In this document: positions 1-64,000 of the stretch, one piece after another
Layout: every line of letters starts with the position of its first letter
Position numbering within the stretch: the stretch's first letter is position 1
Sequence record: OP557969.1
Origin: Escherichia phage ph0011
Strand: one strand, 5' to 3'
Length of the DNA: 64,000 nucleotides
The notes under the pieces: generated by a model
The model's database searches: none
What the model saw: only the letters and a program-made list of their open reading frames with translations
What the model was told of the DNA's origin: nothing
Program-made: the position numbers and the translations under genes

Positions 1-3278
<3,278 letters not shown>

Positions 3279-3366
3279 GTAAACCGTCAAAGGAACAATG
3301 AAGTTTCTAAGACAATTGAAGCCAATTAACAAATAACAAAGAAACCCAAAATCAAGGAAGAAATAT

Positions 3367-4425
3367 ATGAAATCTCTAGCTGAAATTCGTGCACACCTAA
3401 AAGCAGAACAAGAAAAAGCAGAAGCACAAAAGAATGGTACATTCACTGGTGAGCGTAAAGCTGATTCGTTTCTAGCTTTCTGGAACGTACCTTACAATGA
3501 ACCACTAAATCTACGTTTTCTACCAGATGCTGATGAGTCCAACCCATTCTTCTGGCGTGAACGTGACATGATTAACCTAACATTCAATGGTGTAGTCGGT
3601 ATGCACACTGATAAAGTAACCGTACAAGTACCTTGTAATGAAATGTGGGTTCCTAAATCTTGTCCGGTACTGAAAGAAGTACGTCAATGGTTCCAAAGTG
3701 CGAATGAAACAGGGAATGAAGAACTAAAAGCAATGGCAGGTCGTTACTGGAAGAAAAAAACCTATCTAATGCAATGCTTTATTGCACCAGATAGTGTTGC
3801 AGTAAAAGACGACATTGCACCAGAAAATCCAATTCGCCGTATTCTAGCTAACAAAGATATCTTTGATAAAGTTAAATCTATCCTACTAAACCCAGGTATC
3901 AAAGAATCCCCAACTCACTACGTTCAAGGTCGTGATTTTGGTATTGTTAAAACTAAGAACGGTGGTGGATATAATAGCTACGACATGTCACAATTCTCCA
4001 TGTCAGAACGTCCACTAAACGAAGAAGAACTAGCAGCAATCGAAAAATATGGTCTATTCAATCTAAATGATTTTATGCCAAAACAACCAACTCCAGAAGA
4101 GTTGAAAGCAATCGAAGAAATGTTCGAAGCATCAGTAAATGGTGAAGCATATGATCCAGCACGTTGGGCATTTGCATATCGTCCAGCGGGTGTACCAAAG
4201 CCTAACACTGGAACTACCACTGTCACTGAATCAAAACCAACTCCTGCTCCAGTACAACAAGAGTCAACACCTGCACCAGTAGCACCTACTGCTCCAGTTA
4301 CACCAGCACCACAAGCTGCTCCTGTAACCCCAGTAGCTACACCAGCAGCATCTACGACTGAAGCACCAAAAGAACAACTATCTGCATCTGCACTAGTTGC
4401 TCGTTTGAAACAACAAGGTAAGTAA
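3367..4425 (+). CDS. 32: Single-stranded DNA-binding protein (T4 gp32-like)
   Basis: RFLP motif and Cys pair (VPCNEMWVPKSCP) resembling the gp32 zinc-binding core; Pro/Ala/Thr/Val-rich repetitive C-terminal region. Confidence 0.65.
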   Translation: MKSLAEIRAHLKAEQEKAEAQKNGTFTGERKADSFLAFWNVPYNEPLNLRFLPDADESNPFFWRERDMINLTFNGVVGMHTDKVTVQVPCNEMWVPKSCPVLKEVRQWFQSANETGNEELKAMAGRYWKKKTYLMQCFIAPDSVAVKDDIAPENPIRRILANKDIFDKVKSILLNPGIKESPTHYVQGRDFGIVKTKNGGGYNSYDMSQFSMSERPLNEEELAAIEKYGLFNLNDFMPKQPTPEELKAIEEMFEASVNGEAYDPARWAFAYRPAGVPKPNTGTTTVTESKPTPAPVQQESTPAPVAPTAPVTPAPQAAPVTPVATPAASTTEAPKEQLSASALVARLKQQGK

Positions 4426-4442
4426 TAGTTTTTTGAAAAGTT

Positions 4443-4470
4443 AAGGGGCAACGGAGTTTGCCCCGTTTTA
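4443..4470 (+). terminator. Rho-independent terminator-like hairpin
   Basis: ggggcaa / ttgcccc stem with 6-nt loop, followed by gtttta ttt. Confidence 0.55.
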
Positions 4471-4495
4471 TTTCATAAAATTCAAGGAGAGAATT

Positions 4496-5614
4496 ATGAA
4501 AATGACAAGTGGTTTTGCAAACATTCTTAAAAACAGTACTGGTAGTGTTAAAAAGAATACTGGTGTTAGTGTTGGATTTCATGATCCAGATACATGGGTT
4601 AGTACTGGTAACTATGCACTAAATTACCGTATTAGTGGTTATTTTGACCGTGGTATCCCACTGGGTAAAGTAACTATGTTTGCTGGTGAATCAGGTAGTG
4701 GTAAATCTTTTATTGTATCCGGTAACATCGCACGTGAAGCTCAACAACAAGGTATTTTTGTTGTAATGATTGACACAGAGAATGCTTTGGATTCAGATTG
4801 GCTACAAGCTCTTGGTGTTGACACTTCTGAAGAAAAACTTCTTAAAGTTAATATGGGTATGATTGGTGATGTAGCCAAATTCACTTATGAATTTATTGAA
4901 GGATATCGCAAAGAGTACGAAAATACACCTAAAGATGAACGCCAAAAAGTATTGTTCATTATCGATTCGATTGGTATGCTTAATACTGAAGTATCTAATG
5001 ATCAAATGAAAGCTGGTAATCTTAAAGGTGATATGGGTCATAAACCTAAGCAGCTAAAAGCATATATTACTAACTGTGTGAATTCTATTGGTTCACTAAA
5101 TATCGGAATGGTTTGTGTGAACCATTCGTATGAATCACAGGATATGTTTAATCCAGATCCTAAAGTGTCTGGTGGTAGTGGTTTGATTTATGCATCATCA
5201 ATGGTGATTGCAATGGGTAAACTAAAACTAAAAGAAGATGAGGATGGTAATAAAACATCCGATGTGAGTGGTATTCGCTCCAAATGTAAAGTTATGAAAA
5301 CTCGTTATAATAAACCATTCGAGGAAGTTGAGATTAAGATTCCTTGGGATAAAGGTATGGACCCACGTAGTGGTCTACTAGATATGTTTGAAAAATACGG
5401 TCTAATCACTAAATCAGGTAACCGTCTATTGTATGTTGATATTGTAACTGGCGAACAGATTCTAAAATATCGCAAAGAGTGGATGCGTAATGAAGATTCA
5501 TGTCTTGATTTGGTAATGCATCAATTTAAAAATCATCCTTTGATTGAAGAAGTTAAAGAAGAAGAAAAAGGTGATGAAACTTTTGGTACTGATGTTGATA
5601 TTAGTGAGGAATAA
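4496..5614 (+). CDS. uvsX: UvsX recombinase (RecA-like)
   Basis: Walker A GESGSGKS, Walker B-like VLFIIDSIG, and C-terminal SGLLDM block matching T4 UvsX. Confidence 0.8.
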   Translation: MKMTSGFANILKNSTGSVKKNTGVSVGFHDPDTWVSTGNYALNYRISGYFDRGIPLGKVTMFAGESGSGKSFIVSGNIAREAQQQGIFVVMIDTENALDSDWLQALGVDTSEEKLLKVNMGMIGDVAKFTYEFIEGYRKEYENTPKDERQKVLFIIDSIGMLNTEVSNDQMKAGNLKGDMGHKPKQLKAYITNCVNSIGSLNIGMVCVNHSYESQDMFNPDPKVSGGSGLIYASSMVIAMGKLKLKEDEDGNKTSDVSGIRSKCKVMKTRYNKPFEEVEIKIPWDKGMDPRSGLLDMFEKYGLITKSGNRLLYVDIVTGEQILKYRKEWMRNEDSCLDLVMHQFKNHPLIEEVKEEEKGDETFGTDVDISEE

Positions 5615-6075
5615 TGAAACCTTGGCATTGGATTATCAAAGATGATAAATCTAAAATTATTGAAATGATTGAGTTCTTTAACAAAGAAATTGAAGAGGCT
5701 CGTCGTGAAGTAAAGAAGATTGGCATCATTGAAAAAATTGCTCAAGAGATTCCTGGCTGGCATGAGACGCGTCTAAGCCAGCTTCAAGAACTTGAAGCAG
5801 TATTGGAAATGTTAGAAATTGAAATGCGTCAGATACAAGCCGAGAAGTTCAAATACTTTCTCGAAGGATACCGCCGTGCACTATCTTCATCTGACTGTAA
5901 AAAGTATGTTGAAGGTGATAAAGATGTTTGTGAGTTAGCAGAACTTATAAACGAGGTATCTTATATAAGAAATACATATTCCAGTATTGTTAAATCCTTA
6001 GAGATGAAAGCTTTTCAGTTAAACAATATTGTGAGACTACGTGCCGCTGGTATCGAGGATGCACGTTTAGAATAA
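5614..6075 (+). CDS. Hypothetical coiled-coil protein (153 aa); possible recombination mediator by position only
   Basis: Start overlaps the uvsX stop (TAATG); no motif recognised. Confidence 0.5.
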   Translation: MKPWHWIIKDDKSKIIEMIEFFNKEIEEARREVKKIGIIEKIAQEIPGWHETRLSQLQELEAVLEMLEIEMRQIQAEKFKYFLEGYRRALSSSDCKKYVEGDKDVCELAELINEVSYIRNTYSSIVKSLEMKAFQLNNIVRLRAAGIEDARLE

Positions 6076-6083
6076 TTATCATT

Positions 6084-6108
6084 AAGGACGCATATCGCGT
6101 CCTTTTTC
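6084..6108 (+). terminator. Rho-independent terminator
   Basis: aggacgc / gcgtcct stem followed by ttttt. Confidence 0.6.
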
Positions 6109-6125
6109 TATGTGAGATTAAAAAA

Positions 6126-6944
6126 ATGACAAAATTAAATGAATTCTTATCAAATATAGCAGTTCTTGATACTGAAACCACTGGCGTTGAAAGTGATGAT
6201 GATATTATTGAATTTAGTATCTCATATCCATATACTTCACATGAAAACATTGATACTATTGATAACTATACATTGCGATATAAACCACTGAAAGATATTC
6301 CACCAGAAGCATCGGCTGTTCACTTTATCAGTACTGAGGATGTAGCTAATTGTGTTGGGTATAAAGATGATTTAGATAACATAGATGCACTTATGGGATG
6401 CCGTAAGTATTTTGTTGGTCATAATGTACAATTTGACCGTAGAATGATGGTAGATAATGAATATAAATATCGTAACTCAGTTTCACAGTACTTACTCGAT
6501 GAAGATAAATGGATTTGTACTCTTCGTTTGGCTAAGAAAATGTTTGCAGAAGATACCGAATATAAAAACTTAACTCTAAGTTATTTGTGGTATAAGTTTG
6601 GATGCCATCGAGATGTTCACAGACCTATTAATGCTCACGCGGCAAAAGATGATGTATTCATGTGTTATCAGGTTCTAATCAAATTGGTTGAAATTGCCAT
6701 CGAACGTGGTCATATTGATTCCAATGGGGATATTGGTGAACAAATAGTAGCTTTTTGTAACACCCCAATGCGTTATCAATTCATGCCATTTGGTAAACAT
6801 AAAGGTGAGCCAATGAATACAGTACCATTGAATTACATTGAATGGATGATCACTAATAGTGACATTTTAGATGCAAGTAACCCTAACTGTGATAAAGATT
6901 TAGTATATACATTTGAGTACGAATATAATACTCGAACTAATTAA
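6126..6944 (+). CDS. DnaQ-like 3'-5' exonuclease (DEDDh family) with C-terminal extension
   Basis: Exo I LDTETTG, Exo II HNVQFD, Exo III HAAKDD. Confidence 0.6.
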   Translation: MTKLNEFLSNIAVLDTETTGVESDDDIIEFSISYPYTSHENIDTIDNYTLRYKPLKDIPPEASAVHFISTEDVANCVGYKDDLDNIDALMGCRKYFVGHNVQFDRRMMVDNEYKYRNSVSQYLLDEDKWICTLRLAKKMFAEDTEYKNLTLSYLWYKFGCHRDVHRPINAHAAKDDVFMCYQVLIKLVEIAIERGHIDSNGDIGEQIVAFCNTPMRYQFMPFGKHKGEPMNTVPLNYIEWMITNSDILDASNPNCDKDLVYTFEYEYNTRTN

Positions 6945-6959
6945 CAAAGGTAATCATGG

Positions 6960-9539
6960 ATGAAAATTTGTAAGTTAACTTTATTGGATGAGGTGAATTG
7001 TAAATTTGAGGGACTAGATCCCTCAATTCGACAAAAGATGATTCGTGCAACTGAATATGTGCTACCATATGCAAAGTTTACACCAGCAGGTCGTATTGGG
7101 CGTTGGGATGGTAAAGTACAATTCATGAACTTAGGTGGAAGCACATACTTTCATATGCTTGATAAACTTTTACCTATTCTTGACGAAGCTAATATTGATA
7201 TTGAATTAGAAGATCATAGACTAAATTACGGTTTCGAATTTGAACCAATTGATGAAAATATTTTTAGCGATGTTGTTTTTGGTCCTGGACACCACATGGA
7301 AGGTAAAAGTATTATCCTACGTGAACATCAGGTAAATGCAGTAAATTCGTGTTTAGCTAACCCACATGGGTTGGTTCTGGCAGCAACTGGTGCAGGAAAA
7401 GCCCAGCCACTTGATGAACCAGTTCTTACCATTAATGGATGGAAACGAATGGGTGACATAAAAGTTGGCGATATAGTAAAATGTCCTGATGGAACAAATG
7501 CTCCCGTCCTTGGTGTATATCCACAGGGAATTAAACCAACAGTACGAATGACATTCTCGGATGGACGAAGTGTCGAATGTTGTGATGAACATTTATGGAA
7601 TATATATAGTATTGCTGGTGAAAAAAACCCTGAAAAACGATGGAGAAACCTTTCTGTTAAAGAAATCATTGAATTACAAAATAAACAAAAACGTCCAGTA
7701 TATATTAAAACAATCACTGGTGATATTTTTGAAGAAAAAGAATTACCAATACATCCATATATTTTAGGTGTATTACTCGGTGATGGATGTTTAAGAAATG
7801 GTAATATAATGTTATCAAGTTCAGATGAATTTGTTATTGATAAGGTATCTTCATTATTACCTGATGGTTATATTATCAAGAAAAAACAATCATCAAAATA
7901 TGATTATAGTATTGTCATGGATGATACAAAAAAGAAAGAATATTTATGTAAAAATAATAAAGAAAGATATAACGAACTTAGGGTTATTTTGGAAGAACTT
8001 GGAATTTATAATAAGTATTCATATGAAAAGTTTATCCCTGAAATTTACAAAATGTCATCAATTGAACAACGTCTGCAACTCATTCAAGGATTAATTGACA
8101 CGGATGGTTATGTTGATAAAAGATTAAAAAACGGAAAGTCCCGAAATGTGGTGGAATTTTGTAGTACATCAGAAAAATTGGTTGATGATTTGAAAGATAT
8201 AATGAATAGTTTAGGTGGTTACGGTATTAAAAAATCTAAACAAACTTATTATACCTATGCAGGGGTAAAACAAAAAGGTCGCCCAAGTTTTAAAATGAGA
8301 ATTGATTATAATAATCTTAATGCCTTGGCTAGTTTACCTCGCAAAAAAGACTTTTTATATTCAGAAAGAAATCGTGTTGAAAATAAACTAAAAATTGAAA
8401 AAATTGAATATATTGAAGATAAAGAATGTCAATGTATCTATATTGATCATCCAGAACATCTATATATTACCAGAGATTATATCGTAACACACAATACAAT
8501 TATTTGTGCTGCTTTGGCGAAATCGGTACAAAAATATGGACGTTCTGTTATCATTGTCCCCAGCACTGACCTAGTACAACAAACATATGATGATTACATT
8601 ATGTGTGGATTAGATGCTGGTATGTTCTATGGTGCACAGAAAGATTTTGGTCATCAACATACTATTACTACTTGGCAATCATTTAACTCTCTATGGAAGA
8701 AAACCAAAAAAGGTGAAATTGAATTAACAGAACAAGACGTAAATGATTTTATTGATGGGGTAGTTTGTGTTATAGTTGATGAGTGTCAAGGTGCTGGTGG
8801 TGATGCATTAGTTCAAGTACTATCTAAAGTTATGAACAACGTACCATTGCGTTGGGGTCTTACTGGTACAATTCCGAAAGATCCGGTTGTTGCAGCGAAA
8901 ATCAAATGTAATGTTGGTGATGTTATATATAAAATCACTGCAAAGGAATTACAAGATAAAAAGATACTAAGTACATGTAATGTGAATTGCATTAAACTAA
9001 AAAGTAGTATGAAGTTTGCATCATATGCTGAAGAGTTGAAATACTTAGTAACTGACAGAGATAGAATGGCATATGTAGCGTCATTGATATCTGCGTTATC
9101 TGAATCAGGAAACACTTTAGTTTTAGTAGATAGACTTGAAGCAGGTGAGTTGCTATGTGAATTTTTAGGCATTCCCAAATCAGAATTCGTTCGTGGAGAA
9201 ACTAAAAAGAAAGATCGAGAATCATCTTATGGTGAAATTCGTTGGGCTGATAATAAAATACTTATTGCGACATACGGCGTTGCCAGTACTGGTATCAGTA
9301 TTTCAAGGCTATACAATGTAGTATTGATTGAACCTGGAAAAAGTTTCGTAAGAACTATACAATCAATCGGACGTGGATTACGCCGTGCTGAAGACAAAGA
9401 CCATGTTGAAATATATGACATTAGTGGTTCTAATAAGTATAGTGCAAAGCATTTACGTGAGCGTCTCGCTTACTATAAGGAAGCACAATATCCTCATACA
9501 GTAATAGACGTTAAAGATTGGGAAAACACAGCGGGATAA
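6960..9539 (+). CDS. uvsW: UvsW-like SF2 helicase interrupted by an in-frame intein
   Basis: Extein motifs: Walker A ATGAGK|T split by the intein, DECQ box, GLTGT, QSIGRGLRR (motif VI). Confidence 0.7.
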   Translation: MKICKLTLLDEVNCKFEGLDPSIRQKMIRATEYVLPYAKFTPAGRIGRWDGKVQFMNLGGSTYFHMLDKLLPILDEANIDIELEDHRLNYGFEFEPIDENIFSDVVFGPGHHMEGKSIILREHQVNAVNSCLANPHGLVLAATGAGKAQPLDEPVLTINGWKRMGDIKVGDIVKCPDGTNAPVLGVYPQGIKPTVRMTFSDGRSVECCDEHLWNIYSIAGEKNPEKRWRNLSVKEIIELQNKQKRPVYIKTITGDIFEEKELPIHPYILGVLLGDGCLRNGNIMLSSSDEFVIDKVSSLLPDGYIIKKKQSSKYDYSIVMDDTKKKEYLCKNNKERYNELRVILEELGIYNKYSYEKFIPEIYKMSSIEQRLQLIQGLIDTDGYVDKRLKNGKSRNVVEFCSTSEKLVDDLKDIMNSLGGYGIKKSKQTYYTYAGVKQKGRPSFKMRIDYNNLNALASLPRKKDFLYSERNRVENKLKIEKIEYIEDKECQCIYIDHPEHLYITRDYIVTHNTIICAALAKSVQKYGRSVIIVPSTDLVQQTYDDYIMCGLDAGMFYGAQKDFGHQHTITTWQSFNSLWKKTKKGEIELTEQDVNDFIDGVVCVIVDECQGAGGDALVQVLSKVMNNVPLRWGLTGTIPKDPVVAAKIKCNVGDVIYKITAKELQDKKILSTCNVNCIKLKSSMKFASYAEELKYLVTDRDRMAYVASLISALSESGNTLVLVDRLEAGELLCEFLGIPKSEFVRGETKKKDRESSYGEIRWADNKILIATYGVASTGISISRLYNVVLIEPGKSFVRTIQSIGRGLRRAEDKDHVEIYDISGSNKYSAKHLRERLAYYKEAQYPHTVIDVKDWENTAG
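7401..8495 (+). mobile_element. Intein (365 aa) with LAGLIDADG homing-endonuclease domain inside the helicase P-loop
   Basis: Begins right after GAGK; LAGLIDADG-like LLGDGCL and LIDTDGYVD; ends IVTHN (N at 8493-8495) followed by extein T; length is a multiple of 3. Confidence 0.75.
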
Positions 9540-9552
9540 TCCCGCTGTTTAT
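9528..9552 (+). terminator. Terminator hairpin overlapping the uvsW stop codon
   Basis: acagcggga-taa-tcccgctgt; the stop codon lies in the loop; followed by ttatg. Confidence 0.55.
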
Positions 9553-9567
9553 GATATAATATGACAT

Positions 9568-10020
9568 ATGACAACAACAAGGATGTATAATAAAATGGAA
9601 TTAAGATCTAGTATTGCTTTTATCTGTGACCAAGAAACGTTAGATGTTATTGATGTATTGTTGAATGATGATGGTATCATGGATGATATGGTGTCTTCTC
9701 TTGACTATATCCCTGAACTAGAAACTGATGATACTAATGTATGGAGGTGTAACATTGATAGTGATTCTTGGATTAATATCTATGAATTGCAATCACGAAT
9801 TGATTCTAAAGTCGAATCATTAAAATATGATATAATCTATGCCAGTACTGACACGAAAACTTTCATCGATGTTGTAAGTCTAAGTGGTAATTTTGATTCA
9901 TATCTGGATACTGATGTTGATAAAATTCAAGAGATGTGTGAAACTTATGGACTTGAATTTTATGGACAAGAAGAACTGGATGATGAAGATTATTATGATG
10001 ATGAAGATTCGCAGTATTAA
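9568..10020 (+). CDS. Hypothetical highly acidic protein (150 aa)
   Basis: ORF with D/E-rich composition and C-terminal DDEDYYDDEDSQY. Confidence 0.55.
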   Translation: MTTTRMYNKMELRSSIAFICDQETLDVIDVLLNDDGIMDDMVSSLDYIPELETDDTNVWRCNIDSDSWINIYELQSRIDSKVESLKYDIIYASTDTKTFIDVVSLSGNFDSYLDTDVDKIQEMCETYGLEFYGQEELDDEDYYDDEDSQY

Positions 10021-10029
10021 GGAGATAAC

Positions 10030-10527
10030 ATGAACGTACTAACACCCGAAAATGTTTCGTTTGATATGGATTTAGTGACAGAACATATCCCCGAAGAAAT
10101 GTATTGTGTTTTGGACCTAAGTCCCAATGGTGAATCTGATTTTTATTTTAGACATATTTTAAACACGGTGTCATTTAATAGTATCAGTGCTGACCTCCAG
10201 ATTGGTGAAAAAGTTATTCAAGTCCCGTTAGGTTGGCAAATTATGTTAGGTGATGAAGATACTGGTATGGTTGAGATGTGTACAATTGAAAACATTCTTA
10301 ACATGAAAGAACCAAAAGCTTTTGTTTACAATCCTATCCGTTCAATGTATCCTAAGTTTGAACCAGTAAAAGTTCTACGTGTATTTGCATTAACTACAAA
10401 GTGGCAAATTCCAATGTTACCTAAGAAGAATTTATTATGTGTACCATTGAATGGTGGTGAAAATCCACCATGTGTGTACTTTGCTGATGAAAATGAAAAA
10501 ATTCAAGATTTATATCTAGGAGTATAA
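10030..10527 (+). CDS. Hypothetical protein (165 aa)
   Basis: ORF; GGAGA RBS upstream. Confidence 0.55.
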   Translation: MNVLTPENVSFDMDLVTEHIPEEMYCVLDLSPNGESDFYFRHILNTVSFNSISADLQIGEKVIQVPLGWQIMLGDEDTGMVEMCTIENILNMKEPKAFVYNPIRSMYPKFEPVKVLRVFALTTKWQIPMLPKKNLLCVPLNGGENPPCVYFADENEKIQDLYLGV

Positions 10528-10531
10528 AATA

Positions 10532-11377
10532 GTGTTTGATTTCAGTGATATTAAAAATAAGTCAGTCGATGATGATAATAAACCAACCCAGCATTCTTTT
10601 TCTATTGCTGAATTTCTAAAACACATTGACCGTGCAGATTATAAGTTCTATAATGAACTGACGGAAAAAGAACAAAAAGAGTTTACGCCATATACTGTAT
10701 TACGTTGGGTAAGCTCTTTGGATGATTCACTACAAGTCACATATCCCAGTAGTAAAGTTGAAAGTGTATTTGGTAAATGGAAAGCTGGTGGTAAAGAAGC
10801 ACTAACTGAACTAGTAACTGAATTAAAGGCTTCTGGGACTAAGGTTTCATCAGTGACGAAGTACTGTCATGGTGATTATGATTGGCGTATTAAATTTGCA
10901 GTCCAATCAAAAGATGATGCACATAAATTAATATCATCAATGATGGAATTTGGTGTCTCTGGTTCTGAAATTATTTCATTAGTAGATACTGAAGTAGTGA
11001 AATACCAACTTATTATGCTAAATGATATGGTTAATGATGGTTTCTGGGATATGAAAGAACATCCAGAATTAGTATATCAGCTTATGTGTTCTGTACATGA
11101 TATGATTGGTGCACAAGAAATGCCACGTAATTGGTTGAATTTTTCTAAAAATTTCAAAAAGGCAAATAATGAATTATTTGATTTGATTAAAAATTCACAG
11201 CCTGATACTATCGCTACTCAAATGAATGAAGATGAGTACAAGATTGTTTTATTACAGTATGATAAAAAAACATTTGAAACATTTCTTGACAATAATGGTT
11301 TTCAAGATAATGAAAAGAAATCTATGATGAAATTATTTAAAGAAGAATGTAAAAAATATGGCAAAGAAATCAAATAA
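10532..11377 (+). CDS. Hypothetical protein (281 aa)
   Basis: ORF; GTG start in track, true start uncertain. Confidence 0.5.
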   Translation: MFDFSDIKNKSVDDDNKPTQHSFSIAEFLKHIDRADYKFYNELTEKEQKEFTPYTVLRWVSSLDDSLQVTYPSSKVESVFGKWKAGGKEALTELVTELKASGTKVSSVTKYCHGDYDWRIKFAVQSKDDAHKLISSMMEFGVSGSEIISLVDTEVVKYQLIMLNDMVNDGFWDMKEHPELVYQLMCSVHDMIGAQEMPRNWLNFSKNFKKANNELFDLIKNSQPDTIATQMNEDEYKIVLLQYDKKTFETFLDNNGFQDNEKKSMMKLFKEECKKYGKEIK

Positions 11378-12068
11378 ACAAGTATATACGTGTAAATTTT
11401 GTGATCGTGAATTTAAGCGAGAAGAAACAGTACAGACACATAAATGCATAAAACGTGACAGATACGAAAATAGACAAAGCCGCCAGATGATGGAGGCGTT
11501 TCGTATCTATATGCAATTTATGGAATTGAACAAATTTACATTTAAAAAAGGCGTAGAGCCTTTTATTGCTTTTATAAAGTCAAAGTACTTTAACGATTTT
11601 TATAGTTTTGCTGAATACTATTTGAATAATAGAGATATTATTAATGTTGACGAGTTTGTAAAGTACTTAATTATTAATAACAGACCAATTACAGAATGGA
11701 GTACTTACAAAGCAAAAGATGAATGGATATTAAAAACGATTCGTTCTGAGCATCCAAAAGAAGCGATTGCAAGAAGTGTGATATCGTTGGTTGAATGGGC
11801 TGAAAAATTGAATGTACAATGGAATACTTTCTTTGAAAATGTGAGTTCTGCCCGTGCAATTGCATGGATTGAGAGTGGGAAAATATCACCATGGATCATT
11901 TGGTTATCTCCAAAACAAAGTACTAATACATTTTTTAAAAAGCTATCAAACTCAGAAATTGAATACATACTTAAATACATTGATCCAAGTTATTTTGAAA
12001 TTAAAACGATCAAATATAAAACGGATTGCGATGAAATTAAGAGTATGCTACGTGAGGCAGGATTATGA
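11358..12068 (+). CDS. Hypothetical protein with N-terminal zinc-finger-like motif
   Basis: YTCKFCDREFKREETVQTHKC (C-x2-C-x12-H-x-C pattern). Confidence 0.5.
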   Translation: MAKKSNKQVYTCKFCDREFKREETVQTHKCIKRDRYENRQSRQMMEAFRIYMQFMELNKFTFKKGVEPFIAFIKSKYFNDFYSFAEYYLNNRDIINVDEFVKYLIINNRPITEWSTYKAKDEWILKTIRSEHPKEAIARSVISLVEWAEKLNVQWNTFFENVSSARAIAWIESGKISPWIIWLSPKQSTNTFFKKLSNSEIEYILKYIDPSYFEIKTIKYKTDCDEIKSMLREAGL

Positions 12069-12394
12069 ATGGAAAAAGTATATATAATAAAATACCAGAA
12101 GGGTATGTACCTGTACCAAAAGAACAAAAAACAAAACAAATATCTCTTCTTAGACAAGGATCTATTACTGAAATAACTTTGGATGGTAAAACATTTCAAG
12201 TTCATGATCCCGCTCGTGTTGAAAAAATAATTTCTTTAGTAGAACGACATGAAGAACGTTTTTTTAGTTTAAGTCAGGAGTTAGCAAAGACGAAACAAAA
12301 TTATAAAATATTAGAGAATCAAATAACCACCTTGACTAATACCGTTAAACAGTTACAGGAGCAAGTAAAAAATGCAGGATTCGACAGATTCTAA
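12065..12394 (+). CDS. Hypothetical protein (109 aa)
   Basis: ORF overlapping the upstream stop. Confidence 0.5.
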   Translation: MNGKSIYNKIPEGYVPVPKEQKTKQISLLRQGSITEITLDGKTFQVHDPARVEKIISLVERHEERFFSLSQELAKTKQNYKILENQITTLTNTVKQLQEQVKNAGFDRF

Positions 12395-13010
12395 ACATTA
12401 CAGAAAAGCCAGAACTGATATTGATATTGACTTCAAGGATAGTAAAAGCGTCATCGCTAAACTTCCATGCGTGCGAAGTACTGAGAAAATTACTGAGGAT
12501 GGTTTAATCCCACACAATAGTGGTGTTCATTTTGATAATATACCAATTGACCCAATCACTGGATTGGCGAGTATACAATATAAAGAAGCTGAAAGGTTAG
12601 GGTATCAAAAAGTTGATATTCTTTCACAGTCAGCTTACATGTATGTTCGCGATAGAGAGCATTTAAAAGAACTAATGAATCAGGAACCGAATTGGGATCT
12701 TTTACTAGAACCCGAAATTGTAGAGCATCTTTCGCAAATTAAAAAACACGTAACTTTATTAAATGTATGGAAGCCTAAATCAATTGACGAACTTGCAATG
12801 TTTATTGCTATGATTCGACCAGGAAAAAGGCAGTGCCAAAGTATGAACACATGGGACGAAGTAAAAGCCACCATATGGGATTATAGTACTATTGGCACTG
12901 ACCAATCAGGAAATAAATTGCGATATTTCAAAAAGCCACATGCTTATGCATATAGCTTAATGATTGTAGTCCAACTAAATGCTTTAGTTGAACACCTTAC
13001 TTCTTCTTAA
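12372..13010 (+). CDS. Hypothetical protein (212 aa)
   Basis: ORF; no confident motif. Confidence 0.5.
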   Translation: MQDSTDSKHYRKARTDIDIDFKDSKSVIAKLPCVRSTEKITEDGLIPHNSGVHFDNIPIDPITGLASIQYKEAERLGYQKVDILSQSAYMYVRDREHLKELMNQEPNWDLLLEPEIVEHLSQIKKHVTLLNVWKPKSIDELAMFIAMIRPGKRQCQSMNTWDEVKATIWDYSTIGTDQSGNKLRYFKKPHAYAYSLMIVVQLNALVEHLTSS

Positions 13011-13350
13011 GTGCCACATTACGACGCTTGATGCGTTTCTGTGGTAAATTGCTTAAAGAAACTTCTGGACCACATACGAAATTCACCGATGGTGTATCAA
13101 ATCTATGTGTATACGGTTCAAATTTCTCCATCTCTTCTTGAAAGAATAGACACACTGGAATGGTTCTATTGCTTTGCCACCACCAATCGTGTGCTATACC
13201 TAACAATTCGTCTTGCATTGACTCATTCATGTCATCGAAACAGTACATAGTAGTATACTGTTTACTTTTGATTTTGATGATACCAATGAACGTTTTACCA
13301 TCATACTGGATTACAGTAATAAATGGTGGAATAGTGTTATATTGATTCAT
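12997..13350 (-). CDS. Hypothetical protein on minus strand (117 aa) with basic C-terminus
   Basis: Longest ORF in a 330-nt gap between plus-strand genes; converges on the upstream plus gene. Confidence 0.4.
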   Translation of the reverse strand: MNQYNTIPPFITVIQYDGKTFIGIIKIKSKQYTTMYCFDDMNESMQDELLGIAHDWWWQSNRTIPVCLFFQEEMEKFEPYTHRFDTPSVNFVCGPEVSLSNLPQKRIKRRNVALKKK

Positions 13351-13392
13351 ATTAGTTCCATAAATATTAGTATAAATTTATACCTATTATTT

Positions 13393-14385
13393 ATGGAAGG
13401 AAAAACTATGGCTCATCACGGCGTGTTTATGTACCCTTATAATCAGGAAGTATCATTGGGCAATTTTAATATGCCATATAGCAATGAAAAACTAACTATA
13501 TATAAAGGGGCAAATAATAATTTATCTTTTACTGTTCACAACGCTGATGGAAAGTATACTTTATTGAAAGAAAATGAATATCTTACATTTATGATTTTTG
13601 ATGTACGAAATAATACTAAACTATTTGATGTTGTTTTGGAAAAACAAGAACCAAGTTGGCTATCCGAAAGCGGTCAGGCCCGACAAACATTGGGAAATAA
13701 AAAGAAAGTATATTATGGATGTATTGTTCCAGCAGGTGTTATCCAAGATACCAGTCCTGGTTCCAAATATAGATGGAGTATCACTAAAGTAACAATGGAC
13801 GGTTCACTTGTAGAACCAACGCAATATCTATATACAGGTATGAACTATGAAGCATCAGCAGAGTTAATTATTTCAGACCAAGCTGTACCTGTATTTGTCC
13901 CTAGTACTGAAATATCTGTCAACCAAAATTCTGCATGGACGACTATTAAGCGTTTATATCATGAGCCTATTGGTAATGGTATGATTGGGGAATATGATAT
14001 TCTTGCATCAACACCCCTCCCTGCACAAATGCAGTTTGGATTGGTTGATGGATTGAGTAGTATAGCAATCTATTTTGATAAATTTATTGGTAGGATACAG
14101 CTTCAAGGGTGTTTGTGTAATGACGTACCAAATGATAATGAAAACTATAAATGGTTTATTATTAAATTAGATGGAAAGGATTATATTGAAAATGGGGTGG
14201 ATGTGGAAGGATTTCCAGAAGAACTCGATGGAATTGAAGCATTTAATTTTAAAGGAAATTATATGTGGTTAAGAATTGTAGTAGCTATTCATCCTAAAAC
14301 TGTTCCAGTACCATATGACTATGCTGCTGTGAGAAAAGTGTATGACCCTTTCTTAACTGTACCTAAAATTTTGATTCGCAGGTGA
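13393..14385 (+). CDS. Hypothetical protein (about 330 aa)
   Basis: ORF; in-frame ATGs at 13393 and 13408, the latter preceded by GGAAGG. Confidence 0.55.
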   Translation: MEGKTMAHHGVFMYPYNQEVSLGNFNMPYSNEKLTIYKGANNNLSFTVHNADGKYTLLKENEYLTFMIFDVRNNTKLFDVVLEKQEPSWLSESGQARQTLGNKKKVYYGCIVPAGVIQDTSPGSKYRWSITKVTMDGSLVEPTQYLYTGMNYEASAELIISDQAVPVFVPSTEISVNQNSAWTTIKRLYHEPIGNGMIGEYDILASTPLPAQMQFGLVDGLSSIAIYFDKFIGRIQLQGCLCNDVPNDNENYKWFIIKLDGKDYIENGVDVEGFPEELDGIEAFNFKGNYMWLRIVVAIHPKTVPVPYDYAAVRKVYDPFLTVPKILIRR

Positions 14386-14411
14386 GACAAAACCCGAAGT
14401 TGTGCTATAAT
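14384..14411 (+). promoter_or_regulatory. Promoter-like element GAGACA-N16-TGcTATAAT upstream of primase
   Basis: Same architecture as the elements at 3251 and 28164. Confidence 0.5.
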
Positions 14412-14440
14412 CATTTGTAAGAAAAGACAAGGATTAACTT

Positions 14441-15496
14441 ATGAACGCTGTACAAAACATAATGGCACAAATAATGAATGACCCAGTACCTGCAATTGGC
14501 ACATGGACACATCACAACTGTCCCGCGTGTGTGTTCAGAGGACATTCGAGGCCGGACATAAAGAACCGTGGTAATCATATGTTCAATGCCGATGGTTCCG
14601 TTTCATATAACTGCTTTAACTGTAGTTTGAAAACTGGCTGGCAACCAGGAAAATATATGAGCAAAGATATGGAGTCTTTGCTCATTTCTTTTGGTGCACA
14701 AGATAAAGAAATTGAATTAGTTAAGTTTTATATTAAAGAAATGGTTGATAGTGGTGAATATGCTACACAAGAAACCGTTGTAACAAAACTATATGACCGA
14801 ATAACGGTACGTGATTTACCATCAAATGCTAAAACATTTTGGGATTGGGCTTCACTACCAGAAGATAAAATTCCGCAAGAATTTTTGAGTGTTTTACATC
14901 ATGTAAATGAAAGAAATCCATATTTGTTGGATTTGGAATTATATTGGTCACCTAATAAAGAACATAAAATGTATGATAGATTTATGATTCCTTATTACAT
15001 GAATGGTAAAATAATTGGTTATGCTGCTAGACATAAATTAAAAGATCCGGGAAGCACATACAGATTTATAAATCAGGTAAGTACTAATATATTGTATAAT
15101 TATGATTTATTGAAAGATGACAGAATAAAAACGATTTTAGTATGTGAAGGGCCGTTGGATGCAGCATTGATGGGCGGTGTATCTGCTAATAACTTTAAAT
15201 TATCAAACTTGCAGATTGACGTATTAAAAGATGCCCAGAAAAAAGGGAAAAGGATAGTTATTGTTCCAGATAGAGACAAAGATGGATTAATAACAATAGA
15301 CCAAGCACTTGAAAATGGATTCAGTGTGTCTTTCCCTGATTTTGGTACAGTAAGAGAAGGTAGTACGATACGTCATATCAAAGATTTTGAAGAGGCGTGT
15401 TCGCGATTTGGTAGGTTATTTTGCTTACAATTAATACATGATAGTATAGTAGATGAGCCATTTTATATTAAAGCTCAAACTGATAAATGGATGTAA
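14441..15496 (+). CDS. 61: DNA primase (T4 gp61-like)
   Basis: N-terminal zinc-binding Cys/His cluster (HHNCPACVFRGH...NCFNC); Toprim-like LVCEGPLDA and IVIVPDRDKDG. Confidence 0.7.
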   Translation: MNAVQNIMAQIMNDPVPAIGTWTHHNCPACVFRGHSRPDIKNRGNHMFNADGSVSYNCFNCSLKTGWQPGKYMSKDMESLLISFGAQDKEIELVKFYIKEMVDSGEYATQETVVTKLYDRITVRDLPSNAKTFWDWASLPEDKIPQEFLSVLHHVNERNPYLLDLELYWSPNKEHKMYDRFMIPYYMNGKIIGYAARHKLKDPGSTYRFINQVSTNILYNYDLLKDDRIKTILVCEGPLDAALMGGVSANNFKLSNLQIDVLKDAQKKGKRIVIVPDRDKDGLITIDQALENGFSVSFPDFGTVREGSTIRHIKDFEEACSRFGRLFCLQLIHDSIVDEPFYIKAQTDKWM

Positions 15497-15518
15497 TACA
15501 TATAATGAGGGAACATAG

Positions 15519-17039
15519 ATGATTCAAAGCACAGTGGATGTGAAACAATATGGGATTAATGCACAACAATACTTATTATCTCAGATTTTCAGTAATCCTG
15601 ATTTGTATGTACGTTGTAAAAATATCCTTAAACCTGAATATTTTGATAAAACATTTCATGAAAGTATTCAATTCGTACATGATTACGCCGCAAAATATAG
15701 TTCTTCTCCAACGTTGAAAGATATTGAAGTTAAAGGTGGTTATCAATACGATCATTATGAAGTACAAGAATTACATAAACAATCAGTACTTGATACCTGT
15801 GGTGAGTTTTGTCGCCATAAAGCATTAGCATTGGCAGTTGAAAAAGGAATGGAACTTGTTCATCAGAAAAAATATGGTGGAATCGAAGAGCTAATCCGAG
15901 AAGCGATGTTGGTAACTGTACAGAATGAGTTAGGTTTGGACATTTTTGAAAATCCAGAAGATACCATTCGCTCACTAAGTTCAATGCAAGGGTCATTTAA
16001 AAGTGGATGGGAAACTCTTGATTATAAACTTTTCGGTGGTTTTGGGCGTAGAGAGTTAGAGATCTTTGCTGCTGCATCAGGTGGTGGTAAATCAGTAGTG
16101 TTGCAAAATTTAGCAGTAAACTTTGCTAAAGCTGGTATGAATGGTGCATACATCTCACTAGAACTAGCTGAAGAGTTGGTTGCAGTTCGTATCTATGGTA
16201 TGATGACAGAATCGAAGCTCAGTAATGTAAAAAATGAAGCTGAAAAGATTGGATTTGCCGTTAAGGTAGAAGGTAAAAATAGTGGCATCTTGCGTATTAA
16301 ACGTTTACCTGAATCTGTAACAACAACAGATGATATTGAAAGCTATTTGCGTGAATTACAAATTAAGTTGGAAATAAAACTTGATTATGTATGCGTGGAC
16401 TATTTGGATCTATTAACTTCTAATCGTCTTGGTCCAAATGATAAATCCAACACATTTACAAAAGACAAATTTGTATCAGAAGAATTACGTGCTCTTGCGT
16501 CCAAAATGGATCTAACAGTTTTCACTGCATCACAGTTTAACCGTAGTGGGATGGATGAAGATAAGAAAAGTCAAAGTCAGATTGCTGGTGGTATTTCTAA
16601 AATTTATACTGCGGATAACGTAATTTATATTGAAGCAAAAAAAGACACTGGTGAATTATGGTTTGATTTTCAAAAAACACGTAACAGTAGTGCTGTTGGT
16701 TCACGTTTGCGTATGTCATATGATATTGATTCATTGCGTGTTCTTGATCATGCAACTACAGTACAACAAATGGAAACTGAAGGTAATGGTTTTCGACACA
16801 GTGGACTCTCTAAGATTGGTGGGGGTAATATGGTGTTACCACCTAGTACAATGCAAACATTGCGTCATACGCTCTCTGGTGCTGCCAAAACACCATCTAC
16901 ACAACCAAACAATCAGATAACACTAAATACTGATAGTGCTCCTAACACCGCAACACAAAATGACTCACAGTCACCGCCACAACACGCGGCTTCTGACCGT
17001 GTTCATGCGATGAAGCAATGGTTAAATCAAAGGAAATGA
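15519..17039 (+). CDS. 41: Replicative DNA helicase (DnaB / T4 gp41-like)
   Basis: Walker A ASGGGKS, Walker B-like VCVDYLDLL, DnaB-like N-terminal region. Confidence 0.75.
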   Translation: MIQSTVDVKQYGINAQQYLLSQIFSNPDLYVRCKNILKPEYFDKTFHESIQFVHDYAAKYSSSPTLKDIEVKGGYQYDHYEVQELHKQSVLDTCGEFCRHKALALAVEKGMELVHQKKYGGIEELIREAMLVTVQNELGLDIFENPEDTIRSLSSMQGSFKSGWETLDYKLFGGFGRRELEIFAAASGGGKSVVLQNLAVNFAKAGMNGAYISLELAEELVAVRIYGMMTESKLSNVKNEAEKIGFAVKVEGKNSGILRIKRLPESVTTTDDIESYLRELQIKLEIKLDYVCVDYLDLLTSNRLGPNDKSNTFTKDKFVSEELRALASKMDLTVFTASQFNRSGMDEDKKSQSQIAGGISKIYTADNVIYIEAKKDTGELWFDFQKTRNSSAVGSRLRMSYDIDSLRVLDHATTVQQMETEGNGFRHSGLSKIGGGNMVLPPSTMQTLRHTLSGAAKTPSTQPNNQITLNTDSAPNTATQNDSQSPPQHAASDRVHAMKQWLNQRK

Positions 17040-17042
17040 TAA

Positions 17043-17315
17043 ATGTCTAGTAAATCCAATAAAAAGAATCTACTTGATAGTATAGTTGACTATACACCAG
17101 AGAAAGACACACTACAAAGTTTTAGTAATCGTGCAGACCACGCGATAAACTCTGTGATTCATTTATTGGAGAGCATTGAAGATGAGTTTAACCAAACTGA
17201 TGCCGAAGATTTAAAAAAACGTTTATTTCTAAGTATAAAAAACCGAGATTATAAAAAGTTTCAAAAAGGGTTAGAAAACATAGCACTTGATGAAAAACGT
17301 AATAAGGGAAATTGA
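17043..17315 (+). CDS. Hypothetical protein (90 aa)
   Basis: ORF. Confidence 0.45.
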   Translation: MSSKSNKKNLLDSIVDYTPEKDTLQSFSNRADHAINSVIHLLESIEDEFNQTDAEDLKKRLFLSIKNRDYKKFQKGLENIALDEKRNKGN

Positions 17316-17316
17316 T

Positions 17317-17481
17317 ATGAAGAAAAAGAATATTAAAGAGAATGCATCATCCGGTGCTACTTCAGCAGGTGCTATTGCATCAGTCAGTACTGGTTTGCAT
17401 TATCCATTACATCGTCGATTGCCTCCAACAGACTTCTTTGGATATAAAGTAGTAGAGACAAAAGATAAGGACACAGAATGA
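17317..17481 (+). CDS. Hypothetical small protein (about 54 aa)
   Basis: In-frame ATG at 17317 right after the upstream stop; track ORF 17287 would overlap. Confidence 0.35.
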   Translation: MKKKNIKENASSGATSAGAIASVSTGLHYPLHRRLPPTDFFGYKVVETKDKDTE

Positions 17482-17870
17482 AACCATATACTTTCTACAC
17501 TATACATACTGTAGTAGATATCGGTGATGGTAAAACTCCAACAATAATAGATTCAAAGTTTACTGGTGCAATGAATTTATCTAGATTGTTGGAGGCAATT
17601 ATGGTATATGATTATCCTATGATGGTAAGTGTTGTTAAAAATGAAGTTGATTTATATAAAGATAATAATTCATCTTTTTATAATATACCAATTTCATGGG
17701 GTAAATGTACAATAAGCACATTTAAATTTGCACTACCAATGGATGTTGAACTTAGATTGAATGGTATTCCATTAGTTCTACCAACTGAATTAAATGGTAA
17801 ACGAATAACTAAATTTATCACATCTGGTGATGATATCAACATTAGCATCAGTAAACAGACCTTTTCTTAA
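17478..17870 (+). CDS. Hypothetical protein (130 aa)
   Basis: ORF with ATGA overlap. Confidence 0.5.
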   Translation: MKPYTFYTIHTVVDIGDGKTPTIIDSKFTGAMNLSRLLEAIMVYDYPMMVSVVKNEVDLYKDNNSSFYNIPISWGKCTISTFKFALPMDVELRLNGIPLVLPTELNGKRITKFITSGDDINISISKQTFS

Positions 17871-17908
17871 TTGTGATAAATATCATAAAGTGAGACAAAG
17901 GTCTTTTT
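17856..17908 (+). terminator. Nested hairpin / terminator-like element
   Basis: agaccttt ... aaaggtct stem around an internal palindrome tgataaatatca; followed by ttttttattttt. Confidence 0.4.
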
Positions 17909-17926
17909 TATTTTTATGGAGAAAAT

Positions 17927-18871
17927 ATGGATATAAACCAAACAGCAACCGAGCTTCAAAAGTTCGCAGATGCACATAATTTAAATGTTGATGTTTCTGT
18001 AATTCTTGATAATATGGATGCAGGTGATTTCATCACCTTAAATTCTGCGATTGATAATTCTGACAATCGTGAAATATTCCAAATTTTACAAAAATACAAA
18101 GCACAGATGAGTGAATGTTATGAATACTTCAGTACTAAAAATGTTAGTAAACATATAAACGAAAGTACTGAACTTTATAGTATTATTGATGCAATGTCAC
18201 TAAAACAATTAGAAGAAATGTATAATAAAAAATATACTTATTCTGATACAACAAAATTAACCACACAGGAATTAAAAGCGATTGTATTTGAGGATTTTCA
18301 AAATCAAACAACACAAATGCAAGCTAAACAAATTGCTAAAATGAATGTTTCTCAAGACCAACAGCAAGTTAATCCACAAACACAAGCTAAAATGAAACAA
18401 GCTGAGCTACAAAGAAATGCTAATAATATAAAGGTTAGTGTTCCTGGTACACAAGACGGTACTGATGCAGTTGAGCCAGTTGTGGGTATTGATCCAGGTC
18501 AAACACCAGAACAATCACTAGTAGTGACAAAGAGTGGTACTAAACCGAATGAATTGAATGTTTTCCCATTAAATGATGTCAATCCTATAGACAATCAAAA
18601 CACGCCAATCCGTGAGGAAAAATCCCCACAAGAAATCAATAGTGAACTAATGGGTAATTCAAGTTTAGAGTCTGATAGTAACCCTGATACACAATCACCA
18701 CTATCACATCACGCCCCTGGTATGGGTGAAATGATTCATGCTATTTCTGATATCGAAAAAGAAGATGATATTTATGGTGATGAAAGTGTAATGGCAAACC
18801 AGTCCCAATCTGAGAATGATGACATGGTGGATCAAATTATTGATTATTGTCATCGTATGCGAGGTCGTTGA
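17927..18871 (+). CDS. Hypothetical protein (314 aa), Gln-rich
   Basis: ORF with GGAGA RBS. Confidence 0.55.
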   Translation: MDINQTATELQKFADAHNLNVDVSVILDNMDAGDFITLNSAIDNSDNREIFQILQKYKAQMSECYEYFSTKNVSKHINESTELYSIIDAMSLKQLEEMYNKKYTYSDTTKLTTQELKAIVFEDFQNQTTQMQAKQIAKMNVSQDQQQVNPQTQAKMKQAELQRNANNIKVSVPGTQDGTDAVEPVVGIDPGQTPEQSLVVTKSGTKPNELNVFPLNDVNPIDNQNTPIREEKSPQEINSELMGNSSLESDSNPDTQSPLSHHAPGMGEMIHAISDIEKEDDIYGDESVMANQSQSENDDMVDQIIDYCHRMRGR

Positions 18872-19089
18872 TGAGAACAGTACTGAATGTGCATGGTCAC
18901 AATACGATAGTTTCCAATGAAGAATATAAACTGTTACAAAAGATAAAAGCACGCGGTACTGTTCCAGTTGAAAAAGTAAATGAATATTATCAGGAACTAG
19001 CTAATAAAATGGTATCGCGTGGTGTTCTACATAAAATAGAAAATGATGATGGTACTGAATCATACCAAACTGTTAGGAGTAGTAAATGA
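18847..19089 (+). CDS. Hypothetical protein (80 aa)
   Basis: ORF. Confidence 0.4.
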   Translation: MSSYARSLMRTVLNVHGHNTIVSNEEYKLLQKIKARGTVPVEKVNEYYQELANKMVSRGVLHKIENDDGTESYQTVRSSK

Positions 19090-19760
19090 ATTACGAATAT
19101 GATCAACAATCCGTTAATCAGATGGCAGATTTATTAAGTGGTCTTAATGATATTGAAGCTGGTGAAACACATAATGCCGCAGGTGTTCCATATAAAGCAA
19201 GTGGTGATATTGGTGCAATGACTGCAATTTTAACTTCATTAAATGAAGCTGGAATGGATTACGGTACTGATCCAGAGAAGATTCATCCGAACGTTGTGCC
19301 ATACAATGCACCATTCAATGAACACATGAATGGACAACAATCTACCATTCAGCCATATAGTCAACCATCTAAGCCGAAAACTAATTGGAGCTTAGTAGAA
19401 GAAAAAGTTCAAGGAACTAAATCTACCAAAGTGTATAGTATCAAGTGTAATCATAGTTCACAGATTATTATGAATAATATTATGATGTATGAAGCTGCAC
19501 TTACATTAGTTAATCTTTTGAATGAAGGACGAATGTTGACAGATGCAAAACTCCTTGGTATAATTAGTTCTGGATTACAATACACAAATGTAATCAGTGA
19601 GGCATTAAAAGCTGCTCAAAGGCGACAACGTGTTCTTAATGAATCAAAGTATGATGAAGCAAAAGAATTAGATATAATTATTGCAGAAAAGAAAGCAGAA
19701 GCTTATAAATTGAAAGAGCGTGTATTGAACTTTCTTAAAAATGAAGGGTATATTACCTGA
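19086..19760 (+). CDS. Hypothetical protein (224 aa)
   Basis: ORF with ATGA overlap. Confidence 0.5.
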   Translation: MNYEYDQQSVNQMADLLSGLNDIEAGETHNAAGVPYKASGDIGAMTAILTSLNEAGMDYGTDPEKIHPNVVPYNAPFNEHMNGQQSTIQPYSQPSKPKTNWSLVEEKVQGTKSTKVYSIKCNHSSQIIMNNIMMYEAALTLVNLLNEGRMLTDAKLLGIISSGLQYTNVISEALKAAQRRQRVLNESKYDEAKELDIIIAEKKAEAYKLKERVLNFLKNEGYIT

Positions 19761-21508
19761 TGTTAGATGAATTGAAGAAATTCTTAAAAAGCAAAAACAA
19801 AAAAACATGGGTTAAGTTGGTAAACAATAATGAATTATATTTTAAATATGTTCGTGAATTGTTCCCAACTAAACCAATGAATGAAGCATTGTATCTTATC
19901 ATGAATGACATGGTGCGTGCACCATCTGCCCCATGTGGTTCTGAATGTAAATTTATTAATGGTTCATATGATAAGTATTGTTCTAAGCCTACAAAACCAA
20001 ACAAAAATCGTGATAATGGGTTTTGTGTAGTATGTAATGAGCATTGGAAGCAAAACAAACTCAAAAATACTAAACAAAAATGTCTTGATGTTTATGGTGT
20101 CGAACATCATTGGCAAAGAAATGATGTAAAAGATAAAATAAAAAGTACTAATATGAAACGATATGGTGTTGAACACAATTCACACGTCGAACATGTACTT
20201 GAAAAAAGAAAGGAAACTTTCATTGAAAGATATGGTGTTGAATCACCGTTATCATCTGTTGAAATTCGTGATAAGATAAAAGCAACAAACATTGCAAAAT
20301 ATGGTGTTGAAAATTATGGAAGTACATGTGAATGTATCGAAAAACGAAATAAAACAATGCAAGAATTATATGGTTTTAGTAATGCACAACATGTAAAGAA
20401 GTTTTCAAATGAATCAAAGATTACTAAATCTAAAATAAGATATGATAAAATTTTATCTATTATTAACCCTTCATATAAAGAACTGTTTGAATATGATGAC
20501 TTGATAGATTCAACCAATGAAAGTAAACTTCCGTACTATTGTGAAATACACAAAGGACTGTTTTATAGTAATTATAAATATGGTATAGTTTGTGATGTTT
20601 GCAACCCACCTGTATATAGTTCAATACAAAATGAAATAAAAAACTTTGTATCAACATTGACTGAATGTAACATTATCATGAATGATAGAAGTAATGGGTA
20701 TGAGTATGATATATACATCCCTGAACTTCAGATAGCAATAGAAGTCAATGGAATGTATTGGCATAAAAGTGATATGGTTGATAAGTATTACCATAGAACA
20801 AAAACAATAAATTCGATAGAACGTGGGATTAGATTGATACATATCTTTGAAGATGAATGGTACTGTAAACAGGAAATTATTAAAAATAGATTAATGAATG
20901 TTTTTCAGTGTTCTAGAAAGATTTATGCCAGAAAATGTATTGTTAAAAAAATTAACACTAATATTTGTTATGATTTCTTAAACACTAATCATATACAAGG
21001 ATATACTAAATCTGGAATAAACTATGGTTTGTTTTATAATCAAGAATTGATTGCAGTAATGACGTTCGGAAAAAGTCGATATGATAAAAAATTTGAATAT
21101 GAACTAATACGATACTGCTCACGTGGAACTGTTGTTGGTGGTGCTAGTAAATTATTGTCTGCATTTGAGCGTGAATACAAACCATTGTCGTTGATGAGTT
21201 ACGCTGACTTGAATTGGGGGTCAGGACAGTTATACATATCTCTTAACTTTGAAAATTTAGGATACACAGAACCCAAATATTTTTATTATGATCCAAAAAC
21301 AAAACAGCGTTTTTCTAGACATAAATTTAGAAAACATAAATTAATTGAAATGGGCTACGACTCATCTAAAACTGAAGAAGATATATGCTTAGGTGAAATT
21401 GGATTGTATAAAATATACGATTCTGGTAATTGCAAATTTGCTAAATATTATTACAACACAAACATTACAGGAGATATTGAAAAATGTCCAAATCGTACAA
21501 AAAACTAA
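19760..21508 (+). CDS. Putative free-standing homing-endonuclease-like protein: zinc ribbon, four tandem KYGVE repeats, endonuclease-like core, unknown C-terminal domain
   Basis: Repeats VYGVEHHW / KRYGVEHNSHVEHV / ERYGVESPLSSVEIRDKIKATN / AKYGVENYG; core YEYDIYIPELQIAIEVNGMYWH resembles a Vsr/DUF559-type PD-(D/E)xK motif; Cys cluster near N-terminus. Confidence 0.5.
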   Translation: MLDELKKFLKSKNKKTWVKLVNNNELYFKYVRELFPTKPMNEALYLIMNDMVRAPSAPCGSECKFINGSYDKYCSKPTKPNKNRDNGFCVVCNEHWKQNKLKNTKQKCLDVYGVEHHWQRNDVKDKIKSTNMKRYGVEHNSHVEHVLEKRKETFIERYGVESPLSSVEIRDKIKATNIAKYGVENYGSTCECIEKRNKTMQELYGFSNAQHVKKFSNESKITKSKIRYDKILSIINPSYKELFEYDDLIDSTNESKLPYYCEIHKGLFYSNYKYGIVCDVCNPPVYSSIQNEIKNFVSTLTECNIIMNDRSNGYEYDIYIPELQIAIEVNGMYWHKSDMVDKYYHRTKTINSIERGIRLIHIFEDEWYCKQEIIKNRLMNVFQCSRKIYARKCIVKKINTNICYDFLNTNHIQGYTKSGINYGLFYNQELIAVMTFGKSRYDKKFEYELIRYCSRGTVVGGASKLLSAFEREYKPLSLMSYADLNWGSGQLYISLNFENLGYTEPKYFYYDPKTKQRFSRHKFRKHKLIEMGYDSSKTEEDICLGEIGLYKIYDSGNCKFAKYYYNTNITGDIEKCPNRTKN

Positions 21509-22119
21509 TGGAAACTGCTTCTCGTGCTGAAGCAATGAAATTTATTAAATTGAATGAATCTAATATTGAAAAGGCAGAAATCGTCCTTTCAGTTAAAGGT
21601 GAAATTGTTGATAAATTACAACGTCAATCAGAGGTTATTAATAACATGGGTGTTGACGTACTAGGCCCACTACTGGATCGTATTAAAGCTGAACAGGGTT
21701 TGGATGCCGCACAAAATTTTAGTGATAATGTTCGTCATCTTCTACAACATGCTGTAGCTACTTTAATGGACGTGAAAGACAAAATCAGTACTGAAACACT
21801 AAAACTAACTGGTGATATTACTGATGGTCCTGATGTTTCTGATATTGGTAGTGAAGATGTTGATATTGACATTGCCAGTGACACCCCAACTTTTGATATG
21901 GATGCTGATGCAGATTTTGAAGATGATATTATTTCTGAGCCTGTTCCAACTGAGCGTGAGATGAAAGAATCGGTTAAGCCACGTAAAGTTGGTGTAAAAA
22001 TGGAAAGTATTCGCGGTACTGTAGGAACTAAATATTTTAGTTCAAAAGACGAAATGAAAACATGGCTATCTGAGAATGAAAAGAAAGTTAAACGAGTTCT
22101 AGGGTATGTTAAAAAATAA
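21484..22119 (+). CDS. Hypothetical acidic protein (211 aa)
   Basis: ORF; D/E-rich central segment. Confidence 0.5.
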   Translation: MSKSYKKLMETASRAEAMKFIKLNESNIEKAEIVLSVKGEIVDKLQRQSEVINNMGVDVLGPLLDRIKAEQGLDAAQNFSDNVRHLLQHAVATLMDVKDKISTETLKLTGDITDGPDVSDIGSEDVDIDIASDTPTFDMDADADFEDDIISEPVPTEREMKESVKPRKVGVKMESIRGTVGTKYFSSKDEMKTWLSENEKKVKRVLGYVKK

Positions 22120-22135
22120 TAAAGGGTGAATCTAC

Positions 22136-22471
22136 ATGAGGTTTAGTGATCTTACTGAAGAGGCTCCTGGAAAAGATATACGCAATATGATCACGACTAT
22201 TGCGTTGTCTTTAATGTCCACTGGTAGAGAAGATGTGAATGTTCAATCTTTAATTTCTGAAATTAAAAAGAGAACCAACATCGATGTTCCATACAATGTG
22301 ATGATGGATATTTTGAATTCCCTACCTTTTGTACAGGATGCTAATTCAGATATTGTAACTTTTGTTGGTAATTCAGCAGAAGGTTCAGGTGAATCTGAAC
22401 AAAATTCGGAAGAGCAAGTTGAAGATTGGGCAACAAAAGCTGCTGTGTCAGCAAATAAACAAAAAAACTGA
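22136..22471 (+). CDS. Hypothetical protein (111 aa)
   Basis: ORF. Confidence 0.5.
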   Translation: MRFSDLTEEAPGKDIRNMITTIALSLMSTGREDVNVQSLISEIKKRTNIDVPYNVMMDILNSLPFVQDANSDIVTFVGNSAEGSGESEQNSEEQVEDWATKAAVSANKQKN

Positions 22472-22510
22472 AACAAATAAAAATATAATGCTATAATTAG
22501 GAGTACACGG

Positions 22511-23230
22511 ATGTACACACCACCAATTGTTAGCAGATATACATACGTTGGTTATAATAGAATTGAAGGCGGCCCAGAAGGTCGCCTTTATTCAACTCCA
22601 ACAGGTAATCTGCCATCAGTAACAACAATTCTTAGTGCGACCTCAAATGATGAGGGTTTAAAGAAGTGGAGAGAATTCGTTGGTGAAGAAAAAGCTAATG
22701 AAATCACATTAGAAGCATGTACAATTGGTACTTTTATGCATGAGAACTTAGAATTTAGATTAGAAGGCAAACCAGACCATGAAGGTGGTATGCCAGTTAG
22801 AGTTCTAGCACGAAGGATGGCTGATAAGATTCAGGAAGAAGCATGGCCTCGAATCAATGAAGTGTGGGGACAGGAAGTCCCCTTGTATTATGAAGGTTTG
22901 TGGGCAGGTACAACAGACTTAGTAGGTGTTCATGATGGAATTCCAACCATTATGGATTATAAAAATTCTCGTAAGGTTAAGAAGTGGTCACAAATTGAAA
23001 ATTATCGTATGCAAATCGCTGCGTATGCATTAGCTCACAATCAAATGTTTGGTACTAATATAGAACGTGGTGTTATTTTCATCTGTGTAAGAAAAGACCC
23101 TAATAATCTACAATATCAAGAGTTTATTATTGAAGGACAAGACTTCAAAGATGCTGTTAATATGTGGATTGAACGTGTAGAACAATACTATATTTTACGT
23201 GGAGAAATTGAATCAAATGGAGCAGCATAA
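22511..23230 (+). CDS. PD-(D/E)xK family nuclease (RecB/Cas4-like fold)
   Basis: GTTDLV ... MDYK arrangement typical of D-(D/E)xK nucleases; upstream TGcTATAAT at 22488-22496. Confidence 0.45.
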   Translation: MYTPPIVSRYTYVGYNRIEGGPEGRLYSTPTGNLPSVTTILSATSNDEGLKKWREFVGEEKANEITLEACTIGTFMHENLEFRLEGKPDHEGGMPVRVLARRMADKIQEEAWPRINEVWGQEVPLYYEGLWAGTTDLVGVHDGIPTIMDYKNSRKVKKWSQIENYRMQIAAYALAHNQMFGTNIERGVIFICVRKDPNNLQYQEFIIEGQDFKDAVNMWIERVEQYYILRGEIESNGAA

Positions 23231-23771
23231 AAAAATGAAACAAGATCTATATACAATTCGTGCTTTAGAAAGTAAAGGGTATGATTTAGAAGAAGTTATC
23301 AAACTAAGTGATGAAGAAATTGACAATCTTGATTTATCACATAAACTGATTCTAAATATTAAAGATTATAAACAGCGTGGTGCTAAACCTGTAGAAGTAA
23401 TTAAAGAACAAATTGCACAAGATATTAGTATCGATGAGGTATCACGTAATGTGCCACCAGAAGTAATCCAAGAGTATGCTGTCAATAGTGAAGAACAGGT
23501 AAAAGTTTCTAAAGAAGTCGAAAGTATGGCAGAAGAACTAGTTCCTGAAGTCAAAGAAGATGAAATTGTTATTGAGCGAGTGGTTTCTTCTAAAGAAGAT
23601 TTGGATATTATCAAAGAAGCACTACAAACTAAAGAGCTTAAAAGTGTATCTAGTTATGTAAAACATTTAAAATCTATCGTCCCAGAACAGATTCTATCTT
23701 CTGTCGATAGTTCAGTAGTATCTCAGTTGATCAATGAGCGTATTACTGAAGTTAAAGAAAAAGCTAAATAA
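23217..23771 (+). CDS. Hypothetical acidic protein
   Basis: ORF; GGAG 12 nt upstream of the ATG at 23217; start uncertain (alternatives 23199, 23235). Confidence 0.45.
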   Translation: MEQHKKMKQDLYTIRALESKGYDLEEVIKLSDEEIDNLDLSHKLILNIKDYKQRGAKPVEVIKEQIAQDISIDEVSRNVPPEVIQEYAVNSEEQVKVSKEVESMAEELVPEVKEDEIVIERVVSSKEDLDIIKEALQTKELKSVSSYVKHLKSIVPEQILSSVDSSVVSQLINERITEVKEKAK

Positions 23772-23798
23772 TCCTATGATACTATAGGAGATAGTTTT

Positions 23799-24380
23799 AT
23801 GGCACAACAACAAATTGCATTACAACAAGTACGAACTGGTAAACAACGAGATTTACCAGATGCATTAGAAAAAGGTCAGATAGGATTTAGTACTGATGTG
23901 GGTCGTGTATTCATTGGTCTACCATCATCATCTGACCCAGCTAGTCTAGTTGCAGGAAGAACATGGACAACTGATCCAAATTCAGGAAAAGAAAACGTAG
24001 AAATAATTACAGAATTTTCACCGTGGAGAACGGTTTCCAAAATAGTCAATAGGCCATTTAAAGTGGATCTCCCACAAAATCAAGATAAAATTGAAGTTAT
24101 TCTTGATAGTGAGAGTCGAGTCTTTATTGATTATATTGCATATGATGATACTGAAGAGGTTTTAGAATCTGGAACAGTCCAAATTGTGGCGATTGGCTCA
24201 AAGGCGATGTTTGCACAGTCTAATAACACAAATCGAAATGATGCGATTATATCTATTACATTTGAAGATCCTGCATATGATCCAACAACTGGAAATATGC
24301 AATTCAATATAGTTAACTCGGATTATTTAAATGCAGGATATCATATAGAATTTGTATATCGTGGGTGGGACAAACCTTAA
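23799..24380 (+). CDS. Hypothetical protein (193 aa)
   Basis: ORF with AGGAG RBS. Confidence 0.55.
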   Translation: MAQQQIALQQVRTGKQRDLPDALEKGQIGFSTDVGRVFIGLPSSSDPASLVAGRTWTTDPNSGKENVEIITEFSPWRTVSKIVNRPFKVDLPQNQDKIEVILDSESRVFIDYIAYDDTEEVLESGTVQIVAIGSKAMFAQSNNTNRNDAIISITFEDPAYDPTTGNMQFNIVNSDYLNAGYHIEFVYRGWDKP

Positions 24381-24399
24381 AAGGCGTCCCGCCTTTTTC
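24379..24399 (+). terminator. Rho-independent terminator
   Basis: aaaggcg-tcc-cgccttttt. Confidence 0.55.
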
Positions 24400-24443
24400 T
24401 TCCACTAAAAAAGTAATTTACATCAAAAAAACAAGGATGACAT

Positions 24444-26762
24444 ATGATTAACGTAACCAAGCGTAATGGAATGAAAGAACCGTTATCATTGGATAAGATC
24501 CATCAGATTTTATTTTTCGCTGCTGAAGGTCTAAGTGGTATTTCAGTTTCTGAAATTGAACTTCGTGCACAACTTCAGTTTTATGAAGGTATTGAAACCA
24601 GTACTATTCATGATATTCTGATTAAAGCAGCCGCAGAACTTATTTCAGAAGATACACCAAATTACCAATATGTTGCTGGTAGATTATTAAACTATAGTAT
24701 TCGTAAGCAAGTATATGGGCAGTATGACCCGATTAAATATGCTGCTCATCTTCAAGAAATGGTTGATATCAAAATATATGATCCTGAAATTCTTGAAAAA
24801 TATACTCTTCAAGAAATAGAAGAGCTTGGGCGTTATATCAAACATAAACGTGACGATAAATTTACTTATGTTGCAATGCGACAATGGGAAGGAAAATACC
24901 TTTACAAAAACCGCGTTACTAAGAAAATTTATGAAACTCCACAAATGGCATATATGACTATTGCCGCAATCATTTTTATGGAGTATGATCGTTCCGTTCG
25001 TATGTCATATGTTAAAAAGTTTTATGATGCAGTAAGTAACTTTGACATTAGTCTTCCTACACCTATTATGGCTGGTCTACGTACAAACACACGTCAGTTT
25101 AGCTCTTGTGTAGTTCTAAATGTTGGTGACAGCTTGGATAGTATTGGTTCATCTAACCACGCCATTCTACGTTATATTTCACGTAAAGCTGGTCTTGGTA
25201 TTAATATGGGCCGCATTCGTGCCCTAGACTCCGAGATTCGTTCAGGTGATGCAGTACATACTGGATTGATTCCGTTCATTGCAGCTACTGCTAAAACTGT
25301 TAAAAGCTGTTCACAAGGTGGTGTTCGTGGTGGAGCAGCAACTGTTCACTTCCCATTGTGGCATTTGGAATTTGATAACTTGGTAGTTCTTAAAAACAAC
25401 AAAGGAACTGAGTTTAACCGTGTACGTCAACTGGACTATTGTTTCCAAGTAAACAAAACTTTGTATCAACGTTTGGTTGATGGAAAGAATATCACGTTCT
25501 TTAGTCCTAATGAAGTTCCTGGGTTATATGATGCATTTTGCTCTGATCAAAAAGAATTTGAAAAGCTATATAAAAAATACGAATCTGACCAAAGCATCCG
25601 TAAAAAATCCGTACCTGCTGTTGAAGTATTCAGTACTCTAATGACTGAGCGTGCAGAAACTGGTCGCATTTATATTCAAAATATTGACCATGCAAACACA
25701 CACTCAACCTTTATTGAATCAATTGCACCAATTGAACAATCCAACTTGTGCCAAGAAATTGCACTACCATCTGTACCATTTGATGATATTAATACAGGTG
25801 AAGGTTTGATTAGTCTATGTACTTTGAGTGCAATCAACTGGGGTAACTTTGATCGCCCAGAAGATATGGAAACTGCATGTGATCTTTCTGTACGTGCACT
25901 TGATTCTCTATTGGACTATCAAGACTATCCAGTGGTTCATGCGGATCGTGCAACAAAAATGTACCGCCCGTTGGGTGTTGGTATCATTAACTTTGCATAC
26001 TTCCTAGCCAAACGTGGGTTACGTTATAATGAGGAAGCATTAGAAACAGTTAACGAGTGGGCTGAAGCATGGTCTTATTATCTAATTAAATCTTCTGTAC
26101 AGCTTGCCAAAGAAAAAGGTAAGTGTGAAGGTTTTGACACATTAAAATATGCTAAAGGTATCCTTCCAATTGATACTTATAAATCTGATATGGATGAATT
26201 AGTAACTAAAGAGCTAAAACAAGATTGGAAATCTTTGCGTGAAGATATCAAACAATATGGTATTCGTAATGCTACAACTATGGCTCTAATGCCAGCAGAA
26301 ACAAGTGCACAAATCAGTAACAGTACTAACGGTATTGAAAAACCTCGTTCTCTTGTAACAAAGAAACTATCAAAAGATGGTATTCTGAAACAAGTAGTTC
26401 CTGAAATCAATAAGTTGAAAAACAAATATGATTTACTATGGGAACAAAAAGATAACATTGGCTATCTACAAATTTGTGGTGTTCTACAAAAATACATTGA
26501 TCAAAGTATCAGCGTTAATACCAGTTACAATCCAGTACATTTCCCTGATGGAAAGTTACCAATGTCAACTCTCCTAACTGAGCTTATGTATGCATATAAA
26601 GTAGGGCTTAAGAACCTGTACTATCATAATACCAATGACGGTTCGGATGAAGTAGATGTTGAAAAAGTACTCAAAGAAGCATCTAAACCAGAATCAGGGC
26701 AGTTTGTGTTACCTACATTACCTGACTTGGATGAAGGTGATTGTGATAGTTGTAAAATCTAA
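24444..26762 (+). CDS. nrdA: Ribonucleotide reductase class Ia alpha subunit
   Basis: N-terminal ATP-cone-like region (VTKRNGMKEPLSLDKI); length about 770 aa; C-terminal Cys pair CDSCKI. Confidence 0.8.
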   Translation: MINVTKRNGMKEPLSLDKIHQILFFAAEGLSGISVSEIELRAQLQFYEGIETSTIHDILIKAAAELISEDTPNYQYVAGRLLNYSIRKQVYGQYDPIKYAAHLQEMVDIKIYDPEILEKYTLQEIEELGRYIKHKRDDKFTYVAMRQWEGKYLYKNRVTKKIYETPQMAYMTIAAIIFMEYDRSVRMSYVKKFYDAVSNFDISLPTPIMAGLRTNTRQFSSCVVLNVGDSLDSIGSSNHAILRYISRKAGLGINMGRIRALDSEIRSGDAVHTGLIPFIAATAKTVKSCSQGGVRGGAATVHFPLWHLEFDNLVVLKNNKGTEFNRVRQLDYCFQVNKTLYQRLVDGKNITFFSPNEVPGLYDAFCSDQKEFEKLYKKYESDQSIRKKSVPAVEVFSTLMTERAETGRIYIQNIDHANTHSTFIESIAPIEQSNLCQEIALPSVPFDDINTGEGLISLCTLSAINWGNFDRPEDMETACDLSVRALDSLLDYQDYPVVHADRATKMYRPLGVGIINFAYFLAKRGLRYNEEALETVNEWAEAWSYYLIKSSVQLAKEKGKCEGFDTLKYAKGILPIDTYKSDMDELVTKELKQDWKSLREDIKQYGIRNATTMALMPAETSAQISNSTNGIEKPRSLVTKKLSKDGILKQVVPEINKLKNKYDLLWEQKDNIGYLQICGVLQKYIDQSISVNTSYNPVHFPDGKLPMSTLLTELMYAYKVGLKNLYYHNTNDGSDEVDVEKVLKEASKPESGQFVLPTLPDLDEGDCDSCKI

Positions 26763-26767
26763 ATAAA

Positions 26768-26790
26768 AATCCCGCTTCGGCGGGATTAAT
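26768..26790 (+). terminator. Rho-independent terminator between nrdA and nrdB
   Basis: atcccgc-ttcg-gcgggat hairpin. Confidence 0.6.
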
Positions 26791-26816
26791 CTTTCCGAAT
26801 ATTTAAAGGAATATAT

Positions 26817-27941
26817 ATGTCAGTTTTTAAAATTAATGAGAAATCTCACCTAGAAAAAAATATGTTTTTTGATGAAAGTGTTGACATTCAACGATTTGAA
26901 AGTGTGAAATATTCAGCACTAGAGAAACTAACTGAACAACAGAAAAGTTTCTTCTGGACCCCTGGTGAAGTTGATGTATCCAAGGATAAAATTGATTTTG
27001 CCAACCTTAATGATTCAGAGAAGCACATTTTTACCTCTAACTTGAAACGTCAAATTCTTCTTGATTCTGTACAAGGTCGTGGTCCAAACCTAATGCTACT
27101 ACCATATGCATCACTACCTGAATTAGAGAACTTTATTGAGACATGGGCATTCTTTGAAGGTGCTATTCATAGTAAATCATATACTCATATTATTCGTAAC
27201 ATTTACCCTAATCCATCTGAAGTGTTTGATACTATGTTGGACATTCCAGAAATCACAGATTGTGCGGCTGATGTGTCTAAGTATTATGATGAACTGGATG
27301 AGCTAGGTACATGGTATAAAGTACTGGGTGAAGGAACTCACAATGTCAATGGTAAAACTATTGTTGTTGATATGTACGAACTTAAAAAGAAAATGTGGTT
27401 GTGTCTGAATAGTATTAACATCCTTGAGGGTGTGCGTTTTTACGCTAGTTTTGCCTGTTCGTGGGCCTACGCCGAAAACAAGCTTATGGAAGGTAATGCC
27501 AAAATTATTCGTCTAATTTGTCGTGATGAAAATTTACACTTAGCGGCAACACAAATGATTCTTCGCCTACTTAAGAAAGAAGATCTAGACTTTGCAAAAA
27601 TTGCAGAAGAGTGTTATGATGAAGTACTGGAAATGTTTATGTCTGCTATTCGCCAAGAAGAAGCTTGGGCAGATTTCCTCTTTAAAGATGGTTCTATTAT
27701 TGGATTGAACTCTGAAATTCTTAAACAGTATGTTCGCTGGATTGGATCTAAGCGTATGACGGCACTTGGTATCAAATGTCCATATACTGTATCCAAGAGT
27801 AACCCACTACCGTGGACTGAACACTGGGTAAGTGGTAGTTCTGTACAGGTAGCACCACAAGAAACTGAAATCAGTTCTTATATCATTGGTGGTATTGTGA
27901 ATGATATTCAAGAAGATACATTCACACCATTCAAACTATAA
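26817..27941 (+). CDS. nrdB: Ribonucleotide reductase class Ia beta subunit
   Basis: Immediately downstream of nrdA; typical length (374 aa); diiron-subunit-like helices. Confidence 0.75.
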   Translation: MSVFKINEKSHLEKNMFFDESVDIQRFESVKYSALEKLTEQQKSFFWTPGEVDVSKDKIDFANLNDSEKHIFTSNLKRQILLDSVQGRGPNLMLLPYASLPELENFIETWAFFEGAIHSKSYTHIIRNIYPNPSEVFDTMLDIPEITDCAADVSKYYDELDELGTWYKVLGEGTHNVNGKTIVVDMYELKKKMWLCLNSINILEGVRFYASFACSWAYAENKLMEGNAKIIRLICRDENLHLAATQMILRLLKKEDLDFAKIAEECYDEVLEMFMSAIRQEEAWADFLFKDGSIIGLNSEILKQYVRWIGSKRMTALGIKCPYTVSKSNPLPWTEHWVSGSSVQVAPQETEISSYIIGGIVNDIQEDTFTPFKL

Positions 27942-27953
27942 AATAAAACTAAC

Positions 27954-27978
27954 AGGGATTCATAGAATCCCTTTTCTT
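27954..27978 (+). terminator. Rho-independent terminator
   Basis: gggattc-ata-gaatccc followed by ttttctt. Confidence 0.6.
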
Positions 27979-27989
27979 ATGGAATTTTT

Positions 27990-28157
27990 ATGAGTGATAT
28001 TTTTACAATTGAGCGTAATGTTATCTATGACTTCTACCTAACTGGTGGATTTAAGGTAACTGGTGCGGTATCTGATGTTTGTCCAAATGGACTTGTACTG
28101 GTCGATGGTACTAGAGTTGTTCAGGCACATATTGTTATGTTTGTACCAACCAAATAA
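27990..28157 (+). CDS. Small ORF (55 aa) absent from the ORF track
   Basis: ATG at 27990 to TAA at 28155-28157, between a terminator and a promoter-like element. Confidence 0.3.
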   Translation: MSDIFTIERNVIYDFYLTGGFKVTGAVSDVCPNGLVLVDGTRVVQAHIVMFVPTK

Positions 28158-28163
28158 AAATTT

Positions 28164-29593
<1,430 letters not shown>

Positions 29594-29595
29594 TA

Positions 29596-29626
29596 AAAAA
29601 GGAGCAACATATTGTTGCTCCTTTAA
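29596..29626. terminator. Bidirectional terminator between convergent genes
   Basis: aaaaaaggagcaaca-tat-tgttgctccttt; perfect 10-bp stem flanked by A-run and T-run. Confidence 0.65.
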
Positions 29627-29627
29627 C

Positions 29628-31030
<1,403 letters not shown>

Positions 31031-31098
31031 TGTTAATCTCCAATTGTATTGTTATTTTTATAAAGTATTTACCCGATTTTACGTTTTATATAGTTTAT

Positions 31099-33791
<2,693 letters not shown>

Positions 33792-33877
33792 AAAAACTAA
33801 ATGCTATACATAAATATTTTTTTGATTTTTAATAATAAATAATCAAGAGTGTTTTGTATTATGGAGAAGAATATACA

Positions 33878-34444
33878 ATGAACAATTTACTACAAGTATT
33901 TAAAATTGAAGTTGCAGGGACAAATCTAGATAATATTCCATATTATATGTATGGTGATTATGATTCGTCTTCCACTACGACTGCACCGACAGATCAGCAG
34001 ACAATTGATAAGTCAGTTGCATTATTGCGTTACCTACAGCTATCTCGTCTGTTATCTACTTATACTGTACCAGTATACAGTACTGTTGAATTTGAGATCC
34101 CAGGAACTGCAAAAACAATCCCAACTGGTGCGACAATTACTGTTGGTTACATTAGTTACGAGCCATTTCTTAGTACACTAAGTGCCACCGAGCAAGCAGC
34201 ATTAAGTACTGAAGAAATGAAAACAGCAAAAGCCGCTGAGATTATCCAAACACTAATCAATGATTCATTGAAAGGTGATGGCACTAATGCAATGGTAAAT
34301 GAAGAGATCACCGTACAGAAAACTATCAATCGCAGTAAGGACGCACTTAGTACAAGTACTGTTGATTTTATTGAATATGAGAACGTGTATCTAGATGTTC
34401 CGTCTGTTACTGACGCATCGGTAGTATCTTACGTTAAACTATAA
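33878..34444 (+). CDS. Hypothetical protein
   Basis: ATG at 33878 preceded by GGAGAAG; Thr/Ser-rich. Confidence 0.5.
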   Translation: MNNLLQVFKIEVAGTNLDNIPYYMYGDYDSSSTTTAPTDQQTIDKSVALLRYLQLSRLLSTYTVPVYSTVEFEIPGTAKTIPTGATITVGYISYEPFLSTLSATEQAALSTEEMKTAKAAEIIQTLINDSLKGDGTNAMVNEEITVQKTINRSKDALSTSTVDFIEYENVYLDVPSVTDASVVSYVKL

Positions 34445-34467
34445 TTTTATAACATGGAGTTCTTGAC

Positions 34468-34662
34468 ATGACTAACAAAACATTTTATGATCGTATTATT
34501 GAAGACAAGGGAGTTTTTGATAAGGTAGTTTATGACTTAGAACTTATGATCAAAGACGCACCGAATCCAAGAGTACGAACCCAAGCAGAGTTTGCAAAAA
34601 CTTATCTTGTTCAAGTACAAGCAATTTGTGAAGCAATCAAAAAACATAATGATAGTGCTTGA
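34468..34662 (+). CDS. Hypothetical small protein (64 aa)
   Basis: ORF. Confidence 0.4.
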   Translation: MTNKTFYDRIIEDKGVFDKVVYDLELMIKDAPNPRVRTQAEFAKTYLVQVQAICEAIKKHNDSA

Positions 34663-34688
34663 CAGAACAAAAGTTCTATCCTATAATT
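34659..34688 (+). promoter_or_regulatory. Sigma70-like promoter (TTGACA-N18-TATAAT) upstream of the IF3-like gene
   Basis: ttgaca 34659-34664; tataat 34683-34688. Confidence 0.45.
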
Positions 34689-34731
34689 ACTATCGAACAA
34701 CACATTAAAATCATATTGGAGTTTTTATTAC

Positions 34732-35794
<1,063 letters not shown>

Positions 35795-35805
35795 AATATA
35801 AACTT

Positions 35806-37973
<2,168 letters not shown>

Positions 37974-37974
<1 letters not shown>

Positions 37975-38765
37975 TGCCTAGTAAAAGCAAAAGTCAAGCC
38001 AAATTCTTTGCTATCGCAGCACATGATCCAGAATTTGCAAAGAAAGCGGGAATTTCACAAAGTACTGCGAAAGAATGGAATACCGCAGATGAAAAGGAAG
38101 GAAATCTTAAAAAAAGTTCTAAACTTCCTAATAAGGTAAAAGAATCAAGTATGCGTGGTTTGGTAGATATAGTAAAAGATGCAGAACTTGCTGATGATAC
38201 AAAAGAAGAACCATGTGATATAATTGATGAATCTGATGATATTGAAAAGTTGGAAGAAATGCCACAACGATTTGATAGTTTTCAAGGTCAAGACCGAGAT
38301 GAGTTTGTCGATAAAACTGCCAAACTAACTGGTAAACATAACATGGTTAAGTTCGCAGAACATAAAGACTATGATGTGTATATTAATAAAAACGGTTCTG
38401 GATTTATCGCTTATGATAAGTCTGGTAAACAGCTTGCTGTCGTTAGTGGTCATTTATCTAATGATGCAGTTCTTGGTGTACAAAATGTATTTGAGATTGC
38501 AGCCACTGCATCTAAAACTGGCACTAAAGGTATCATCTATAACATCTTTATGGATATGGTTGCCCATGGCATTAAAGTGCTAAGCGATAGTTTACACACA
38601 GATGATGCAATTAAATTCTGGACGCGATTGATTGGCTCACATCAAGTTTATGTTGTTGGTGGTGGAGAAGTTCTTTCAAAGGCGAGTCCAGATAAGATTC
38701 ATAAGTACTGGAGTGATGATGAGTCAAGTCCAAGTGCTGAACTTCAACTTATGTTAGTGAAATAA
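37974..38765 (+). CDS. Hypothetical protein (263 aa)
   Basis: ORF with TAATG overlap. Confidence 0.55.
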
Positions 38766-38767
38766 TA

Positions 38768-38797
38768 CATCGGGGCATTTTGTCCCGATATTTTTTG
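38768..38797 (+). terminator. Rho-independent terminator
   Basis: atcggg-gcattttgt-cccgat followed by attttttg. Confidence 0.5.
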
Positions 38798-38824
38798 AGA
38801 CAATAATCACATTGGTGATACAAT
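38797..38824 (+). promoter_or_regulatory. Promoter-like element GAGACA-N16-TGaTACAAT upstream of topoisomerase
   Basis: Same spacing as the other copies of the motif. Confidence 0.4.
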
Positions 38825-38858
38825 GTTTTGTGACAAAGAGACATGATAAGGAATTCAA

Positions 38859-40823
38859 ATGGCTAAGAAAGAAAGTGCTGTCCTACAGGAACATGATGTT
38901 CAACGACTAAACGATTATCAACATGCTCGTTTACGTACTGAGATGTATCTCGGTTCTCGTTCAGTACATGAAAGTCAAGTACTGATTTTTGGTGAATCAG
39001 GATATGAAGTTAAGAACGTAGAATGGGTTCCTGCAATTCTTACTGCTACGCGTGAAATTATTGATAATAGCTTGGATGAATTTAAAAAAGCTGGAACTAA
39101 AGAACCTGTTTTGAAAGTTGATTTCAATGAAGAAGAACTATCATTTGAGATTAGTGATAATGGTCGTGGTATTCCGATTGATTATGTTCCAGAGTATCAA
39201 AAAAACCTATGTACAATGGTAATGACTGAAACAAAAACAGGTCGTAACTTTGACGATTCAAAACGTGATGAAACTATTGGTCAGAATGGTTTGGGTGGTT
39301 CAGTTGCGATGATTGTTAGTTCTAAGGCAGAATTGGAAATTCATCGTCAAGGTCGTCCATATAAAACACAAAGCAGTAATGATGGTTATGATGGGTTTTA
39401 TAAGTTCAATCAGAAGTTCGAAGAAGGAACTATTATGTTCCCTGAACTTCATGTACATGAACCTACAATTAGAAAGGTACAAACCGATAAAACTGGAACA
39501 ACAATTCGTTTTACATTGAGCAAAGAAGTTTTTCCAAATAGAAAATTACCTACTGAATTACTTTACAGTATTCTTAAAGAAATGGCAGCCGCAAACCCGA
39601 CTTATAAAATATTTTTGAATGGTAAACGTATTGTCATTAAAGGTAATACAGAGAAAGCATTGTTCAATGCATCGAAATTAATGCAGTTGCATGTTAAAGA
39701 TGATTCATTCAATTTTAACAGTACTTTTTATATTGTTCCTAATGCAGTATCTAACATGAACACCAACTTTCATATGCATGGTTTGGTTAACAATGCACCT
39801 GCTTTTGATGGCGGTACACATCTTGACACATTTAAAAAATTCTTTTCTTTGGGTGTAGGAGCAGCACTAGAGAAAGAATCCAAGAAACGTAGAATGAAAC
39901 CAAACCGTTCTGACATTGAAGAAGGATTGTTGATTTATAACGTCACGACTATGAAAGCACCTTCATTCAACTCACAGATTAAATCTAAACTAACAAATGA
40001 AAATGTAATTCGTCCTATTCAACAAGCAATGAGTTCTGAGTGGTTTGATGAATTGGTTAAGAAGAATAAAGAGTGGGTTGATGAAATTTTTGAACGCTGT
40101 GCGGCCCGTACTAATAAGAAAGATGCTGAAGAAGATCGCCGTTTGGCTAAAAAGCTTCTAAAAGGTAAGGTTGCAAAATTACTTGATAGTACTGGTACTG
40201 ATCGTTCACAGTGTATTTTATTGATTGCAGAAGGTGACTCTGCTATTTCCAACATGGCAAGTGCTCGTATACCAAGTATTCATGGGATTCTACCATTGCG
40301 TGGAAAGATTATGAACGTCAGTGGTTCTGAAAAGACCAAAGAATTAATGGATTCGATGGCATTGCATGACATAATGGCTAGTATCAATTTAGTACCAGGA
40401 GTTAAAGCTGAACGAGCAGACCTGAACTATGGTAAGCTTTATATTTGTGCAGATGAAGATGAAGATGGTAAGAATATCGGAGCATTAGTGTGTAACTTCC
40501 TGTTCAAATTCTGGCCTGAATTGTTCCAAGATCCAGAAAATCCATTTGTGTACATATTCAAAACTCCATTTATCATTCTAGAGAAAGGTAAGGAAACAAA
40601 ATACTACTATGGTCATGACGTACATGAATACAATCCTGACGATTGGAAAGGTTGGAAAGCAACTCGTGCAAAAGGGCTTGGTACGTTAGAAAAATCAAAC
40701 TTCCGCGACGCATTCACACATAGTGTTGCAGTAGCAATCACGGATGATGGACGTCTTGGTGAAACTCTTGATTTGATTTTCAACAAGAAACGTGCAGATG
40801 ACCGCAAGAACTGGATGGAATAA
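38859..40823 (+). CDS. 39: DNA topoisomerase II large subunit (GyrB-like ATPase + Toprim; T4 gp39-like)
   Basis: ATPase N-terminal region; Toprim motifs LIAEGDSA and ICADEDEDG. Confidence 0.75.
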   Translation: MAKKESAVLQEHDVQRLNDYQHARLRTEMYLGSRSVHESQVLIFGESGYEVKNVEWVPAILTATREIIDNSLDEFKKAGTKEPVLKVDFNEEELSFEISDNGRGIPIDYVPEYQKNLCTMVMTETKTGRNFDDSKRDETIGQNGLGGSVAMIVSSKAELEIHRQGRPYKTQSSNDGYDGFYKFNQKFEEGTIMFPELHVHEPTIRKVQTDKTGTTIRFTLSKEVFPNRKLPTELLYSILKEMAAANPTYKIFLNGKRIVIKGNTEKALFNASKLMQLHVKDDSFNFNSTFYIVPNAVSNMNTNFHMHGLVNNAPAFDGGTHLDTFKKFFSLGVGAALEKESKKRRMKPNRSDIEEGLLIYNVTTMKAPSFNSQIKSKLTNENVIRPIQQAMSSEWFDELVKKNKEWVDEIFERCAARTNKKDAEEDRRLAKKLLKGKVAKLLDSTGTDRSQCILLIAEGDSAISNMASARIPSIHGILPLRGKIMNVSGSEKTKELMDSMALHDIMASINLVPGVKAERADLNYGKLYICADEDEDGKNIGALVCNFLFKFWPELFQDPENPFVYIFKTPFIILEKGKETKYYYGHDVHEYNPDDWKGWKATRAKGLGTLEKSNFRDAFTHSVAVAITDDGRLGETLDLIFNKKRADDRKNWME

Positions 40824-40833
40824 TATAGGCTAA

Positions 40834-40858
40834 TGGGGGACATTGTGTTCCCCTTTTA
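40834..40858 (+). terminator. Weak terminator-like hairpin
   Basis: gggga-cattgtgt-tcccc followed by ttttat. Confidence 0.35.
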
Positions 40859-40873
40859 TAAAGAGACAATGGA

Positions 40874-42286
40874 ATGGCTAAAAGTAAAAAAACAGAAAAT
40901 CATAATATCGATAACCAAACGCTAACTCTACTAGATTATAACAGTTCTGATTATGTGAATACCACATCATTAGAGTATTCAATGTACACACTAGATCGTG
41001 CAATTCCAGGCATTGACGGTCTAAAGAGTTCACAACGAAAAGCAATTTTCACATTATCTAAAATCAGTGGTGAAATTAAAACAGTATCATGTGCTGGTAA
41101 AATGATCAGTGATGGTATCTATCTTCATGGTGACACATCTGCATCAGGAACACTTCAGAACTTAGCATCACCAGTAGCCAATAATTATCCACTAATAGGC
41201 AAACGTGGTGGTTTTGGTACACAAGTAAACAGTACACCAGCATCTGCTCGTTACACATACGTGAAGAAGAATAAGAGTACTGAGATGCTTGTTTTGCGTG
41301 ATGTAGATATTATTCCAATGAAAGAGAACTATGACGGTACAACATACGAACCAGTTCATTTCTTGCCTATCATTCCATTATCATTGTTTGGTAATGATAG
41401 TATGTCAGTTGGTTATAAGAGCACAATTCTACCACATAAAATTGAAGATATTATTGATAACTGTATTCGTGCTATTGATAAAAAACCACTAAAAGAAATG
41501 ACCCCATATTATGTTTCATGTGGTGCAAGTGATGTAGTAACCAAGCTGGATGAAAACAAGTACGAGTTCTATGGTAAAGCACAAGTCATTGATGCAAGTA
41601 CTGTTAAAGTAACAGGATTACCACCTAATTATGGTATTGAGAAGTTCATTGAAAAACTGATCAAAATGAGTGATGATGGGGAAATTCGTGATTATGACAA
41701 TAACAGTACTGATGTAATTGATATTACAATTAAACTTCCACGTGGAACTTCAGCTAAATGGACAGAGATGGATGTTATTGAGTATTTTGGTATTAACAAA
41801 AAAATAACTCAACATTTAACTGTTCTTGGTGAAAATGGTAAAGTAAAAGTTTACGATACTACTATGGATTTGATTAAAGACTTCGTGGATTTTCGTTTCA
41901 AATATTATATCAAGCGTTATGAAAAGAAACTTGATGATTGTGCCGCTGAGGTTCGTTATAAAATTCTAATTAAAGAATGTTTCGATAATGATATGATTGC
42001 GAAAGTAAAAGGATTTGCAAACCGTACCGAAATGGTTAATTTTGTTAAGTCGTTAAATACTGAAATTGAAGCATCTGACGAGAATATCCAAAGTATTGTT
42101 AACTTCCCATCATATCGCTGGACACAAGATAACTACCAATCAGTACTGCAAGATATTCAAGACAATCTAGAATTGATGGATAAGTACAATGAATTACTAT
42201 CCAACCATGATCTGATTTGGGATATTTATAAATCCGAACTTAAAGAACTAAAAAAGATTGATTTCACACCTAAATCTGATAATTGA
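40874..42286 (+). CDS. 52: DNA topoisomerase II medium subunit (GyrA-like cleavage domain; T4 gp52-like)
   Basis: DGLKSSQRK and active-site region SARYTY resembling gp52 AASRYIF. Confidence 0.7.
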   Translation: MAKSKKTENHNIDNQTLTLLDYNSSDYVNTTSLEYSMYTLDRAIPGIDGLKSSQRKAIFTLSKISGEIKTVSCAGKMISDGIYLHGDTSASGTLQNLASPVANNYPLIGKRGGFGTQVNSTPASARYTYVKKNKSTEMLVLRDVDIIPMKENYDGTTYEPVHFLPIIPLSLFGNDSMSVGYKSTILPHKIEDIIDNCIRAIDKKPLKEMTPYYVSCGASDVVTKLDENKYEFYGKAQVIDASTVKVTGLPPNYGIEKFIEKLIKMSDDGEIRDYDNNSTDVIDITIKLPRGTSAKWTEMDVIEYFGINKKITQHLTVLGENGKVKVYDTTMDLIKDFVDFRFKYYIKRYEKKLDDCAAEVRYKILIKECFDNDMIAKVKGFANRTEMVNFVKSLNTEIEASDENIQSIVNFPSYRWTQDNYQSVLQDIQDNLELMDKYNELLSNHDLIWDIYKSELKELKKIDFTPKSDN

Positions 42287-42296
42287 TATATTTAAT

Positions 42297-42328
42297 GGAA
42301 GACCCAATGGGTCTTCCTTGTCCTTTAT
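42297..42328 (+). terminator. Rho-independent terminator
   Basis: ggaagaccc-aat-gggtcttcc perfect 9-bp stem, T-rich tail. Confidence 0.6.
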
Positions 42329-42346
42329 ATAAATAATCTATAGATA

Positions 42347-44767
42347 ATGGTAGCTTGGCTATGGAGAATTACAATGACAACTTTTACCCCACGTTGGGAT
42401 ATAAAAGCCGATGCTCGATATATACAAGAAGGACAAGACATTCTTTTGCGTTTGAGTATCAACAAAAATAGCACAACAGATGCTAGTTATGTATTAAATG
42501 AAGATGAATACTTAGAGATGATTCTTACAATACAATGCTTGGATAGTTCAGGTGCAGTATTTGAGCCAGAATCACATTATACTTTTTTTGTGGGTAATGA
42601 TGAAAACAGTTTTATACCCATTTCTGAAGGAACTACTGGAAATAAATTGGTAAATGGGAAACATAAATGTAAAATTAGTAAAACACAATTTAACTTATCA
42701 GGCAGTACTAATAGTGAAGATATATATTTTATAAAAATTCATTGTAAAAATAACGGAACATTCAACAATACCGAAATTATCAATTTTTATTTACAGGCAG
42801 TAAATGTGATGTATTTTGGTAATATTGCACCTAGTGGTGTGTTGGGAACAACTGACGCATCAGTAACATATGATAGCCAGGAAGTTTGGGTTACACCTGG
42901 TGTAGAGATTGGTGATGATAAAAAACCATACTGCATCGGGGATGTTGATTATGGTTCTAACAGTACATTGTTTGTACAAGGATTTGGAAGAAGACGACCT
43001 TTTATATTTGGGACTGACACTACTCTTGATTTCACCCCACGAGTATTCTACCCAGCTTATAGATTGCTTGATATGGATATATCGGAAGTTCCACAGAATC
43101 ACATCACAAAGGATTATGCCGTTTTTAAACCAGCACAAACTGTATGGCCTATTTCGGGTATAAACAAAGAAGTTAAAGTTAACATTCAAAACAAAAACGG
43201 AAGCACAATTGATACTGGAATGATTTTCAACCCAAATGGTCAATTACTTCAAACATTTTTATACGAATCTGAAGCATGTGACGCATATTTTAAGGTTGAG
43301 ATTGTAGACATTTTAAGTACTTATGTAGATGATAGTGAGAGATTTGCAATAAATCAACGTTACAAAGCATATCAAATGTGGGTATGTCCAGAAGACATAG
43401 ACACTATATATTCAATCTCTGATAAACCATTACCAAATCATTTGTACCAATTAAAAGATAATATAGTTTATCCATATGTAATTAGTGGTGAGTATGACGA
43501 TGGCACACTTAAGCCTGTATATGATAGTAGTGATTGGATAGATTTAGGTTATTACGATCCAACTCTTGGTGAAAATATCATTGGAATGCAAAAAATATTC
43601 AGGGTATTAGTTAATGCAGAAGAAGGGAATAACATAAACTTCATAACTGAGAGTGACTTAGGAACCATTCATGTTGGTGAATACTTTGGGAATAGCGTCT
43701 ATCCTAAGATAGAAACTGATAGTACAAGTCAGGTTTCTTATATATTAGATGGTGGTGATGATATTAGAAAATATGGAATGGACTTAACACCAGATGGTTA
43801 TCTAGTAGGAACTGCATTTGCTAAAAGTGTGGATTTTAGTGCTAATGATGATATTAAACTTTCATTTTACGTTAAAGCATTCAGTTCTGAAGGTGGTGAG
43901 GCAAGAAAATTATTTAATCTTAAAATCATAAGAGGTTTTGGGCAAAATTATTTAAGTGCACATGTTCTACCATCTGTTTCTTTTGAAAGAGATTGGTTTA
44001 AATGTATTAGTACTTCATCATTTACTAACCAATTATTTTTCCGTCAATCCGATGATAGATATGGTCTTCAAAAAGTACCAAAAATGCTATTGAAAGAAAA
44101 TTTTCTAAGTCAAACGTACCCATACACCAATCTTTCTGATATTAAGAAAGTATTACGAAAGAGTATTGTTGATACAAACGGAACCACTATTCCGAATGGT
44201 AAATTTAAAATGGTAATGGGTAATTATAAATTGTTATCAGCACTTGACAATCAAGGAAATTTACAATATGATTTATTGTATCGTGAAGTTTTACCTGAAG
44301 GTTCGTTGGTGTCAGTGTCTAAAAATCCACGCCAGTACACACAAATTGACAATGGCCTACTGGGTGAACTGTTTGGTTTACGACAAAACATATTCAAAGC
44401 AATTGGTGAAGATACAACCAACTTGGTCAAAGATCCTACAGATTTACAAAACCGTGGTATGTATGTTGATGCTATACCTAGTGTTAGTGATGAGATGCTT
44501 GATACTGTTCCTAGGTTTATGAATCATCCCTATATTGAAAATAACCTACAGAAAAAATTCATGCCTATAATTCCAGTTGCATATTGTCTGCCAGGCAAAG
44601 GTGAAGCATTTTTCAACACTTTACTACAGAATAATGAACATGGTACAATGGTCGGTCTAGAATTTGAAATTACATCGGTGGAGTTTGGGTATTTTTCACA
44701 TGAATCAGATAATTATGTACCTGATACATTTGTAATTACATTACCAAACAATAACATAGGAGTTTAA
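42347..44767 (+). CDS. Hypothetical large protein (about 800 aa)
   Basis: Long ORF; start may be the ATG at 42374 (MTTFTP); no motif recognised. Confidence 0.55.
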   Translation: MVAWLWRITMTTFTPRWDIKADARYIQEGQDILLRLSINKNSTTDASYVLNEDEYLEMILTIQCLDSSGAVFEPESHYTFFVGNDENSFIPISEGTTGNKLVNGKHKCKISKTQFNLSGSTNSEDIYFIKIHCKNNGTFNNTEIINFYLQAVNVMYFGNIAPSGVLGTTDASVTYDSQEVWVTPGVEIGDDKKPYCIGDVDYGSNSTLFVQGFGRRRPFIFGTDTTLDFTPRVFYPAYRLLDMDISEVPQNHITKDYAVFKPAQTVWPISGINKEVKVNIQNKNGSTIDTGMIFNPNGQLLQTFLYESEACDAYFKVEIVDILSTYVDDSERFAINQRYKAYQMWVCPEDIDTIYSISDKPLPNHLYQLKDNIVYPYVISGEYDDGTLKPVYDSSDWIDLGYYDPTLGENIIGMQKIFRVLVNAEEGNNINFITESDLGTIHVGEYFGNSVYPKIETDSTSQVSYILDGGDDIRKYGMDLTPDGYLVGTAFAKSVDFSANDDIKLSFYVKAFSSEGGEARKLFNLKIIRGFGQNYLSAHVLPSVSFERDWFKCISTSSFTNQLFFRQSDDRYGLQKVPKMLLKENFLSQTYPYTNLSDIKKVLRKSIVDTNGTTIPNGKFKMVMGNYKLLSALDNQGNLQYDLLYREVLPEGSLVSVSKNPRQYTQIDNGLLGELFGLRQNIFKAIGEDTTNLVKDPTDLQNRGMYVDAIPSVSDEMLDTVPRFMNHPYIENNLQKKFMPIIPVAYCLPGKGEAFFNTLLQNNEHGTMVGLEFEITSVEFGYFSHESDNYVPDTFVITLPNNNIGV

Positions 44768-44768
44768 T

Positions 44769-45080
44769 ATGTTTAATCCATTTTTTGACCCGTCTGGGAT
44801 GACGGATAAAGAATTACAGTTAAAAATCAACGAGCAATCATTACGTTTGACATCTGCACGTGCGGCTGGTATGAGTGATATGATTATTGGTAATATGCAA
44901 ATGGTGCTAAATCAATGTTATGCTGAACTAGAACTTCGCCAGGGACATAAAGAGAAAAATGTTTATGATGAAGAAGACCCGTGTATCTTCGACATGGACT
45001 CGTATCTAACTGACAACGAAGAGGCTCAGAAGAAGAAAAATGAAAGTACAAGGAAACAGATTTATAAGTCCCAATGGTGA
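44769..45080 (+). CDS. Hypothetical protein (103 aa)
   Basis: ORF. Confidence 0.5.
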   Translation: MFNPFFDPSGMTDKELQLKINEQSLRLTSARAAGMSDMIIGNMQMVLNQCYAELELRQGHKEKNVYDEEDPCIFDMDSYLTDNEEAQKKKNESTRKQIYKSQW

Positions 45081-45558
45081 TGTGAAATGTAATCTTAATG
45101 CAGTTGTTTATGCAATCAACTGTGGTGCAGATATCCAGTACTTACAATTACAGGAAATCGATGAACCTGAAAGGTTAAAATTCAATGATAACTGTAAAAA
45201 ATTTGGTTTAGAGCAACGTATGCTGGATTATACCATTGAACATGATAAAAATCATGAACTTTGGCGTTATGATCCAGTATATGATAATATAAATCTACGT
45301 GACTTTTTTTTACAAAAGTGTACATCTGATGAAGCACGAACACGTGTTGAGTATGAGCTTGAATTATATGAATATTATAATATGACAAAACTATTAAGAT
45401 GTATGATCTGGCTCGTTGATTACATGGAAGAACATGAAATCTTTTGGGGTCTGGGGCGTGGAAGCTCTGTTGCATCATATTGCTTATACTTGATTGGACT
45501 ACATATGGTAGATTCATTGAAGTATGACCTTGATGTGAACGAATTTTTGAAATGGTAG
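45040..45558 (+). CDS. Hypothetical protein (172 aa)
   Basis: ORF; start uncertain. Confidence 0.45.
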   Translation: MKVQGNRFISPNGDVKCNLNAVVYAINCGADIQYLQLQEIDEPERLKFNDNCKKFGLEQRMLDYTIEHDKNHELWRYDPVYDNINLRDFFLQKCTSDEARTRVEYELELYEYYNMTKLLRCMIWLVDYMEEHEIFWGLGRGSSVASYCLYLIGLHMVDSLKYDLDVNEFLKW

Positions 45559-45566
45559 ATAAACAT

Positions 45567-45600
45567 GTGATATAATGTGTATTGTAGTTATTATATCACA
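45567..45600 (+). promoter_or_regulatory. Extended -10 (TGaTATAAT) embedded in a perfect 11-bp inverted repeat
   Basis: tgtgatataat ... attatatcaca separated by 12 nt, just upstream of the ORF at 45623. Confidence 0.45.
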
Positions 45601-45622
45601 CATAAAATAAAAGGATTTTGAT

Positions 45623-45967
45623 ATGTCTAAACATACAACTTATCGTGGTACAACAATTGACATGGATATGCTCAAGTACCAAAATCAACACCAGGTAGCA
45701 TTGGGTAATGCAAATCTAAATGCACGTGGTGATAAAATTGGCTCAGGTGGAACAATTATCAAAACTCGTGAAGAGTTACTTCAAGAAAAAGAACGTGAAA
45801 TGCAAATTCCTGATTTTATTCCTGAACATCAACTTCATAGTACTGAACATAGTACTGAAGAAGTATGGGATGATGAAAGCTTTGAAGTTATGCCCGAAGT
45901 AAAAGAAGCTGAGGTTTCTGAAGAAAAGAAAGCCCCACGTCGAGCAAGAACTAAAGAACAGGAGTGA
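45623..45967 (+). CDS. Hypothetical protein (114 aa)
   Basis: ORF with AAGGA RBS. Confidence 0.5.
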   Translation: MSKHTTYRGTTIDMDMLKYQNQHQVALGNANLNARGDKIGSGGTIIKTREELLQEKEREMQIPDFIPEHQLHSTEHSTEEVWDDESFEVMPEVKEAEVSEEKKAPRRARTKEQE

Positions 45968-46302
45968 TGTGTCAAATGACTAATAAAGTAATGACTGCAT
46001 GTAAAGGTAAAGTTCTAGTAACTGATCTGGAACATGGTGAACGTAAAACAGCAGGTGGGATCGTTTTAACGAACGATGATGGCAAAATCAGGGGCATTCG
46101 TTCTCGCTGGGCAAAAGTCTATTCGGTCGGTGAAGACATTACTGATATTAAAGAAGGACAATGGATTTTAATCGATCACGGTCGATGGTCAAGAACTATT
46201 GAAGTTGATGGCATTGAATTGAACTTGGTTGATTACCCTGCTGCTGTTAGTTTAGTATCAGATGAAGATCCAAGAACAAAAATGCTAACCTTTGGACGTT
46301 AA
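45964..46302 (+). CDS. 31: GroES-like co-chaperonin (T4 gp31-like)
   Basis: KGKVLVTDLEHGERKTAGGIVLT parallels GroES ([20 protein letters not shown]); length about 110 aa. Confidence 0.55.
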   Translation: MMCQMTNKVMTACKGKVLVTDLEHGERKTAGGIVLTNDDGKIRGIRSRWAKVYSVGEDITDIKEGQWILIDHGRWSRTIEVDGIELNLVDYPAAVSLVSDEDPRTKMLTFGR

Positions 46303-46359
46303 CAAAAAATCAATTGAAGCTCGGATAGAAATCTGGGCTTTTTATTTGGACAAAAAATA

Positions 46360-46629
46360 ATGATAACTGATGATGGTAAATTTAGTTTCAAAGATGTAAC
46401 ATTAGTGTCAAAGAATGGAAGATTCATGTTTGAGGATAGAAAAAATACCAAATATGTATATGAAGTTTCACATGATATGTTTAAAGTTTTATTAGTTGCT
46501 TCAGCACAAGCTGAAAGTACTGGAATTAAAAATAAGGCAAATTCTTTTAATTTTTTATTAAATCAACTTGAGATGACAGAAGAACTTTTCACGGCTTTAT
46601 TATATGATTCAGCCGATTGGATTCTATAA
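46360..46629 (+). CDS. Hypothetical protein (89 aa)
   Basis: ORF. Confidence 0.45.
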   Translation: MITDDGKFSFKDVTLVSKNGRFMFEDRKNTKYVYEVSHDMFKVLLVASAQAESTGIKNKANSFNFLLNQLEMTEELFTALLYDSADWIL

Positions 46630-46652
46630 CACGTACACAGAAGGAAATACAC

Positions 46653-47606
46653 ATGACCACACTATGGACTGAAAAATATCGCCCACAAACAATGGAAGAT
46701 TATGTATCAAAAAATGATGCTCTACGTCAGAAAATGGAAGAATGGATTAAAACTGGCGACATTCCACATATTGGTTTTTTTGGCCCAGCAGGAACTGGTA
46801 AAACATCTGCAATTAAAGTACTTATTAATGGTTTGGTTCAGAACGGACACCTCGACCCAAGTGACGTAACCACACTTAATATGTCAGATGAAGGTATTGA
46901 TGCTGTGCGTGATAAAATTGATGCCGCAGCAAAACTATCATGCTTTGGACGATATCGTATTTTTGTTCTTGAAGAAATGGAACAAATGAACCATAAAGCA
47001 CAAGGTAGCTTGAAGCGTGTCATGGAAGACTATCATGAAAATGCTCGCTTTATTTTAACAAGTAATGAACCACATAAAATTCAAAAACCTATTATCTCTC
47101 GCGTTCAAGTCATTACAATTGAAAAACATGACATGGAACAGTTCATGACAAGAATTTATAATATCCTTCTCGCTGAAGGTGTTGATCTGAGTAGTGATGA
47201 TAGTGTTGAACAAGTTCAAAAGTACATCAATGCTTCATATCCAGATTTTCGTAAAACGCTAAACGTATTGCAAAGTTCAGTTGTTGATGGTAAACTAGTC
47301 AAACTTGAGGATAGTATTGAAAATTCTGCCGGATATCGCACTGCAATCATTGATGCGTTGAAGGCAGGAAATATCCGTCAAATGCGAGAGCAAATTGTTC
47401 AATCTATCCCTGATGATGAAATGGATGCATTTTTTTCGTACTTGTACCGAAATGCGGAAATGTTCAGTACTGACGAAATCACACTGATGAAGATTAAAGT
47501 TAAAATTCGTGATGCTGTTGTTAAGCAAGCAACAGTATCCGACCGTGAAATGAATCTTAGTGCATTGTTGTGTGAGATTGATCTAATTTGTTCGGGGAAC
47601 ATGTAA
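46653..47606 (+). CDS. 44: Clamp loader large subunit (AAA+; T4 gp44-like)
   Basis: LWTEKYRP, Walker A GPAGTGKTS, Walker B-like FVLEEMEQ; AAGGA RBS before the ATG at 46653. Confidence 0.7.
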   Translation: MTTLWTEKYRPQTMEDYVSKNDALRQKMEEWIKTGDIPHIGFFGPAGTGKTSAIKVLINGLVQNGHLDPSDVTTLNMSDEGIDAVRDKIDAAAKLSCFGRYRIFVLEEMEQMNHKAQGSLKRVMEDYHENARFILTSNEPHKIQKPIISRVQVITIEKHDMEQFMTRIYNILLAEGVDLSSDDSVEQVQKYINASYPDFRKTLNVLQSSVVDGKLVKLEDSIENSAGYRTAIIDALKAGNIRQMREQIVQSIPDDEMDAFFSYLYRNAEMFSTDEITLMKIKVKIRDAVVKQATVSDREMNLSALLCEIDLICSGNM

Positions 47607-48232
47607 TGAAGCCACGTTGTATTGTTTTTGATTGTGACGAAGTTCTATTAGACCACATCGGTATGCTTTCAGAGTATGTTAAACAAACTTATAACATAAC
47701 CCCATCAACACCATATCCAACAGAATATGACCTATCAGATTGGTTGGGTGTTCCTCAAACTGAAGTTAAAAAAATTCTTGAACGTTTCAATCAACAATCG
47801 TATTTGTTTGGATTGTTAAAACCTGTTGAACCAAATACTGTTGATATTGTTCAAGAATTACGTGACCGTTTTTATAAAGAAAAGTTTGTGGTTCTGACAA
47901 AATGTGGTAAGAAAGGATATGGTGAAGTTTTGCGTAATGTGAATCTCATGCGAGAATTTGGTGAAAATTGTTTTGATGAGATCATCATCATTGAAATGGA
48001 TGAAACAAAGAAAAAGGCATTGGAGGATTTACAAGAGAAGTACGATGTGAAATTGATGATTGATGATTATATCAACAACATTGAAACTGCATTGGAGCTT
48101 GGTATTCCTTCAGTTATGATGGGATGCTCACATAATACTGCATACAGGAACAGTCGTGATTTTGAATATATCGAGAACTGGACCGAGCTTAGACTGAAAA
48201 TTTATTCAGTTCTGGGTAAATATTATAAATAA
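47606..48232 (+). CDS. HAD-superfamily hydrolase, possibly 5'(3')-deoxyribonucleotidase-like
   Basis: N-terminal FDCDEVLLD (DxDx[VT] HAD motif I); TAATG overlap with upstream stop. Confidence 0.4.
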   Translation: MKPRCIVFDCDEVLLDHIGMLSEYVKQTYNITPSTPYPTEYDLSDWLGVPQTEVKKILERFNQQSYLFGLLKPVEPNTVDIVQELRDRFYKEKFVVLTKCGKKGYGEVLRNVNLMREFGENCFDEIIIIEMDETKKKALEDLQEKYDVKLMIDDYINNIETALELGIPSVMMGCSHNTAYRNSRDFEYIENWTELRLKIYSVLGKYYK

Positions 48233-48245
48233 TACTTTTTAAATT

Positions 48246-48274
48246 AAGGGGTTTGTTTCAAACCCCTTTTGTTG
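48246..48274 (+). terminator. Rho-independent terminator
   Basis: ggggtttg-ttt-caaacccc followed by ttttgttg. Confidence 0.65.
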
Positions 48275-48331
48275 TATTTTAAAAGTAGTAAATAGTATTA
48301 TATGTGCTAGTTTTTGAGGATAATATAAAAT

Positions 48332-48898
48332 ATGGAAGATTTAGATTATACAGATAATGCTATTCAGCAGTTGTATGATAATAGTGGTATGTTAGATATA
48401 CTTCTTGCTGTTGAGAAATACTTCGATGATAATGATTTATACGCTTATAAAGGTATCATCGAGGGTGAATTAGTTGAGGGACCAATTGTAAGTAAATATT
48501 GGTGTACAGTTACATTTAAATATTATCGTGAAAACTTTCCCGATCCTACAGCGTTCTCAATATTGGAGAAACATGGCACTAAAGTATACGTCAAAGCGGA
48601 TTATGAAATAACACCAATTGAAGAACCAAATCGACAAGCAGATATGAAAAGTATTGCAACACAGACTGGTTCTGTGCGTATACCAAAAAATGAACGAATT
48701 CCGGTTCTATTGGTTAGAGTTCAAATACCACGAAATTTAATTAATCCAGAAAGTTTTGATGAATATAAACTTATGGCATCTGAATTTAATAGTAACCCAA
48801 TGAATTCTCCTGAAAATATTGAAGAACCCGTTACTGGGGATGATGTTGACTTAGATGTTGATGTAACTGACAATACACAAGAAGGTGGAATGCAATGA
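48332..48898 (+). CDS. Hypothetical protein (188 aa)
   Basis: ORF. Confidence 0.5.
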   Translation: MEDLDYTDNAIQQLYDNSGMLDILLAVEKYFDDNDLYAYKGIIEGELVEGPIVSKYWCTVTFKYYRENFPDPTAFSILEKHGTKVYVKADYEITPIEEPNRQADMKSIATQTGSVRIPKNERIPVLLVRVQIPRNLINPESFDEYKLMASEFNSNPMNSPENIEEPVTGDDVDLDVDVTDNTQEGGMQ

Positions 48899-49575
48899 AA
48901 ACTAAATTAAATGAGCAAGGATTACGTCCCCAGGTTCTTAAAGATTTGATTCATCCTATTATTAGTGTTGATGAATATACTCCTAAAATTGAAGATAGTA
49001 ATATTGTAATTATGTTTCAGGTTCTGAATAATTTCGATGCTGCATATGATTTATCTTCTTTCATCGAAAAATCACCGATTGATGCGATTGACACTGAGGC
49101 GGCAGAAACTCCTAATTTGGATGGTCGCTATCAAGTTTATGTGGAAATGGAACGAAATGCGGAGTTTCCTGAAAAACTTTTACGTTTAATTAAAACTATC
49201 GAAAATATTTGTCCTGATCCTGGTTGGAAAATCCAACTATATGGTGTCAATGATCCAATTGATGTTGATTTCGATGAAATACAACAAAGAATTGACTTGG
49301 GTATCCCAAGTTCAATTAGTGAGTTTCTTGACTATGCTGGTGTTTCGGTGATTAAAGAAGGTAATATGTTGACATTGAAAACTGCATATGGTAAATTGCA
49401 TTATAGTTCAGGGAGTGGTTTTGTTTCTGAATCATATGTTAAGAAACTATTAAAAAATGATACACAGTTGGATACATCACGTCTTAGTTCTATCTTGGGT
49501 GAAAGCTATACAGTACTACGCAGTGGTGATCAATACGTGATTGGAAGAAATGGGAAATATTTGGTGTTACGATGA
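48895..49575 (+). CDS. Hypothetical protein (226 aa)
   Basis: ORF with ATGA overlap. Confidence 0.5.
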   Translation: MKTKLNEQGLRPQVLKDLIHPIISVDEYTPKIEDSNIVIMFQVLNNFDAAYDLSSFIEKSPIDAIDTEAAETPNLDGRYQVYVEMERNAEFPEKLLRLIKTIENICPDPGWKIQLYGVNDPIDVDFDEIQQRIDLGIPSSISEFLDYAGVSVIKEGNMLTLKTAYGKLHYSSGSGFVSESYVKKLLKNDTQLDTSRLSSILGESYTVLRSGDQYVIGRNGKYLVLR

Positions 49576-50390
49576 GAATTTTAAATATGCTTAAATCTCT
49601 TCACGAAACGACGAAATTGGTTCAGGATGAAAAATATCGTCGAAGTATTACAAAAGATTTAGCATGTCGAATGTATATGCGTAGATTCGAAATTTCTCGA
49701 ATTGGTAAAAAATGGGATAATATAAATCGTGAAGACATTGACCCAGATGCTATTTTTAAAGCATACATGGCAAGAAAAGTTTTCATAAATGAAAAAACTT
49801 TTTATATAGATAGTGATAGAGTTCTAGAAGATAAATTCACTAAAGGTTTATGGAATATATGGTGTATTGAAATATTTGGAGAAGTTCTCCCTGAACCACC
49901 TGTTCCTAAAACGTATAAAGAATTAAAAAATATTTTTGATAATGAACACATACATTCAAACTTCTCATTATATGACACTGTATCAGAAGCTGTATTTTAT
50001 GGTGAGTTGCATGGTCATAACAAATATTTTGATAGTATGGTTAGTTTTGATTTGTTTTGCCACTTACCAGGTGTGTCTAGCTGGACCAGTGATCAACACC
50101 GAGCTAGTAAGGTTGATAAACGTAAATTCTCTGCTCAAAGATTTATGCAAGTTGCAATGAGTATGTATAAACTTGATTATCTTGGTTGTCCAGAACCATA
50201 TACTCATTTCTGGAAAGAAAAAGCACAAAAATGCTTAAACTACTGTATAGTTCGTTTGATGGACACATACATTCTTAAGTTTAGGAATGCAACAGTATAT
50301 GACATGCCAGAACCACCAGAGAATGAAAAGTATCCACCAGTCAAAACATTTGTATGGTACAGGGATAAAAGTAACAAAAGGATGCACTAA
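49572..50390 (+). CDS. Hypothetical protein (272 aa)
   Basis: ORF with ATGA overlap. Confidence 0.5.
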   Translation: MRILNMLKSLHETTKLVQDEKYRRSITKDLACRMYMRRFEISRIGKKWDNINREDIDPDAIFKAYMARKVFINEKTFYIDSDRVLEDKFTKGLWNIWCIEIFGEVLPEPPVPKTYKELKNIFDNEHIHSNFSLYDTVSEAVFYGELHGHNKYFDSMVSFDLFCHLPGVSSWTSDQHRASKVDKRKFSAQRFMQVAMSMYKLDYLGCPEPYTHFWKEKAQKCLNYCIVRLMDTYILKFRNATVYDMPEPPENEKYPPVKTFVWYRDKSNKRMH

Positions 50391-50408
50391 TGTGTATCCT
50401 TTTTTCGT
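50379..50408 (+). terminator. Terminator hairpin overlapping the stop codon
   Basis: aggatgcac-taat-gtgtatcct (one G-U pair) followed by tttttt. Confidence 0.5.
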
Positions 50409-50486
50409 TTCATGTATTGACATATGGTGTACCAGTATGTATAATACCCACGTTATTTAAATTTTAATTGATTACGAGGTTTTATA

Positions 50487-51614
50487 ATGAAAGGTAAATA
50501 TTTTTTTGTTGAAAATGGGAAAGAAGTCGAAATTCAAGAATTCAACTATAATTATGTACTGAACTCTTTATTAAAACAATATGACCGTTCATCAAACAAA
50601 AAATACATTTACAATGTGATTGTACGCCGTACTTATGATTCGTTAGGTAATCCATCATTCGATGTAAAATCATTGTCATTGGATGAAATCTATTTTGATA
50701 ATAGACGCTTAAATGTATTTGATTTAATGAAAGATAAAATTCATTTTAGTAATGTTAGAATTGACCCTAACATGCCAGTACCACCATTGGAGCGTGAGTA
50801 TCGTGAATGGAAAGAAGGTCGTGCAAAACCGCGTCTGGATTTGGTAAAAACATCACCCGACGTTCCTGCACCTATTGTTCTTAAGAAAAAACCAATCAGC
50901 CCAGACGATACCCGAATTAAGGATATTGAATGTGTTGTTGAATTCCCAGATACTATTGAAAAGAACCCAGTCAAAGTGTTAGATTGGTTTATCAACTTAC
51001 CAGTTTGTGCACAAGAAATTGGAACTAAGATTCAACAAGTTTCAGAACGACAACTGGAACTCAGTTCTGCATTACAACAGCATAGTGATTATATCAGAAT
51101 GCTCATGGATAACTTAACAGTAGCTTTGGAAACCTTGTTCCCACTGAAACCGACATTCACCCAGAAATTATTTGGTAAAACTGATATCAAAGTACAACCG
51201 TCTGATTTACCAAAAGTGATGAAAAAACTCAATGAAGCTGTAAAGTATGATACCAACAAGTTTAGTGGTTTAAATTCTATGTTTTCTGAAATCAGAAAAG
51301 AAGTTAACGAAATCAAAAATGAACTTGAATATGGTAAGTTGGGCTGTGAATACGCACTATGCAGTGTGGATGATGCATTTGAATATGAATTAACATTAGA
51401 ACGTATTATGAAAATGAGCATTACCACGTCTATGACAGAAACAAGTATTATTGCTACAAACAAACAATATCAAGTTGATATGAATCGTATGATTGACATT
51501 CAAACTATCACTATTCCTTTGATTATCAATCGTTTACAGTCACAGGTAGGTAAGGCAGTAGATACAAGTACTGTTGAGATTATTCGCAACCTTGCATATG
51601 GTAACAAAGAATAA
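50487..51614 (+). CDS. Hypothetical protein (375 aa)
   Basis: ORF. Confidence 0.55.
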   Translation: MKGKYFFVENGKEVEIQEFNYNYVLNSLLKQYDRSSNKKYIYNVIVRRTYDSLGNPSFDVKSLSLDEIYFDNRRLNVFDLMKDKIHFSNVRIDPNMPVPPLEREYREWKEGRAKPRLDLVKTSPDVPAPIVLKKKPISPDDTRIKDIECVVEFPDTIEKNPVKVLDWFINLPVCAQEIGTKIQQVSERQLELSSALQQHSDYIRMLMDNLTVALETLFPLKPTFTQKLFGKTDIKVQPSDLPKVMKKLNEAVKYDTNKFSGLNSMFSEIRKEVNEIKNELEYGKLGCEYALCSVDDAFEYELTLERIMKMSITTSMTETSIIATNKQYQVDMNRMIDIQTITIPLIINRLQSQVGKAVDTSTVEIIRNLAYGNKE

Positions 51615-51623
51615 AAAAAACAC

Positions 51624-51652
51624 TTGACTTGGATATGTGCTGAACGTATAAT
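51624..51652 (+). promoter_or_regulatory. Near-consensus sigma70 promoter TTGACT-N17-TATAAT
   Basis: ttgact 51624-51629; tataat 51647-51652; overlapping dyad gtgctg ... cagcac. Confidence 0.6.
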
Positions 51653-51700
51653 GTTTATCACTGAGCAGCACATCATATTAACTTAAACGAGGAACTCTCA

Positions 51701-52837
51701 ATGGCAGAGAAAGAAATCAATCCAAAAAAATCGTCAACAGTCACTAAAAACACCAAACGTTCTTCCAAAACTGCGACGAAGGGTCACACAATTGATGCAA
51801 GTGATATTTTCAACCAAACAACAAAGTCACTCCCAGTTCTAAAAGATGTAAAGGGTAATACCATGTCACTAACAGTTCAAAACATCAACACTGTTGGTAC
51901 AACTGCTGGTGCGGCGGTTGGTCGTTTGGCTGATGAAATTATGTCTAAGGTTAACGTAACCGATGACAATACCGAGTTTGGTAAATCAATCACTACAATT
52001 CTCACATTGACCCGTGCGGTTGATATTGATAGTCTTCAGGAAGATAAATCAATTGTTGGTCGCATTAAGAAATTCTTTGTTAATGCCCAACAGAAAGTTG
52101 GCGATCAATACAAAAATAGTAAAGAACAAATTGATGAAATTATGAAAACTCTACAAACTGGCATCAATCGCCAACATGGAGAGTGTGAGTGGCTTGATAA
52201 AGCATATAATGAAAACAAAGAATATTTGTTCGAATTACGTGATACATTAGTTGGTTTAGAAGAAGTAACTAAAGCACAAGATGCAGTACTGGCAGAAATG
52301 CAAGCAAACAAAGATGTGGACTCTTTTGCTATTCAAGAACAAAAGATGATTTGTGAAGCACTTTCTAAGCAAGAAGACAAGATTCGCCGACTTATCATGA
52401 TGTGTGAACTGAGTGGTCCACGATTGATGAGTATGAAAAAAGTAAACTTAAACACTGTTTCTAAGTTTGAAGATTTGAAATCAGTAGTAATTCCCGCATG
52501 GAAATCGCAATTGGCTGAACAGCTAATCTCTGAGCGTCAACGTAAGGATAATGAATTGGGAAATCTAATTGACAATGAAACAAATCGTTTATTAGAGACT
52601 AACTCTAAGATGGTTGCAGCTAATATGCTGGATGCTGCAAAGGCAAACAATCGTGGTATTGTGGATATTAAAACCTTGCGTAATGTACATAAAACAATGA
52701 TTGACAGCATTGAAGCTGTTATTGAAGAAGAGAAAAAAGGTAAAATGGAACGTGAACGTGCGAAACAAGAAATCGCACAACTTTCACACGAACTCGAAGA
52801 CACACTTCGTGAAATTGCAGAAAAAGCTAACAAGTAA
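51701..52837 (+). CDS. Hypothetical coiled-coil protein (378 aa)
   Basis: ORF with GAGGAA RBS; helical and charged throughout. Confidence 0.55.
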   Translation: MAEKEINPKKSSTVTKNTKRSSKTATKGHTIDASDIFNQTTKSLPVLKDVKGNTMSLTVQNINTVGTTAGAAVGRLADEIMSKVNVTDDNTEFGKSITTILTLTRAVDIDSLQEDKSIVGRIKKFFVNAQQKVGDQYKNSKEQIDEIMKTLQTGINRQHGECEWLDKAYNENKEYLFELRDTLVGLEEVTKAQDAVLAEMQANKDVDSFAIQEQKMICEALSKQEDKIRRLIMMCELSGPRLMSMKKVNLNTVSKFEDLKSVVIPAWKSQLAEQLISERQRKDNELGNLIDNETNRLLETNSKMVAANMLDAAKANNRGIVDIKTLRNVHKTMIDSIEAVIEEEKKGKMERERAKQEIAQLSHELEDTLREIAEKANK

Positions 52838-52850
52838 TAGTTGACACATG

Positions 52851-52898
52851 GGTGCGTTTTTCAATATAATATTATTATTGAAAACGCACTCTTTTTAA
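52851..52898 (+). terminator. Long hairpin / terminator
   Basis: gtgcgtttttcaat ... attgaaaacgcac with AT-rich loop, followed by tcttttt. Confidence 0.5.
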
Positions 52899-52922
52899 TA
52901 TACAGATAAGGAACAAATATAT

Positions 52923-53612
52923 ATGAAGCGTAGGCATATTAGTGTTGATATTGAGTCTCTTGGTACTCCTGAAAATTCAGGATATGATATTATTATTCCA
53001 AATTACGCAGCAGTTGTTGTTCCAAATAAACCTGAAAATGATATCAGGAATTTTATATATGTTAAGTTGCCATACCAAGCACAAGTTAACGCTGGACTGA
53101 AATCAGATTCAGGTGCAATGGATTTCTGGATGAATACGTGTCAGAAAGAATATCCTAATGCATATGCAGAAGTTGCCAGTACTATGACTCTTCGTGCACC
53201 AGAATTGTACGGACCTAATGGTAAATCCAAACAAATCTTTACATCTAATAGTATTGTCGATTTCTGGAAAGATATCCGTTATGATATCTATGGTAAAGAG
53301 GTTGAACATTCAATTTGGGGAAATGGTTGTAACTTCGACTGTAGTATTTTACAAGCTAATCACTTAAAACTATTGAATGTTGGTGATTTATGGAAATATG
53401 ATGCACCAGAAAATGCACGAACATTAAAACGTTTATTGAATGAAGATGCTCGTACCGAAATGGATGAGATTGTGTCAGTGCAGTTAGCTAAATTCGTGAA
53501 GTATGCAGAACAATGTGGTATTAATGGTTTGGAATTACATCACCCTCTGTATGATGCAGCACGTGAAGCTATCCAAATCTCCTACTGTCTCAATAAACTT
53601 AAACTGGACTAA
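52923..53612 (+). CDS. dexA: DEDDh 3'-5' exonuclease (T4 DexA-like)
   Basis: Exo I ISVDIESLG; C-terminal HHPLYDA (H-x4-D). Confidence 0.5.
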   Translation: MKRRHISVDIESLGTPENSGYDIIIPNYAAVVVPNKPENDIRNFIYVKLPYQAQVNAGLKSDSGAMDFWMNTCQKEYPNAYAEVASTMTLRAPELYGPNGKSKQIFTSNSIVDFWKDIRYDIYGKEVEHSIWGNGCNFDCSILQANHLKLLNVGDLWKYDAPENARTLKRLLNEDARTEMDEIVSVQLAKFVKYAEQCGINGLELHHPLYDAAREAIQISYCLNKLKLD

Positions 53613-53615
53613 TAC

Positions 53616-54710
53616 ATGAATTTTATTATTCTGTTGATTCCTTCACTTATCGTTGTATTTGTTATGAAATACATGTATGATAAGCATATCAGTACTAAAG
53701 AACTGTTGATTCATATTGGTTGTTGTATAGTTGGGGCTGCTCTTGTGCTTGGTATCTCATATGCAATCAACTACAGCCAATTGTACGATGTAGAGATTCT
53801 AAATGGGCAGGTAACATCCAAATATAATCACAAGGAGTTTTGTACACAATCAAGCTCATGTAAGCATTACACGTGGCACGAGAAATGCAGAACTCGTTAT
53901 GATAGTAAGGGGAAATCCCATCGTGAATGTGAGTCCTATAAGGTATTTGATTATTCATACGAAGTTGACTGGTATGTAAAAAGTACTGTAGGGAAGTTTG
54001 AGATTGAGCGAGTAAACCGTCAGGGTACAATGACCCCTCCACGCTGGCAACAGGTTAACATTGGGGATTATGCTGCCGCAGAAAGTTCTTATATTAACTA
54101 TCTGTTCGCTGATAAAAACTCATTGTTTAGTCCTGATGAATTACATGAAATGTATGATGAGAAATATCTTAGTTCTTTACCAGAATATCCAAGTATTAAT
54201 GATTATTACATAACACATCATGTTATTAACAAAACAAATTATAATGTATATGGATATGAAGAATATTTACGTAACGTTTTGAAAACTATGGGTTCACGTA
54301 AAGAAGTCAATATCTTAGTTATTGTATACAATTATAAAGACAGTGATTTTGTTGATGCTACCTTAGCAAAGTGGCGTGGTGGTAAGAAGAATGATGTTAT
54401 TATGTTCTTTGGTATTGATGGTGATGGTAATATTATTAAATTTAACAGCACATCATTTGCCCAGGGAATGAAAAATGAAGGATTACATGCAAAGATGCGT
54501 ATGGACGCATTAAATGAAAAATTAACGATTGACTTATTAGCAATAGAAGTGCATAATATTGATACACAGTTCGTGAGACTCTCTAATAAAGAGTTTGAGT
54601 ACTTGTCTATTAAAATGGAACCACGCAAAGATGTTCTCATCGGTGCTTCTATTTTATTACTAATTATTTCTATTTTTATTGGCCTTTATATGAGGGATAA
54701 CGAATTATGA
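53616..54710 (+). CDS. Hypothetical membrane protein (N- and C-terminal hydrophobic segments)
   Basis: Hydrophobic N-terminus IILLIPSLIVVFV and C-terminus LIGASILLLIISIFIGLY. Confidence 0.55.
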   Translation: MNFIILLIPSLIVVFVMKYMYDKHISTKELLIHIGCCIVGAALVLGISYAINYSQLYDVEILNGQVTSKYNHKEFCTQSSSCKHYTWHEKCRTRYDSKGKSHRECESYKVFDYSYEVDWYVKSTVGKFEIERVNRQGTMTPPRWQQVNIGDYAAAESSYINYLFADKNSLFSPDELHEMYDEKYLSSLPEYPSINDYYITHHVINKTNYNVYGYEEYLRNVLKTMGSRKEVNILVIVYNYKDSDFVDATLAKWRGGKKNDVIMFFGIDGDGNIIKFNSTSFAQGMKNEGLHAKMRMDALNEKLTIDLLAIEVHNIDTQFVRLSNKEFEYLSIKMEPRKDVLIGASILLLIISIFIGLYMRDNEL

Positions 54711-55261
54711 ATGGTAAAGTTTTTGCATTAATTGGTATTATTGTTGTATTTGGTCTTATGGTAATTGGGTCTATTAGCATGTATGTAGGAACATATGATC
54801 GTGCGGTGGAATTTGAAGGTAATATTCAAAAGTATTACGATGCTTCAGAAAGTCAATTAAGTACTTATACCCTTACAATCCAAGAAAAGGTTCAAGTATC
54901 AGATAAGTATAAAGATGCATTGAAAGAAACAATTGAATCGTATTTCAAAGGACGTGAAGGTGTTGACCAGAAATTTGTAATGTCACAGATTCAACAGCAG
55001 GTTCCAAATCTTGATCCTAAAATTTACCAGGAGCTTATGGTAACAATTGAATCAGGACGTACAAAGTTCAACAATCTTCAAAAAATGAAAATCGACCAAT
55101 GTACAGAATATTCCAAATTCCGCAAAGGATTCTGGAATTCCAAAATTCTTGATGTTAACACGTTTCCAAGTGAAAATATTGCACATCTTTGCACGGTAGT
55201 ATCAGATACCCGCACAAAGAAAGCAATGGATACTGGTATTCAAGAAGTAATTAAACTATAA
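54707..55261 (+). CDS. Membrane-anchored protein, possibly LemA-like
   Basis: N-terminal TM helix then helical soluble domain with FPSEN; resemblance to the LemA family is tentative. Confidence 0.35.
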   Translation: MNGKVFALIGIIVVFGLMVIGSISMYVGTYDRAVEFEGNIQKYYDASESQLSTYTLTIQEKVQVSDKYKDALKETIESYFKGREGVDQKFVMSQIQQQVPNLDPKIYQELMVTIESGRTKFNNLQKMKIDQCTEYSKFRKGFWNSKILDVNTFPSENIAHLCTVVSDTRTKKAMDTGIQEVIKL

Positions 55262-55310
55262 TCTAAATCTGGGAGTACAAAACGTACTCCCATTTTCTAT
55301 AGGGTTTATT

Positions 55311-55883
55311 ATGTTTTTAAAAAATACTTATGAATTAATTAAAATGCTTCAAAATATGAATTCTGGTGGTCTATTTCCGTATCATTCAGAGGATAAAACA
55401 CATCGTTTAGTTTTGAAATTGGATGAAACTGGACGTATTGCATCACTAAGAACGGTTATTCCCAATATGGAGCAAGTAATCACACAAACAACTCCGAAGT
55501 CAGGCACTGCTGTTAATACACCACAAACATATAATCCACAGATATATACTATTAGTTCTCCACCTATTACACGAGTTGCCTGTATTGTGAATATAAAAGT
55601 ATCTAAGGACTATCGTGACTTAATATCAGTTGAATGGTCAGAAATAACATCATCATTGGTAGCAAATGGGTTTGTAGTAACAAATACAGGTCTAGCACAA
55701 AATGTGAAAGAAGGACAGCAGATCATGAGTGCATTGTATATTAGTAATGGTTGTGTTATCATCAATGGCAAGTTGTATAGAGATACTGAACCTGATGCAT
55801 TCACTGAAGATTTGGTTGGTGAAAAAGAATACAGCATTCTGGAAATTATGAATTTGAAAAAGGTATATGAAAACGGTGTTTAG
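55311..55883 (+). CDS. Hypothetical protein (190 aa)
   Basis: ORF. Confidence 0.5.
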   Translation: MFLKNTYELIKMLQNMNSGGLFPYHSEDKTHRLVLKLDETGRIASLRTVIPNMEQVITQTTPKSGTAVNTPQTYNPQIYTISSPPITRVACIVNIKVSKDYRDLISVEWSEITSSLVANGFVVTNTGLAQNVKEGQQIMSALYISNGCVIINGKLYRDTEPDAFTEDLVGEKEYSILEIMNLKKVYENGV

Positions 55884-56448
55884 ATTTCATCAAGATGATT
55901 TACCATTTATCCAAGAACTTGAGGAACTGGTAATAAGTACTATGGATGAAATTAGTACTTGGGATATAACCGTTTTTCGAAATGTATATGATAAAGTGGT
56001 GAATTTTAAAAATGTTAATATTGAAGTAAAGCATAATAATTTTTACTTAACGAAGCAATTCATTCTAACTCGTCCAGGACACAAACCTGTTAAGCGTAAT
56101 TTGTCATTCGGACACATCATTGGTACTGAAAAGGTATATGATGAATGGGTTGATTCAATCTATTCGTATACAAAAGAACTTATTCCAGATATTGAGAAAA
56201 GATATTATCTAAGTATCACATTAGATGAAAACGGAAATCTTAATGCGTATTCAATAAATTCTTCATCAAATGTTCCATTACATTCGGTGACGATTGGTGA
56301 TAAAAAATTACTAATAAATTCTGAAACATGGTATAATAGAGAAAATTTCGCAGCAGAAACATTTCAGTACTCTGTATCAGAACCAAAGTCACCTTTTGAC
56401 TTAGTTTTTGTTAATAATATTATTATACGTTATGGCGTAGGAGTGTAA
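55867..56448 (+). CDS. Hypothetical protein (193 aa)
   Basis: ORF. Confidence 0.5.
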   Translation: MKTVFRFHQDDLPFIQELEELVISTMDEISTWDITVFRNVYDKVVNFKNVNIEVKHNNFYLTKQFILTRPGHKPVKRNLSFGHIIGTEKVYDEWVDSIYSYTKELIPDIEKRYYLSITLDENGNLNAYSINSSSNVPLHSVTIGDKKLLINSETWYNRENFAAETFQYSVSEPKSPFDLVFVNNIIIRYGVGV

Positions 56449-56450
56449 TT

Positions 56451-56801
56451 ATGCTAATATATTTAAGTGTGCTTGTTTTTTCGTTACTGTTGTCACTGAT
56501 TATTTTAAAAATTATTGCTATTGTTCGAAGTAAGATTGATTGTTCTGAAACTGGTTCAGTTATTGACTTGGTTCTTGATTATCCAAAGCGATGTGGTGTT
56601 ATTGTGTTAATTGTTCTCCTTATGAATACATACATCGTCAGAGAACATTTATATAATATGTATGATTGTAGTGTTCGTTCATTTTCACAAGGTGTGGACA
56701 CGGACTATAGTTGGTACTATAAGAAATGTCGATTTAAAAACCAACACGGTATTTGGGTTGATTTTGATAAATTACGTGGAACCCCTACTGGAGAAGAATA
56801 A
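56451..56801 (+). CDS. Hypothetical membrane protein (116 aa)
   Basis: Two hydrophobic segments. Confidence 0.45.
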   Translation: MLIYLSVLVFSLLLSLIILKIIAIVRSKIDCSETGSVIDLVLDYPKRCGVIVLIVLLMNTYIVREHLYNMYDCSVRSFSQGVDTDYSWYYKKCRFKNQHGIWVDFDKLRGTPTGEE

Positions 56802-56803
56802 TT

Positions 56804-57295
56804 ATGTTTGTCTTCCCTGAAGAGTCATTTAATTTCATTGATCCTACAGATGATGGGTATAGACATATTAACATTTATAGTAAAGCCAGAACTAAGCTAG
56901 GTAGAGATCTATCTAATTTTTCTTCGTATAGCTTCACACTGGAACCATATGGGTGGTTCCCATCAGTTGAAACGTTTTACTTTTGGTTTTTAACTGGTCA
57001 AAAACATGATGATCTTAGAAAAGTATCTGGTGCAGCAGCAAAGGCTGCTGCTAACAAATATATGCATGATAGAATTATAATGACTGATGATTGTATCTCT
57101 ATTATTCAAGATGCAATTTGTGCTAAGATAATTCAAAACCCAGAGTTATCTGAAAGATTAAGAAAAAGCAAATTACCATTTTACCATTACTATGTTTATG
57201 GTGGGAAGGTTGTTGATGTATCTGATGAGCATGACTGGTTTGTTAAAACATTCGAAGATATAAGAATTGTTTTAAAGGAGAATCACAATGACTAA
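56804..57295 (+). CDS. Hypothetical protein, possibly NADAR/YbiA-like
   Basis: LSNFSSYSFTLEPYGWFPSVETFYF loosely resembles the NADAR core; weak. Confidence 0.3.
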   Translation: MFVFPEESFNFIDPTDDGYRHINIYSKARTKLGRDLSNFSSYSFTLEPYGWFPSVETFYFWFLTGQKHDDLRKVSGAAAKAAANKYMHDRIIMTDDCISIIQDAICAKIIQNPELSERLRKSKLPFYHYYVYGGKVVDVSDEHDWFVKTFEDIRIVLKENHND

Positions 57296-57566
57296 ATGTT
57301 GGGTATGTTGTAAGCATTTCGATGAAGAATATGATATTTCTTTGGATGTATACCATCAGCAATACATGATATCATCGGGAAAATATAAACTAGATACCTT
57401 CCCAACTCCTAAGTATATGGGGATTTGTCCATTGTGTAATGGGAATGGTGTATTAGACATTGTTATTGAATTCACAAATACACAAACTACTGATTGTGTT
57501 GCCGCATATATAAGAGATAATCTTGATTTTTTCACTAGGAGATTATATGAACGAGAAAATATTTAA
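57288..57566 (+). CDS. Hypothetical Cys-rich small protein (92 aa)
   Basis: CWVCCKHF ... CPLCNGNG. Confidence 0.45.
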   Translation: MTKCWVCCKHFDEEYDISLDVYHQQYMISSGKYKLDTFPTPKYMGICPLCNGNGVLDIVIEFTNTQTTDCVAAYIRDNLDFFTRRLYERENI

Positions 57567-57783
57567 TTCATATAATATGGAAGATTTACTAATACCATCC
57601 GAGAACAGTACTGTTAAGATGCAAATGTATTGGTTAGTAAAAGATGGTAAAGTATTTCAACACAAAGTTACAAAAGTATGGCAATGTAACAAAAACAAGT
57701 CAATAGTTGATACACTAGCAACTGCATTTCCAGGGGTGGAGGTTGTATTTTTACCAGTTGCTTATATTAAGGAAATAAAATGA
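57547..57783 (+). CDS. Hypothetical protein
   Basis: ATG at 57547 preceded by GGAG. Confidence 0.45.
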   Translation: MNEKIFNSYNMEDLLIPSENSTVKMQMYWLVKDGKVFQHKVTKVWQCNKNKSIVDTLATAFPGVEVVFLPVAYIKEIK

Positions 57784-57947
57784 AAAAAACATGGACAATA
57801 TTCGTAATACCTATTATAATGTTGTTATTGGTAATCACGGTTCCACAAGTATACGTTGTTGCTTTGAATGTGGTGGAAATTATTCTTCTTGTAATTCATT
57901 GCCTTGTGTGTTATTACTACGTAAAATGGGATGATAAAAAAATATGA
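57780..57947 (+). CDS. Small membrane protein (55 aa) absent from the ORF track
   Basis: ATGA overlaps at both ends link it to the neighbours; hydrophobic core IFVIPIIMLLLVITVPQVYVVALNVVEIILLVI. Confidence 0.4.
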   Translation: MKKTWTIFVIPIIMLLLVITVPQVYVVALNVVEIILLVIHCLVCYYYVKWDDKKI

Positions 57948-58366
57948 AGTACTATCGAATTCGAGTTGGTGTAAGCTCAGGTTTTAGTAATTGGGTATAT
58001 TATGATTTGCCTGATAGCTATACCGTAGAAGATGTAATTAACTTATATTATGAAGAAGAGACATGGGTACTCAGTACTGAAACACATAGTGTAGTGTGTG
58101 AAGAGCTATGTGCCGAAGATTACAAGCACTGTGTCCAAGCAATGAAGTATTACAGTAAAGAAGTGAAGATGTTATCTGAAAACATTTTTCCGGTAAAAGA
58201 ATGGGCAATTTTACTTGCAAATCCTAACAAACCTGTTAGAATTGGTTATCCAAACAATCATATGGTTTATCGAATGAATAACAAACGTGAGCTAAGTTAT
58301 CAGTATGATTACAGTGCTTCTAAGTTTGGAGTTCTACCACAATTTAAAAAGGCTTATCCAGTATGA
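57944..58366 (+). CDS. Hypothetical protein (140 aa)
   Basis: ORF. Confidence 0.5.
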   Translation: MKYYRIRVGVSSGFSNWVYYDLPDSYTVEDVINLYYEEETWVLSTETHSVVCEELCAEDYKHCVQAMKYYSKEVKMLSENIFPVKEWAILLANPNKPVRIGYPNNHMVYRMNNKRELSYQYDYSASKFGVLPQFKKAYPV

Positions 58367-58698
58367 GCAATGACAGCAAAGAATTTATAGTACGTTGTAG
58401 TTGTGGTGATAATACTGAACATTGTATTCACATTGCACAATATGACTTGACACAAGAAGATGGAGATGGTAAACTTGGTCAATGTTTGGTGAGTATGCGT
58501 TTGAATCCTTTCTTAAAATGGCACAAACGTATATTGGTTGGGTTGAAGTATATTTTCGGTGTAAACGATTTTCAATACAAAGAAGCAATGATTGATGTTG
58601 ACATTCTGAAAGAAGTTGTGTTACAATTAGAAGACACCCGTCCCGATGAGGTAAAGAAAGAAGAAAGAGATAAACGTAGTGATGTGAAGGTTTTATGA
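58363..58698 (+). CDS. Hypothetical protein (111 aa)
   Basis: ORF. Confidence 0.5.
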   Translation: MSNDSKEFIVRCSCGDNTEHCIHIAQYDLTQEDGDGKLGQCLVSMRLNPFLKWHKRILVGLKYIFGVNDFQYKEAMIDVDILKEVVLQLEDTRPDEVKKEERDKRSDVKVL

Positions 58699-58889
58699 GT
58701 ACTGAACTTTATGAAAAAAAGTACTGTACAAATTGCTCAACTGAGTATACAATACAAGGTATGTTAATTTGTACAATATGTAAGTCAAAAGAATCAGCTA
58801 CATTCATAGTTGATGATAGATTTAGTGATTTAAAACAGTTTAAAGCAAACCGCAATCTTCGTATTTTTAGCAATCTAAATAAGGAATAA
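58695..58889 (+). CDS. Small zinc-ribbon protein (64 aa)
   Basis: CTNCSTEY ... CTICKS (C-x2-C ... C-x2-C). Confidence 0.45.
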   Translation: MSTELYEKKYCTNCSTEYTIQGMLICTICKSKESATFIVDDRFSDLKQFKANRNLRIFSNLNKE

Positions 58890-58895
58890 CATTTT

Positions 58896-59324
58896 ATGAA
58901 TATCGAACAAATCATCCGTAATCATTCTTTCTTCGCCCCAGAGACTGGTCGTGTAATTGAGAATGTCAAAATCGAAGAACTTATGGTGAATGTTAAATAC
59001 AAAGAACCAAATGATGAGATTAGTAGCACTTTTTGTGCACTTCGTGCACCATTCCGCAATGAAAAAGCAAAAAAACCAGCATATGTTCTTGCAATTGCTT
59101 TAGGATGTGTTGTTAAACTTGCAGTTGATGAAAATATTATTAATATCAAAGTCGCCCCTACCAATGACGAAGAAAACATTGATTTGAACTTTGATGGTAA
59201 TCTCGACGAAGATGTATTTTTTCAACAGTCACTTGTTTATGACTTCCGTACCGTGACATATTCACATATTAACTTCGTCAATGAAATGGTTGATATTGTA
59301 GCCAAATATGAAGAATCTCTATAA
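58896..59324 (+). CDS. Member of FQxSL paralog family
   Basis: C-terminal DEDVFFQQSLVYDFRTVTYSHINFV shared with the genes at 60538-62643. Confidence 0.55.
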   Translation: MNIEQIIRNHSFFAPETGRVIENVKIEELMVNVKYKEPNDEISSTFCALRAPFRNEKAKKPAYVLAIALGCVVKLAVDENIINIKVAPTNDEENIDLNFDGNLDEDVFFQQSLVYDFRTVTYSHINFVNEMVDIVAKYEESL

Positions 59325-59334
59325 TTAAATCATA

Positions 59335-59360
59335 AAAGCCTCCATGTTGGAGGCTTTTCT
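59335..59360 (+). terminator. Rho-independent terminator
   Basis: agcctcca-tgt-tggaggct followed by tttct. Confidence 0.6.
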
Positions 59361-59381
59361 CACATAAGGAAATGAAGAAAT

Positions 59382-59933
59382 ATGATTGAACAAATTAATA
59401 TTCTCACACAACAAATTACCGACTTTCTCTCAGATAAAGAAGGTTTCAAAACTGAAGTGAAAATGCACGGCGTTAGTCTTGATGTAATTTCACCAGATGG
59501 AAATGTTACAAATTATGATATGTACGAATTGTTTCTTTACACTTTAGCAGTACGTAAACTAGGAAGTGACATTGAACTAAACATTAACACTGATAGTGAT
59601 GGAAATAAAATTTTTGCAATCAATACAAGTGCTAAGTATGATGTTAGTGCAGAAATTAAAAAAATTAACGATAGCTTTGTTGGTTTCACCCATGATTCAA
59701 TTCAAGGTGTTTTTGTAGGTAAACAAACTTCATCAAGTCAATGTCCATTTTGTATTATGACTTTATATAAAAATGGTGATTGGATGCGACAAGACTTGGT
59801 ATATGCTGAAATGTTGTATGCATTTACACATGGTCTAGAAATTGAATTAGATGATAGTGCTTTTTGCTTTAAGAAAATCCGAAAACTCACAAATGATATT
59901 CAAAAGCAACTTAAAGAATTAAATGATAAATAA
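59382..59933 (+). CDS. Hypothetical protein (183 aa)
   Basis: ORF with AAGGAA RBS. Confidence 0.5.
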   Translation: MIEQINILTQQITDFLSDKEGFKTEVKMHGVSLDVISPDGNVTNYDMYELFLYTLAVRKLGSDIELNINTDSDGNKIFAINTSAKYDVSAEIKKINDSFVGFTHDSIQGVFVGKQTSSSQCPFCIMTLYKNGDWMRQDLVYAEMLYAFTHGLEIELDDSAFCFKKIRKLTNDIQKQLKELNDK

Positions 59934-60042
59934 ATGTACCAGAAGTGGTTAACATATCATGTTATTTTCCTCCCTTACATAATAATGATGCGTTATTAGA
60001 TTTTCATTTTATTATTTCTTTTTTGTACAAAATCATATTAGT

Positions 60043-60068
60043 ACTGCCCCGTATATCGGGGCATTTTA
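60043..60068 (+). terminator. Rho-independent terminator
   Basis: tgccccg-tatat-cggggca followed by tttta. Confidence 0.55.
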
Positions 60069-60090
60069 TTATCTAAAATATGGTGATTTT

Positions 60091-60482
60091 ATGAAAAACA
60101 TTGGCTCTTCTATACAAAAAGACCTTTCATTTTACCTTAATAAATTCAGAAGTATAAATGGTAATAAATTTAATAGTATCTATCAGTTCACACATAAAGA
60201 ATATATTACTATTGATCCCTTTTCAAAAAACTGATGTATGTTAATGATAATAATTATAGTGTTAAATTATCATTCGATATTGTGTTGGATAAATTAACAT
60301 TTACGGAATACACTACCAATAAAACTTCATTTTTACACAAGTATAATAGAAAGGTATATAATCATATTTCTAGTTATTTAAATGAAGAATATTACTTTCA
60401 ACAATCTACAATAGAAAAAGTATTATTCAGTACTGAAGAATTAAAAGAATTATATTATTGGTATGAGAAATTTACATCTTGA
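60091..60482 (+). CDS. Possible split or frameshifted member of the FQxSL family (47-aa ORF 60091..60234 plus 82-aa ORF 60234..60482)
   Basis: Two adjacent ORFs in different frames joined by TGATG; the downstream part carries EYYFQQSTIEKVL. Confidence 0.35.
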
Positions 60483-60537
60483 CATTATGGTGGTTTCATC
60501 TTACAATACAAGATAATGATGCGTTGAGGACAAATTC

Positions 60538-60948
60538 ATGAGTATAGATTTACACAATGAACTACAATATTTTTTTGATTTGGATATATCACGTTTGAAC
60601 AGACATGTCAATCATATATCCAGAACTATATGGTGGTCTGATGAGGCTGATGAACCAAGGATTCAGATTTGTGATAATTTGTCAGTTTTAAGATTGTATG
60701 TTCTTGATACCGAAATGAATATTATGATAACATACGTACCACCCACAAACAAACTTCTAATCAACACACTAAACCCAGATACAGTACTGAAAATTTTTGA
60801 TTTGGATACGATACAGTCAAGCGAAACACTATTCCAACGTTCATTGGTTGATGATCTAGGGGGTATTTCTTTTGACGATATATTAAAATTGAAGAAGATG
60901 TATAATGAATTATTAGAGATTAAAAATACCGTTCTAATGGGGATTTAA
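60538..60948 (+). CDS. FQxSL paralog family member
   Basis: SETLFQRSLVDDLGGISFDDI. Confidence 0.55.
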   Translation: MSIDLHNELQYFFDLDISRLNRHVNHISRTIWWSDEADEPRIQICDNLSVLRLYVLDTEMNIMITYVPPTNKLLINTLNPDTVLKIFDLDTIQSSETLFQRSLVDDLGGISFDDILKLKKMYNELLEIKNTVLMGI

Positions 60949-60949
60949 T

Positions 60950-61354
60950 ATGGTAAGTTTATTAGATATTGATAATACTAGTCTGGTTCTGGTGAAAAAA
61001 GGATTAATTCCAAATTCTAACAAGATTGATTATGCTGTTATTGAAACAAATATTGGGAATATCTGGTACGACTCTGAAAGAGACATTGTGTTTAGCTGTG
61101 TAGATAGTGATCGTTCTGAGTGCTGTAGGGTTGGGCATGACGGACAATTTATTTTCGAATTTCGTTTCTGGAAAGATTCCAGATTTCACCAGGAGCATGT
61201 TTCAATTACAAATGTAAATTGTAATGAAGAATCATTCTTCATGGAAAGTACTATTAATGATTTTGGCTCAGTTACTTTTGAGTACTATAAAAAAGTATAT
61301 AACTTGTACAGAGAAGTAATTCGAATCATAAGAACCTCTGAGGGTCAAGATTAA
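60950..61354 (+). CDS. FQxSL paralog family member (variant motif)
   Basis: NEESFFMESTINDFGSVTFEYY. Confidence 0.5.
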   Translation: MVSLLDIDNTSLVLVKKGLIPNSNKIDYAVIETNIGNIWYDSERDIVFSCVDSDRSECCRVGHDGQFIFEFRFWKDSRFHQEHVSITNVNCNEESFFMESTINDFGSVTFEYYKKVYNLYREVIRIIRTSEGQD

Positions 61355-61355
61355 T

Positions 61356-61733
61356 ATGACTACTACCATATATAATATTTTAGGTAACTTGAATAAAAAC
61401 ATAGATAATGATTTTGTTATAGTTGAAAACACTAAAAATATAATTCATCTACCATTGGGTACACCAGATAGGTTAATTTTTAACATATACGCTAACACAC
61501 TGACATACATACACGATGGTATGGTTATCGTTGTGCTTGATATTAAAGAAAATACAATACGATATGCATATGACTTTAACGTTTATTGGTCAAGAACTCA
61601 TAGTATTGATATTGAGGAAGATGAACTTTTTCAATTATCGTTAATTGAGAAAAATGTAATAGGAGTTACCGAGATTGGTATTGTTAAAAAAGCTTTGGAA
61701 TATGCAAATAAAAAAATAAATGGCGAACTATGA
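61356..61733 (+). CDS. FQxSL paralog family member
   Basis: EEDELFQLSLIEKNVIGVTEI. Confidence 0.5.
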   Translation: MTTTIYNILGNLNKNIDNDFVIVENTKNIIHLPLGTPDRLIFNIYANTLTYIHDGMVIVVLDIKENTIRYAYDFNVYWSRTHSIDIEEDELFQLSLIEKNVIGVTEIGIVKKALEYANKKINGEL

Positions 61734-62194
61734 TGAACATTGAGGAAATAAAAAATCATTTTGAAATTGCATTGTCTTGTGATTTTGATAGTTGTTATGT
61801 TACTGAACCAGAAGATATAATTAGAATTTCCACATCGTTTTCAGAAGAATACAATATACTCATTGAGAAATCATATGACAGAACCGAACTCTCATTTTAC
61901 AATAAGGATTTACGAACAACATCATTTATATTATTATATAACACAACATCGGATATAATAGAGATTATAACAAGTAAAACAGGTAAAACAAGTAAAGATG
62001 TACATTATGAGACTATACCAAATGTAAGTTATTGTTCAACAGAAGAAGGATACTTCCAGGAATCACTTATTAAAAATTTATCAGTTAGCTATTCTGATTT
62101 AAGCATTATAGTCAATTATGTGGAAAAGTTAAATGATTTCGTTCTATCGATGTTTGATATCACTGAGCAAAAACCAAAGGAAATCAAATGTTAA
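61730..62194 (+). CDS. FQxSL paralog family member
   Basis: TEEGYFQESLIKNLSVSYSDL. Confidence 0.5.
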   Translation: MMNIEEIKNHFEIALSCDFDSCYVTEPEDIIRISTSFSEEYNILIEKSYDRTELSFYNKDLRTTSFILLYNTTSDIIEIITSKTGKTSKDVHYETIPNVSYCSTEEGYFQESLIKNLSVSYSDLSIIVNYVEKLNDFVLSMFDITEQKPKEIKC

Positions 62195-62643
62195 ATCCTG
62201 GACATTTTTTTCATTTACTGGACATTACACCTATACCCGATTTGATCAGCGAGACTAATCATTATCGTGATATTGGAATTGTATCAATGGAATATGATTC
62301 ACCTGACTTTAAATGTTACGTAACATACGATCAGGTGGCTTATGAGTCAGAGCCTGAGATTAAAAAACCATCATATATTTTTGTGTTCATATATAATGAT
62401 TATAGTGGTGATGTACTGAATGATGTTCATATTGACACATTTGAAATATGTGGTAATATTATATCAGATGATTCAGCATCCACATTTGATTTGGAATTAA
62501 ACAGTACTGAAGAGTCACTTTTTCAGTTGAGTACTATATGTGATACTATATTAACTCTAGATGACATTGAGAAATTTAAAGAACAGCTTGACGCAGTTCG
62601 TGAGATGTTCTATAATCATTATCCAGAAGTAGAGTTCAATTAA
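62188..62643 (+). CDS. FQxSL paralog family member
   Basis: TEESLFQLSTICDTILTLDDI. Confidence 0.5.
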   Translation: MLNPGHFFHLLDITPIPDLISETNHYRDIGIVSMEYDSPDFKCYVTYDQVAYESEPEIKKPSYIFVFIYNDYSGDVLNDVHIDTFEICGNIISDDSASTFDLELNSTEESLFQLSTICDTILTLDDIEKFKEQLDAVREMFYNHYPEVEFN

Positions 62644-62657
62644 CTAAAGGTAATAAA

Positions 62658-62918
62658 ATGACAAAAGTAGTTCGTAAACGCCACATGATGAATATGGATG
62701 AATTTCGTACATTTGACAAATATCGTACTATGTTTCGTATGCTGTCACAGGGTCGCCCAATCGTCATTGTAACAGAGAATTACATGTCACCTGAGATTAT
62801 GTTTGGTAATTACGAAAAGGTCTTCATGTTGTACGTGAAGCGTGGATTGCTTACAATCAAGACATTAGCTGAAGCAACTGATGATGATATGGATGGAGAT
62901 AATACCTTTACCATGTGA
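62658..62918 (+). CDS. Hypothetical protein (86 aa)
   Basis: ORF. Confidence 0.45.
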   Translation: MTKVVRKRHMMNMDEFRTFDKYRTMFRMLSQGRPIVIVTENYMSPEIMFGNYEKVFMLYVKRGLLTIKTLAEATDDDMDGDNTFTM

Positions 62919-62996
62919 GGAAATATATGTCTGAAAAACCAAAAGAACCTTTAGATCGTGATGATGATTTTTATGACGAACGATATGGAGATGATA

Positions 62997-63248
62997 ATGA
63001 GTAAAAATAGTGCGGTGCTTAAAAAGATTTTAAAGGAAATTGATGGTGAATTTAATGTCACAGAAGAAGAATATCAGCATTGGAAGAAAGATTTCGAACA
63101 ACTAACCGAGTATGATAAAGTGTTCAATATGATTGGCGTAATTAGCCAGTACTTACTTGGTGGAGGACGTGCAAGTGCTTCAATTCTGGCATCTGCAATC
63201 ATCTGCACATCACGATGGTGTGATGAAAAAAGTTTGGAAGATTTCTAA
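62997..63248 (+). CDS. Hypothetical protein
   Basis: ATG at 62997 preceded by GGAG; the track's 62958 start runs through Met-rich upstream codons. Confidence 0.45.
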   Translation: MSKNSAVLKKILKEIDGEFNVTEEEYQHWKKDFEQLTEYDKVFNMIGVISQYLLGGGRASASILASAIICTSRWCDEKSLEDF

Positions 63249-63254
63249 ATAAGA

Positions 63255-63263
63255 TGCTATAAT
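63255..63263 (+). promoter_or_regulatory. Extended -10 element TGcTATAAT upstream of the methyltransferase gene
   Basis: gatgctataat at 63253-63263. Confidence 0.35.
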
Positions 63264-63300
63264 ATATCAGAGTACCTTAACAATATAAAAAGGATTTTAT

Positions 63301-64000
63301 ATGAAACCTATCCGAGTACTATCTCTTTTTAATGGAATGAGTGTAGGATACATGGCATTAAAAGATGCTGGTATCCCTGTTGAAAAATATTATTCATCCG
63401 AAATTGACAAATTTGCTATAGCTGAATCCCAAGCTAACTTCCCCGATATAATCCAATTGGGTGATGTAACTAAGTGGAGAGAATGGGATATTGAATGGGA
63501 CAAGATAGATCTACTGATGGGTGGTTTTCCATGCTTCCCAGCAGGAACTATGATAATGACAAATAAAGGTCATAAAGATATAAAAGATATAAAAATTGGT
63601 GATATGGTTCTTACACACACTGGACAGTACCAAAAAGTATTGAGTACTGGTGTTAAAAAGGCTCCCACTCGTATTATTACGGGTCAAGGTCACCTTCCAA
63701 TTGAATGTACCGATAATCATCCATTTTGGAGTAGGGAACGTCTAGCCAATAAATGGAATAATCAACGCCGAAGATATGATTCTGTGTTTTCTGAACCGCA
63801 ATGGGTAAATGCTATAGATCTTACTAAACAAAGTTATATTTGTAATGTTAAAAATATTACACATAATACTGTAAGTGATAAAGATGAAAAATATTGGTAT
63901 TTTGTTGGTCGTTTTATGGGTGATGGATGTGCTAGTGTATCTAATAACAAATACAGTATTACTATTGTAGATTCATTAGATAAAGTTGATGAATTGAAAA
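63301..64000 (+). CDS. DNA (cytosine-5) methyltransferase, N-terminal part, interrupted by an intein; 3'-truncated at window edge
   Basis: Motif I region VLSLFNGMSVGYMAL and motif IV GGFP-C parallel M.HhaI (FIDLFAGLGG ... ILCAGFPCQ); frame open to nt 64000. Confidence 0.6.
   Translation, partial: MKPIRVLSLFNGMSVGYMALKDAGIPVEKYYSSEIDKFAIAESQANFPDIIQLGDVTKWREWDIEWDKIDLLMGGFPCFPAGTMIMTNKGHKDIKDIKIGDMVLTHTGQYQKVLSTGVKKAPTRIITGQGHLPIECTDNHPFWSRERLANKWNNQRRRYDSVFSEPQWVNAIDLTKQSYICNVKNITHNTVSDKDEKYWYFVGRFMGDGCASVSNNKYSITIVDSLDKVDELK
63532..64000 (+). mobile_element. Intein N-terminal part with LAGLIDADG motif inserted at the methyltransferase Pro-Cys motif; continues beyond the window
   Basis: Begins CFPAGTMIMTNKGHKDIKDIKIGDMVL (intein block A-like); LAGLIDADG-like FVGRFMGDGC near 63900. 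Confidence 0.6.

Follow-up and report, generated by a model that had tools for sequence, protein, structure and literature searches.

The stretch of DNA analysed here, hereafter the window, comprises 64,000 nt of Escherichia phage ph0011 (OP557969.1) and is ~90% identical to the Asteriusvirus jumbo phages PBECO4, 121Q and Sharanji. The gene under study falls in a plus-strand ORF, 45964–46302, which has 112 codons when counted from its GTG and which the first-pass annotation, made from the letters alone, had taken as a phage co-chaperonin of the GroES/gp31 kind. That frame exists and is coding, as its dN/dS ratio and its matches to Pfam and PHROG 931 indicate, but the start given to it was probably 12 nt too far upstream. 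We place the start at ATG 45976 because three observations agree: alignments to homologues begin at residue 5 of the GTG-started translation; Sharanji reads GTA ATA at the positions of GTG 45964 and ATG 45967 while retaining the equivalent of ATG 45976; and the orthologues Sharanji gp283 and phAPEC6 gp154c both carry a 108-aa annotation. Translation from this ATG yields 108 aa before the stop codon (12.06 kDa, pI 6.1), and the Shine-Dalgarno-like site ahead of it, in its wider form CAGGAGT, is kept in Sharanji (Table 1). Comparison with the Sharanji orthologue revealed 27 synonymous differences and a single non-synonymous one (dN/dS = 0.008, dS ~0.5), which marks the Cpn10-like gene as genuine and strongly constrained by purifying selection. 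Two small minus-strand ORFs that overlap the gene (45972–46097 and 46299–46451) found no support, and a search of 44500–47500 against Rfam on both strands at E ≤ 1 gave zero matches.

Table 1. Features of the Cpn10 gene and its flanks, in window coordinates
Feature	Position	Strand	Basis
σ70-type promoter-like site, TTGAAA-18 nt-TATAAT, with upstream TG	45547..45576	+	best site of the scan, 11/12 positions
Partner ORF, 114 aa, 13.2 kDa, pI 5.2	45623..45967	+	phrog_14844, conserved synteny
Shine-Dalgarno-like AGGAG	45960..45964	+	read from the sequence, 11 nt 5' of ATG 45976
Predicted Cpn10-fold co-chaperonin CDS	45976..46302	+	Pfam, PHROG, AlphaFold2, Foldseek, dN/dS
Mobile-loop region, residues 17–46	46024..46113	+	hhalign to GroES, family counts, pLDDT
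Putative GroEL-binding motif, G27-G28-I29-V30-L31	46054–46068	+	within the mobile loop
Site of the missing roof β-hairpin, G52...G61	46129..46158	+	hhalign gap, family counts, model
Intrinsic terminator, 11-bp stem and 4-nt loop, then TTTTTATTT	46316..46350	+	terminator scan, RNA fold

Immediately upstream lies a 114-aa ORF that matches phrog_14844 at E = 4e-63 and ends in TGA 45965–45967. Since the Shine-Dalgarno-like AGGAG sits inside its last codons, this ORF and the Cpn10 gene may be translationally coupled. The two stay associated at low similarity: the order DnaE fragment, 114-aa ORF and Cpn10 gene is kept down to 31% Cpn10 identity, and in GAP32, PA5oct, Vibrio phage 2.275.O and a metagenome contig of 247 kb the ORF directly precedes the Cpn10 gene. 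Asteriusvirus, Mimasvirus, Wroclawvirus, a Vibrio jumbo phage and relatives from metagenomes all keep the pair. Their phyletic ranges are nearly equal, with 83 phage records for the 114-aa ORF and 88 for the Cpn10 gene, 33 of the latter being Escherichia jumbo-phage records. The two genes form a conserved unit in which the Cpn10 gene comes second. The product of the first has no match in Pfam or NCBIfam. It comprises a conserved N-terminal domain of ~60 residues (G9, D13, A26-x-G-N, N33-A-x-G-D37 and G-x-G-G), followed by an acidic tail modelled at low confidence and then by a basic C-terminus; its AlphaFold2 model (pLDDT 72.9, pTM 0.37) found no fold match when compared with the PDB by Foldseek.

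The unit is flanked by candidate transcription signals on both sides. The promoter-like site lies at the end of the DnaE-fragment ORF, and σ70-like sites across the region are no more numerous than expected by chance; the site is base-for-base the same in Sharanji, and GAP32 has a TTGAAA...TATAAT pair at the same position. The terminator begins 13 nt past the Cpn10 stop codon and folds at -14.3 kcal/mol (z = -5.05), a value equalled by 0/200 shuffled sequences. It is kept in Sharanji, and GAP32 carries a hairpin of other sequence with a T-tract at the corresponding position. Transcription by the host RNA polymerase would be expected to run through the 114-aa ORF and the Cpn10 gene as one unit, from the σ70-type promoter, if it is used, to the intrinsic terminator. 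The relative PA5oct, whose promoters read TTGAC/TATAATA, relies on the RNA polymerase of its host (PMC7318152); the main text of the PA5oct RNA-seq study makes no mention of the chaperonin.

The wider neighbourhood had been described in the first pass as one of replication genes, which holds for the DnaE fragment (45040–45558) and the clamp loader (46617–47606) and fails for others: the 806-aa ORF upstream and two ORFs at 48332–49575 are orthologous to phAPEC6 gp158c, gp150c and gp149c, all of them virion proteins by mass spectrometry. An NT5C/T4-gp30.2-like hydrolase is also among the neighbours. In a T4-type phage, gene 31 is placed between the genes for dCMP deaminase, rIII, the 30.x proteins and DNA ligase, so that a Cpn10 gene amid DNA-metabolism genes is not odd; in both this phage and that T4-type phage a gp30.2 homologue lies downstream of it on the same strand.

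Assignment of the product to the Cpn10 family draws on profiles and on predicted structure. With the Pfam Cpn10 profile (PF00166) the protein scores 24.2 bits (E = 3.4e-5), a small margin over the gathering score of 21.1, across residues 12–70 of the 112-aa translation (8–66 of the 108-aa protein), and PF00166 matches are precomputed for several of the homologue clusters. PHROG 931 is matched at E = 2e-20 and PHROG 3188 (GroES) at 2.7e-5. The NCBIfam equivalog models for GroES gave at best 15 bits, far short of the cut-off (109) for a canonical GroES. Direct comparison with the PDB is less telling: a single-sequence search returned only a marginal match, to chloroplast Cpn11 (E = 0.057), and a family-profile search recovered GroES chains at E = 0.025–0.7, with gp31 absent from its matches. 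As sequence similarity to PDB entries is weak when taken alone, the assignment rests on Pfam, PHROG and the fold. The AlphaFold2 monomer model (pLDDT 88.2, pTM 0.81) has GroES, Cpn10 or gp31 chains as all of its best 20 Foldseek matches in the PDB (TM 0.5–0.58), among them E. coli GroES (1aon_O) and T4 gp31 (1g31_A), at ~20% identity to GroES in the structural alignments. Canonical GroES chains (E from 2e-4 to 2e-3) rank ahead of gp31 (3e-2), medium-chain dehydrogenases also match the model (E ~0.2), and the matches in BFVD are viral GroES models, down to E = 1.9e-8. Together these results support a single-domain β-barrel Cpn10 fold for the predicted product. The first-pass annotation had read a GroES-like N-terminal strand and a fitting length, and had named a Cpn10 profile search and a fold prediction as the means of checking; the narrow Pfam match and the fold comparison both bear it out, and the strand is alignable, KGKVLVTDLE...KTAGGIVLT here against ...KSAGGIVLT in GroES.

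The gene is another allele of a known family and in this respect largely ordinary, its co-chaperonin annotation being already known. Asteriusvirus orthologues are 99% identical, and the proteins of Rak2, GAP32, CBB and Yen9-04 are 64–77% identical with the same gene order. Existing records label the orthologues 'chaperonin' (121Q gp58), 'chaperonin 10 Kd subunit' (Sharanji gp283), 'head morphogenesis' (PBECO4) or 'GroES', and CBB_268 is a further annotated orthologue in the Rak2-like/Asteriusvirus group. The CBB paper already proposed a GroES-mimic role and mentioned two GroES-like ORFs (PMC5259590). Our literature search on the clade found remarks at the annotation level only and no experiment (PMC5259590). 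In phAPEC6, the 62 virion proteins include products of neighbouring genes but do not include the orthologue gp154c, and this absence from the virion fits a chaperone role.

Two features set the protein apart from canonical GroES. The first is the mobile-loop region, which spans 30–31 residues here and in the gp31 family against 26 in GroES; hhalign places the additional residues as insertions of +1 and +4, and a loop of 30–31 residues recurs in 75/75 scorable family members. Within it, AGGIVLT is the same as residues 22–28 of E. coli GroES in the hhalign alignment, and G-[IL]-[IV]-[IL] is found in 74 of the 76 family members. Model confidence falls to a pLDDT of 76–81 in this region and is lower across residues 21–40. 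The second is the roof: hhalign opens a 9-residue gap opposite GroES residues 48–56, the spacing at the site being 8 residues here (73/75 family members), 10 in all 33 gp31-family sequences and 17 in GroES, and in the AlphaFold2 model strands 44–51 and 63–66 follow each other with no hairpin between them. Compared with E. coli GroES (PDB 1AON, chain O), with which it shares the Pfam Cpn10 match, the best structural matches and AGGIVLT, the jumbo-phage protein thus has five more loop residues, nine fewer roof residues and a C-terminal extension, and unlike groES its gene has no groEL gene adjoining. Residues W45, R70 and W71 are invariant across the jumbo-phage Cpn10 family and lack an equivalent in GroES.

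T4 gp31 (PDB 1G31, 2CGT) is the GroEL co-chaperonin for T4 head assembly. At 12 kDa against 10 kDa for GroES, it has longer loops, lacks the roof and forms a cage ~8% larger (PMC6318259), and the deletion of the roof is common to gp31 and CocO (PMC5649160). The jumbo-phage protein and gp31 share the Cpn10 β-barrel fold, a mass of ~12 kDa, the 30–31-residue loop, the absence of a roof hairpin and a glycine followed by a hydrophobic tripeptide, and both fall in PHROG 931 (3.7e-50 for gp31). Alignment by hhalign to the T4-type gp31 family profile (probability 90%, E = 1.4e-6) gives nearly equal loop and roof lengths. These observations support an architecture of the gp31/CocO type, with a long loop and the roof deleted, and at this level the gp31-type label of the earlier reading is supported.

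Kinship with gp31 is a separate matter. The alignment to gp31 covers only the N-terminal ~62 columns and leaves the C-terminal third unaligned; that third instead resembles GroES with a 13–14-residue tail added, and gp31 is devoid of W45, R70 and W71. An HMM of close T4-type gp31 homologues (54–85% identical to T4 gp31) scores our protein at 8.6 bits. PHROG 931 must therefore be a broad family, and we rejected membership in it as proof of kinship with T4 gp31; by the same score, the gp31-like shape may be convergent. A like-for-like hhalign comparison slightly favours GroES (E = 1.8e-4) over gp31 (8.4e-4). RB49 CocO and the roofless GroES clusters of marine viromes are likewise phage-encoded and without a roof hairpin, and many of the viral genomes with a roofless GroES encode the co-chaperonin alone (PMC5649160). 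Because tblastn with our protein matched no T4-like phage at E ≤ 1e-3, kinship to RB49 CocO, judged here through T4-like genomes rather than through the CocO sequence itself, appears remote.

What such a lid would act on was approached through the GroEL complement. A tblastn search with E. coli GroEL recovered 252 phage records, with phage GroELs at 21–25% identity. No phage GroEL was detectable in Asteriusvirus by this search, Escherichia was not among the genera with at least seven matches, and Vibrio phage 2.275.O, a distant relative, does carry one. Host GroEL is accordingly the probable partner, a situation that resembles T4. Our phage group differs from T4 in two further respects. A second Cpn10 gene, a canonical GroES paralogue, is present in every Asteriusvirus or related record. 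In Sharanji this is gp344, 'groS', of 99 aa, ~47.7 kb upstream next to polB and outside the window; its roof hairpin is intact at 17 residues, its loop region is shorter at 24 residues and carries a GGII(L) motif, and the protein is 39–47% identical to E. coli GroES. Within the window, the family HMM picked up no second copy among the ORFs of 50 aa or more, and a tblastn GroES match at 7368–7493 (E = 0.065), which lies inside an intein-bearing helicase ORF, was rejected as spurious. The other difference concerns the presumed client: the major capsid protein of Asteriusvirus is 42 kDa (phAPEC6 Gp225; PMC7247149), whereas T4 gp23 is ~56 kDa (PMC6318259). The T4 rationale of an oversized capsid protein is weakened by this smaller size; a 42-kDa protein does not obviously call for an enlarged cage, and we downgraded such a cage as the reason for the architecture.

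Our favoured reading, to which we give a probability of roughly 0.7, is that the gene encodes a putative Cpn10-fold lid on host GroEL, which would replace or compete with GroES and provide a roofless, long-loop chamber for phage proteins. The 12-kDa protein would most likely assemble as a heptameric lid whose long mobile loops, through their conserved G-G-I-V-L, engage the apical domains of host GroEL, and it would displace host GroES or contend with it during infection. With the loop ~5 residues longer and the roof hairpin missing, the chamber formed by GroEL and this lid would be expected to be taller and open at the top, and by analogy with T4 gp31 and RB49 CocO it may be better suited to phage proteins. 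The likeliest substrates would be head proteins.

The presence of a roofed Cpn10 gene in all Asteriusvirus and related records, echoed by the two GroES-like ORFs of the CBB paper (PMC5259590), raises the alternative that the two paralogues form one system, either in mixed heptamers, comparable to chloroplast Cpn10/Cpn20, or as lids divided by time or by substrate, such that the properties of the protein could not be grasped from gp31 alone. Plastids do have hetero-oligomeric co-chaperonins (PMC4242682). The two genes are ~48 kb apart in separate transcription units, and gp31 and GroES each function as homo-heptamers (PMC6318259), and we hold such a system to be unlikely. Also unlikely is a dedicated module, in which the 114-aa protein would serve as an adaptor or obligate client that steers host GroEL to particular phage substrates, or in which the two Cpn10 paralogues would mix or alternate as lids; if true, either would reprogram the chaperonin in a way for which T4 gp31 offers no described precedent.

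The identity of AGGIVLT with the host GroES motif would equally suit a protein that hijacks or blocks GroEL, shutting down or redirecting host proteostasis or evading a chaperone-dependent defence, with no dedicated phage substrate. Expression that appears early, given the σ70-type promoter and the non-structural neighbourhood, is compatible with this, as are a 42-kDa capsid protein that fits the normal cage and a separate canonical GroES of the phage that could handle folding. Yet gp31 and CocO act as productive co-chaperonins and can even stand in for GroES (PMC6318259, PMC5649160), and conservation extends over the whole β-barrel and not just the loop, which fits a functional lid; we consider a mere blocker improbable.

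To the same degree improbable is the recruitment of the Cpn10 fold, together with the 114-aa protein, to a job unrelated to GroEL, for instance as an assembly or scaffolding factor or as an accessory of DNA replication. The persistence of the DnaE fragment beside the pair down to 31% Cpn10 identity could be read in this way, as could W45, R70 and W71, invariant here and absent from GroES and gp31, and the occurrence of GroES-like β-barrels as domains of unrelated enzymes such as the medium-chain dehydrogenases seen among the Foldseek matches. Against this, the retention of G-[IL]-[IV]-[IL] on a flexible loop of lower pLDDT in nearly every family member finds no easy explanation without GroEL, inherited synteny may be all that lies behind the gene order, and the 114-aa partner yields no functional clue. 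A chance open frame or decaying pseudogene, for which a Pfam score just above the cut-off is the sole weak point, is refuted by the dN/dS ratio, the 113 homologue clusters of the protein in public data, the confident fold and the conserved ribosome-binding site, promoter and terminator.

For annotation, we suggest naming the gene a GroES-family (gp31-type, roofless) co-chaperonin with its start at 45976. The long-loop, roofless design of T4 gp31 is thereby extended to the jumbo-phage clade of Rak2, Asteriusvirus and PA5oct, whose members hold both a roofed and a roofless lid and no detectable GroEL. If confirmed, the lid on host GroEL would offer a natural system in which to ask what benefit a roofless lid brings beside a normal GroES and a capsid protein that is not oversized. 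The 114-aa ORF is the only truly uncharacterised element at the locus; its acidic tail is probably disordered.

Scanning the window for open reading frames recovered, on the plus strand, the ORF that the first-pass annotation had read as a gp31-like co-chaperonin. The surrounding region (44500-48500) aligns over its full length at ~90% DNA identity with the Asteriusvirus jumbo phages PBECO4, 121Q, phAPEC6 and Sharanji and about 30 others, and by this sequence measure the window is that of an Asteriusvirus-type jumbo coliphage. The ORF itself stands, while its start should shift from 45964 to 45976: Sharanji (OR545507.1) reads GTA ATA where the window has GTG 45964 and ATG 45967, keeps the ATG matching 45976 along with a preceding AGGAG, and the orthologues, 99% identical to the window protein from residue 5 on, are annotated at 108 aa. 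The revised product has the same length (12.06 kDa, pI 6.1). Relative to Sharanji, the gene carries 27 synonymous differences and one non-synonymous difference (dS ~0.5; dN/dS = 0.008), indicating that it is functional and under strong purifying selection.

Profile and structure comparisons bore out the proposed Cpn10 fold, whose absence the first-pass annotation had named as refuting. The product matches Pfam Cpn10 at 24.2 bits, narrowly over the gathering score of 21.1, and hits PHROG 931 ("head morphogenesis"; 2e-20), to which T4 gp31 belongs, as well as the GroES family PHROG 3188 (2.7e-5); the T4 gp31 and E. coli GroES queries were identical to PDB chains 1G31_A and 1AON_O. An AlphaFold2 model built on a 76-sequence homologue alignment reached pLDDT 88.2 and pTM 0.81, with residues 21-40 somewhat less confident. 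Its 20 best PDB matches in Foldseek are all co-chaperonins, including Cpn10/GroES from H. thermophilus, M. tuberculosis, E. coli, human mitochondria and chloroplasts, with T4 gp31 at rank 19; its best viral structure matches carry GroES annotation.

Profile alignment against GroES localized where the two proteins agree and differ. The segment A-G-G-I-V-L-T reproduces GroES residues 22-28 without change, the stretch of the mobile loop that binds GroEL, and a glycine plus hydrophobic tripeptide is present in 74 of 76 family members. The loop carries insertions of 1 and 4 residues, and a deletion of 9 residues falls exactly at the roof, the β-hairpin closing the GroES dome. Counting residues between conserved anchor positions, the loop spans 30-31 residues in 75/75 scorable family members and the roof 8 in 73/75, as compared with 30-31 and 10 in the T4-type gp31 family, 26 and 17 in E. 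coli GroES, and 24 and 17 in a second phage paralogue, Sharanji gp344. Earlier work described gp31 as larger than GroES (12 versus 10 kDa), with longer loops, no roof loops and a cage ~8% larger (PMC6318259), and reported roof deletion in gp31, RB49 CocO and several marine virome clusters (PMC5649160). Since loop length and roof deletion are the traits separating gp31/CocO from GroES, the architecture is gp31-type, and the label holds at that level.

Descent from gp31 is a separate matter. Profile–profile comparison with the T4-type gp31 family gave 90% probability (E = 1.4e-6) over the N-terminal 62 columns only, and an HMM from close T4-type gp31 homologues scored the product at 8.6 bits. 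A like-for-like hhalign comparison slightly favours GroES over gp31, and Foldseek likewise ranks GroES chains higher; the roof may thus have been lost independently of gp31. W45, R70 and W71 are invariant across the family and lack counterparts in GroES; hhalign places R70 at GroES Tyr71, which lines the dome interior, and we speculate that the three residues may change the cavity lining.

The gp31-type protein does not appear to be the only co-chaperonin of these phages. TBLASTN searches with GroES also recovered a canonical GroES-type gene in Asteriusviruses, Rak2, GAP32, CBB and others. In Sharanji, this is gp344 ("groS", 99 aa), which adjoins polB, retains the roof hairpin and has a shorter loop; the Cpn10 gene follows it at a distance of ~47.7 kb. 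No second Cpn10 gene was found inside the window; by extrapolation, the groS counterpart would lie ~1.7 kb before window position 1. Two ORFs resembling GroES had been pointed out in the CBB genome paper, which proposed that they mimic GroES (PMC5259590). Judged from their sequences, Asteriusviruses and related phages encode both a lid with a roof and a lid lacking one.

TBLASTN with E. coli GroEL detected phage GroELs in 252 records, down to 21-25% identity. The genera that gave at least seven matches do not include Escherichia, despite 33 Escherichia jumbo-phage records carrying the Cpn10 gene; we therefore infer that the partner in this genus, which has no detectable phage GroEL, is host GroEL, as for T4. 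The best-supported reading is that the product would assemble as a heptameric, roofless, long-loop lid that caps host GroEL, provides a larger cage and helps phage proteins fold. As for the substrate, Asteriusviruses have a capsid protein of 42 kDa (PMC7247149) whereas T4 gp23 is oversized at 56 kDa, so the T4 rationale does not transfer cleanly. A distant relative, Vibrio phage 2.275.O (marine, 349 kb), encodes a roofless Cpn10 (55% identity) and, unlike Asteriusviruses, its own GroEL, 69% identical to that of E. coli.

Features of the Cpn10 locus, the window and compared sequences
Feature	Record	Position	Strand	Details
Cpn10 ORF	window	45964-46302	+	revised start 45976
114-aa ORF	window	45623-45967	+	phrog_14844
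Promoter-like site, σ70-type	window	45547-45576	+	TTGAAA-18-TATAAT with TG, 11/12 matches
Intrinsic terminator, strong	window	46316-46341	+	-14.3 kcal/mol, z = -5.05
DnaE fragment	window	45040-45558	+	172 aa, stand-alone
103-aa ORF	window	44769-45080		overlaps DnaE fragment by 41 nt
NT5C/HAD-type hydrolase	window	47588-48232	+	
ResIII/DEAD-type helicase ORF	window	6960-9539	+	859 aa
Terminase large-subunit ORF	window	79-1854	+	Terminase_6N, residues 135-343
gp344 (groS)	Sharanji OR545507.1	172768-173067		L002:3001-3300
Roofless Cpn10	Vibrio phage 2.275.O MG592671.1	42309-42650		
GroEL	Vibrio phage 2.275.O MG592671.1	206909-208483		
TnpB/Cas12f1-like gene	L007 (metagenome contig ERZ28575875 scaffold_10)	4918-6105	-	PF07282

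The Cpn10 gene shares an operon layout with the 114-aa ORF, which ends 8 nt before the revised start codon and holds the Shine-Dalgarno within its last codons. The promoter-like site and terminator are conserved in Sharanji, and GAP32 has equivalent elements at the same positions with partly different sequence; PA5oct relies on host RNA polymerase, with promoters TTGAC/TATAATA (PMC7318152). In GAP32, PA5oct and Vibrio phage 2.275.O, a homologue of the 114-aa ORF directly precedes the Cpn10 gene, as it does on a 247-kb metagenome contig whose Cpn10 is 31% identical and whose two ORFs overlap by 4 nt. The 114-aa ORF occurs in 83 phage records and the Cpn10 gene in 88, with almost equal genus counts, and their association may be functional or inherited synteny. 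Neither Pfam nor NCBIfam gave a match for the 114-aa protein; its predicted structure, of moderate confidence over the first ~60 residues and low confidence after them, returned no fold match.

Many GenBank records already label the orthologues as chaperonin, as GroES or as head morphogenesis, and the GroES-mimic idea is published for CBB; the additions here are modest, namely that the architecture is explicitly gp31-type, that a roofed paralogue accompanies the roofless protein and that the bicistron is conserved.

In several genera of jumbo phages and in a metagenomic relative, the 114-aa ORF is always the gene directly before the roofless Cpn10, and its product shows the conserved motif G..(I/V)D(M/L)D.L...N...VA.GN.N.NA(R/K)GD..G.GG and an acidic low-confidence tail. 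A 100% identical E. coli hypothetical protein, ACMG5I_03910, has been deposited (protein cluster P0176, equivalent to window 45623-45964), and the cluster is present on contigs as long as 350,346 bp; a bacterial assembly therefore probably contains a phage genome that is all but identical to the window.

The placement "among replication genes" captured part of the neighbourhood: a DnaE fragment (Pfam DNA_pol3_alpha) and a clamp loader flank the locus with an NT5C-type hydrolase, but orthologues of the phAPEC6 virion proteins gp158c (806-aa ORF), gp150c and gp149c are also nearby. The phAPEC6 virion protein list contains neither gp154c, the orthologue of the Cpn10 protein, nor gp155c, encoded upstream of it; for gp154c this fits a non-structural chaperone. 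In a T4-type genome, gene 31 lies between dCMP deaminase, rIII, 30.x genes and DNA ligase, so a position among DNA-metabolism genes is not unusual. The window hydrolase is a homologue of T4 gp30.2 (pairwise E = 7e-9), whose gene in T4-type phages follows gene 31 by ~3 kb and shares its strand, and the similar placement may be a relic of common gene order.

Residues 92-171 of the DnaE fragment correspond to positions 16-95 in the Pfam profile, which has 260 positions, and GAP32, Vibrio phage 2.275.O and L007 all conserve the fragment directly upstream of the 114-aa ORF/Cpn10 pair. In L007, a distant jumbo-phage-like relative, the TnpB/Cas12f1-like gene just downstream of the pair occupies the spot of the Asteriusvirus clamp loader. 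Elsewhere in the window, a weak GroES TBLASTN match inside the helicase ORF was rejected as spurious; that ORF carries an insert with a LAGLIDADG_3 domain (residues ~370-419), probably an intein. The terminase ORF begins with another LAGLIDADG_3 domain (residues 2-56), which resembles the C-terminal portion of an intein whose host gene extends beyond the window start.

What the first reader, a model, noticed from the sequence alone, without database searches (positions are those of the whole stretch)
51624..51660. Near-consensus sigma70 promoter overlapped by a dyad
TTGACT-N17-TATAAT is among the strongest host-type promoters in the window; the dyad gtgctg ... cagcac spans the -10 and start site and could be an operator or a 5' RNA hairpin.
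Basis: seen in the sequence. Interest (0 to 1): 0.4.

Follow-up and report, generated by a model that had tools for sequence, protein, structure and literature searches.

The report
Phage promoter straddled by conserved hairpin
A strong host-type promoter in front of a jumbo phage's telA-like gene sits between the two arms of a small stem-loop that relatives in several phage genera keep by compensating mutations, so the dyad is a real conserved element, probably an RNA hairpin in read-through transcripts, and its job is still unknown.

Summary
TTGACT (51624-29), a 17-nt spacer and TATAAT (51647-52) lie 49 nt upstream of a TelA-like gene in a 121Q/RaK2-like jumbo phage. The dyad is really ATGTGCTG (51635-42) / CAGCACAT (51666-73), which runs past the finding's end coordinate.

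In this one sequence the dyad is only mildly unusual (p about 0.01). Across 19 distinct orthologous intergenic regions from four named genera (Asteriusvirus, Alcyoneusvirus, Mimasvirus, Eneladusvirus), an unclassified phage and metagenomes, three things are always kept:
- the -35 and -10 hexamers;
- a 6-11 bp helix with one arm in the spacer and the other 9-21 nt downstream of the -10;
- pairing of the arms despite different sequences (10 of 11 pairs changed on both sides; 0 of 500 shuffles reach the observed score).

The 5' arm lies at about -24 to -17. It therefore cannot be a 5' hairpin of this promoter's own RNA and can only form in read-through transcripts from the upstream gene.

It is not a canonical terminator (no U tract) and does not hide the ribosome binding site. 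It fits an operator poorly: arm spacing varies 26-33 bp and the dyad occurs once in 64 kb.

Best reading: a real sigma70 early promoter overlaid by a conserved intercistronic RNA stem-loop of unproven function. Interest is modest.

The parts
50417..50445 (+). Upstream 12/12 sigma70-like promoter (TTGACA-N17-TATAAT) of ORF 50487-51614. It is the likely source of read-through RNA that would carry both arms of the hairpin.
   Evidence: No terminator-like site is found on the + strand between 50404 and the hairpin.
50487..51614 (+). Upstream ORF of 375 aa, a conserved phage protein of unknown function. Its stop codon lies 20 nt before the 5' arm.
   Evidence: No Pfam match. Matches phrog_13312, function unknown.
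51612..51620 (+). Stop codon TAA followed by an A tract (TAAAAAAAA) just upstream of the -35. It looks like an UP element.
   Evidence: An A-rich stretch sits at the same place in most homologues. The phage CBB paper describes RpoD-like promoters preceded by an UP-like element (PMC5259590).
51624..51629 (+). -35 hexamer TTGACT.
   Evidence: TTGAC is invariant in 19 of 19 orthologous variants.
51635..51642 (+). 5' arm of the helix, ATGTGCTG, inside the promoter spacer at about -24 to -17.
   Evidence: Covariation.
51647..51652 (+). -10 hexamer TATAAT. It lies in the loop of the hairpin.
   Evidence: TAnnnT is kept in all homologues.
51653..51665 (+). Conserved loop and initial transcribed sequence GTTTATCACTGAG. 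The predicted start site is at about 51659 (+/- 2), inferred from the usual 7-nt distance after the -10.
   Evidence: Identical in the Asteriusvirus homologues except for one variable position. Related to (G/C)TTT(T)ACATCAAGAC in the other genera. The TSS is inferred, not measured.
51666..51673 (+). 3' arm of the helix, CAGCACAT, at about +8 to +15.
51677..51687 (+). AU-rich leader motif ATTAACTTAAA between the hairpin and the Shine-Dalgarno sequence.
   Evidence: Conserved as ATTAACTTA(A/G)A across genera. Its function is inferred only.
51689..51693 (+). Shine-Dalgarno sequence GAGGA, 7 nt before the ATG.
   Evidence: Conserved.
51701..52837 (+). TelA-like (toxic anion resistance family) gene served by the promoter.
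   Evidence: Pfam PF05816, E = 2.4e-38. phrog_5890.

Best explanation
The site is a genuine host-sigma70 (early-type) promoter for the phage's TelA-like gene. The DNA across it also encodes a conserved stem-loop. One arm uses the sequence-neutral promoter spacer (-24 to -17). The other uses the initial transcribed region (+8 to +15). The -10 hexamer and the start site therefore sit in the loop.

RNA started at this promoter lacks the 5' arm. The stem-loop can only form in transcripts that read through from the upstream gene, which has its own consensus promoter at 50417 and no terminator before this site.

I infer that it acts on that bicistronic RNA as an intercistronic structure: a 3'-end or processing barrier that protects the upstream message, or a weak pause or attenuator. 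It does not appear to regulate initiation.

Shown: the promoter-like sequence and its conservation; the helix and its covariation; the geometry relative to the promoter.

Inferred: promoter activity, the start site, that the helix acts as + strand RNA, and what it does.
For: Context:
- The window is a 121Q/PBECO4-like jumbo phage, about 88% nucleotide identity.
- The site is intergenic on the gene strand, upstream of a TelA-like ORF.
- Near-consensus sigma70 sites are five-fold enriched on the + strand only.

Conservation:
- 19 distinct orthologous regions keep TTGAC(N)-N16-18-TAnnnT. They come from Asteriusvirus, Alcyoneusvirus (RaK2), Mimasvirus (GAP32, CBB), Eneladusvirus (Yen9-03, SNUABM_19), the unclassified phage fENko-Kae01, and IMG/VR and metagenome contigs.
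- All of them have a 6-11 bp helix bracketing the -10.
- The arm sequences differ: GTGCTG/CAGCAC, GTGTTG/CAACAC, GAGTATCGG/CCGATACTC, AGATTGCTG/CAGCAATCT, AAGTACTGT/ACAGTACTT.

Covariation:
- On an arm-anchored alignment, 84% of cells pair against 68% in shuffles.
- 10 of 11 pairs changed on both sides. The covariation score is 0.517 against 0.198, and 0 of 500 shuffles reach it. Slid registers pair only 21-54%.
- An alignment-free swap test of own versus foreign arms gives a summed score of 387 against 280 +/- 15, with 0 of 20,000 permutations reaching it.

Folding:
- All 17 homologues tested fold into the same hairpin, -9.5 to -17.3 kcal/mol, z from -1.2 to -5.4.
- It is part of the minimum-energy fold of the modelled read-through RNA in every homologue.

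Strand:
- In the main helix, non-Watson-Crick cells are G.T on the + strand 10 times and A.C once. In CBB and JNE01 the helix is 10 bp only if G.U pairs are allowed.

Precedent in the same window:
- The next intergenic region (52841-52896) is built the same way, but there the hairpin is terminator-shaped with a T run (-18.6 kcal/mol, z = -7.7). It is a plain terminator in the other genera.

Annotation:
- The Yen9-03 GenBank record annotates -35 and -10 signals at the orthologous spot.
Against: - There are no transcript data. Promoter activity, the start site and the existence of read-through RNA are all inferred.
- This window's own hairpin is the weakest of the family (z = -1.2; 23 of 200 shuffles fold as well).
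- A whole-segment energy comparison of the two strands does not favour the + strand. The - strand is as stable or more stable in 11 of 17 (p = 0.43). That test is confounded by the G+U-rich complement of the loop, but the strand and the RNA-versus-DNA assignment remain only a leaning.
- The arm-anchored alignment was made by me to fit the helix, so its counts lean towards the structure.
- Nothing shows what the stem-loop does. The tail has only 2-4 T in 8 nt, against 5-7 at nearby terminators, so it is not a standard terminator.
- The loop sequence ACATCAAGAC is conserved beyond what either a promoter or a simple barrier hairpin requires. It occurs only once per genome in two Eneladusvirus genomes. 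This is unexplained.
Confidence: 0.5

Rival explanations
1. The dyad is an operator. A dimeric phage or host DNA-binding protein binds the two half-sites flanking the -10 and represses the promoter, for example to shut off early transcription. The half-sites co-vary because each phage's repressor has its own specificity.
For: The inverted repeat is centred near -5 and overlaps the -10 and the start site, which is the classic place for a repressor. Symmetric co-variation of half-sites would mimic base-pair covariation. The strand-energy test does not exclude a DNA-level element. The sequence between the arms is strongly conserved.
Against: - The core centre-to-centre distance ranges from 26 to 33 bp, and arm length from 6 to 11 bp, among homologues. 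A rigid dimer could not follow that.
- At least five different arm sequences would each need a co-evolved protein.
- In CBB and JNE01 the repeat is a poor DNA palindrome but a full helix with G.U pairs.
- The dyad occurs once in 64 kb, and the two other promoters in the window with bracketing dyads carry unrelated arm sequences.
Confidence: 0.12
2. The stem-loop is a weak or factor-dependent transcription terminator or pause site for RNA polymerase arriving from the upstream gene. It would limit read-through into, and interference with, the telA promoter.
For: Each of the three consecutive intergenic regions holds a hairpin plus a promoter: 50376-50445, 51624-51673 and 52841-52896. The other two hairpins are terminator-shaped. 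The design with arms in the spacer and the transcribed start is identical at 52841. The G17 record annotates that neighbour as a terminator.
Against: There is no U tract in any of the 16 homologues whose tail was scored (2-4 T in the 8 nt after the stem). The loop is 15-30 nt and the stem is modest at 6-11 bp. The terminator scan does not report it.
Confidence: 0.15
3. This is T4 gene e-type or IS10-type control. The hairpin of read-through RNA blocks translation of telA, while RNA started at the internal promoter lacks the 5' arm and is translated.
For: The topology is the same as for T4 genes e, soc, 49 and I-TevI, where a promoter lies inside the region encoding the 5' strand of an inhibitory structure (PMC3014915). 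These phages are distant T4 relatives.
Against: The 3' arm ends 25-32 nt upstream of the ATG and never includes the Shine-Dalgarno sequence or the AUG. The predicted unpaired probability of the SD-AUG stretch is the same in long and short RNAs in all 18 homologues tested (0.45-0.75 in both).
Confidence: 0.05
4. The hairpin, with its conserved roughly 20-nt loop, is a specific protein-binding RNA element, for example the target of a phage translational or stability regulator. It would mark read-through (later) transcripts as distinct from promoter-initiated (early) ones.
For: Covarying stem plus conserved loop is the usual signature of a recognised RNA hairpin. The loop motif (G/C)TTT(T)ACATCAAGAC is kept across genera whose TelA proteins are only 44-53% identical. 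It is not shared by other promoters of the window. It is found once per genome in two Eneladusvirus genomes. T4 has precedents of protein-bound leader hairpins, such as the gp43 operator (PMC3014915).
Against: Part of the loop conservation is explained by the -10 hexamer and the start-site context. No candidate binding protein is known. There is no Rfam family at the site. In Asteriusvirus the loop motif is altered (GTTTATCACTGAG).
Confidence: 0.12
5. The structure acts in DNA, as a cruciform or a single-strand DNA hairpin that modulates promoter melting, or the dyad is a chance feature of no function.
For: The energy test does not separate the strands. In this window alone the dyad is only p about 0.01.
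Against: Chance is excluded by the covariation across 19 variants. Loops of 15-30 nt make cruciform extrusion very unfavourable; this rests on established knowledge and is an inference. G.T pairs on the + strand would be A.C mismatches in the other arm of a cruciform.
Confidence: 0.05

Closest known systems
Strong sigma70 early promoters of virulent coliphages (T4 early, T5, T7 A1). RpoD-like promoters with an UP-like element are predicted in the related jumbo phage CBB (PMC5259590).
   Same: Near-consensus -35 and -10 hexamers with a 17-nt spacer. An A tract lies upstream. The site is on the gene strand directly upstream of a gene and is one of many such sites.
   Different: Activity has not been measured. 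This particular promoter is not in the held CBB promoter tables. It carries an overlaid conserved helix, which most other promoter-like sites in the window lack.
T4 genes e, soc, 49 and I-TevI (promoter inside an inhibitory hairpin; PMC3014915). IS10 fold-back inhibition is a similar case, recalled from memory.
   Same: A promoter lies between or within the arms, so its own transcripts lack the 5' arm and only read-through RNA can fold (geometry).
   Different: In those systems the 3' arm sequesters the ribosome binding site. Here it ends 25-32 nt upstream of the ATG, and predicted SD accessibility is unchanged. Here the internal promoter is a host sigma70 type, whereas in T4 it is a late promoter.
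The terminator-promoter fusion in the next intergenic region of the same phage (window 52841-52896).
   Same: The design is identical: arms in the spacer and in the initial transcribed region, with the -10 at the apex. The arms are conserved by covariation within Asteriusvirus.
   Different: That hairpin is long (12-15 bp), has a short effective loop and is followed by TTTTT. The hairpin in the finding has 8 bp, a 23-nt loop and no U tract.
Intercistronic or 3'-end stabiliser stem-loops of bacterial and phage mRNAs, which block 3'-to-5' exonucleases. Examples such as REP elements and trimmed Rho-dependent 3' ends are from general knowledge.
   Same: A moderately stable hairpin without a U tract sits between two cistrons of a predicted polycistronic RNA.
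   Different: No 3' ends have been mapped here. The large conserved loop that holds a promoter element is not typical of such stabilisers.
Repressor operators overlapping the -10 and +1 (LexA-type or lambdoid-type dyads).
   Same: An inverted repeat centred on the -10 and start site.
   Different: Half-site spacing and length vary between homologues. The site occurs once. G.T pairs replace Watson-Crick symmetry.

Membership tests
Sigma70 (housekeeping) promoter | -35 and -10 hexamers close to TTGACA and TATAAT, with a 16-18 nt spacer | tested here: met
   TTGACT-N17-TATAAT, 11 of 12 positions.
Sigma70 (housekeeping) promoter | Placed upstream of a gene on the same strand, in non-coding DNA | tested here: met
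   It lies in an 86-nt gap between ORFs. The -10 ends 48 nt before the telA ATG.
Sigma70 (housekeeping) promoter | Hexamers conserved at orthologous sites while the spacer diverges | tested here: met
   TTGAC and TAnnnT are kept in 19 of 19 variants. The first 5-8 spacer bases vary.
Sigma70 (housekeeping) promoter | Transcription actually starts there with sigma70 holoenzyme | not testable with these tools
   No transcript data were found for this phage group.
Intrinsic (Rho-independent) terminator | G+C-rich stem with a short loop (3-8 nt) | tested here: not met
   The stem is 8 bp with 4 G-C pairs and the loop is 23 nt. The terminator scan does not report it.
Intrinsic (Rho-independent) terminator | U tract immediately after the stem | tested here: not met
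   3 T in the 8 nt after the stem here, and 2-4 in the 16 homologues scored, against 5-7 at nearby terminators.
T4 gene e-type or IS10-type inhibitory hairpin with internal promoter | The promoter lies so that its own RNA lacks the 5' arm | tested here: met
   The 5' arm lies at -24 to -17 and the 3' arm at +8 to +15, by geometry.
T4 gene e-type or IS10-type inhibitory hairpin with internal promoter | The 3' arm sequesters the Shine-Dalgarno sequence and/or the start codon | tested here: not met
   The 3' arm ends 25-32 nt before the ATG. SD-AUG accessibility is equal in long and short RNA models.
Dimeric-repressor operator | Inverted repeat overlapping core promoter elements | tested here: met
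Dimeric-repressor operator | Fixed half-site spacing among homologues, and reuse of the site at other regulated promoters | tested here: not met
   The spacing is 26-33 bp. There is one copy in 64 kb. Only this window could be searched, not a whole genome.
Conserved structured RNA element (covariation-supported helix) | Base pairs maintained by compensatory changes above controls | tested here: met
   10 of 11 pairs changed on both sides, with 0 of 500 shuffles reaching the score. Swap test: 0 of 20,000. Caveat: the alignment was anchored by hand.
Conserved structured RNA element (covariation-supported helix) | Strand-specific signal (G.U tolerated on the transcribed-sense strand only) | tested here: inconclusive
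   Within the helix, G.T outnumbers A.C by 10 to 1 in favour of the + strand. Whole-segment energies show no strand preference.
Any described Rfam family | Match to a curated covariance model | tested here: not met
   No hit overlaps 51600-51700. Only sub-threshold chance hits occur elsewhere.
RNase III processing site (T7 early type) | About two turns (roughly 20 bp) of double-stranded RNA, often with an internal loop | tested here: not met
   The outer helix is 6-11 bp, plus 3-5 weak inner pairs. The length criterion is from general knowledge.

The most novel reading that the evidence does not exclude
The stem-loop with its conserved loop (-10 hexamer plus ACATCAAGAC-type sequence) is a dedicated regulatory RNA hairpin conserved across at least four genera of RaK2-like jumbo phages. 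It exists only in read-through transcripts and is read by a phage or host protein or RNase. This would give early, promoter-initiated telA RNA and later, read-through telA RNA different fates. It would be a variant of the T4 'promoter inside a hairpin' logic that works without hiding the ribosome binding site.
Probability: 0.15. Interest if true: 0.6.

Novelty: new variant of a known kind. Interest (0 to 1): 0.35.

Why it matters
The promoter itself is ordinary. It adds one well-supported early promoter to a poorly studied group of 350-kb phages for which I found no transcript mapping.

The useful result is that the dyad is not decoration. It is a helix kept by compensatory change in every RaK2/121Q-like phage examined. 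It is built from the only two stretches of a promoter that are free to vary, the spacer and the initial transcribed region.

This shows how such compact phages overlay an RNA structure on a promoter. Together with the terminator-promoter fusion 1.2 kb downstream, it gives a concrete and cheap experimental handle for asking how read-through and promoter-initiated transcripts of the same gene are told apart in jumbo phages: arm mutants, compensatory mutants, and 5'/3' end mapping.

It also warns annotators that hairpins called as terminators in these genomes can contain active promoters.

Tried and rejected
- **Rfam.** A permissive scan of 50300-53000 found nothing at the site.
- **T4-type RBS sequestration.** SD-AUG accessibility was modelled in long versus short RNAs for 18 homologues and showed no difference.
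- **Canonical terminator.** Rejected on loop size and lack of a U tract.
- **General rule that promoters in this phage are bracketed by hairpins.** Rejected. Of 48 promoter-like sites on the + strand, only 51624, 52841, 45547 and marginally 34659 stand out. The 45547 hairpin is conserved only within Asteriusvirus.
- **Strand of origin from minimum free energies.** Inconclusive and confounded by composition.
- **Repeated operator.** The dyad pattern occurs once in the window.
- **Loop motif as a shared start-site motif of many promoters.** An IMG/VR pattern scan found it once per Eneladusvirus genome; the other roughly 80 hits are consistent with chance for a 16-base pattern.
- **Small leader ORF starting at TATA-ATG.** Considered from the sequences. 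Rejected because homologues with TATAATC lack the ATG and the motif carries indels.
- **MAFFT alignment of full intergenic regions.** It misaligned the arms, so I used an arm-anchored construct and an alignment-free swap test.
- **Literature.** Searches for transcriptomics or promoter mapping in Asteriusvirus or RaK2-like phages found only in-silico predictions. The CBB promoter tables held as text do not list a promoter for CBB_340. Two searches were unproductive or rejected.
- **Xanthomonas phage XaC1.** Its telA abuts the preceding gene and has no such promoter or hairpin.

Full report
**What is in the sequence.**
The window reads TTGACT at 51624-51629, a 17-nt spacer and TATAAT at 51647-51652. 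It is ATGTGCTG at 51635-51642 and CAGCACAT at 51666-51673: 8 bp, perfectly complementary, with 23 nt between the arms. The 3' arm therefore lies outside the coordinates given in the finding.

The site is in an 86-nt gap. Upstream is a 375-aa ORF (50487-51614) with no Pfam domain, matching phrog_13312 of unknown function. Downstream is a 378-aa ORF (51701-52837) that matches Pfam TelA at E = 2.4e-38.

The order of features is:
- stop codon plus an A tract (51612-51620);
- the -35 hexamer;
- the 5' arm inside the spacer;
- the -10 hexamer;
- 13 nt of loop;
- the 3' arm;
- an AU-rich ATTAACTTAAA (51677-51687);
- GAGGA (51689-51693);
- the ATG.

**Is it more than chance?**
Sites matching at least 11 of 12 consensus positions number 15 on the + strand and 1 on the - strand. 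Dinucleotide shuffles give 3.2 +/- 1.8 per strand. Near-consensus sigma70 sites are therefore a real, strand-specific feature of this DNA, and this is one of them. Four others are perfect matches.

The dyad alone is only mildly unusual. About 1.2% of random positions with the same geometry give a helix at least as good. As RNA the 44-nt segment folds at -10.7 kcal/mol with z = -1.2. The exact pattern GTGCTG-N10-35-CAGCAC occurs once in the window.

**Where the window comes from.**
The region is about 88% identical to Escherichia phages 121Q, PBECO4, phAPEC6 and other Asteriusvirus jumbo phages of roughly 350 kb. It is more distantly related to further Asteriusvirus lineages and to the Klebsiella RaK2 group.

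**Comparative evidence.**
I collected the orthologous telA-upstream region from four sources:
- Asteriusvirus records (121Q, G17, JNE01, A4, BF17, CMSTMSU, TH47);
- RaK2, GAP32, fENko-Kae01, Yen9-03, CBB and pEa_SNUABM_19;
- IMG/VR contigs;
- metagenome contigs.

This gave 19 distinct variants besides duplicates. The TelA proteins of the different genera are only 44-53% identical to the window's.

Every variant keeps TTGAC(N), a 16-18 nt spacer and TAnnnT. Every variant also has a 6-11 bp helix. Its 5' arm ends between 3 nt inside and 4 nt before the -10. Its 3' arm starts 9-21 nt after the -10.

The arms are not the same sequence:
- GTGCTG/CAGCAC here;
- GTGTTG/CAACAC in the A4 and BF17 lineages;
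- AGTGCTGTAT/ATACAGCACT in RaK2;
- GAGTATCGG/CCGATACTC in two metagenomic Mimasvirus-like phages;
- AGATTGCTG/CAGCAATCT and AAGTACTGT/ACAGTACTT in others.

By eye these represent at least five independent double changes.

MAFFT misaligned the arms in full-length sequences. I therefore made a gapless arm-anchored construct, removing one bulged base in two sequences. On it:
- 84.3% of cells pair, against 67.7% in shuffles;
- 10 of 11 pairs have changes on both sides;
- the covariation score is 0.517 against 0.198, and 0 of 500 shuffles reach it;
- sliding the 3' partner by 1-3 columns drops pairing to 21-54%.

That alignment was fitted by hand to the helix, so I added an alignment-free test. The best helix between each phage's own spacer and its own downstream region sums to 387. 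Randomly reassigned partners give 280 +/- 15, and 0 of 20,000 permutations reach the observed value.

All 17 homologues tested fold into the same hairpin, at -9.5 to -17.3 kcal/mol with z down to -5.4. This window's copy is the weakest.

The dyad is therefore under selection for complementarity.

**What kind of element is it?**
Geometry settles one point. With the -10 at 51647-51652, the start site should be near 51659. That puts the 5' arm at about -24 to -17 and the 3' arm at +8 to +15.

Both arms would be present in RNA reading through from the upstream gene. That gene has a 12/12 promoter at 50417-50445, and the scan finds no terminator before this site. The hairpin is part of the minimum-energy fold of the modelled read-through RNA in all 18 homologues tested.

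**RNA or DNA?**
In the main helix, non-Watson-Crick cells are G.T on the + strand ten times and A.C once. In CBB and JNE01 the helix reaches 10 bp only with G.U pairs. This leans towards + strand RNA.

A comparison of whole-segment folding energies of the two strands shows no preference: the - strand is at least as stable in 11 of 17, p = 0.43. That test is confounded because the complement of the A/C-rich loop is G/U-rich. I treat the strand assignment as a leaning, not a result.

**Operator?**
The core centre-to-centre distance ranges from 26 to 33 bp, and arm length from 6 to 11 bp. The arm sequences differ in at least five ways. The dyad is unique in 64 kb. The two other promoters in the window with bracketing dyads carry unrelated arms. 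A rigid dimeric repressor fits this poorly.

**Terminator?**
The loop is 15-30 nt. The 8 nt after the stem hold only 2-4 T in the 16 homologues scored, against 5-7 at nearby true terminators. The terminator scan does not call it.

**T4-type translational masking?**
In T4 genes e, soc, 49 and I-TevI, a promoter lies within the region encoding the 5' strand of a hairpin that sequesters the ribosome binding site. Only transcripts from that promoter are translated (PMC3014915).

The topology here is the same. However, the 3' arm ends 25-32 nt before the ATG, and the predicted accessibility of the SD-AUG stretch is the same in long and short RNAs. That mechanism is not supported.

**Known RNA family?**
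There is no Rfam match at the site.

**A helpful neighbour.**
The next intergenic region (52841-52896) is a 12/12 promoter whose -10 sits at the apex of a terminator-shaped hairpin (-18.6 kcal/mol, z = -7.7) followed by TTTTT.

- In A4 its arms are replaced by ATGTGCCCATT/AATGGGCACAT.
- In RaK2, GAP32, Kae01, Yen9-03, CBB and SNUABM_19 the same position holds a plain GC hairpin with a T run and no promoter.
- The G17 record annotates it as a terminator.

This phage lineage therefore does overlay RNA hairpins that act on the upstream transcript onto sigma70 promoters, using the spacer and the initial transcribed region as arms. These are the two stretches that promoter function leaves free to vary.

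By analogy, I read the hairpin in the finding as an intercistronic structure acting on read-through RNA: a 3'-end or processing barrier, or a weak pause or attenuator. This last step is inference only.

**What remains unexplained.**
The loop between the -10 and the 3' arm is conserved well beyond the hexamer. It is GTTTATCACTGAG throughout Asteriusvirus apart from one variable position, and (G/C)TTT(T)ACATCAAGAC in the other genera. Other promoters of the window do not share it. An exact-pattern scan of IMG/VR finds it once per genome in two Eneladusvirus genomes.

A covarying stem with a conserved loop is also what a protein-bound RNA hairpin would look like. I keep that as the most novel reading not excluded.

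**Comparison with what is known.**
- The promoter is an ordinary member of the strong sigma70 early promoters of virulent coliphages. The CBB paper predicts RpoD-like promoters with an UP-like element in a relative (PMC5259590), although not this one in the held tables. The Yen9-03 GenBank record annotates -35 and -10 signals at the orthologous spot.
- The promoter-between-the-arms layout resembles the T4 cases but fails their defining feature, RBS sequestration.
- I found no description of this conserved helix, and no transcript mapping for this phage group.

**Verdict.**
- The promoter interpretation is supported by conservation.
- The dyad is real and selected, most likely as a stem-loop in read-through RNA rather than as an operator or a 5' hairpin.
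- Its function is unproven.
- It is a new variant of a known arrangement and of modest interest.

Noticed in passing
window 52841-52896: A perfect 12/12 sigma70-like promoter (TTGACA 52841-46, N18, TATAAT 52865-70) has its -10 at the apex of a terminator-shaped hairpin. The arms are at about 52850-64 and 52878-91, and the RNA fold is -18.6 kcal/mol with z = -7.7. TTTTT follows at 52892-96. The arms covary in phage A4. Other genera have a plain terminator without a promoter at this spot. The G17 record annotates it only as a terminator.
   Followed up: partly
window 45547-45605: TTGAAA-N18-TATAAT upstream of ORF 45623-45967 carries a 12-bp hairpin (-11.1 kcal/mol, z = -2.5) whose 5' arm contains the -10 hexamer itself. 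It is conserved in BF17 but not in RaK2, CBB, Kae01 or Yen9-03.
   Followed up: partly
window 51677-51687 (and the leader of ORF 50487, about 50462-50476): An AU-rich leader motif ATTAACTTA(A/G)A sits just upstream of the Shine-Dalgarno sequence and is conserved across genera. Similar TTAAT(T/C) leaders precede the upstream gene's homologues. It resembles the T7 gene 10 'epsilon' translational enhancer UUAACUUUA; that resemblance is from memory and was not tested.
   Followed up: no
window 51653-51665; orthologous sites in L008-L013, L015-L026 and L036: The initial transcribed and loop sequence, (G/C)TTT(T)ACATCAAGAC in other genera and GTTTATCACTGAG here, is conserved far beyond the -10. It appears unique to the telA promoter: one exact match per genome in two Eneladusvirus genomes. 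This is unexplained.
   Followed up: partly
whole window: Gene and promoter polarity are strongly biased. There are 72 ORFs of at least 90 aa on the + strand against 12 on the - strand; the 12 are mostly shadows, apart from a possible cluster at 29628-30982. Sites matching at least 11 of 12 sigma70 positions number 15 on the + strand and 1 on the - strand, against 3.2 expected per strand.
   Followed up: partly
window 50376-50445: A canonical terminator hairpin with a T run (50376-50403) is followed 13 nt later by a 12/12 promoter (50417-50445) for ORF 50487. Here the terminator and the promoter sit side by side rather than interleaved. In GAP32, CBB, Yen9-03 and SNUABM_19 the orthologous gene has the terminator but no evident sigma70 promoter.
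   Followed up: no
window 51214-51291: A sub-threshold Rfam hit to the eukaryotic snoRNA SNORD65 (30.7 bits against a gathering score of 41) lies inside the coding region of ORF 50487-51614. It is almost certainly a chance match.
   Followed up: no
L040 (Xanthomonas phage XaC1) 1464-1474: In this distant relative the telA homologue starts 9 nt after the preceding gene and has no promoter or hairpin. The promoter-plus-hairpin module may therefore be limited to the enterobacterial RaK2-like phages.
   Followed up: no

Follow-up and report, generated by a model that had tools for sequence, protein, structure and literature searches.

A divergent LemA-like and TPM-like membrane protein pair encoded by large lytic phages of Gram-negative hosts

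LemA proteins and TPM-domain proteins occur in a wide range of bacteria, and the latter are also present in chloroplasts and invertebrates. Metal binding or phosphatase activity has been reported for some TPM-domain members, and to our knowledge neither LemA nor TPM-domain proteins have an agreed biochemical function. LemA family proteins (PF04011; structure 2ETD, a four-helix bundle from Thermotoga maritima) consist of a single N-terminal transmembrane (TM) helix and a helical domain of about 150 aa. The TPM domain (PF04536, formerly DUF477) occurs in TLP18.3, Psb32, MOLO-1, and BA41/BA42. Its fold is defined by a central four-stranded β-sheet and four flanking amphipathic helices, and TPM proteins have been described as accessory, fitness-conferring factors for which there is no consensus biochemical function (bioRxiv 10.1101/2024.10.28.620569). 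In Flavobacterium, lemA increases along with a TPM gene when the envelope is stressed (PMC13236525).

The two types of gene also occur side by side. On a Legionella adelaidensis plasmid, Leptospira noguchii p3, and Burkholderia vietnamiensis pBVIE02, lemA is directly followed on the same strand by one or two TPM/DUF477 genes, and both products are predicted to be extracytoplasmic. Across the bacterial lemA loci sampled here, a TPM gene adjoined lemA in three of seven and lay within two genes of it in a fourth; in other bacteria, LemA pairs with DUF2207 or DUF3137 proteins. Here, we describe a pair of phage genes that resembles these bacterial operons.

The phage gene pair and its predicted transcription unit

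The window analyzed, a 64,000-nt stretch of Escherichia phage ph0011 DNA, contains two adjacent plus-strand open reading frames with ATG starts, encoding protein A (364 aa; positions 53616-54710) and protein B (184 aa; positions 54707-55261). At their junction, AATTATGAATGG, the ATG of B shares the sequence ATGA with the TGA of A, as an earlier note on this DNA had observed. Both genes are under strong purifying selection: dN/dS relative to phage JP4 was 0.055 for A and 0.074 for B, and dN/dS of B relative to RaK2 was 0.17. Since these ratios are low and homologs are found in about 480 phage records, A and B are real genes rather than chance open reading frames.

A and B make up the downstream end of a three-gene unit bounded by a sigma-70 promoter and a conserved terminator. 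The promoter (TTGACA-N18-TATAAT; positions 52841-52870, plus strand) matches the consensus at 12/12 positions and lies ahead of a gene for an Rv2179c-like 3'-5' exoribonuclease of 229 aa (positions 52923-53612, plus strand), which was identified by an above-threshold match to Pfam PF16473 (E = 1.7e-8) and also matches PHROG 255, "exonuclease" (E = 3e-33). The exoribonuclease gene ends 3 nt before A. An intrinsic terminator detected by a terminator scan (positions 55270-55299, plus strand), consisting of a 9-bp G+C-rich stem, a 5-nt loop, and a T-run, is located 9 nt past the stop codon of B. Perfect sigma-70 matches occur four times in the window, all on the plus strand, where 0.24 would be expected, and none of 100 shuffled sequences contained four. 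The -35 element of the promoter and its context are kept in JP4, and a hairpin with a T-run follows B in both JP4 and RaK2; the RaK2 stem differs in sequence yet still pairs. The perfect host-type promoter, together with the conserved terminator, suggests that the exoribonuclease-A-B unit is expressed early and that A and B are probably made by host RNA polymerase.

A TelA stress-type protein is encoded just upstream and was counted toward the envelope role proposed below. TelA was rejected as an obligatory third component, since no TelA-type gene was present in the stretches examined at A-B loci outside the Rak2-like group (0/8).

Protein B and the LemA family

Hydropathy analysis revealed one TM helix in B (aa 5-23; positions 54719-54775, plus strand; hydropathy, 2.85), in agreement with the earlier description of a 184-aa single-pass protein. 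Across the B family, the N terminus has a mean net charge of +1.35 and the segment after the TM helix a mean of -0.53, a bias that predicts an N-in/C-out topology. The AF2 model of B is all-helical (pLDDT 73). Alignments made with hhalign and HMMER place the region corresponding to the LemA domain at approximately aa 27 to 155 (positions 54785-55171, plus strand); the hhalign columns pair aa 19-155 of B with positions 12-176 of LemA, and the HMMER alignment reaches residues 9-154 of 2etd.

The earlier note had found B weakly LemA-like and had proposed an HMM search for LemA and TPM domains. When A and B of this phage were searched singly, neither domain was detected: B did not match Pfam LemA (PF04011) even at E ≤ 1, and A did not match Pfam TPM_phosphatase (PF04536). 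Profiles built from close homologs likewise found nothing among PDB sequences. At the family level, however, the LemA part of that claim held. The B family comprises 1,365 cluster representatives at E ≤ 0.001, and a diverse profile of this family aligned with eight bona fide LemA sequences at an hhalign probability of 97.25% (E = 2.8e-11; 138 columns). A narrower B profile reached 94.1%, against 0.3 to 0.4% for reversed-sequence controls, and a profile from which the TM helix had been trimmed still gave 55% (control, 0.2%). Among PDB sequences, the B-family profile matched 2etd_A, "lemA protein," with an E value of 8.3e-6, the next match being at 0.35. When members of the family were scanned individually against Pfam, LemA was the commonest match (23/137 representatives; best E, 6.5e-6), with distant members for the most part scoring under the threshold (17.3 and 20.3 bits for two of them; gathering score, 26.2 bits).

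The profile similarity is significant over the whole soluble domain at the family level. The bona fide LemA proteins compared (186 to 230 aa) have the same layout as B, which at about 185 aa also combines a single N-terminal TM helix with a helical domain of about 150 aa, and the C-terminal pattern E-x-x-P-x-L ... R ... Y ... P is common to both families. The phage protein differs in that a segment of about 25 residues between helices is absent. The LemA hallmark RRxDLIPNL, which is invariant in the bona fide LemA alignment (R47, L50, P52, L54), is also missing from the phage family, whose consensus there is N-x-N-x-L-S-x-Y-x-x-K-V. When the B model was used in fold searches, generic helical bundles were retrieved and 2etd was not. 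B is thus a single-pass protein, predicted to be N-in, and the family profiles identify its soluble helical domain as a remote homolog of LemA.

Direct scans of both proteins with Pfam, NCBIfam, and PADLOC profiles detected neither LemA, TPM, nor defense families; Spore_III_AF, COG3_C, and similar families appeared as weak chance matches to a helical protein. The possibility that B is a prepilin, raised by some JGI names ("PulG") and by weak N_methyl matches, was rejected, since these reflect only the hydrophobic N terminus.

An N-terminal TM helix followed by a helical periplasmic domain, the type II single-pass arrangement predicted for B, also looks like that of an i-spanin. The pair could accordingly be imagined to control lysis, either as a holin and antiholin or with B as an i-spanin-like periplasmic coiled coil that sets lysis timing, and the A homolog Vi01_203 bears the RefSeq gene label "host lysis protein," although that label has no traceable evidence. 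Among all plus-strand starts between positions 53500 and 55450, no open reading frame of at least 25 aa carried a lipobox signal. Because no such frame is embedded or adjacent, B has no o-spanin partner, and the spanin reading fails for want of one. Furthermore, no endolysin adjoins the pair, the unit has an early promoter of host type, the homology runs toward LemA and TPM rather than toward holin or spanin families, and the genes neighboring the pair in other phages belong to nucleotide and NAD metabolism. We regard a function in lysis control as highly improbable.

Protein A and the TPM fold

A Kyte-Doolittle scan of A identified three hydrophobic segments (aa 3-21, 30-48, and 340-358), which accounts for the hydrophobic termini recorded in the earlier note. 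The topology check suggested there yielded predicted TM segments in both proteins, three in A and one in B, with AF2 helices at the same places. In A, the first two segments form an N-terminal hairpin with a short K/R-rich connecting loop (positions 53622-53759, plus strand; model helices at aa 2-20 and 27-54), and the third is a C-terminal anchor (aa 338-361 as a model helix; positions 54627-54698, plus strand) followed by a short K/R-rich tail. Three TM segments were predicted in 60/69 members of the A family, in which the hairpin loop averages 9 aa with 1.9 K/R residues and the C-terminal tail averages 2.6 K/R residues. The AF2 model of A (pLDDT 90) contains two domains between the hairpin and the anchor. 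The first is a β-rich domain (aa 57-160; positions 53784-54095, plus strand) with conserved cysteines C76, C82, C91, and C105, and it gave no match to known folds. The second is an α/β domain with the TPM fold (aa ~203-318; positions 54222-54569, plus strand), and within it sits the most conserved motif of the A family, W-x-G-G-K-K-N-D-V.

The predicted second domain has the central four-stranded β-sheet and four flanking amphipathic helices by which the TPM fold is defined. Among its TPM-fold matches are factors for the repair/assembly of photosystem II (PSII) and a mycobacterial protein that belongs to the CIII2CIV2 supercomplex. TPM_phosphatase was the top sub-threshold Pfam family for the A family (7/69 members; best E, 0.0016), and hhalign comparisons of the A family with bacterial TPM sequences, taken as an alignment and singly, gave no more than 2.8%, which is not significant. 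For this reason, the TPM assignment of A rests on the predicted fold and the weak HMM matches. A DUF2207- or DUF3137-type LemA partner was also considered for A and was rejected, since hhalign found no relationship to either.

Compared with the described TPM proteins, with which it has no significant sequence match, A has an additional N-terminal TM hairpin and a Cys-rich β domain of about 100 aa. It shares with the LemA-linked bacterial TPM proteins a layout in which a predicted extracytoplasmic TPM domain precedes a C-terminal anchor. Those bacterial proteins end in glycine-rich tails of the GGGGxxGGGGASGxW type, whereas A ends in ...YMRDNEL. In A, the TPM-fold region precedes the TM segment at aa 338-361, and from the K/R bias the large loop is predicted to lie outside. 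As modeled, A is a three-TM inner-membrane protein whose large loop holds the Cys-rich β domain and the TPM-fold domain.

Two side observations were counted toward a periplasmic topology. One is the conserved cysteines in the loop domain of A; the other is that the LemA proteins of Leptospira and Burkholderia have lipoprotein-type N termini, with a cysteine directly after the hydrophobic leader.

Distribution and possible role of the pair

Homologs of A and B were found in 479 and 482 phage records, respectively, with matching genus distributions. The two genes are neighbors in about 480 phage genomes, including those of Rak2-like phages, Ackermannviridae, ICP1, Aeh1-like phages, and others, and the pair is also carried by Xanthomonas and Sinorhizobium phages. 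The A-then-B order was seen in L003-L006, ICP1, Vi01, RPN242, Aeh1, RaK2, and LIMEstone1, and in large lytic phages that differ widely but all infect Gram-negative hosts the genes always adjoin in this order, overlapping or nearly abutting. A predicted natural fusion, P0302, joins A and B in a single protein with a coherent topology. This divergent LemA-like/TPM-like pair spans at least five unrelated phage lineages.

As in the bacterial operons, the LemA-type and TPM-type genes of the phages are adjacent on one strand, and both products are predicted to be extracytoplasmic. The order differs, since in the phages a single TPM-like gene lies upstream of the LemA-like gene, and unlike bacterial LemA, B is carried by lytic phages. 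We consider it somewhat more probable than not that A and B are the phage version of the LemA-TPM envelope module, most likely an early-made, periplasm-facing complex that remodels the host envelope or lends it support. Because of the K/R charge distribution, both soluble domains are placed in the periplasm, where they would be anchored in the host inner membrane. A and B, made early by host RNA polymerase from the sigma-70 promoter, would form a heteromeric complex that, on the periplasmic side of the inner membrane, stabilizes or remodels host membrane machinery during infection. By analogy with the TPM accessory factors of membrane energy-transducing complexes, its role may be one of auxiliary envelope maintenance. 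The strict conservation of the pair, its translational coupling, and the strong purifying selection on it imply that the module serves some broadly useful purpose at the inner membrane of the host in the course of lytic infection. No study on the function of the phage pair turned up in the literature searched.

The predicted early expression from a consensus sigma-70 promoter, the inner-membrane anchors, and the periplasmic domains would also put the pair at the right time and place for superinfection exclusion, that is, for stopping the DNA of secondary phages from entering or their periplasmic steps from proceeding, in a manner functionally like T4 Imm and Sp. The earlier note had argued in general terms that coupled phage membrane pairs often act in exclusion or lysis timing; its LemA-like membrane pair stands, while those two roles have become the weaker readings. 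The exclusion genes known so far tend to be small and lineage specific, whereas A and B are strictly syntenic across lineages with different receptors and tails. In bacteria, the homologs are envelope genes on chromosomes or plasmids rather than defense genes, and a PADLOC scan of A and B returned zero defense matches. With T4 Imm and Sp, as with Rz-type i-spanins, the likeness is architectural only, all being small phage inner-membrane proteins with periplasmic parts; no homology or profile relationship was seen, and A-B is far more widely conserved than is typical of those proteins. Exclusion is thus an unlikely explanation.

The pair might further represent an unrecognized, widely conserved class of auxiliary envelope-maintenance genes that large lytic phages carry in Gram-negative hosts, in which an early, periplasm-facing TPM/LemA complex keeps or rewires inner-membrane energy-transducing or envelope machinery. 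We put this extension forward as a doubtful one. Were it true, ICP1 or a Kuttervirus would offer the first clean genetic handle on LemA-TPM modules in any organism. Since ICP1, Kuttervirus, and Aeh1-like phages are genetically tractable, a deletion phenotype could shed light on phage biology as well as on the bacterial module.

Database labels suggest a different role, in which the virion would contain B and perhaps also A, one possibility being a membrane-inserting ejection protein. B matches PHROG 1383 (E = 2e-65), labeled "virion structural protein," a name shared by Vi01_204 in RefSeq, Aeh1p306, and many pharokka-style records. The label could reflect real detection in phage ViI particles, from which 41 virion proteins were reportedly identified by mass spectrometry, a possible origin of the name (PMC3296691). 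However, membrane proteins such as rIIB also appear at trace levels in virion preparations, and the 39 virion proteins found in LIMEstone1 by mass spectrometry do not include its homologs, ORF194 and ORF195. RaK2 ORF174 and ORF175 carry no annotation beyond hypothetical, A and B follow a sigma-70 consensus promoter and are not part of a structural module, and the homologs are cellular envelope proteins. A virion role, like one in lysis, is less likely than the envelope module, and we give it very little credence. The weakly supported "virion structural protein" label that has been propagated for B is thereby called into question. No name for A was found among the GenBank records examined. The pair does not constitute a new type of system, and the name "LemA" for B predates this analysis, since some GenBank depositors already use it. 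PHROG 2087, listed as "unknown function," gains its first structural assignment.

The gene pair and its predicted topology

The window comes from a Rak2/121Q-like jumbo E. coli phage whose DNA is ~85 to 90% identical to that of phAPEC6, 121Q, vB_Ec-M-J, and Turkey3. An earlier note described two neighboring membrane-protein genes of 364 and 184 aa at 53616-55261, and both plus-strand open reading frames (ORFs) were found there: 53616-54710 (364 aa; protein A) and 54707-55261 (184 aa; protein B). At the ATGA junction that it described, the ATG start codon of B shares bases with the TGA stop codon of A. Hydropathy analysis agreed with hydrophobic termini in A (segments at aa 3-21, 30-48, and 340-358) and with a single-pass B (sole hydrophobic segment, aa 5-23). 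Topology prediction from hydropathy and models returned transmembrane (TM) helices in both proteins, and helices lie at matching positions in the predicted structures. The sole refinement is that the N terminus of A is a TM hairpin, not a single segment. Relative to phage JP4, dN/dS was 0.055 for A and 0.074 for B, and relative to RaK2 it was 0.17 for B. These ratios indicate strong purifying selection on both genes.

Across the A family, the 9-aa loop between TM1 and TM2 and the C-terminal tail are rich in K/R, so the large loop of A is predicted to be periplasmic; the N terminus has merely one or two residues. In the B family, net charge is positive at the N terminus and negative in the stretch that follows the TM helix, an asymmetry that predicts an N-in/C-out orientation. 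Two proteins of the bacterial LemA envelope family (PF04011) carry a cysteine right behind a hydrophobic leader (...NCGYN and ...AGCGYN), and these lipoprotein-like signals place LemA outside the cytoplasm. The conserved cysteines of A are consistent with an oxidizing compartment. We infer that the soluble domains of A and B would both face the periplasm, anchored in the host inner membrane.

Relationship of B to LemA and predicted relationship of A to TPM

The soluble domain of B had been described as weakly LemA-like. This held at the level of the family profile and failed for B alone: at an E value of ≤1, searches of Pfam, NCBIfam, and PADLOC gave no LemA match for B, and neither did any of its 33 close relatives. 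The LemA connection came to light via distant relatives. On contigs of remote jumbo phages, a 188- to 198-aa protein whose sequence fits the B profile (98.5% and 99.3% by hhalign) is encoded 3′ of the A homolog; for two of four such proteins, Pfam LemA was the sole match, in the same register (E, 5e-4 and 4.5e-3). When the search was broadened, the family proved to be large, with 218 matches in a word-indexed search and, at E ≤ 0.001, 1,365 cluster representatives (50% clusters). The reference alignment comprised eight bona fide LemA sequences, seven from annotated plasmids plus that of the Thermotoga maritima structure 2ETD. Against it, the narrow B profile scored 94.1% in hhalign (E, 1.2e-7) versus 0.3 to 0.4% for reversed-sequence controls, and 55% versus 0.2% for the control when the TM helix was trimmed. 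A profile of 137 diverse B representatives reached 97.25% (E, 2.8e-11; 138 columns) and, when searched against all PDB sequences, recovered 2etd_A, “lemA protein,” at 8.3e-6, with the next match at 0.35. LemA was also the commonest family in a per-member Pfam scan (23/137; best E, 6.5e-6). By sequence, these profile-profile, PDB-sequence, and per-member tests place B in the LemA superfamily, on a divergent branch carried by phages. It stands outside the curated LemA family because the window protein is under the Pfam threshold and because, unlike bacterial LemA, it has lost the hallmark RRxDLIPNL motif.

The labels of B vary across records among “hypothetical,” “virion structural protein,” and “LemA,” the last used by at least three GenBank depositors (RPN242, Turkey3, and fEgEco12). 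The second label is that of its PHROGs family, phrog_1383. It is widespread and would make B or A a virion component, but the LIMEstone1 homologs are missing from a 39-protein virion proteome, and we regard such a role as very improbable.

Protein A is labeled “hypothetical” in all database records examined; it belongs to phrog_2087 (“unknown function”) and gave no significant match in Pfam, NCBIfam, or PADLOC. A confident AlphaFold2 model (pLDDT, 90; pTM, 0.78), built with 69 homologs, runs from a TM hairpin through a beta-rich domain (aa 57-160), an alpha/beta domain (aa ~203-318), and a short helix to a C-terminal TM helix. The beta domain has four to six conserved cysteines and no match to anything known. 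The modeled alpha/beta domain has the fold by which the TPM domain (PF04536, formerly DUF477) is defined, a four-stranded sheet with four flanking helices; the TPM domain has a variable sequence and an unsettled function (bioRxiv 10.1101/2024.10.28.620569). TPM_phosphatase was the most frequent subthreshold Pfam match in the A family (7/69; best E, 0.0016), and the best-conserved A-family motif, W-x-G-G-K-K-N-D-V, aligns with the TPM segment W-x-G-x-K-x-N-N-G-V. Comparison of the A family with bacterial TPM proteins by hhalign was not significant. Sequence support for A as a TPM protein is thus weak.

The pair as a counterpart of bacterial LemA-TPM modules

In Legionella, Leptospira, and Burkholderia loci, the one or two genes right behind lemA are TPM (DUF477) genes, and on a Lactobacillus plasmid a TPM gene lies two genes upstream of lemA. 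In other bacterial loci sampled, the lemA partner is a DUF2207 or DUF3137 membrane protein; A was rejected as a partner of either type, having no relationship to them. Given the bacterial lemA-TPM adjacency and this lack of relationship, the phage pair corresponds to the LemA-TPM module but has the two genes in reverse order and one TPM-like gene. The likeness is one of homology and gene context; by curated Pfam criteria, the pair belongs to neither family. Unlike bacterial TPM partners, A has an extra TM hairpin and a Cys-rich beta domain and is without the glycine-rich tail.

A and B were adjacent in every phage lineage examined (Rak2-like phages, a 500-kb JGI contig, Xanthomonas phage BUDD, two more metagenomic contigs, ICP1, Vi01, RPN242, Aeh1, RaK2, and LIMEstone1). 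The ORF upstream of B matched the A profile at E values of 1e-73 to 1e-136 in ICP1, Vi01, RPN242, Aeh1, and the two metagenomic contigs; elsewhere, the search match was itself the A homolog, or the record names it. By tblastn, 479 phage records contain A and 482 contain B, and the genus counts agree. One predicted protein, P0302 (553 aa), contains both families in full (A, aa 1-356; B, aa 371-552), with the linker at a position modeled as cytoplasmic. This single predicted ORF could be a true fusion, or it could be an artifact of a frameshift or of assembly.

Clostridioides difficile plasmids of 46 to 49 kb carry canonical LemA genes (H43 to H46), as does a Lactobacillus gasseri plasmid region (L013) with phage-like genes and a TPM gene nearby; bona fide LemA therefore also occurs on Gram-positive mobile elements. 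The 111-kb record OR844942.1, “Enterococcus phage Efm 3-10,” has a B homolog of 39.7% identity, the same as in Salmonella Kuttervirus phages, which suggests a mislabeled host or a contaminating Ackermannviridae contig.

Expression context and proposed role

A perfect plus-strand promoter, TTGACA-N18-TATAAT (52841-52870), precedes an Rv2179c-like 3′-5′ exoribonuclease gene (52923-53612), which is followed by A and then B. Nine bases past the B stop codon lies a terminator, a G+C-rich hairpin with a T-run (55270-55299). The window contains four such perfect promoters (TTGACA-N17/18-TATAAT), each on the plus strand (19536-19564, 34659-34687, 50417-50445, and 52841-52870), versus 0.24 expected by chance, and they likely mark early transcription units of host RNA polymerase. 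The promoter context is kept in JP4, and the terminator is kept in JP4 and in RaK2, where the stem differs yet pairs. The exoribonuclease, A, and B genes probably form a compact three-gene unit read early by host RNA polymerase. Deposited records name the exoribonuclease inconsistently (peptidase, metallopeptidase, exonuclease, and DNA polymerase III epsilon).

In other phages, the pair adjoins genes of nucleotide or NAD metabolism rather than genes for lysis or structure. Lysis control, a role raised in the earlier note, could draw on the RefSeq gene name “host lysis protein” of the A homolog Vi01_203 (2843-3952 of its locus). The product field of that entry reads “conserved uncharacterised protein,” and no basis for the gene name was found. 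The promoter type contradicts lysis control, a plus-strand scan of the A-B locus (53500-55450; ORFs of ≥25 aa) found no o-spanin ORF, and lysis-gene neighbors are missing, so we give this role little credence. In distant phages, the pair sits among NAD+/PRPP genes encoding NAD synthase, NMN adenylyltransferase-NUDIX, NAMPT, and PRPP synthetase (phage loci L003, 3060-3989 and 13384-13896; L004, 5283-7948 and 9869-12871; L017, 6325-7380), which may be a mere shared early metabolic region.

The best-supported reading is that A and B would form a periplasm-facing inner-membrane complex, made early in infection, with a logic homologous to that of bacterial LemA-TPM modules. By analogy, we favor a role in support or remodeling of the host envelope or inner membrane, since TPM-fold proteins serve as accessory factors of membrane complexes (bioRxiv 10.1101/2024.10.28.620569), such as photosystem II (PSII) repair and assembly factors and a respiratory supercomplex subunit, and since lemA and a TPM gene respond jointly to envelope stress in Flavobacterium (PMC13236525). 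The window phage also has a colocated stress-type TelA (“toxic anion resistance”) gene (51701-52837, plus strand; PF05816, E, 2e-38), with its own near-consensus promoter (11/12; 51624-51652); TelA lies next to A and B in Rak2-like phages but in none of the eight other A-B loci examined. Finally, deep conservation across unrelated phages argues for general physiology rather than a lineage-specific weapon. Superinfection exclusion, the other role raised earlier, would fit the timing and location of the complex but not this breadth of conservation, and we consider it unlikely. Literature searches turned up no paper about the phage pair. What the two proteins are is now reasonably clear, and the distribution of the pair is striking; its function could be tested in tractable phages.

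Upstream of TelA, a 375-aa phrog_13312 protein (50487-51614, plus strand) is encoded behind a terminator (50376-50403) and the perfect sigma-70 promoter at 50417-50445. An imperfect palindrome, GTGCGTTTTTCAATA...TATTGAAAACGCAC, followed by TCTTTTT (52852-52896), overlaps the −10 element of the 52841 promoter and is kept in JP4; it could terminate TelA transcription, serve as an operator, or form a hairpin at the 5′ end of the transcript that follows. Downstream of the pair, two more small membrane proteins are predicted, one of 116 aa with two hydrophobic segments (56451-56801; phrog_8041) and one from a hydrophobic 55-aa ORF (57780-57947).

Follow-up and report, generated by a model that had tools for sequence, protein, structure and literature searches.

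The window analyzed here is a 64,000-nt stretch of the genome of Escherichia phage ph0011 (OP557969.1), a member of genus Asteriusvirus in the 121Q/PBECO4 group, and around the ORF under study its DNA is ~85% identical to that of Asteriusvirus jumbo coliphages, among them 121Q, PBECO4 and BF17. A 55-codon ORF running from ATG to TGA at 57780–57947 on the plus strand encodes MKKTWTIFVIPIIMLLLVITVPQVYVVALNVVEIILLVIHCLVCYYYVKWDDKKI and is a homolog of 121Q gp76. It fills the sole gap between two conserved genes on the same strand, a 78-aa gene upstream at 57547–57783 (phrog_13902, 2.8e-29; 121Q gp75 family) and a gene for a 140-aa soluble protein downstream at 57944–58366 (phrog_15599, 9e-60; 121Q gp77 family). 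The coordinates and peptide reported in a first-pass annotation of this DNA were borne out, as were the ATGA overlaps it described at both ends of the ORF, at 57780–57783 with the 78-aa gene and at 57944–57947 with the 140-aa gene. A Shine-Dalgarno sequence (AAGGA, 57769–57773, +) is located 6 nt 5' of the ATG, within the final codons of the upstream gene, and an AAGGA, AAAGGA or GAGGG motif is kept at equal distance in 121Q, Turkey3, A4, UE-S1, Turkey5 and L017. The ORF belongs to a same-strand unit of 12 genes bracketed by terminator-like hairpins at 55270–55292 (no strand assigned) and 60045–60063 (+), both identified by consensus scan as pattern matches only. The gene two positions downstream of the small ORF is annotated as encoding a virion structural protein of 111 aa (phrog_12660; RefSeq annotation). 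A sigma-70-like match was found inside the ORF at 57792–57820; because such matches were barely enriched in the region (64 found versus 50 ± 7 expected), this one was treated as chance and an internal promoter at this position was set aside.

The ORF had been described as unannotated, which proved incorrect. NCBI lists an identical protein under the title 'hypothetical protein vBEcoMphAPEC6_02150 [Escherichia phage ph0011]', and the supplementary table of the ph0011 paper (PMC9692438) lists a CDS at 281780..281947 (+), equal to the window coordinate plus 224000, with neighboring CDSs at 281547..281783 and 281944..282366 at the same offset. The ORF is therefore already annotated, as a hypothetical protein (locus vB_EcoM_phAPEC6_02150). 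Its homolog is also annotated in 121Q (gp76, 53 aa), BF17, Turkey3 and A4. At least seven public records mis-handle the gene: no CDS is called in PBECO4 (KC295538), Turkey5, JNE01, CMSTMSU and UB, and the start is set too late in the UE-S1 record (40 aa) and too early in the phAPEC6 record (99 aa). A literature search found no paper discussing the gene and no Asteriusvirus transcriptome or membrane proteome, and gp135-137 are not mentioned in the text on the phAPEC6 virion proteome.

An open and hydrophobic frame is by itself weak evidence for a gene in DNA of this composition (window GC 33.6%). On the largely non-coding strand ~6% of 55-codon windows are open, compared to 1% expected from base composition, and spurious overlapping ORFs in the window reach GRAVY values of 1.2–2.0, compared to 1.35 for the small ORF. 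On such grounds the ORF could be a frame left open by chance, in an AT-rich spacer that serves only to provide ribosome-binding sites and spacing for its neighbors: frames rich in T often appear as hydrophobic ORFs when the DNA is AT-rich, phage RaK2 is without the segment, and several annotation pipelines skipped the ORF. This explanation is effectively refuted by comparison with related phages. By tblastn the frame was found in 36 of 36 related phage records (E = 1e-11 to 1e-22). All records read directly had it intact apart from CMSTMSU, which is marked UNVERIFIED and has single-base differences in A-runs at either end of the ORF that resemble sequencing errors. The intact frames include those of the most divergent lineages, A4, UE-S1, Turkey5 and JNE01 (56–59% identity). 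Over 49 collinear codons the frame has stayed open in every lineage despite synonymous divergence near saturation (pS 0.42–0.80), at a pN of 0.06–0.36, and pairwise dN/dS was 0.10–0.31 in well-diverged pairs. Differences were commonest at codon position 3 and fewest at position 2 (18, 9 and 29 at positions 1, 2 and 3 between the window and Turkey5), and the alternative +1 frame, though open in the window, does not remain open in relatives. Also at odds with a chance frame are 17 residues invariant across seven variants and a homolog in a different genus-level context, P0013, which is described below. Conservation across relatives, named in the first-pass annotation as a check on its claim, was thus found, the gene being present in all 36 of these Asteriusvirus records.

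The amino-acid divergence of the small ORF matches that of the neighboring gene, with 68% versus 73% identity to 121Q and 56% versus 57% identity to Turkey5/JNE01. No Rfam family was matched at gathering score, the two sub-threshold Phe_leader matches near 59307–59387 lying outside the ORF, and repeats that might give the ORF another reading were not found. Since it fills the only gap between conserved genes, is open in every relative and is under purifying selection as judged from these codon comparisons, the small ORF is a genuine protein-coding gene.

The junctions of this gene with its neighbors differ in how well they are conserved. An ATGA overlap is not special in this operon, as four consecutive junctions use it; the remaining junctions in the 12-gene unit are 2–6-nt gaps or 8–20-nt overlaps, with one 57-nt gap before the last gene. 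The ORF had been described as linked by its overlaps to both neighbors, a reading that is supported by the geometry, with the upstream junction under looser constraint. Every Asteriusvirus lineage examined has a tight downstream junction: ATGA in the window, 121Q, Turkey3, BF17 and UE-S1, TAATG in Turkey5 and JNE01, an overlap of 14 nt in A4 and a gap of 1 nt in L017. The upstream junction, in contrast, varies between ATGA, gaps of 1–2 nt and, in the BF17 group, a 73-nt spacer. In that group the ribosome-binding site is present twice, together with the first 24 codons, as the result of a 77-nt tandem duplication whose first copy is out of frame by one A. Because its own ribosome-binding site is conserved, the gene needs no upstream overlap. 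At the downstream end, the charged C-terminal tail KWDDKKI and stop codon (57924–57947, +) are encoded by purine-rich codons in which the next gene also has its ribosome-binding region and ATG. Comparable arrangements are seen in 121Q, where AAA GGT GAT AAA GAA holds AGGTGA, and in Turkey5, where AAG AAG AGG GCT holds AGAGG, which is also present in L017; the tail is therefore under dual constraint. Judged from this junction geometry, translational coupling to the downstream gene is plausible. In the distant homolog L016 neither junction overlaps, and the small ORF and the 140-aa gene are 37 nt apart.

The product is almost entirely hydrophobic, as had been claimed (GRAVY 1.35). By hydropathy it contains two hydrophobic segments, at approximately residues 4–21 and 26–48, separated by V-P-Q-x. 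The first (57789–57842, +), with hydropathy windows of up to 3.26, is predicted as transmembrane helix 1 and carries the invariant residues P11, I13, M14 and L17; a short uncharged turn of the form P22-Q23-x-x follows (57843–57854, +), and the second segment (57855–57923, +) is predicted as transmembrane helix 2. AlphaFold2, run with an eight-sequence family alignment, modeled a helical hairpin with helix at residues 2–20, a break at 21–22 and helix at 23–54 (mean pLDDT 86.8, core > 90), so that hydropathy and structure prediction, the check proposed in the first-pass annotation, agree on two transmembrane segments. The hairpin architecture is predicted with high confidence. Product length in Asteriusvirus is 52–58 residues, the tails varying in length. 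K2 is invariant at the N-terminus, where K3 is nearly so; all variants except one (P0008, PQEH) have an uncharged turn; and the C-terminal tail is charged and usually net basic (KWDDKKI, KGDKE, KKRA), the tail of A4 being acidic. These charges fit the positive-inside rule, by which rule alone both termini are inferred to be cytoplasmic and the P-Q turn periplasmic. The earlier suggestion of a small membrane protein thus agrees with the hydropathy, the model and the distribution of charges.

The same N-terminal sequence could be read as a cleavable signal peptide, consisting of MKK, an 18-residue hydrophobic core and a proline, which would leave a mature single-pass peptide of ~33 residues with its N-terminus outside and its C-terminus inside. 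In Turkey5, A-I-G precedes V-P-Q and would be a possible signal peptidase site. Most variants, however, are without small residues at −3 and −1 (V-I-T, A-L-F, A-F-F), and four residues of helix 1 are invariant (P11, I13, M14 and L17), whereas a signal-peptide core is usually expected to be less conserved than this. AlphaFold2 furthermore packs helix 1 against helix 2 with pLDDT > 90. Cleavage of helix 1 is for these reasons considered highly improbable, and the two-helix hairpin is retained as the predicted structure.

Conservation within the hairpin is concentrated on one side of helix 2. The residues invariant across the seven phage-genome variants (alignment A1) are M1, K2, P11, I13, M14, L17, P22, L29, N30, E33, I35, L36, V38, H40, C41, C44 and Y47. 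Among metagenomic variants, N30 is replaced by Q in P0008, H40 by N in P0004 and C41 by I in P0012, while P22, E33 and C44 are invariant throughout Asteriusvirus. On a helical wheel, the conserved positions of helix 2 (V26, L29, N30, E33, L36, L37, H40, C41, C44 and Y47) occupy an arc from 260 to 40 degrees, and the variable positions 24, 28, 31, 32, 42 and 46 lie opposite, at 120–240 degrees. Such a pattern would be expected if helix 2 packed through a specific interface and turned its other side to the lipid. E33 is replaced by N in P0013 and probably by M in gp375 of phage Munch. As polar residues are lost in distant homologs, no single residue is therefore mechanistically essential across the wider group, and the loss of E33 in these deeper homologs is evidence that a catalytic or ion-binding residue is not strictly conserved across that group.

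A conserved polar face of this kind could instead line a pore. The protein would then be a membrane-permeabilizing oligomer, such as a mini class II holin, a pinholin, an antiholin or a viroporin-like channel, in which the polar face of helix 2 dissipates the membrane potential and so times lysis or shuts down the host. Class II holins have two transmembrane helices with both the N- and C-termini inside (PMC9636201), and this is the layout predicted here, with the orientation drawn from the distribution of charges. The likeness to class II holins and pinholins (e.g., S21 68 of lambdoid phage 21) extends to two helices, small size, a charged C-terminus and a polar helix face, which in the small ORF protein is the single conserved one, with membrane-embedded Glu and His; in addition, two weak structural neighbors in BFVD are named holin (E-values 4–6). 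Known class II holins are ~65–95 aa, whereas the small ORF protein, at 52–58 aa with a tail of 5–10 residues, is shorter in both respects. It has no sequence relationship to them, searches of PHROGs (E ≤ 10), Pfam (E ≤ 1) and NCBIfam having yielded no holin family, and it is not part of a lysis cassette, as no endolysin gene is adjacent. The closely related phage fEgEco12 encodes a candidate T4 T-like holin (Gp406c, 220 aa) and a lysozyme (Gp275) elsewhere in its genome, and the gene is missing from sister genera that must lyse their hosts too (RaK2, GAP32, CBB and EJP2). Most variants have no dual-start motif, and E33, as noted, is lost in P0013 and Munch gp375. A pore-forming role is accordingly regarded as unlikely, and the gene is, on these comparisons of sequence, gene context and distribution, probably not a lysis holin.

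Database searches indicate that the gene family is tiny. By full-length similarity (profile E = 1e-17 to 1e-33) the small ORF protein is a member of a family comprising 121Q gp76 (AIT13973.1), BF17 QXN76416, Turkey3 XMR01340, A4_105 and ph0011 02150, which are 56–100% identical. The members have in common their position between gp75 and gp77 homologs, the hairpin and residues P11, P22, N30, E33, H40 and C44, and differ in tail length; all are annotated as hypothetical protein only, and the family has no studied member. Searches of PHROGs (at E ≤ 0.01, and then at E ≤ 10 with eight members), Pfam and NCBIfam gave no family membership, and the only sub-threshold family matches were to RseC_MucC, DUF6007 and phrog_162. 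The best Pfam match was RseC/MucC (PF04246), in which residues 1–54 aligned to profile positions 64–117 of 130, the two-helix hairpin part of the profile. This match scored 19.4 bits, below the 24.4 threshold, and seven of the eight family members matched, all sub-threshold; the N-terminal positions 1–63 of the profile have no counterpart in the 55-aa protein. Composition and architecture probably account for the match. A fold search of the hairpin model against BFVD found its own family only, and a PDB fold search returned nothing.

When 5.8 billion proteins were searched through a word index, the 11 clusters recovered were all of the Asteriusvirus type. An exhaustive profile search covering 1.84 billion cluster representatives gave three matches, these being the 121Q type, P0012 (51 aa, on a short Asteriusvirus-like contig) and P0013 (58 aa, E = 1e-4). 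Against a profile built only from Asteriusvirus members, P0013 scored 38 bits, and none of 1000 composition-matched shuffles scored as high; its turn is 7 residues longer than that of the Asteriusvirus members. The 21.8-kb contig that carries P0013 has a GAP32-like gene order of PnuC, a 92-aa gene, a terminator hairpin, P0013 and a homolog of the 140-aa gene (32% identity, E = 4e-24). At P0013 the upstream neighbor thus differs from that in Asteriusvirus and the downstream partner is unchanged, which makes this locus the best single example of linkage to the 140-aa gene. In IMG/VR, a search with a narrow alignment found the 121Q type only, and a broad alignment found 13 loci, seven of them new.

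The constant partner of the small ORF is the 140-aa gene. Every small-ORF homolog lies directly upstream of a gene of the 140-aa family, and in Asteriusvirus the homologs lie between the gp75-family (phrog_13902) and gp77-family (phrog_15599) genes. The 140-aa family itself is present in 69 phage records across the Rak2-like genera, and an AlphaFold2 model of the protein, an alpha/beta fold, had no informative fold match. The small ORF is missing from RaK2, GAP32, CBB, EJP2 and four IMG/VR contigs, and the gene is therefore accessory. In RaK2, ORF180 (the homolog of the 78-aa gene) lies 2 nt from the 140-aa gene homolog with no small ORF between them, and in CBB a hydrophilic 67-aa gene occupies the small-ORF position. 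The 140-aa gene is independent of the small ORF, because it was found without it in ~8 of ~19 lineages examined.

Hydrophobic ORFs of similar size occur at the same position in other Rak2-like phages. These are 63–72 aa in Munch (gp375), fENko-Kae01 (ENKO_379) and L030; 78–79 aa as annotated in Eneladusvirus (Serratia BF BF_0362, pEa_SNUABM_49 and Yersinia fHe-Yen9-04 g363); and 67–71 aa in XbC2 (XbC2_362), Kaldavass (CDS0282), L032 and L036. They have GRAVY values of 0.7–1.3 and two hydrophobic stretches, and often form ATGA or ATAATG-type junctions with the 140-aa family gene. Only weak similarity links the Munch type to the window family (pairwise E = 2e-4 versus P0013; shuffle p ~0.001–0.005 in both directions), with which L030 has the VPQ turn in common. 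When profiles were compared to composition-matched shuffles, the Eneladusvirus and XbC2 types had no significant similarity to the window family, and their similarity to each other was marginal. Small hydrophobic genes are rare in the window, amounting to one of 15 ORFs of ≤ 90 aa and three of 88 ORFs overall, so the recurrence of such ORFs at one position is unlikely to be coincidence. The recurring ORFs are either homologs that have diverged beyond detection or the product of a position that favors a gene of this kind. The adjacency of the small ORF and the 140-aa gene may itself have no functional meaning and result from the two having been inherited together as part of one block.

An accessory and patchily distributed gene, lying within a block of small non-structural genes, is typical of phage-competition genes, and the protein could be a superinfection-exclusion or immunity protein like Imm of phage T4. 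As such it would be an early small inner-membrane protein that blocks entry of the DNA of competing phages. T4 Imm is a small inner-membrane protein with two hydrophobic segments, encoded by an accessory gene, and the small ORF protein is of the same general build, with two hydrophobic helices. It is shorter than Imm, however, and has no detectable similarity to Imm or to any PHROG family; no Pfam or PHROG match names immunity or exclusion. The 111-aa structural-protein gene two positions downstream is ill-suited to a purely early operon, and the strict linkage to the 140-aa gene would be left unexplained. An Imm-like function is likewise considered an unlikely account of this gene. The resemblance to both class II holins and T4 Imm is limited to size and predicted topology. 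A small phage-encoded membrane hairpin is of a familiar kind, and current understanding is not overturned by it.

The reading that we favor, held with somewhat better than even confidence, is that the gene encodes an accessory inner-membrane hairpin of Asteriusvirus that associates through the conserved face of helix 2, is co-produced with the 140-aa protein and is not a lysis holin. The small ORF would be transcribed as part of the tightly packed 12-gene unit and translated from its own AAGGA site; the ribosome-binding region and start codon of the next gene, lying in the last codons of the small ORF, would lead to co-production with the gp77-family 140-aa protein. The product would insert in the host inner membrane as a helical hairpin, with its N-terminus (MKK) and charged C-terminal tail in the cytoplasm and its four-residue P-Q turn in the periplasm. 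The face of helix 2 bearing N30, E33, H40 and C44 would then associate helix-to-helix within the membrane, its partner being other copies of the hairpin, a protein of the host inner membrane or a complex that includes the downstream protein, and the likely outcome would be a change in how the envelope or membrane of the host functions during infection. With only 3 and 7 residues, the cytoplasmic tails offer little surface for a soluble partner, a point that weighs against this explanation.

A broader proposal takes the recurring pairs together: the hairpin and the 140-aa protein would form a two-gene module found across the Rak2-like jumbo phages, in which the membrane subunit has diverged or been replaced (types A, B and C). 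The function of such a module would be an undescribed one, for example a counter-defense or exclusion device located in the membrane, or a proton-conducting hairpin acting via N30, E33 and H40. This proposal is speculative and rather unlikely.

Jumbo phages are a setting in which most genes are still without known function, and small membrane proteins are those most often missed or given the wrong start. In the annotation of ph0011, 447 of 575 CDSs are hypothetical (PMC9692438). The analysis provides a corrected gene model for genus Asteriusvirus and a compact target of ~170 nt for toxicity, exclusion or counter-defense screens. The dissimilar small hydrophobic genes found at one position also offer a test case for distinguishing diverged homologs from independent arrivals. 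Two aspects of the locus are of more interest: a polar face is conserved inside the membrane, and across Rak2-like jumbo phages a small hydrophobic ORF is repeatedly paired with a 140-aa gene. As a further observation on the locus, the neighborhood of the ORF is rich in NAD and ADP-ribose genes, which include NADAR, ADP-ribosylglycohydrolase and PnuC.

In other Rak2-like genera, small hydrophobic ORFs adjoin the gene of the 140-aa family directly on its 5' side, the position held in the window by the 55-aa predicted two-helix membrane protein (57780-57947). Their similarity to the window ORF is little or undetectable, and they could be either its diverged homologues or repeated replacements. 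Among the loci of related phages, ORFs of this kind were located at 1013-1204 of L011, 965-1204 of L014, 565-801 of L020, 593-796 of L022, 595-798 of L023, 959-1204 of L030, 995-1204 of L032 and 983-1198 of L036.

In phage BF17, a tandem duplication of 77 nt (2486-2562 of its locus) has copied the small ORF's first 24 codons together with the ribosome-binding site, and the same 77-nt duplication is found in fEgEco12 (protein P0002). The first copy in this group is out of frame, being one A short in a run of A, and the UniRef model of the duplicated ORF is a 77-aa product in which both copies are fused. In the CMSTMSU record, which is marked UNVERIFIED, single-base differences in A-runs at either end of the small ORF (698-865 of its locus) break the start codon and cause the stop codon to be read through; these look like homopolymer sequencing errors and not true pseudogenisation.

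A near-consensus sigma-70-like pair (TGGACA, 17 nt, TATAAT; 11/12 matches) is located inside the small ORF at 57792-57820. It is probably due to chance, as the region contains hardly more matches of this type than expected (64 vs 50 +/- 7).

The clearly membrane-like small ORFs of the window were limited to three, these being the 55-aa ORF, an ORF of 128 aa that contains several hydrophobic segments (31099-31485; GRAVY 0.99) and a 116-aa ORF (56451-56801; phrog_8041) three genes upstream of the 55-aa ORF in the same operon. The 116-aa product has a strongly hydrophobic N-terminal segment plus a second hydrophobic stretch and is probably another membrane protein of this operon. Just upstream of the operon lie genes for two further proteins, one of the TelA family (51701-52837; 132 bits in Pfam) and one that is LemA-like (54707-55261; 'LEMA protein' annotation in 121Q gp69), both of membrane-stress type and both unusual as phage cargo.

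Two positions downstream of the small ORF, a 111-aa gene (58363-58698) matches phrog_12660, 'virion structural protein', and its homologues in several relatives are likewise annotated, so that this operon may comprise more than early or non-structural genes alone.

Across genera, genes linked to NAD and ADP-ribose recur in the neighbourhood of the 140-aa gene: a NADAR-like gene in Asteriusvirus (window 56804-57295), an ADP-ribosylglycohydrolase in Munch, EJP2 and fENko-Kae01 (L011, L015, L019), and a PnuC nicotinamide riboside transporter in GAP32-, BF-, Yen9-04- and XbC2-like phages (L012-L014, L016, L020-L023). Besides PnuC, L016 carries an AAA_28 gene.

Follow-up and report, generated by a model that had tools for sequence, protein, structure and literature searches.

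Between positions 58896 and 62643 of the 64-kb stretch of DNA analysed here (the window), seven small genes on the + strand encode divergent paralogues of a single lineage-specific protein family, which occurs in RaK2-like jumbo phages of Enterobacterales. The phage itself is an Asteriusvirus-like (121Q/PBECO4-group) jumbo phage of Escherichia coli. We propose the name FQxS family for these proteins; a superfamily that has 57 members in phage 121Q has its first cluster in the window. The genes and the elements between them are as follows.

58896..59324, + strand: member 1, ORF of 142 aa; PHROG 23322; orthologue of 121Q gp80 and RaK2 ORF184; motif EDVFFQQSLV encoded at 59208-59237
59325..59367, + strand: terminator-like hairpin AAAAGCCTCCA-TGT-TGGAGGCTTTT (inverted repeat I12), 3' of member 1; putative function
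59382..59933, + strand: interloper gene, 183 aa; PHROG 15745; orthologue of 121Q gp81 and RaK2 ORF185
60045..60073, + strand: terminator-like hairpin with T-run, upstream of member 2, from a terminator scan; putative function
60091..60482, + strand: member 2, split; PHROG 33313; orthologue of 121Q gp83; motif EEYYFQQSTI encoded at 60384-60413
60225..60230, + strand: poly-A run A6, site of the frameshift in member 2; relatives have A7
60479..60507, + strand: sigma-70-like promoter TTGACA-17-TACAAT in the gap before members 3-7, from a promoter scan (11/12 matches); putative function
60538..60948, + strand: member 3, 136 aa; PHROG 24941; 121Q gp84, RaK2 ORF186; motif SETLFQRSLV encoded at 60820-60849
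60950..61354, + strand: member 4, 134 aa; PHROG 24510; 121Q gp85, RaK2 ORF187; motif EESFFMESTI encoded at 61226-61255
61356..61733, + strand: member 5, 125 aa; PHROG 36084; 121Q gp86; motif EDELFQLSLI encoded at 61617-61646
61730..62194, + strand: member 6, 154 aa, its start overlapping the stop of member 5; PHROG 30841; 121Q gp87, RaK2 ORF191; motif EEGYFQESLI encoded at 62042-62071
62188..62643, + strand: member 7, 151 aa; PHROG 30548; 121Q gp88; motif EESLFQLSTI encoded at 62509-62538

The window members share only 12-25% pairwise identity. Pairwise BLASTP among the paralogues (best score 28.5 bits) was too weak to decide on their relationship, and leave-one-out HMMs were used instead. Each left-out member ranked first among the 547 window ORFs, with E values of 5e-7 to 5e-5 for six of the seven (1.5e-6 for member 1) and 0.015 for the gene at 61356, bearing out the original prediction of at least six paralogous small genes. 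Member 5, the weakest by sequence, reached E 1e-18 with a 45-sequence profile in which it is itself included. Each paralogue is also a full-length member of one PHROG (E 1e-37 to 1e-82; 8.5e-82 for member 1), and the seven separate PHROGs weakly cross-match one another in the motif region; further cross-matched groups include PHROGs 17453, 21500, 24321 and 27549. The gene at 59382-59933 was considered as a hidden eighth member and rejected: the family HMMs give no match, the hhalign probability is 0.6%, and its AF2 model (pLDDT 92.5) has a different alpha/beta order and extra helices.

Member 2 is present in the window as two ORFs, 60091-60234 (47 aa) and 60234-60482 (82 aa). The second of these, initially listed as a fragment at 60234, does belong to the family; it is, however, the 3' part of a full-length seventh member, covering positions 50-131 of 131 in PHROG 33313, and the split is also seen by alignment to 121Q. 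The break is a contraction of the poly-A run by 1 nt (A6 versus A7 in relatives that are 98.6-99.94% identical), and relatives with A7 encode an intact protein of 130 aa (P0036). At this run, a -1 slip on the heptamer A_AAA_AAC, which has the required phase, would bring the two parts back into one frame. The sole other indel relative to the 99.94%-identical contig L008, at 51613, is likewise a poly-A contraction of one A. The frameshift in member 2, lying in a homopolymer, may be a sequencing error.

All seven window members carry a conserved block in their C-terminal third, with the consensus (T/S)-E-E-x-hydrophobic-F-Q-x-S-(T/L)-(V/I)-x-D. The shared block had been predicted to end the proteins; its existence is confirmed, but it stops 32-50 residues short of the C terminus. 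In the 64-kb window translated in all six frames, a regular expression for the block matched 6 times versus 0.02 times expected from shuffles, and all matches lie on the + strand, from 59208 to 62509. Across 55 members of 121Q, the most conserved positions are F (53), Q (52), E (46), E (44) and S (43). The codons of the motif serine alternate between TCN and AGY, those for phenylalanine and glutamine vary, and outside the motif codons no nucleotide repeats are common to the copies; long DNA repeats are absent. The block is conserved at the protein rather than the DNA level. A 12-nt intergenic repeat, TAATGATGCGTT, occurs in two copies and was set aside as not significant alone, as 12 of 100 shuffles gave at least two matches.

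The expansion proved to be real and much larger than first counted. A converged iterative HMM found 57 members genome-wide in 121Q, a related E. coli jumbo phage of 350 kb, where they make up about 9% of the genes; the HMM gave no matches to reversed or shuffled ORFs and, in the window, recovered only the 7 known ORFs. A strict motif expression matched 33 ORFs in 121Q and none in shuffles. A deep profile search of 1.84e9 proteins returned 49 clusters at E<=1e-3, of about 110-170 aa except for two long repetitive proteins and a few short fragments, and the motif was present in 40 of the 40 sequences read from it. The six genes and the fragment originally described do form an array, but it does not end at 62643: three further members follow after a methyltransferase just past the window end. 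Complete E. coli genomes contained no match to the phage, which is thus not a resident element there. In PHROGs, the seven groups (23322, 33313, 24941, 24510, 36084, 30841 and 30548) are all of 'unknown function', part of many unlinked groups that are given neither a name nor a fold or superfamily. According to the RaK2 paper, 'nearly 10% of gene products are paralogues' (PMC3622015), and the CBB paper reports 22 paralogous ORFs (PMC5259590); in the literature searched on RaK2-like phages, we found general remarks on paralogues only, and no description of the FQxS family, its motif or its size.

Member 3 (60538) was the one window member modelled with AlphaFold (AF2), at a pLDDT of 93.2 and a pTM of 0.84. 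In the predicted fold, an N-terminal helix precedes a meander of seven antiparallel strands, which leads into a short helix (aB) and a long helix (aC) at the C terminus. BFVD models of proteins from RaK2, GAP32, CBB and a Yersinia phage, different paralogues included, show the same fold (TM 0.6-0.87). Among solved structures, no convincing match was found; the nearest was a weak topological resemblance (TM ~0.3) to p32/gC1qBP/MAM33 (PF02330; PDB 1P32, 7TE3, 1YQF). Membership in the MAM33/p32 family was rejected, with no MAM33 match among 45 members at E<=10 and an hhalign probability of 0.06% against human p32. Within the model, the conserved block would form the N-cap and first turns of helix aB and, with burial read from predicted secondary structure, it probably belongs to the fold core and serves neither in catalysis nor in targeting. 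The idea that the motif is a TEV-like or prohead-protease site was dropped, the block being predicted helical within a folded domain and the proteins not having been found in virions.

That the motif is a product of compositional chance, which the original prediction had itself raised, or a DNA-level element and not homology can be discounted with near certainty: low pairwise BLASTP scores and an AT-rich genome speak for it, but the leave-one-out HMMs, the shuffles together with the reversed and shuffled nulls, the shared high-confidence predicted fold, and the synonymous and Ser-class codon variation within the motif all refute it.

Family members are about 110-210 aa long, mostly acidic, and soluble and single-domain as far as shown or predicted; none has a transmembrane-like segment. 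The pI values of the window members are 4.05-4.9, compared with a window median of 5.5, and member 7 is the most acidic (pI 4.05, net charge -24). A pI below 5 is found for 70% of the 57 members of 121Q versus 37% of window ORFs, so that the acidity is moderately above the phage background. Profile searches against Pfam, NCBIfam, PADLOC and PDB sequences returned nothing above noise for the family, and no match to known anti-defence, anti-restriction or defence-associated families was found among the Pfam, NCBIfam and PADLOC models or solved structures. A match to PF21220 (RecQ-1-like_HTH, E 3.7e-12) in one of 45 members covers residues 9-33 of P0064, a chimera with a foreign N-terminus; it lies outside the shared domain and has no bearing on the family.

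Phage JNE01 and Klebsiella phage RaK2, the latter from another genus, have positional orthologues of the window genes in an unchanged order. Together with the low mutual identity of the paralogues and the lack of nucleotide repeats, this indicates that the duplications are ancient rather than recent. About 35 phages, from more than one genus, retain each paralogue as an orthologue. Gene-wide dN/dS values for window-versus-121Q orthologue pairs are 0.08-0.32, overlapping those of neighbouring genes (0.04-0.25); member 1 marks the lower end (91% amino acid identity, 0.08) and member 6, the fastest-diverging, the upper (47%, 0.32). By part, dN/dS reaches up to 0.26 in the variable N-terminal portion and is 0.17 in the C-terminal one, and several members outpace neighbouring genes in amino acid divergence. 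On this gene-wide basis, the copies are under purifying selection, with their order conserved across phage genera. The diversifying selection originally read from the expansion is not supported, since the duplications are ancient and the gene-wide dN/dS values carry no arms-race signature.

The array lies in an accessory region together with small genes, tRNA genes and a DNA methyltransferase. Arrays of the family adjoin a DNA methyltransferase in Asteriusvirus, in RaK2 and in two distant metagenomic phage contigs; the enzyme is of the C5 type in three of these four cases and of the N6/N4 type in one. This proximity may reflect inherited synteny rather than shared function. A DNA methyltransferase is itself an anti-restriction device, and small acidic non-virion proteins encoded in accessory or early regions, such as T7 Ocr, ArdA and T4 Arn, act in anti-restriction or as DNA mimics. 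The FQxS proteins are likewise small, acidic and non-virion, with genes flanking a DNA methyltransferase. They differ in having no sequence or fold similarity to Ocr, ArdA or Arn in Pfam and PDB searches, and in being predicted to be beta-rich and not elongated charge mimics. Anti-defence or decoy roles, as originally suggested, are plausible for the family because the proteins are acidic and encoded in an accessory region beside a DNA methyltransferase.

The reading that we tentatively favour, with a probability of roughly 40%, is that the FQxS proteins are a set of intracellular binders sharing one scaffold and serving host takeover or anti-defence. With the variable surface formed by its beta-sheet and loops, each paralogue would bind a different partner and then neutralise or redirect it. 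Host proteins that bind nucleic acids or that act in defence or housekeeping are the candidate partners, and the outcome of binding would be a host-takeover or anti-defence function. Comparable situations are found in large eukaryotic viruses, where the MGF110/360/505 families of ASFV and the ankyrin/PRANC and Bcl-2-like families of poxviruses comprise dozens of divergent small-scaffold paralogues that are encoded in accessory regions, non-structural and presumed to act at the host interface. The FQxS family resembles these in its clustered, divergent and non-structural paralogues, whereas its fold is unrelated.

Another possible function, which we consider unlikely, is p32/MAM33-like: FQxS proteins could be oligomeric (trimeric-ring) acidic chaperones that, like mitochondrial p32/Mam33, chaperone or sequester basic nucleic-acid-binding proteins. 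Their clients would be ribosomal, nucleoid or phage DNA-binding proteins. The likeness is one of topology; p32 is a trimeric eukaryotic, mitochondrial protein of about 200 aa.

We give no better odds to the notion that the copies are largely dispensable, semi-neutral filler, a stable small fold that expanded and persists in a giant genome packaged by the headful, each copy having little function specific to it. Losses and breakages are consistent with it (the gp83-type gene has a frameshift in the window and is missing from JNE01, and a family member of 171 aa is split in contig L007), as are the several other tandem families carried by Asteriusviruses. However, the frameshifts lie in homopolymers, with the doubt about sequencing already mentioned, and retention of the orthologues across genera with dN/dS well below 1 speaks against this notion.

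A more ambitious version of the binding-protein reading, to which we assign a rather small probability, takes the 57-member superfamily as a phage-encoded repertoire of specificity modules that share a structurally new scaffold, with every paralogue directed at a different host protein. The modules would act either by direct inhibition, as an anti-defence or host-shutoff arsenal, or by delivery to the phage's Clp/HslUV-like proteases via the invariant helical module. If true, this would be a bacterial-virus counterpart of the PRANC families of poxviruses or the multigene families of ASFV. Taken separately, the second route, in which the family members would be substrate adaptors for phage proteolysis, seems to us improbable. 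Here the helical module would dock on a common ClpS-, ClpA-, ClpP- or ClpYQ-like partner while the variable sheet picks host proteins for degradation, a scheme that can be likened to the poxvirus ankyrin/PRANC families. In its favour, all 57 paralogues pair an invariant module with a remainder that varies strongly, and 121Q does encode ClpS, ClpA-like, two ClpP-like and ClpYQ-like proteins. The case is purely circumstantial, though, with no similarity to known adaptors found and the block predicted to sit within a single compact domain and not in a separable docking module.

Least probable among the functional readings is that the members are virion-internal or injected proteins or assembly factors, with the acidic S/T-E-E block as a prohead-protease site or capsid-targeting signal. 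S/T-x-E resembles the cleavage motifs of giant-phage prohead proteases, and a neighbouring gene of 111 aa (58363-58698) carries a virion-protein annotation in RaK2 and fEgEco12. Against this stands the predicted helical state of the block inside a folded domain, and none of the family ORFs of RaK2 is among those annotated as virion proteins. The mass spectrometry list for purified phAPEC6 virions (62 proteins, Table 1, PMC7247149) lacks the family orthologues gp127c-134c and has no entry between gp078c and gp149c. The host-range function put forward at the outset is unlikely, as is any virion role, because the orthologues are absent from the phAPEC6 virion proteome.

Recognition of the FQxS superfamily, with its simple diagnostic motif and a confidently predicted fold that no solved structure clearly matches, turns dozens of 'hypothetical protein' groups, so far kept apart, into a single problem that can be tackled. 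It defines a gene set for cluster deletions, interaction screens and structure determination, and it offers a bacterial-virus case for the question of why giant viruses retain large multigene families. If the members turn out to inhibit specific targets or to serve as adaptors, many reagents directed at proteins and defence systems of E. coli and Klebsiella would become available from them.

The family genes are probably transcribed from sigma-70-type promoters in the accessory region. The promoter-like site at 60479..60507 is followed downstream by a GAGGA Shine-Dalgarno sequence; its -35 box is invariant and its -10 box nearly so in 121Q, fEgEco12 and L008. Member 3, the next gene, is identical to P0004 on a contig of 350,346 bp.

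The tandem array of small paralogous genes reported in the original prediction is the visible edge of a far larger superfamily, here called the FQxS family. All of the ORFs claimed were present at their coordinates, and the seven paralogues of the window share a block (the motif) in the C-terminal third of the protein. The array and its surroundings contain the following features:

58896, + strand: member 1
59382-59933: 183-aa interloper gene
60091-60482, + strand: member 2, split in the window
60538, 60950, 61356, 61730 and 62188, + strand: starts of members 3 to 7
After member 1 and before member 2: one terminator-like hairpin each
Gap before members 3-7: promoter-like TTGACA-17-TACAAT site, conserved in relatives

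Pairwise BLASTP among the array proteins was weak (top score 28.5 bits), but HMM searches and shuffles refuted a motif shared by compositional chance and confirmed the paralogous array. When HMMs built from six members were searched against the 547 stop-to-stop ORFs of the window, each left-out member ranked 1 of 547, with E values of 5e-7 to 5e-5 for six members and 0.015 for 61356; the top unrelated ORF in these tests had E values of 0.007-0.3. A regular expression for the block matched six times, always on the + strand (59208-62509), against 0.02 in shuffles, and a seventh copy, SETLFQRSLV, was one position off the expression. The Ser codons of the motif switch between TCN and AGY, the Phe and Gln codons also vary, and the sole DNA repeat common to the array copies is a 20-nt stretch encoding the motif, which argues for conservation at the protein level and for old duplications. 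The interloper at 59382 is kept at the same position in all relatives; it was rejected as a family member because no family profile matched it and the element order of its predicted model is unlike the family fold.

The 82-aa ORF at 60234-60482, originally described as a fragment, does belong to the family, though not as a stand-alone gene: it is the 3' part of member 2, at whose position the closest relatives of the window encode an intact 130-aa protein (P0036). The equivalent of 60091-60482 in the related jumbo phage 121Q, gp83, is a single 131-aa ORF. At the break, the closest relatives read CAAAAAAAC, compared with CAAAAAAC in the window (A6, 60225-60230). Across 13.4 kb, the window is 99.94% identical to a 350-kb metagenome contig (L008), and the two differ by just two indels, both single-A contractions of poly-A runs, at 51613 (A9 to A8) and 60225 (A7 to A6). 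This pattern suggests homopolymer-length error or slippage, so that member 2 is split either by such an error or by a slip of very recent date. The heptamer A_AAA_AAC lies in phase at this site, so slipping by -1 would bring both parts back into one frame; this is an observation and no evidence for programmed frameshifting. A second broken FQxS copy occurs in a close relative (L007 14156-14670), where a 171-aa family member 3' of the methyltransferase gene is split into ORFs of 82 and 100 aa.

The window is AT-rich (~33% GC) and carries nearly all of its genes on the + strand. At 84-85% nucleotide identity, the region matches some 35 jumbo coliphages from the 121Q/PBECO4 group (Asteriusvirus) as well as a number of Salmonella relatives, and a protein identical to that at 60538 (P0004) is encoded on 350-kb metagenome contigs. 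TelA-like, peptidase, LemA and C5-methyltransferase proteins are encoded in the neighbourhood of the array, with tRNA genes and a sigma factor downstream.

Each window member falls into a separate PHROG of unknown function, with weak cross-matches among the groups. A search of 1.84 billion representative proteins with the paralogue profile returned 49 clusters at E<=1e-3, of ~110-170 aa once a few short fragments and two long, repetitive proteins are set aside; the motif was present in 40 of the 40 sequences inspected. One protein (P0072, 329 aa, L010 8001-8990) joins two FQxS domains in tandem. A 115-aa metagenomic protein (P0064) is a chimera that joins a match to Pfam RecQ-1-like_HTH (residues 9-33, E 3.7e-12) to the last 50 aa of an FQxS protein. 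Iterated HMM searches located three further members directly past the window end, after the methyltransferase gene. They also located three in Erwinia phage Kaldavass, in the midst of its tRNA genes. Of two distant contigs from metagenomic phages, one holds at least 15 members and the other at least 10, again adjoining a DNA methyltransferase gene.

Copy number was also compared between related phages, and the iterated HMM searches gave seven members in each of the syntenic loci of JNE01 and Klebsiella phage RaK2. In the almost complete 121Q genome, joined from eight pieces, the strict regular expression matched 33 ORFs, against 0 in 50 shuffles, and the iterated HMM converged at 57 ORFs, grouped as follows, all on the + strand:

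58-65 kb: 10 members
71-95 kb: 8 members
160-188 kb: 35 members, with the motif more central and followed by a longer C-terminal tail
Elsewhere: four singletons

The converged HMM found zero matches among reversed or shuffled ORFs, and in the window it recovered the seven known ORFs only. The 57 proteins have a median length of 147 aa and a median pI of 4.75, and the family consensus is (T/S)-E-E-x-hydrophobic-F-Q-x-S-(T/L)-(V/I)-x-D. Multigene families of giant viruses are already known, and nearly 10% of RaK2 products are paralogues according to its genome paper, in which the FQxS family is not described (PMC3622015); the family itself is uncharacterised. A peptidyl-tRNA hydrolase 2 (PTH2) gene is embedded in the arrays of RaK2 (ORF188, L002 6840-7253) and of a metagenomic phage (L011 4537-4947), and tRNA genes are interspersed with family members in 121Q and Kaldavass.

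We propose, with low to moderate confidence, that FQxS proteins would be intracellular binding proteins, built on one scaffold with a variable surface, which may serve host takeover or anti-defence. The family proteins have no transmembrane-like segments, and their acidity is above the phage average. Their phAPEC6 orthologues, gp127c-134c, are not among the 62 virion proteins detected by mass spectrometry, a list that holds no protein between gp078c and gp149c (PMC7247149). Members 3-7, behind the promoter-like site, are five tightly packed or overlapping genes. These clues (solubility, acidity, absence from the virion, the promoter-like site and the neighbours) single out no function. A 40-nt intergenic element ending TAATGATGCGTT occurs in two copies, 70% identical, one after the 59382 gene (59955-59994) and one just before member 3 (60486-60525), overlapping the sigma-70-like promoter; its 12-mer is by itself statistically insignificant.

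A rival reading is a p32-like chaperone role, on which the predicted structure bears. An AlphaFold2 model of the 60538 protein, from a 45-sequence family alignment, was confident (pLDDT 93.2, pTM 0.84), with a helix (5-13), seven strands within 21-86 and two further helices (95-104 and 112-134). The motif occupies residues 95-104, where the first C-terminal helix begins, and its S/T-x-x-E pattern would fit a helix-capping box. Foldseek found nothing below E 0.01 in the PDB, and BFVD matches were confined to uncharacterised proteins of RaK2, GAP32, CBB and Yersinia jumbo phages. Chains of p32/MAM33, which the predicted FQxS fold weakly resembles in element order, recurred in the PDB list (E 0.3-1.6, TM ~0.3). 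However, the MAM33 Pfam model matched no family member searched, and hhalign gave a probability of 0.06% against human p32. The predicted element order is thus p32-like, and membership of the p32/MAM33 family is unsupported.

A role as protease adaptors is a further rival to the binding-protein reading. The proteolysis and chaperone set of 121Q (L018, L014, L015, L012) is unusually full, with a ClpS adaptor, ClpA-like, two ClpP-like and ClpYQ-like proteins as well as DnaJ-like and GroES-like ones; a protein kinase gene and one for a Ser/Thr phosphatase are also present.

Diversifying selection, which the array had been taken to indicate, was unsupported at the level tested: dN/dS between window and 121Q orthologues was 0.08-0.32 for family members, overlapping the 0.04-0.25 of their neighbours. 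Pooled values were 0.26 for the part preceding the motif and 0.17 for the motif together with all that follows it and, since dS is high (0.4-1.4), these ratios are, if anything, overestimates. Gene order is kept with JNE01 (28-68% identity), which is without a gp83-type gene, and partly with RaK2 (28-45%). Amino-acid divergence of members 3-6 is two to three times faster than that of member 1 or the interloper. Sequence comparison gives a picture of ancient duplication and constrained retention, with some copies rapidly diverging and occasional loss. Near-neutral filler is another rival reading of the copies.

The C5 DNA methyltransferase gene (63301-64000, continuing past the window end) contains an intein at its catalytic motif (...LLMGGFP/CFPAGTMIMTNKG...). 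Its L008 product has 626 aa, with DNA_methylase, Hint_2 and LAGLIDADG_3 matches; JNE01 also has a long gene (629-aa) here, and an uninterrupted 286-aa gene is found in two relatives (L006, L007), 121Q and fEgEco12. Other tandem multigene families occur in 121Q. At 117-131 kb (L009 48490-50000; L013 1-12756), ~15 minus-strand genes (gp234-248) form a run, most of them with an RCC1-like 'DNA condensation' annotation, and phAPEC6 virions were found to contain several of the orthologues; at 131-135 and 155-161 kb (L013) lie two long runs of ~60-75 aa genes (gp249-265 and gp319-341). Directly upstream of member 1, a 64-aa ORF (58695-58889) with two CxxC pairs (CTNC...CTIC) resembles a zinc ribbon, and the orthologue in 121Q matches it at 95% identity.
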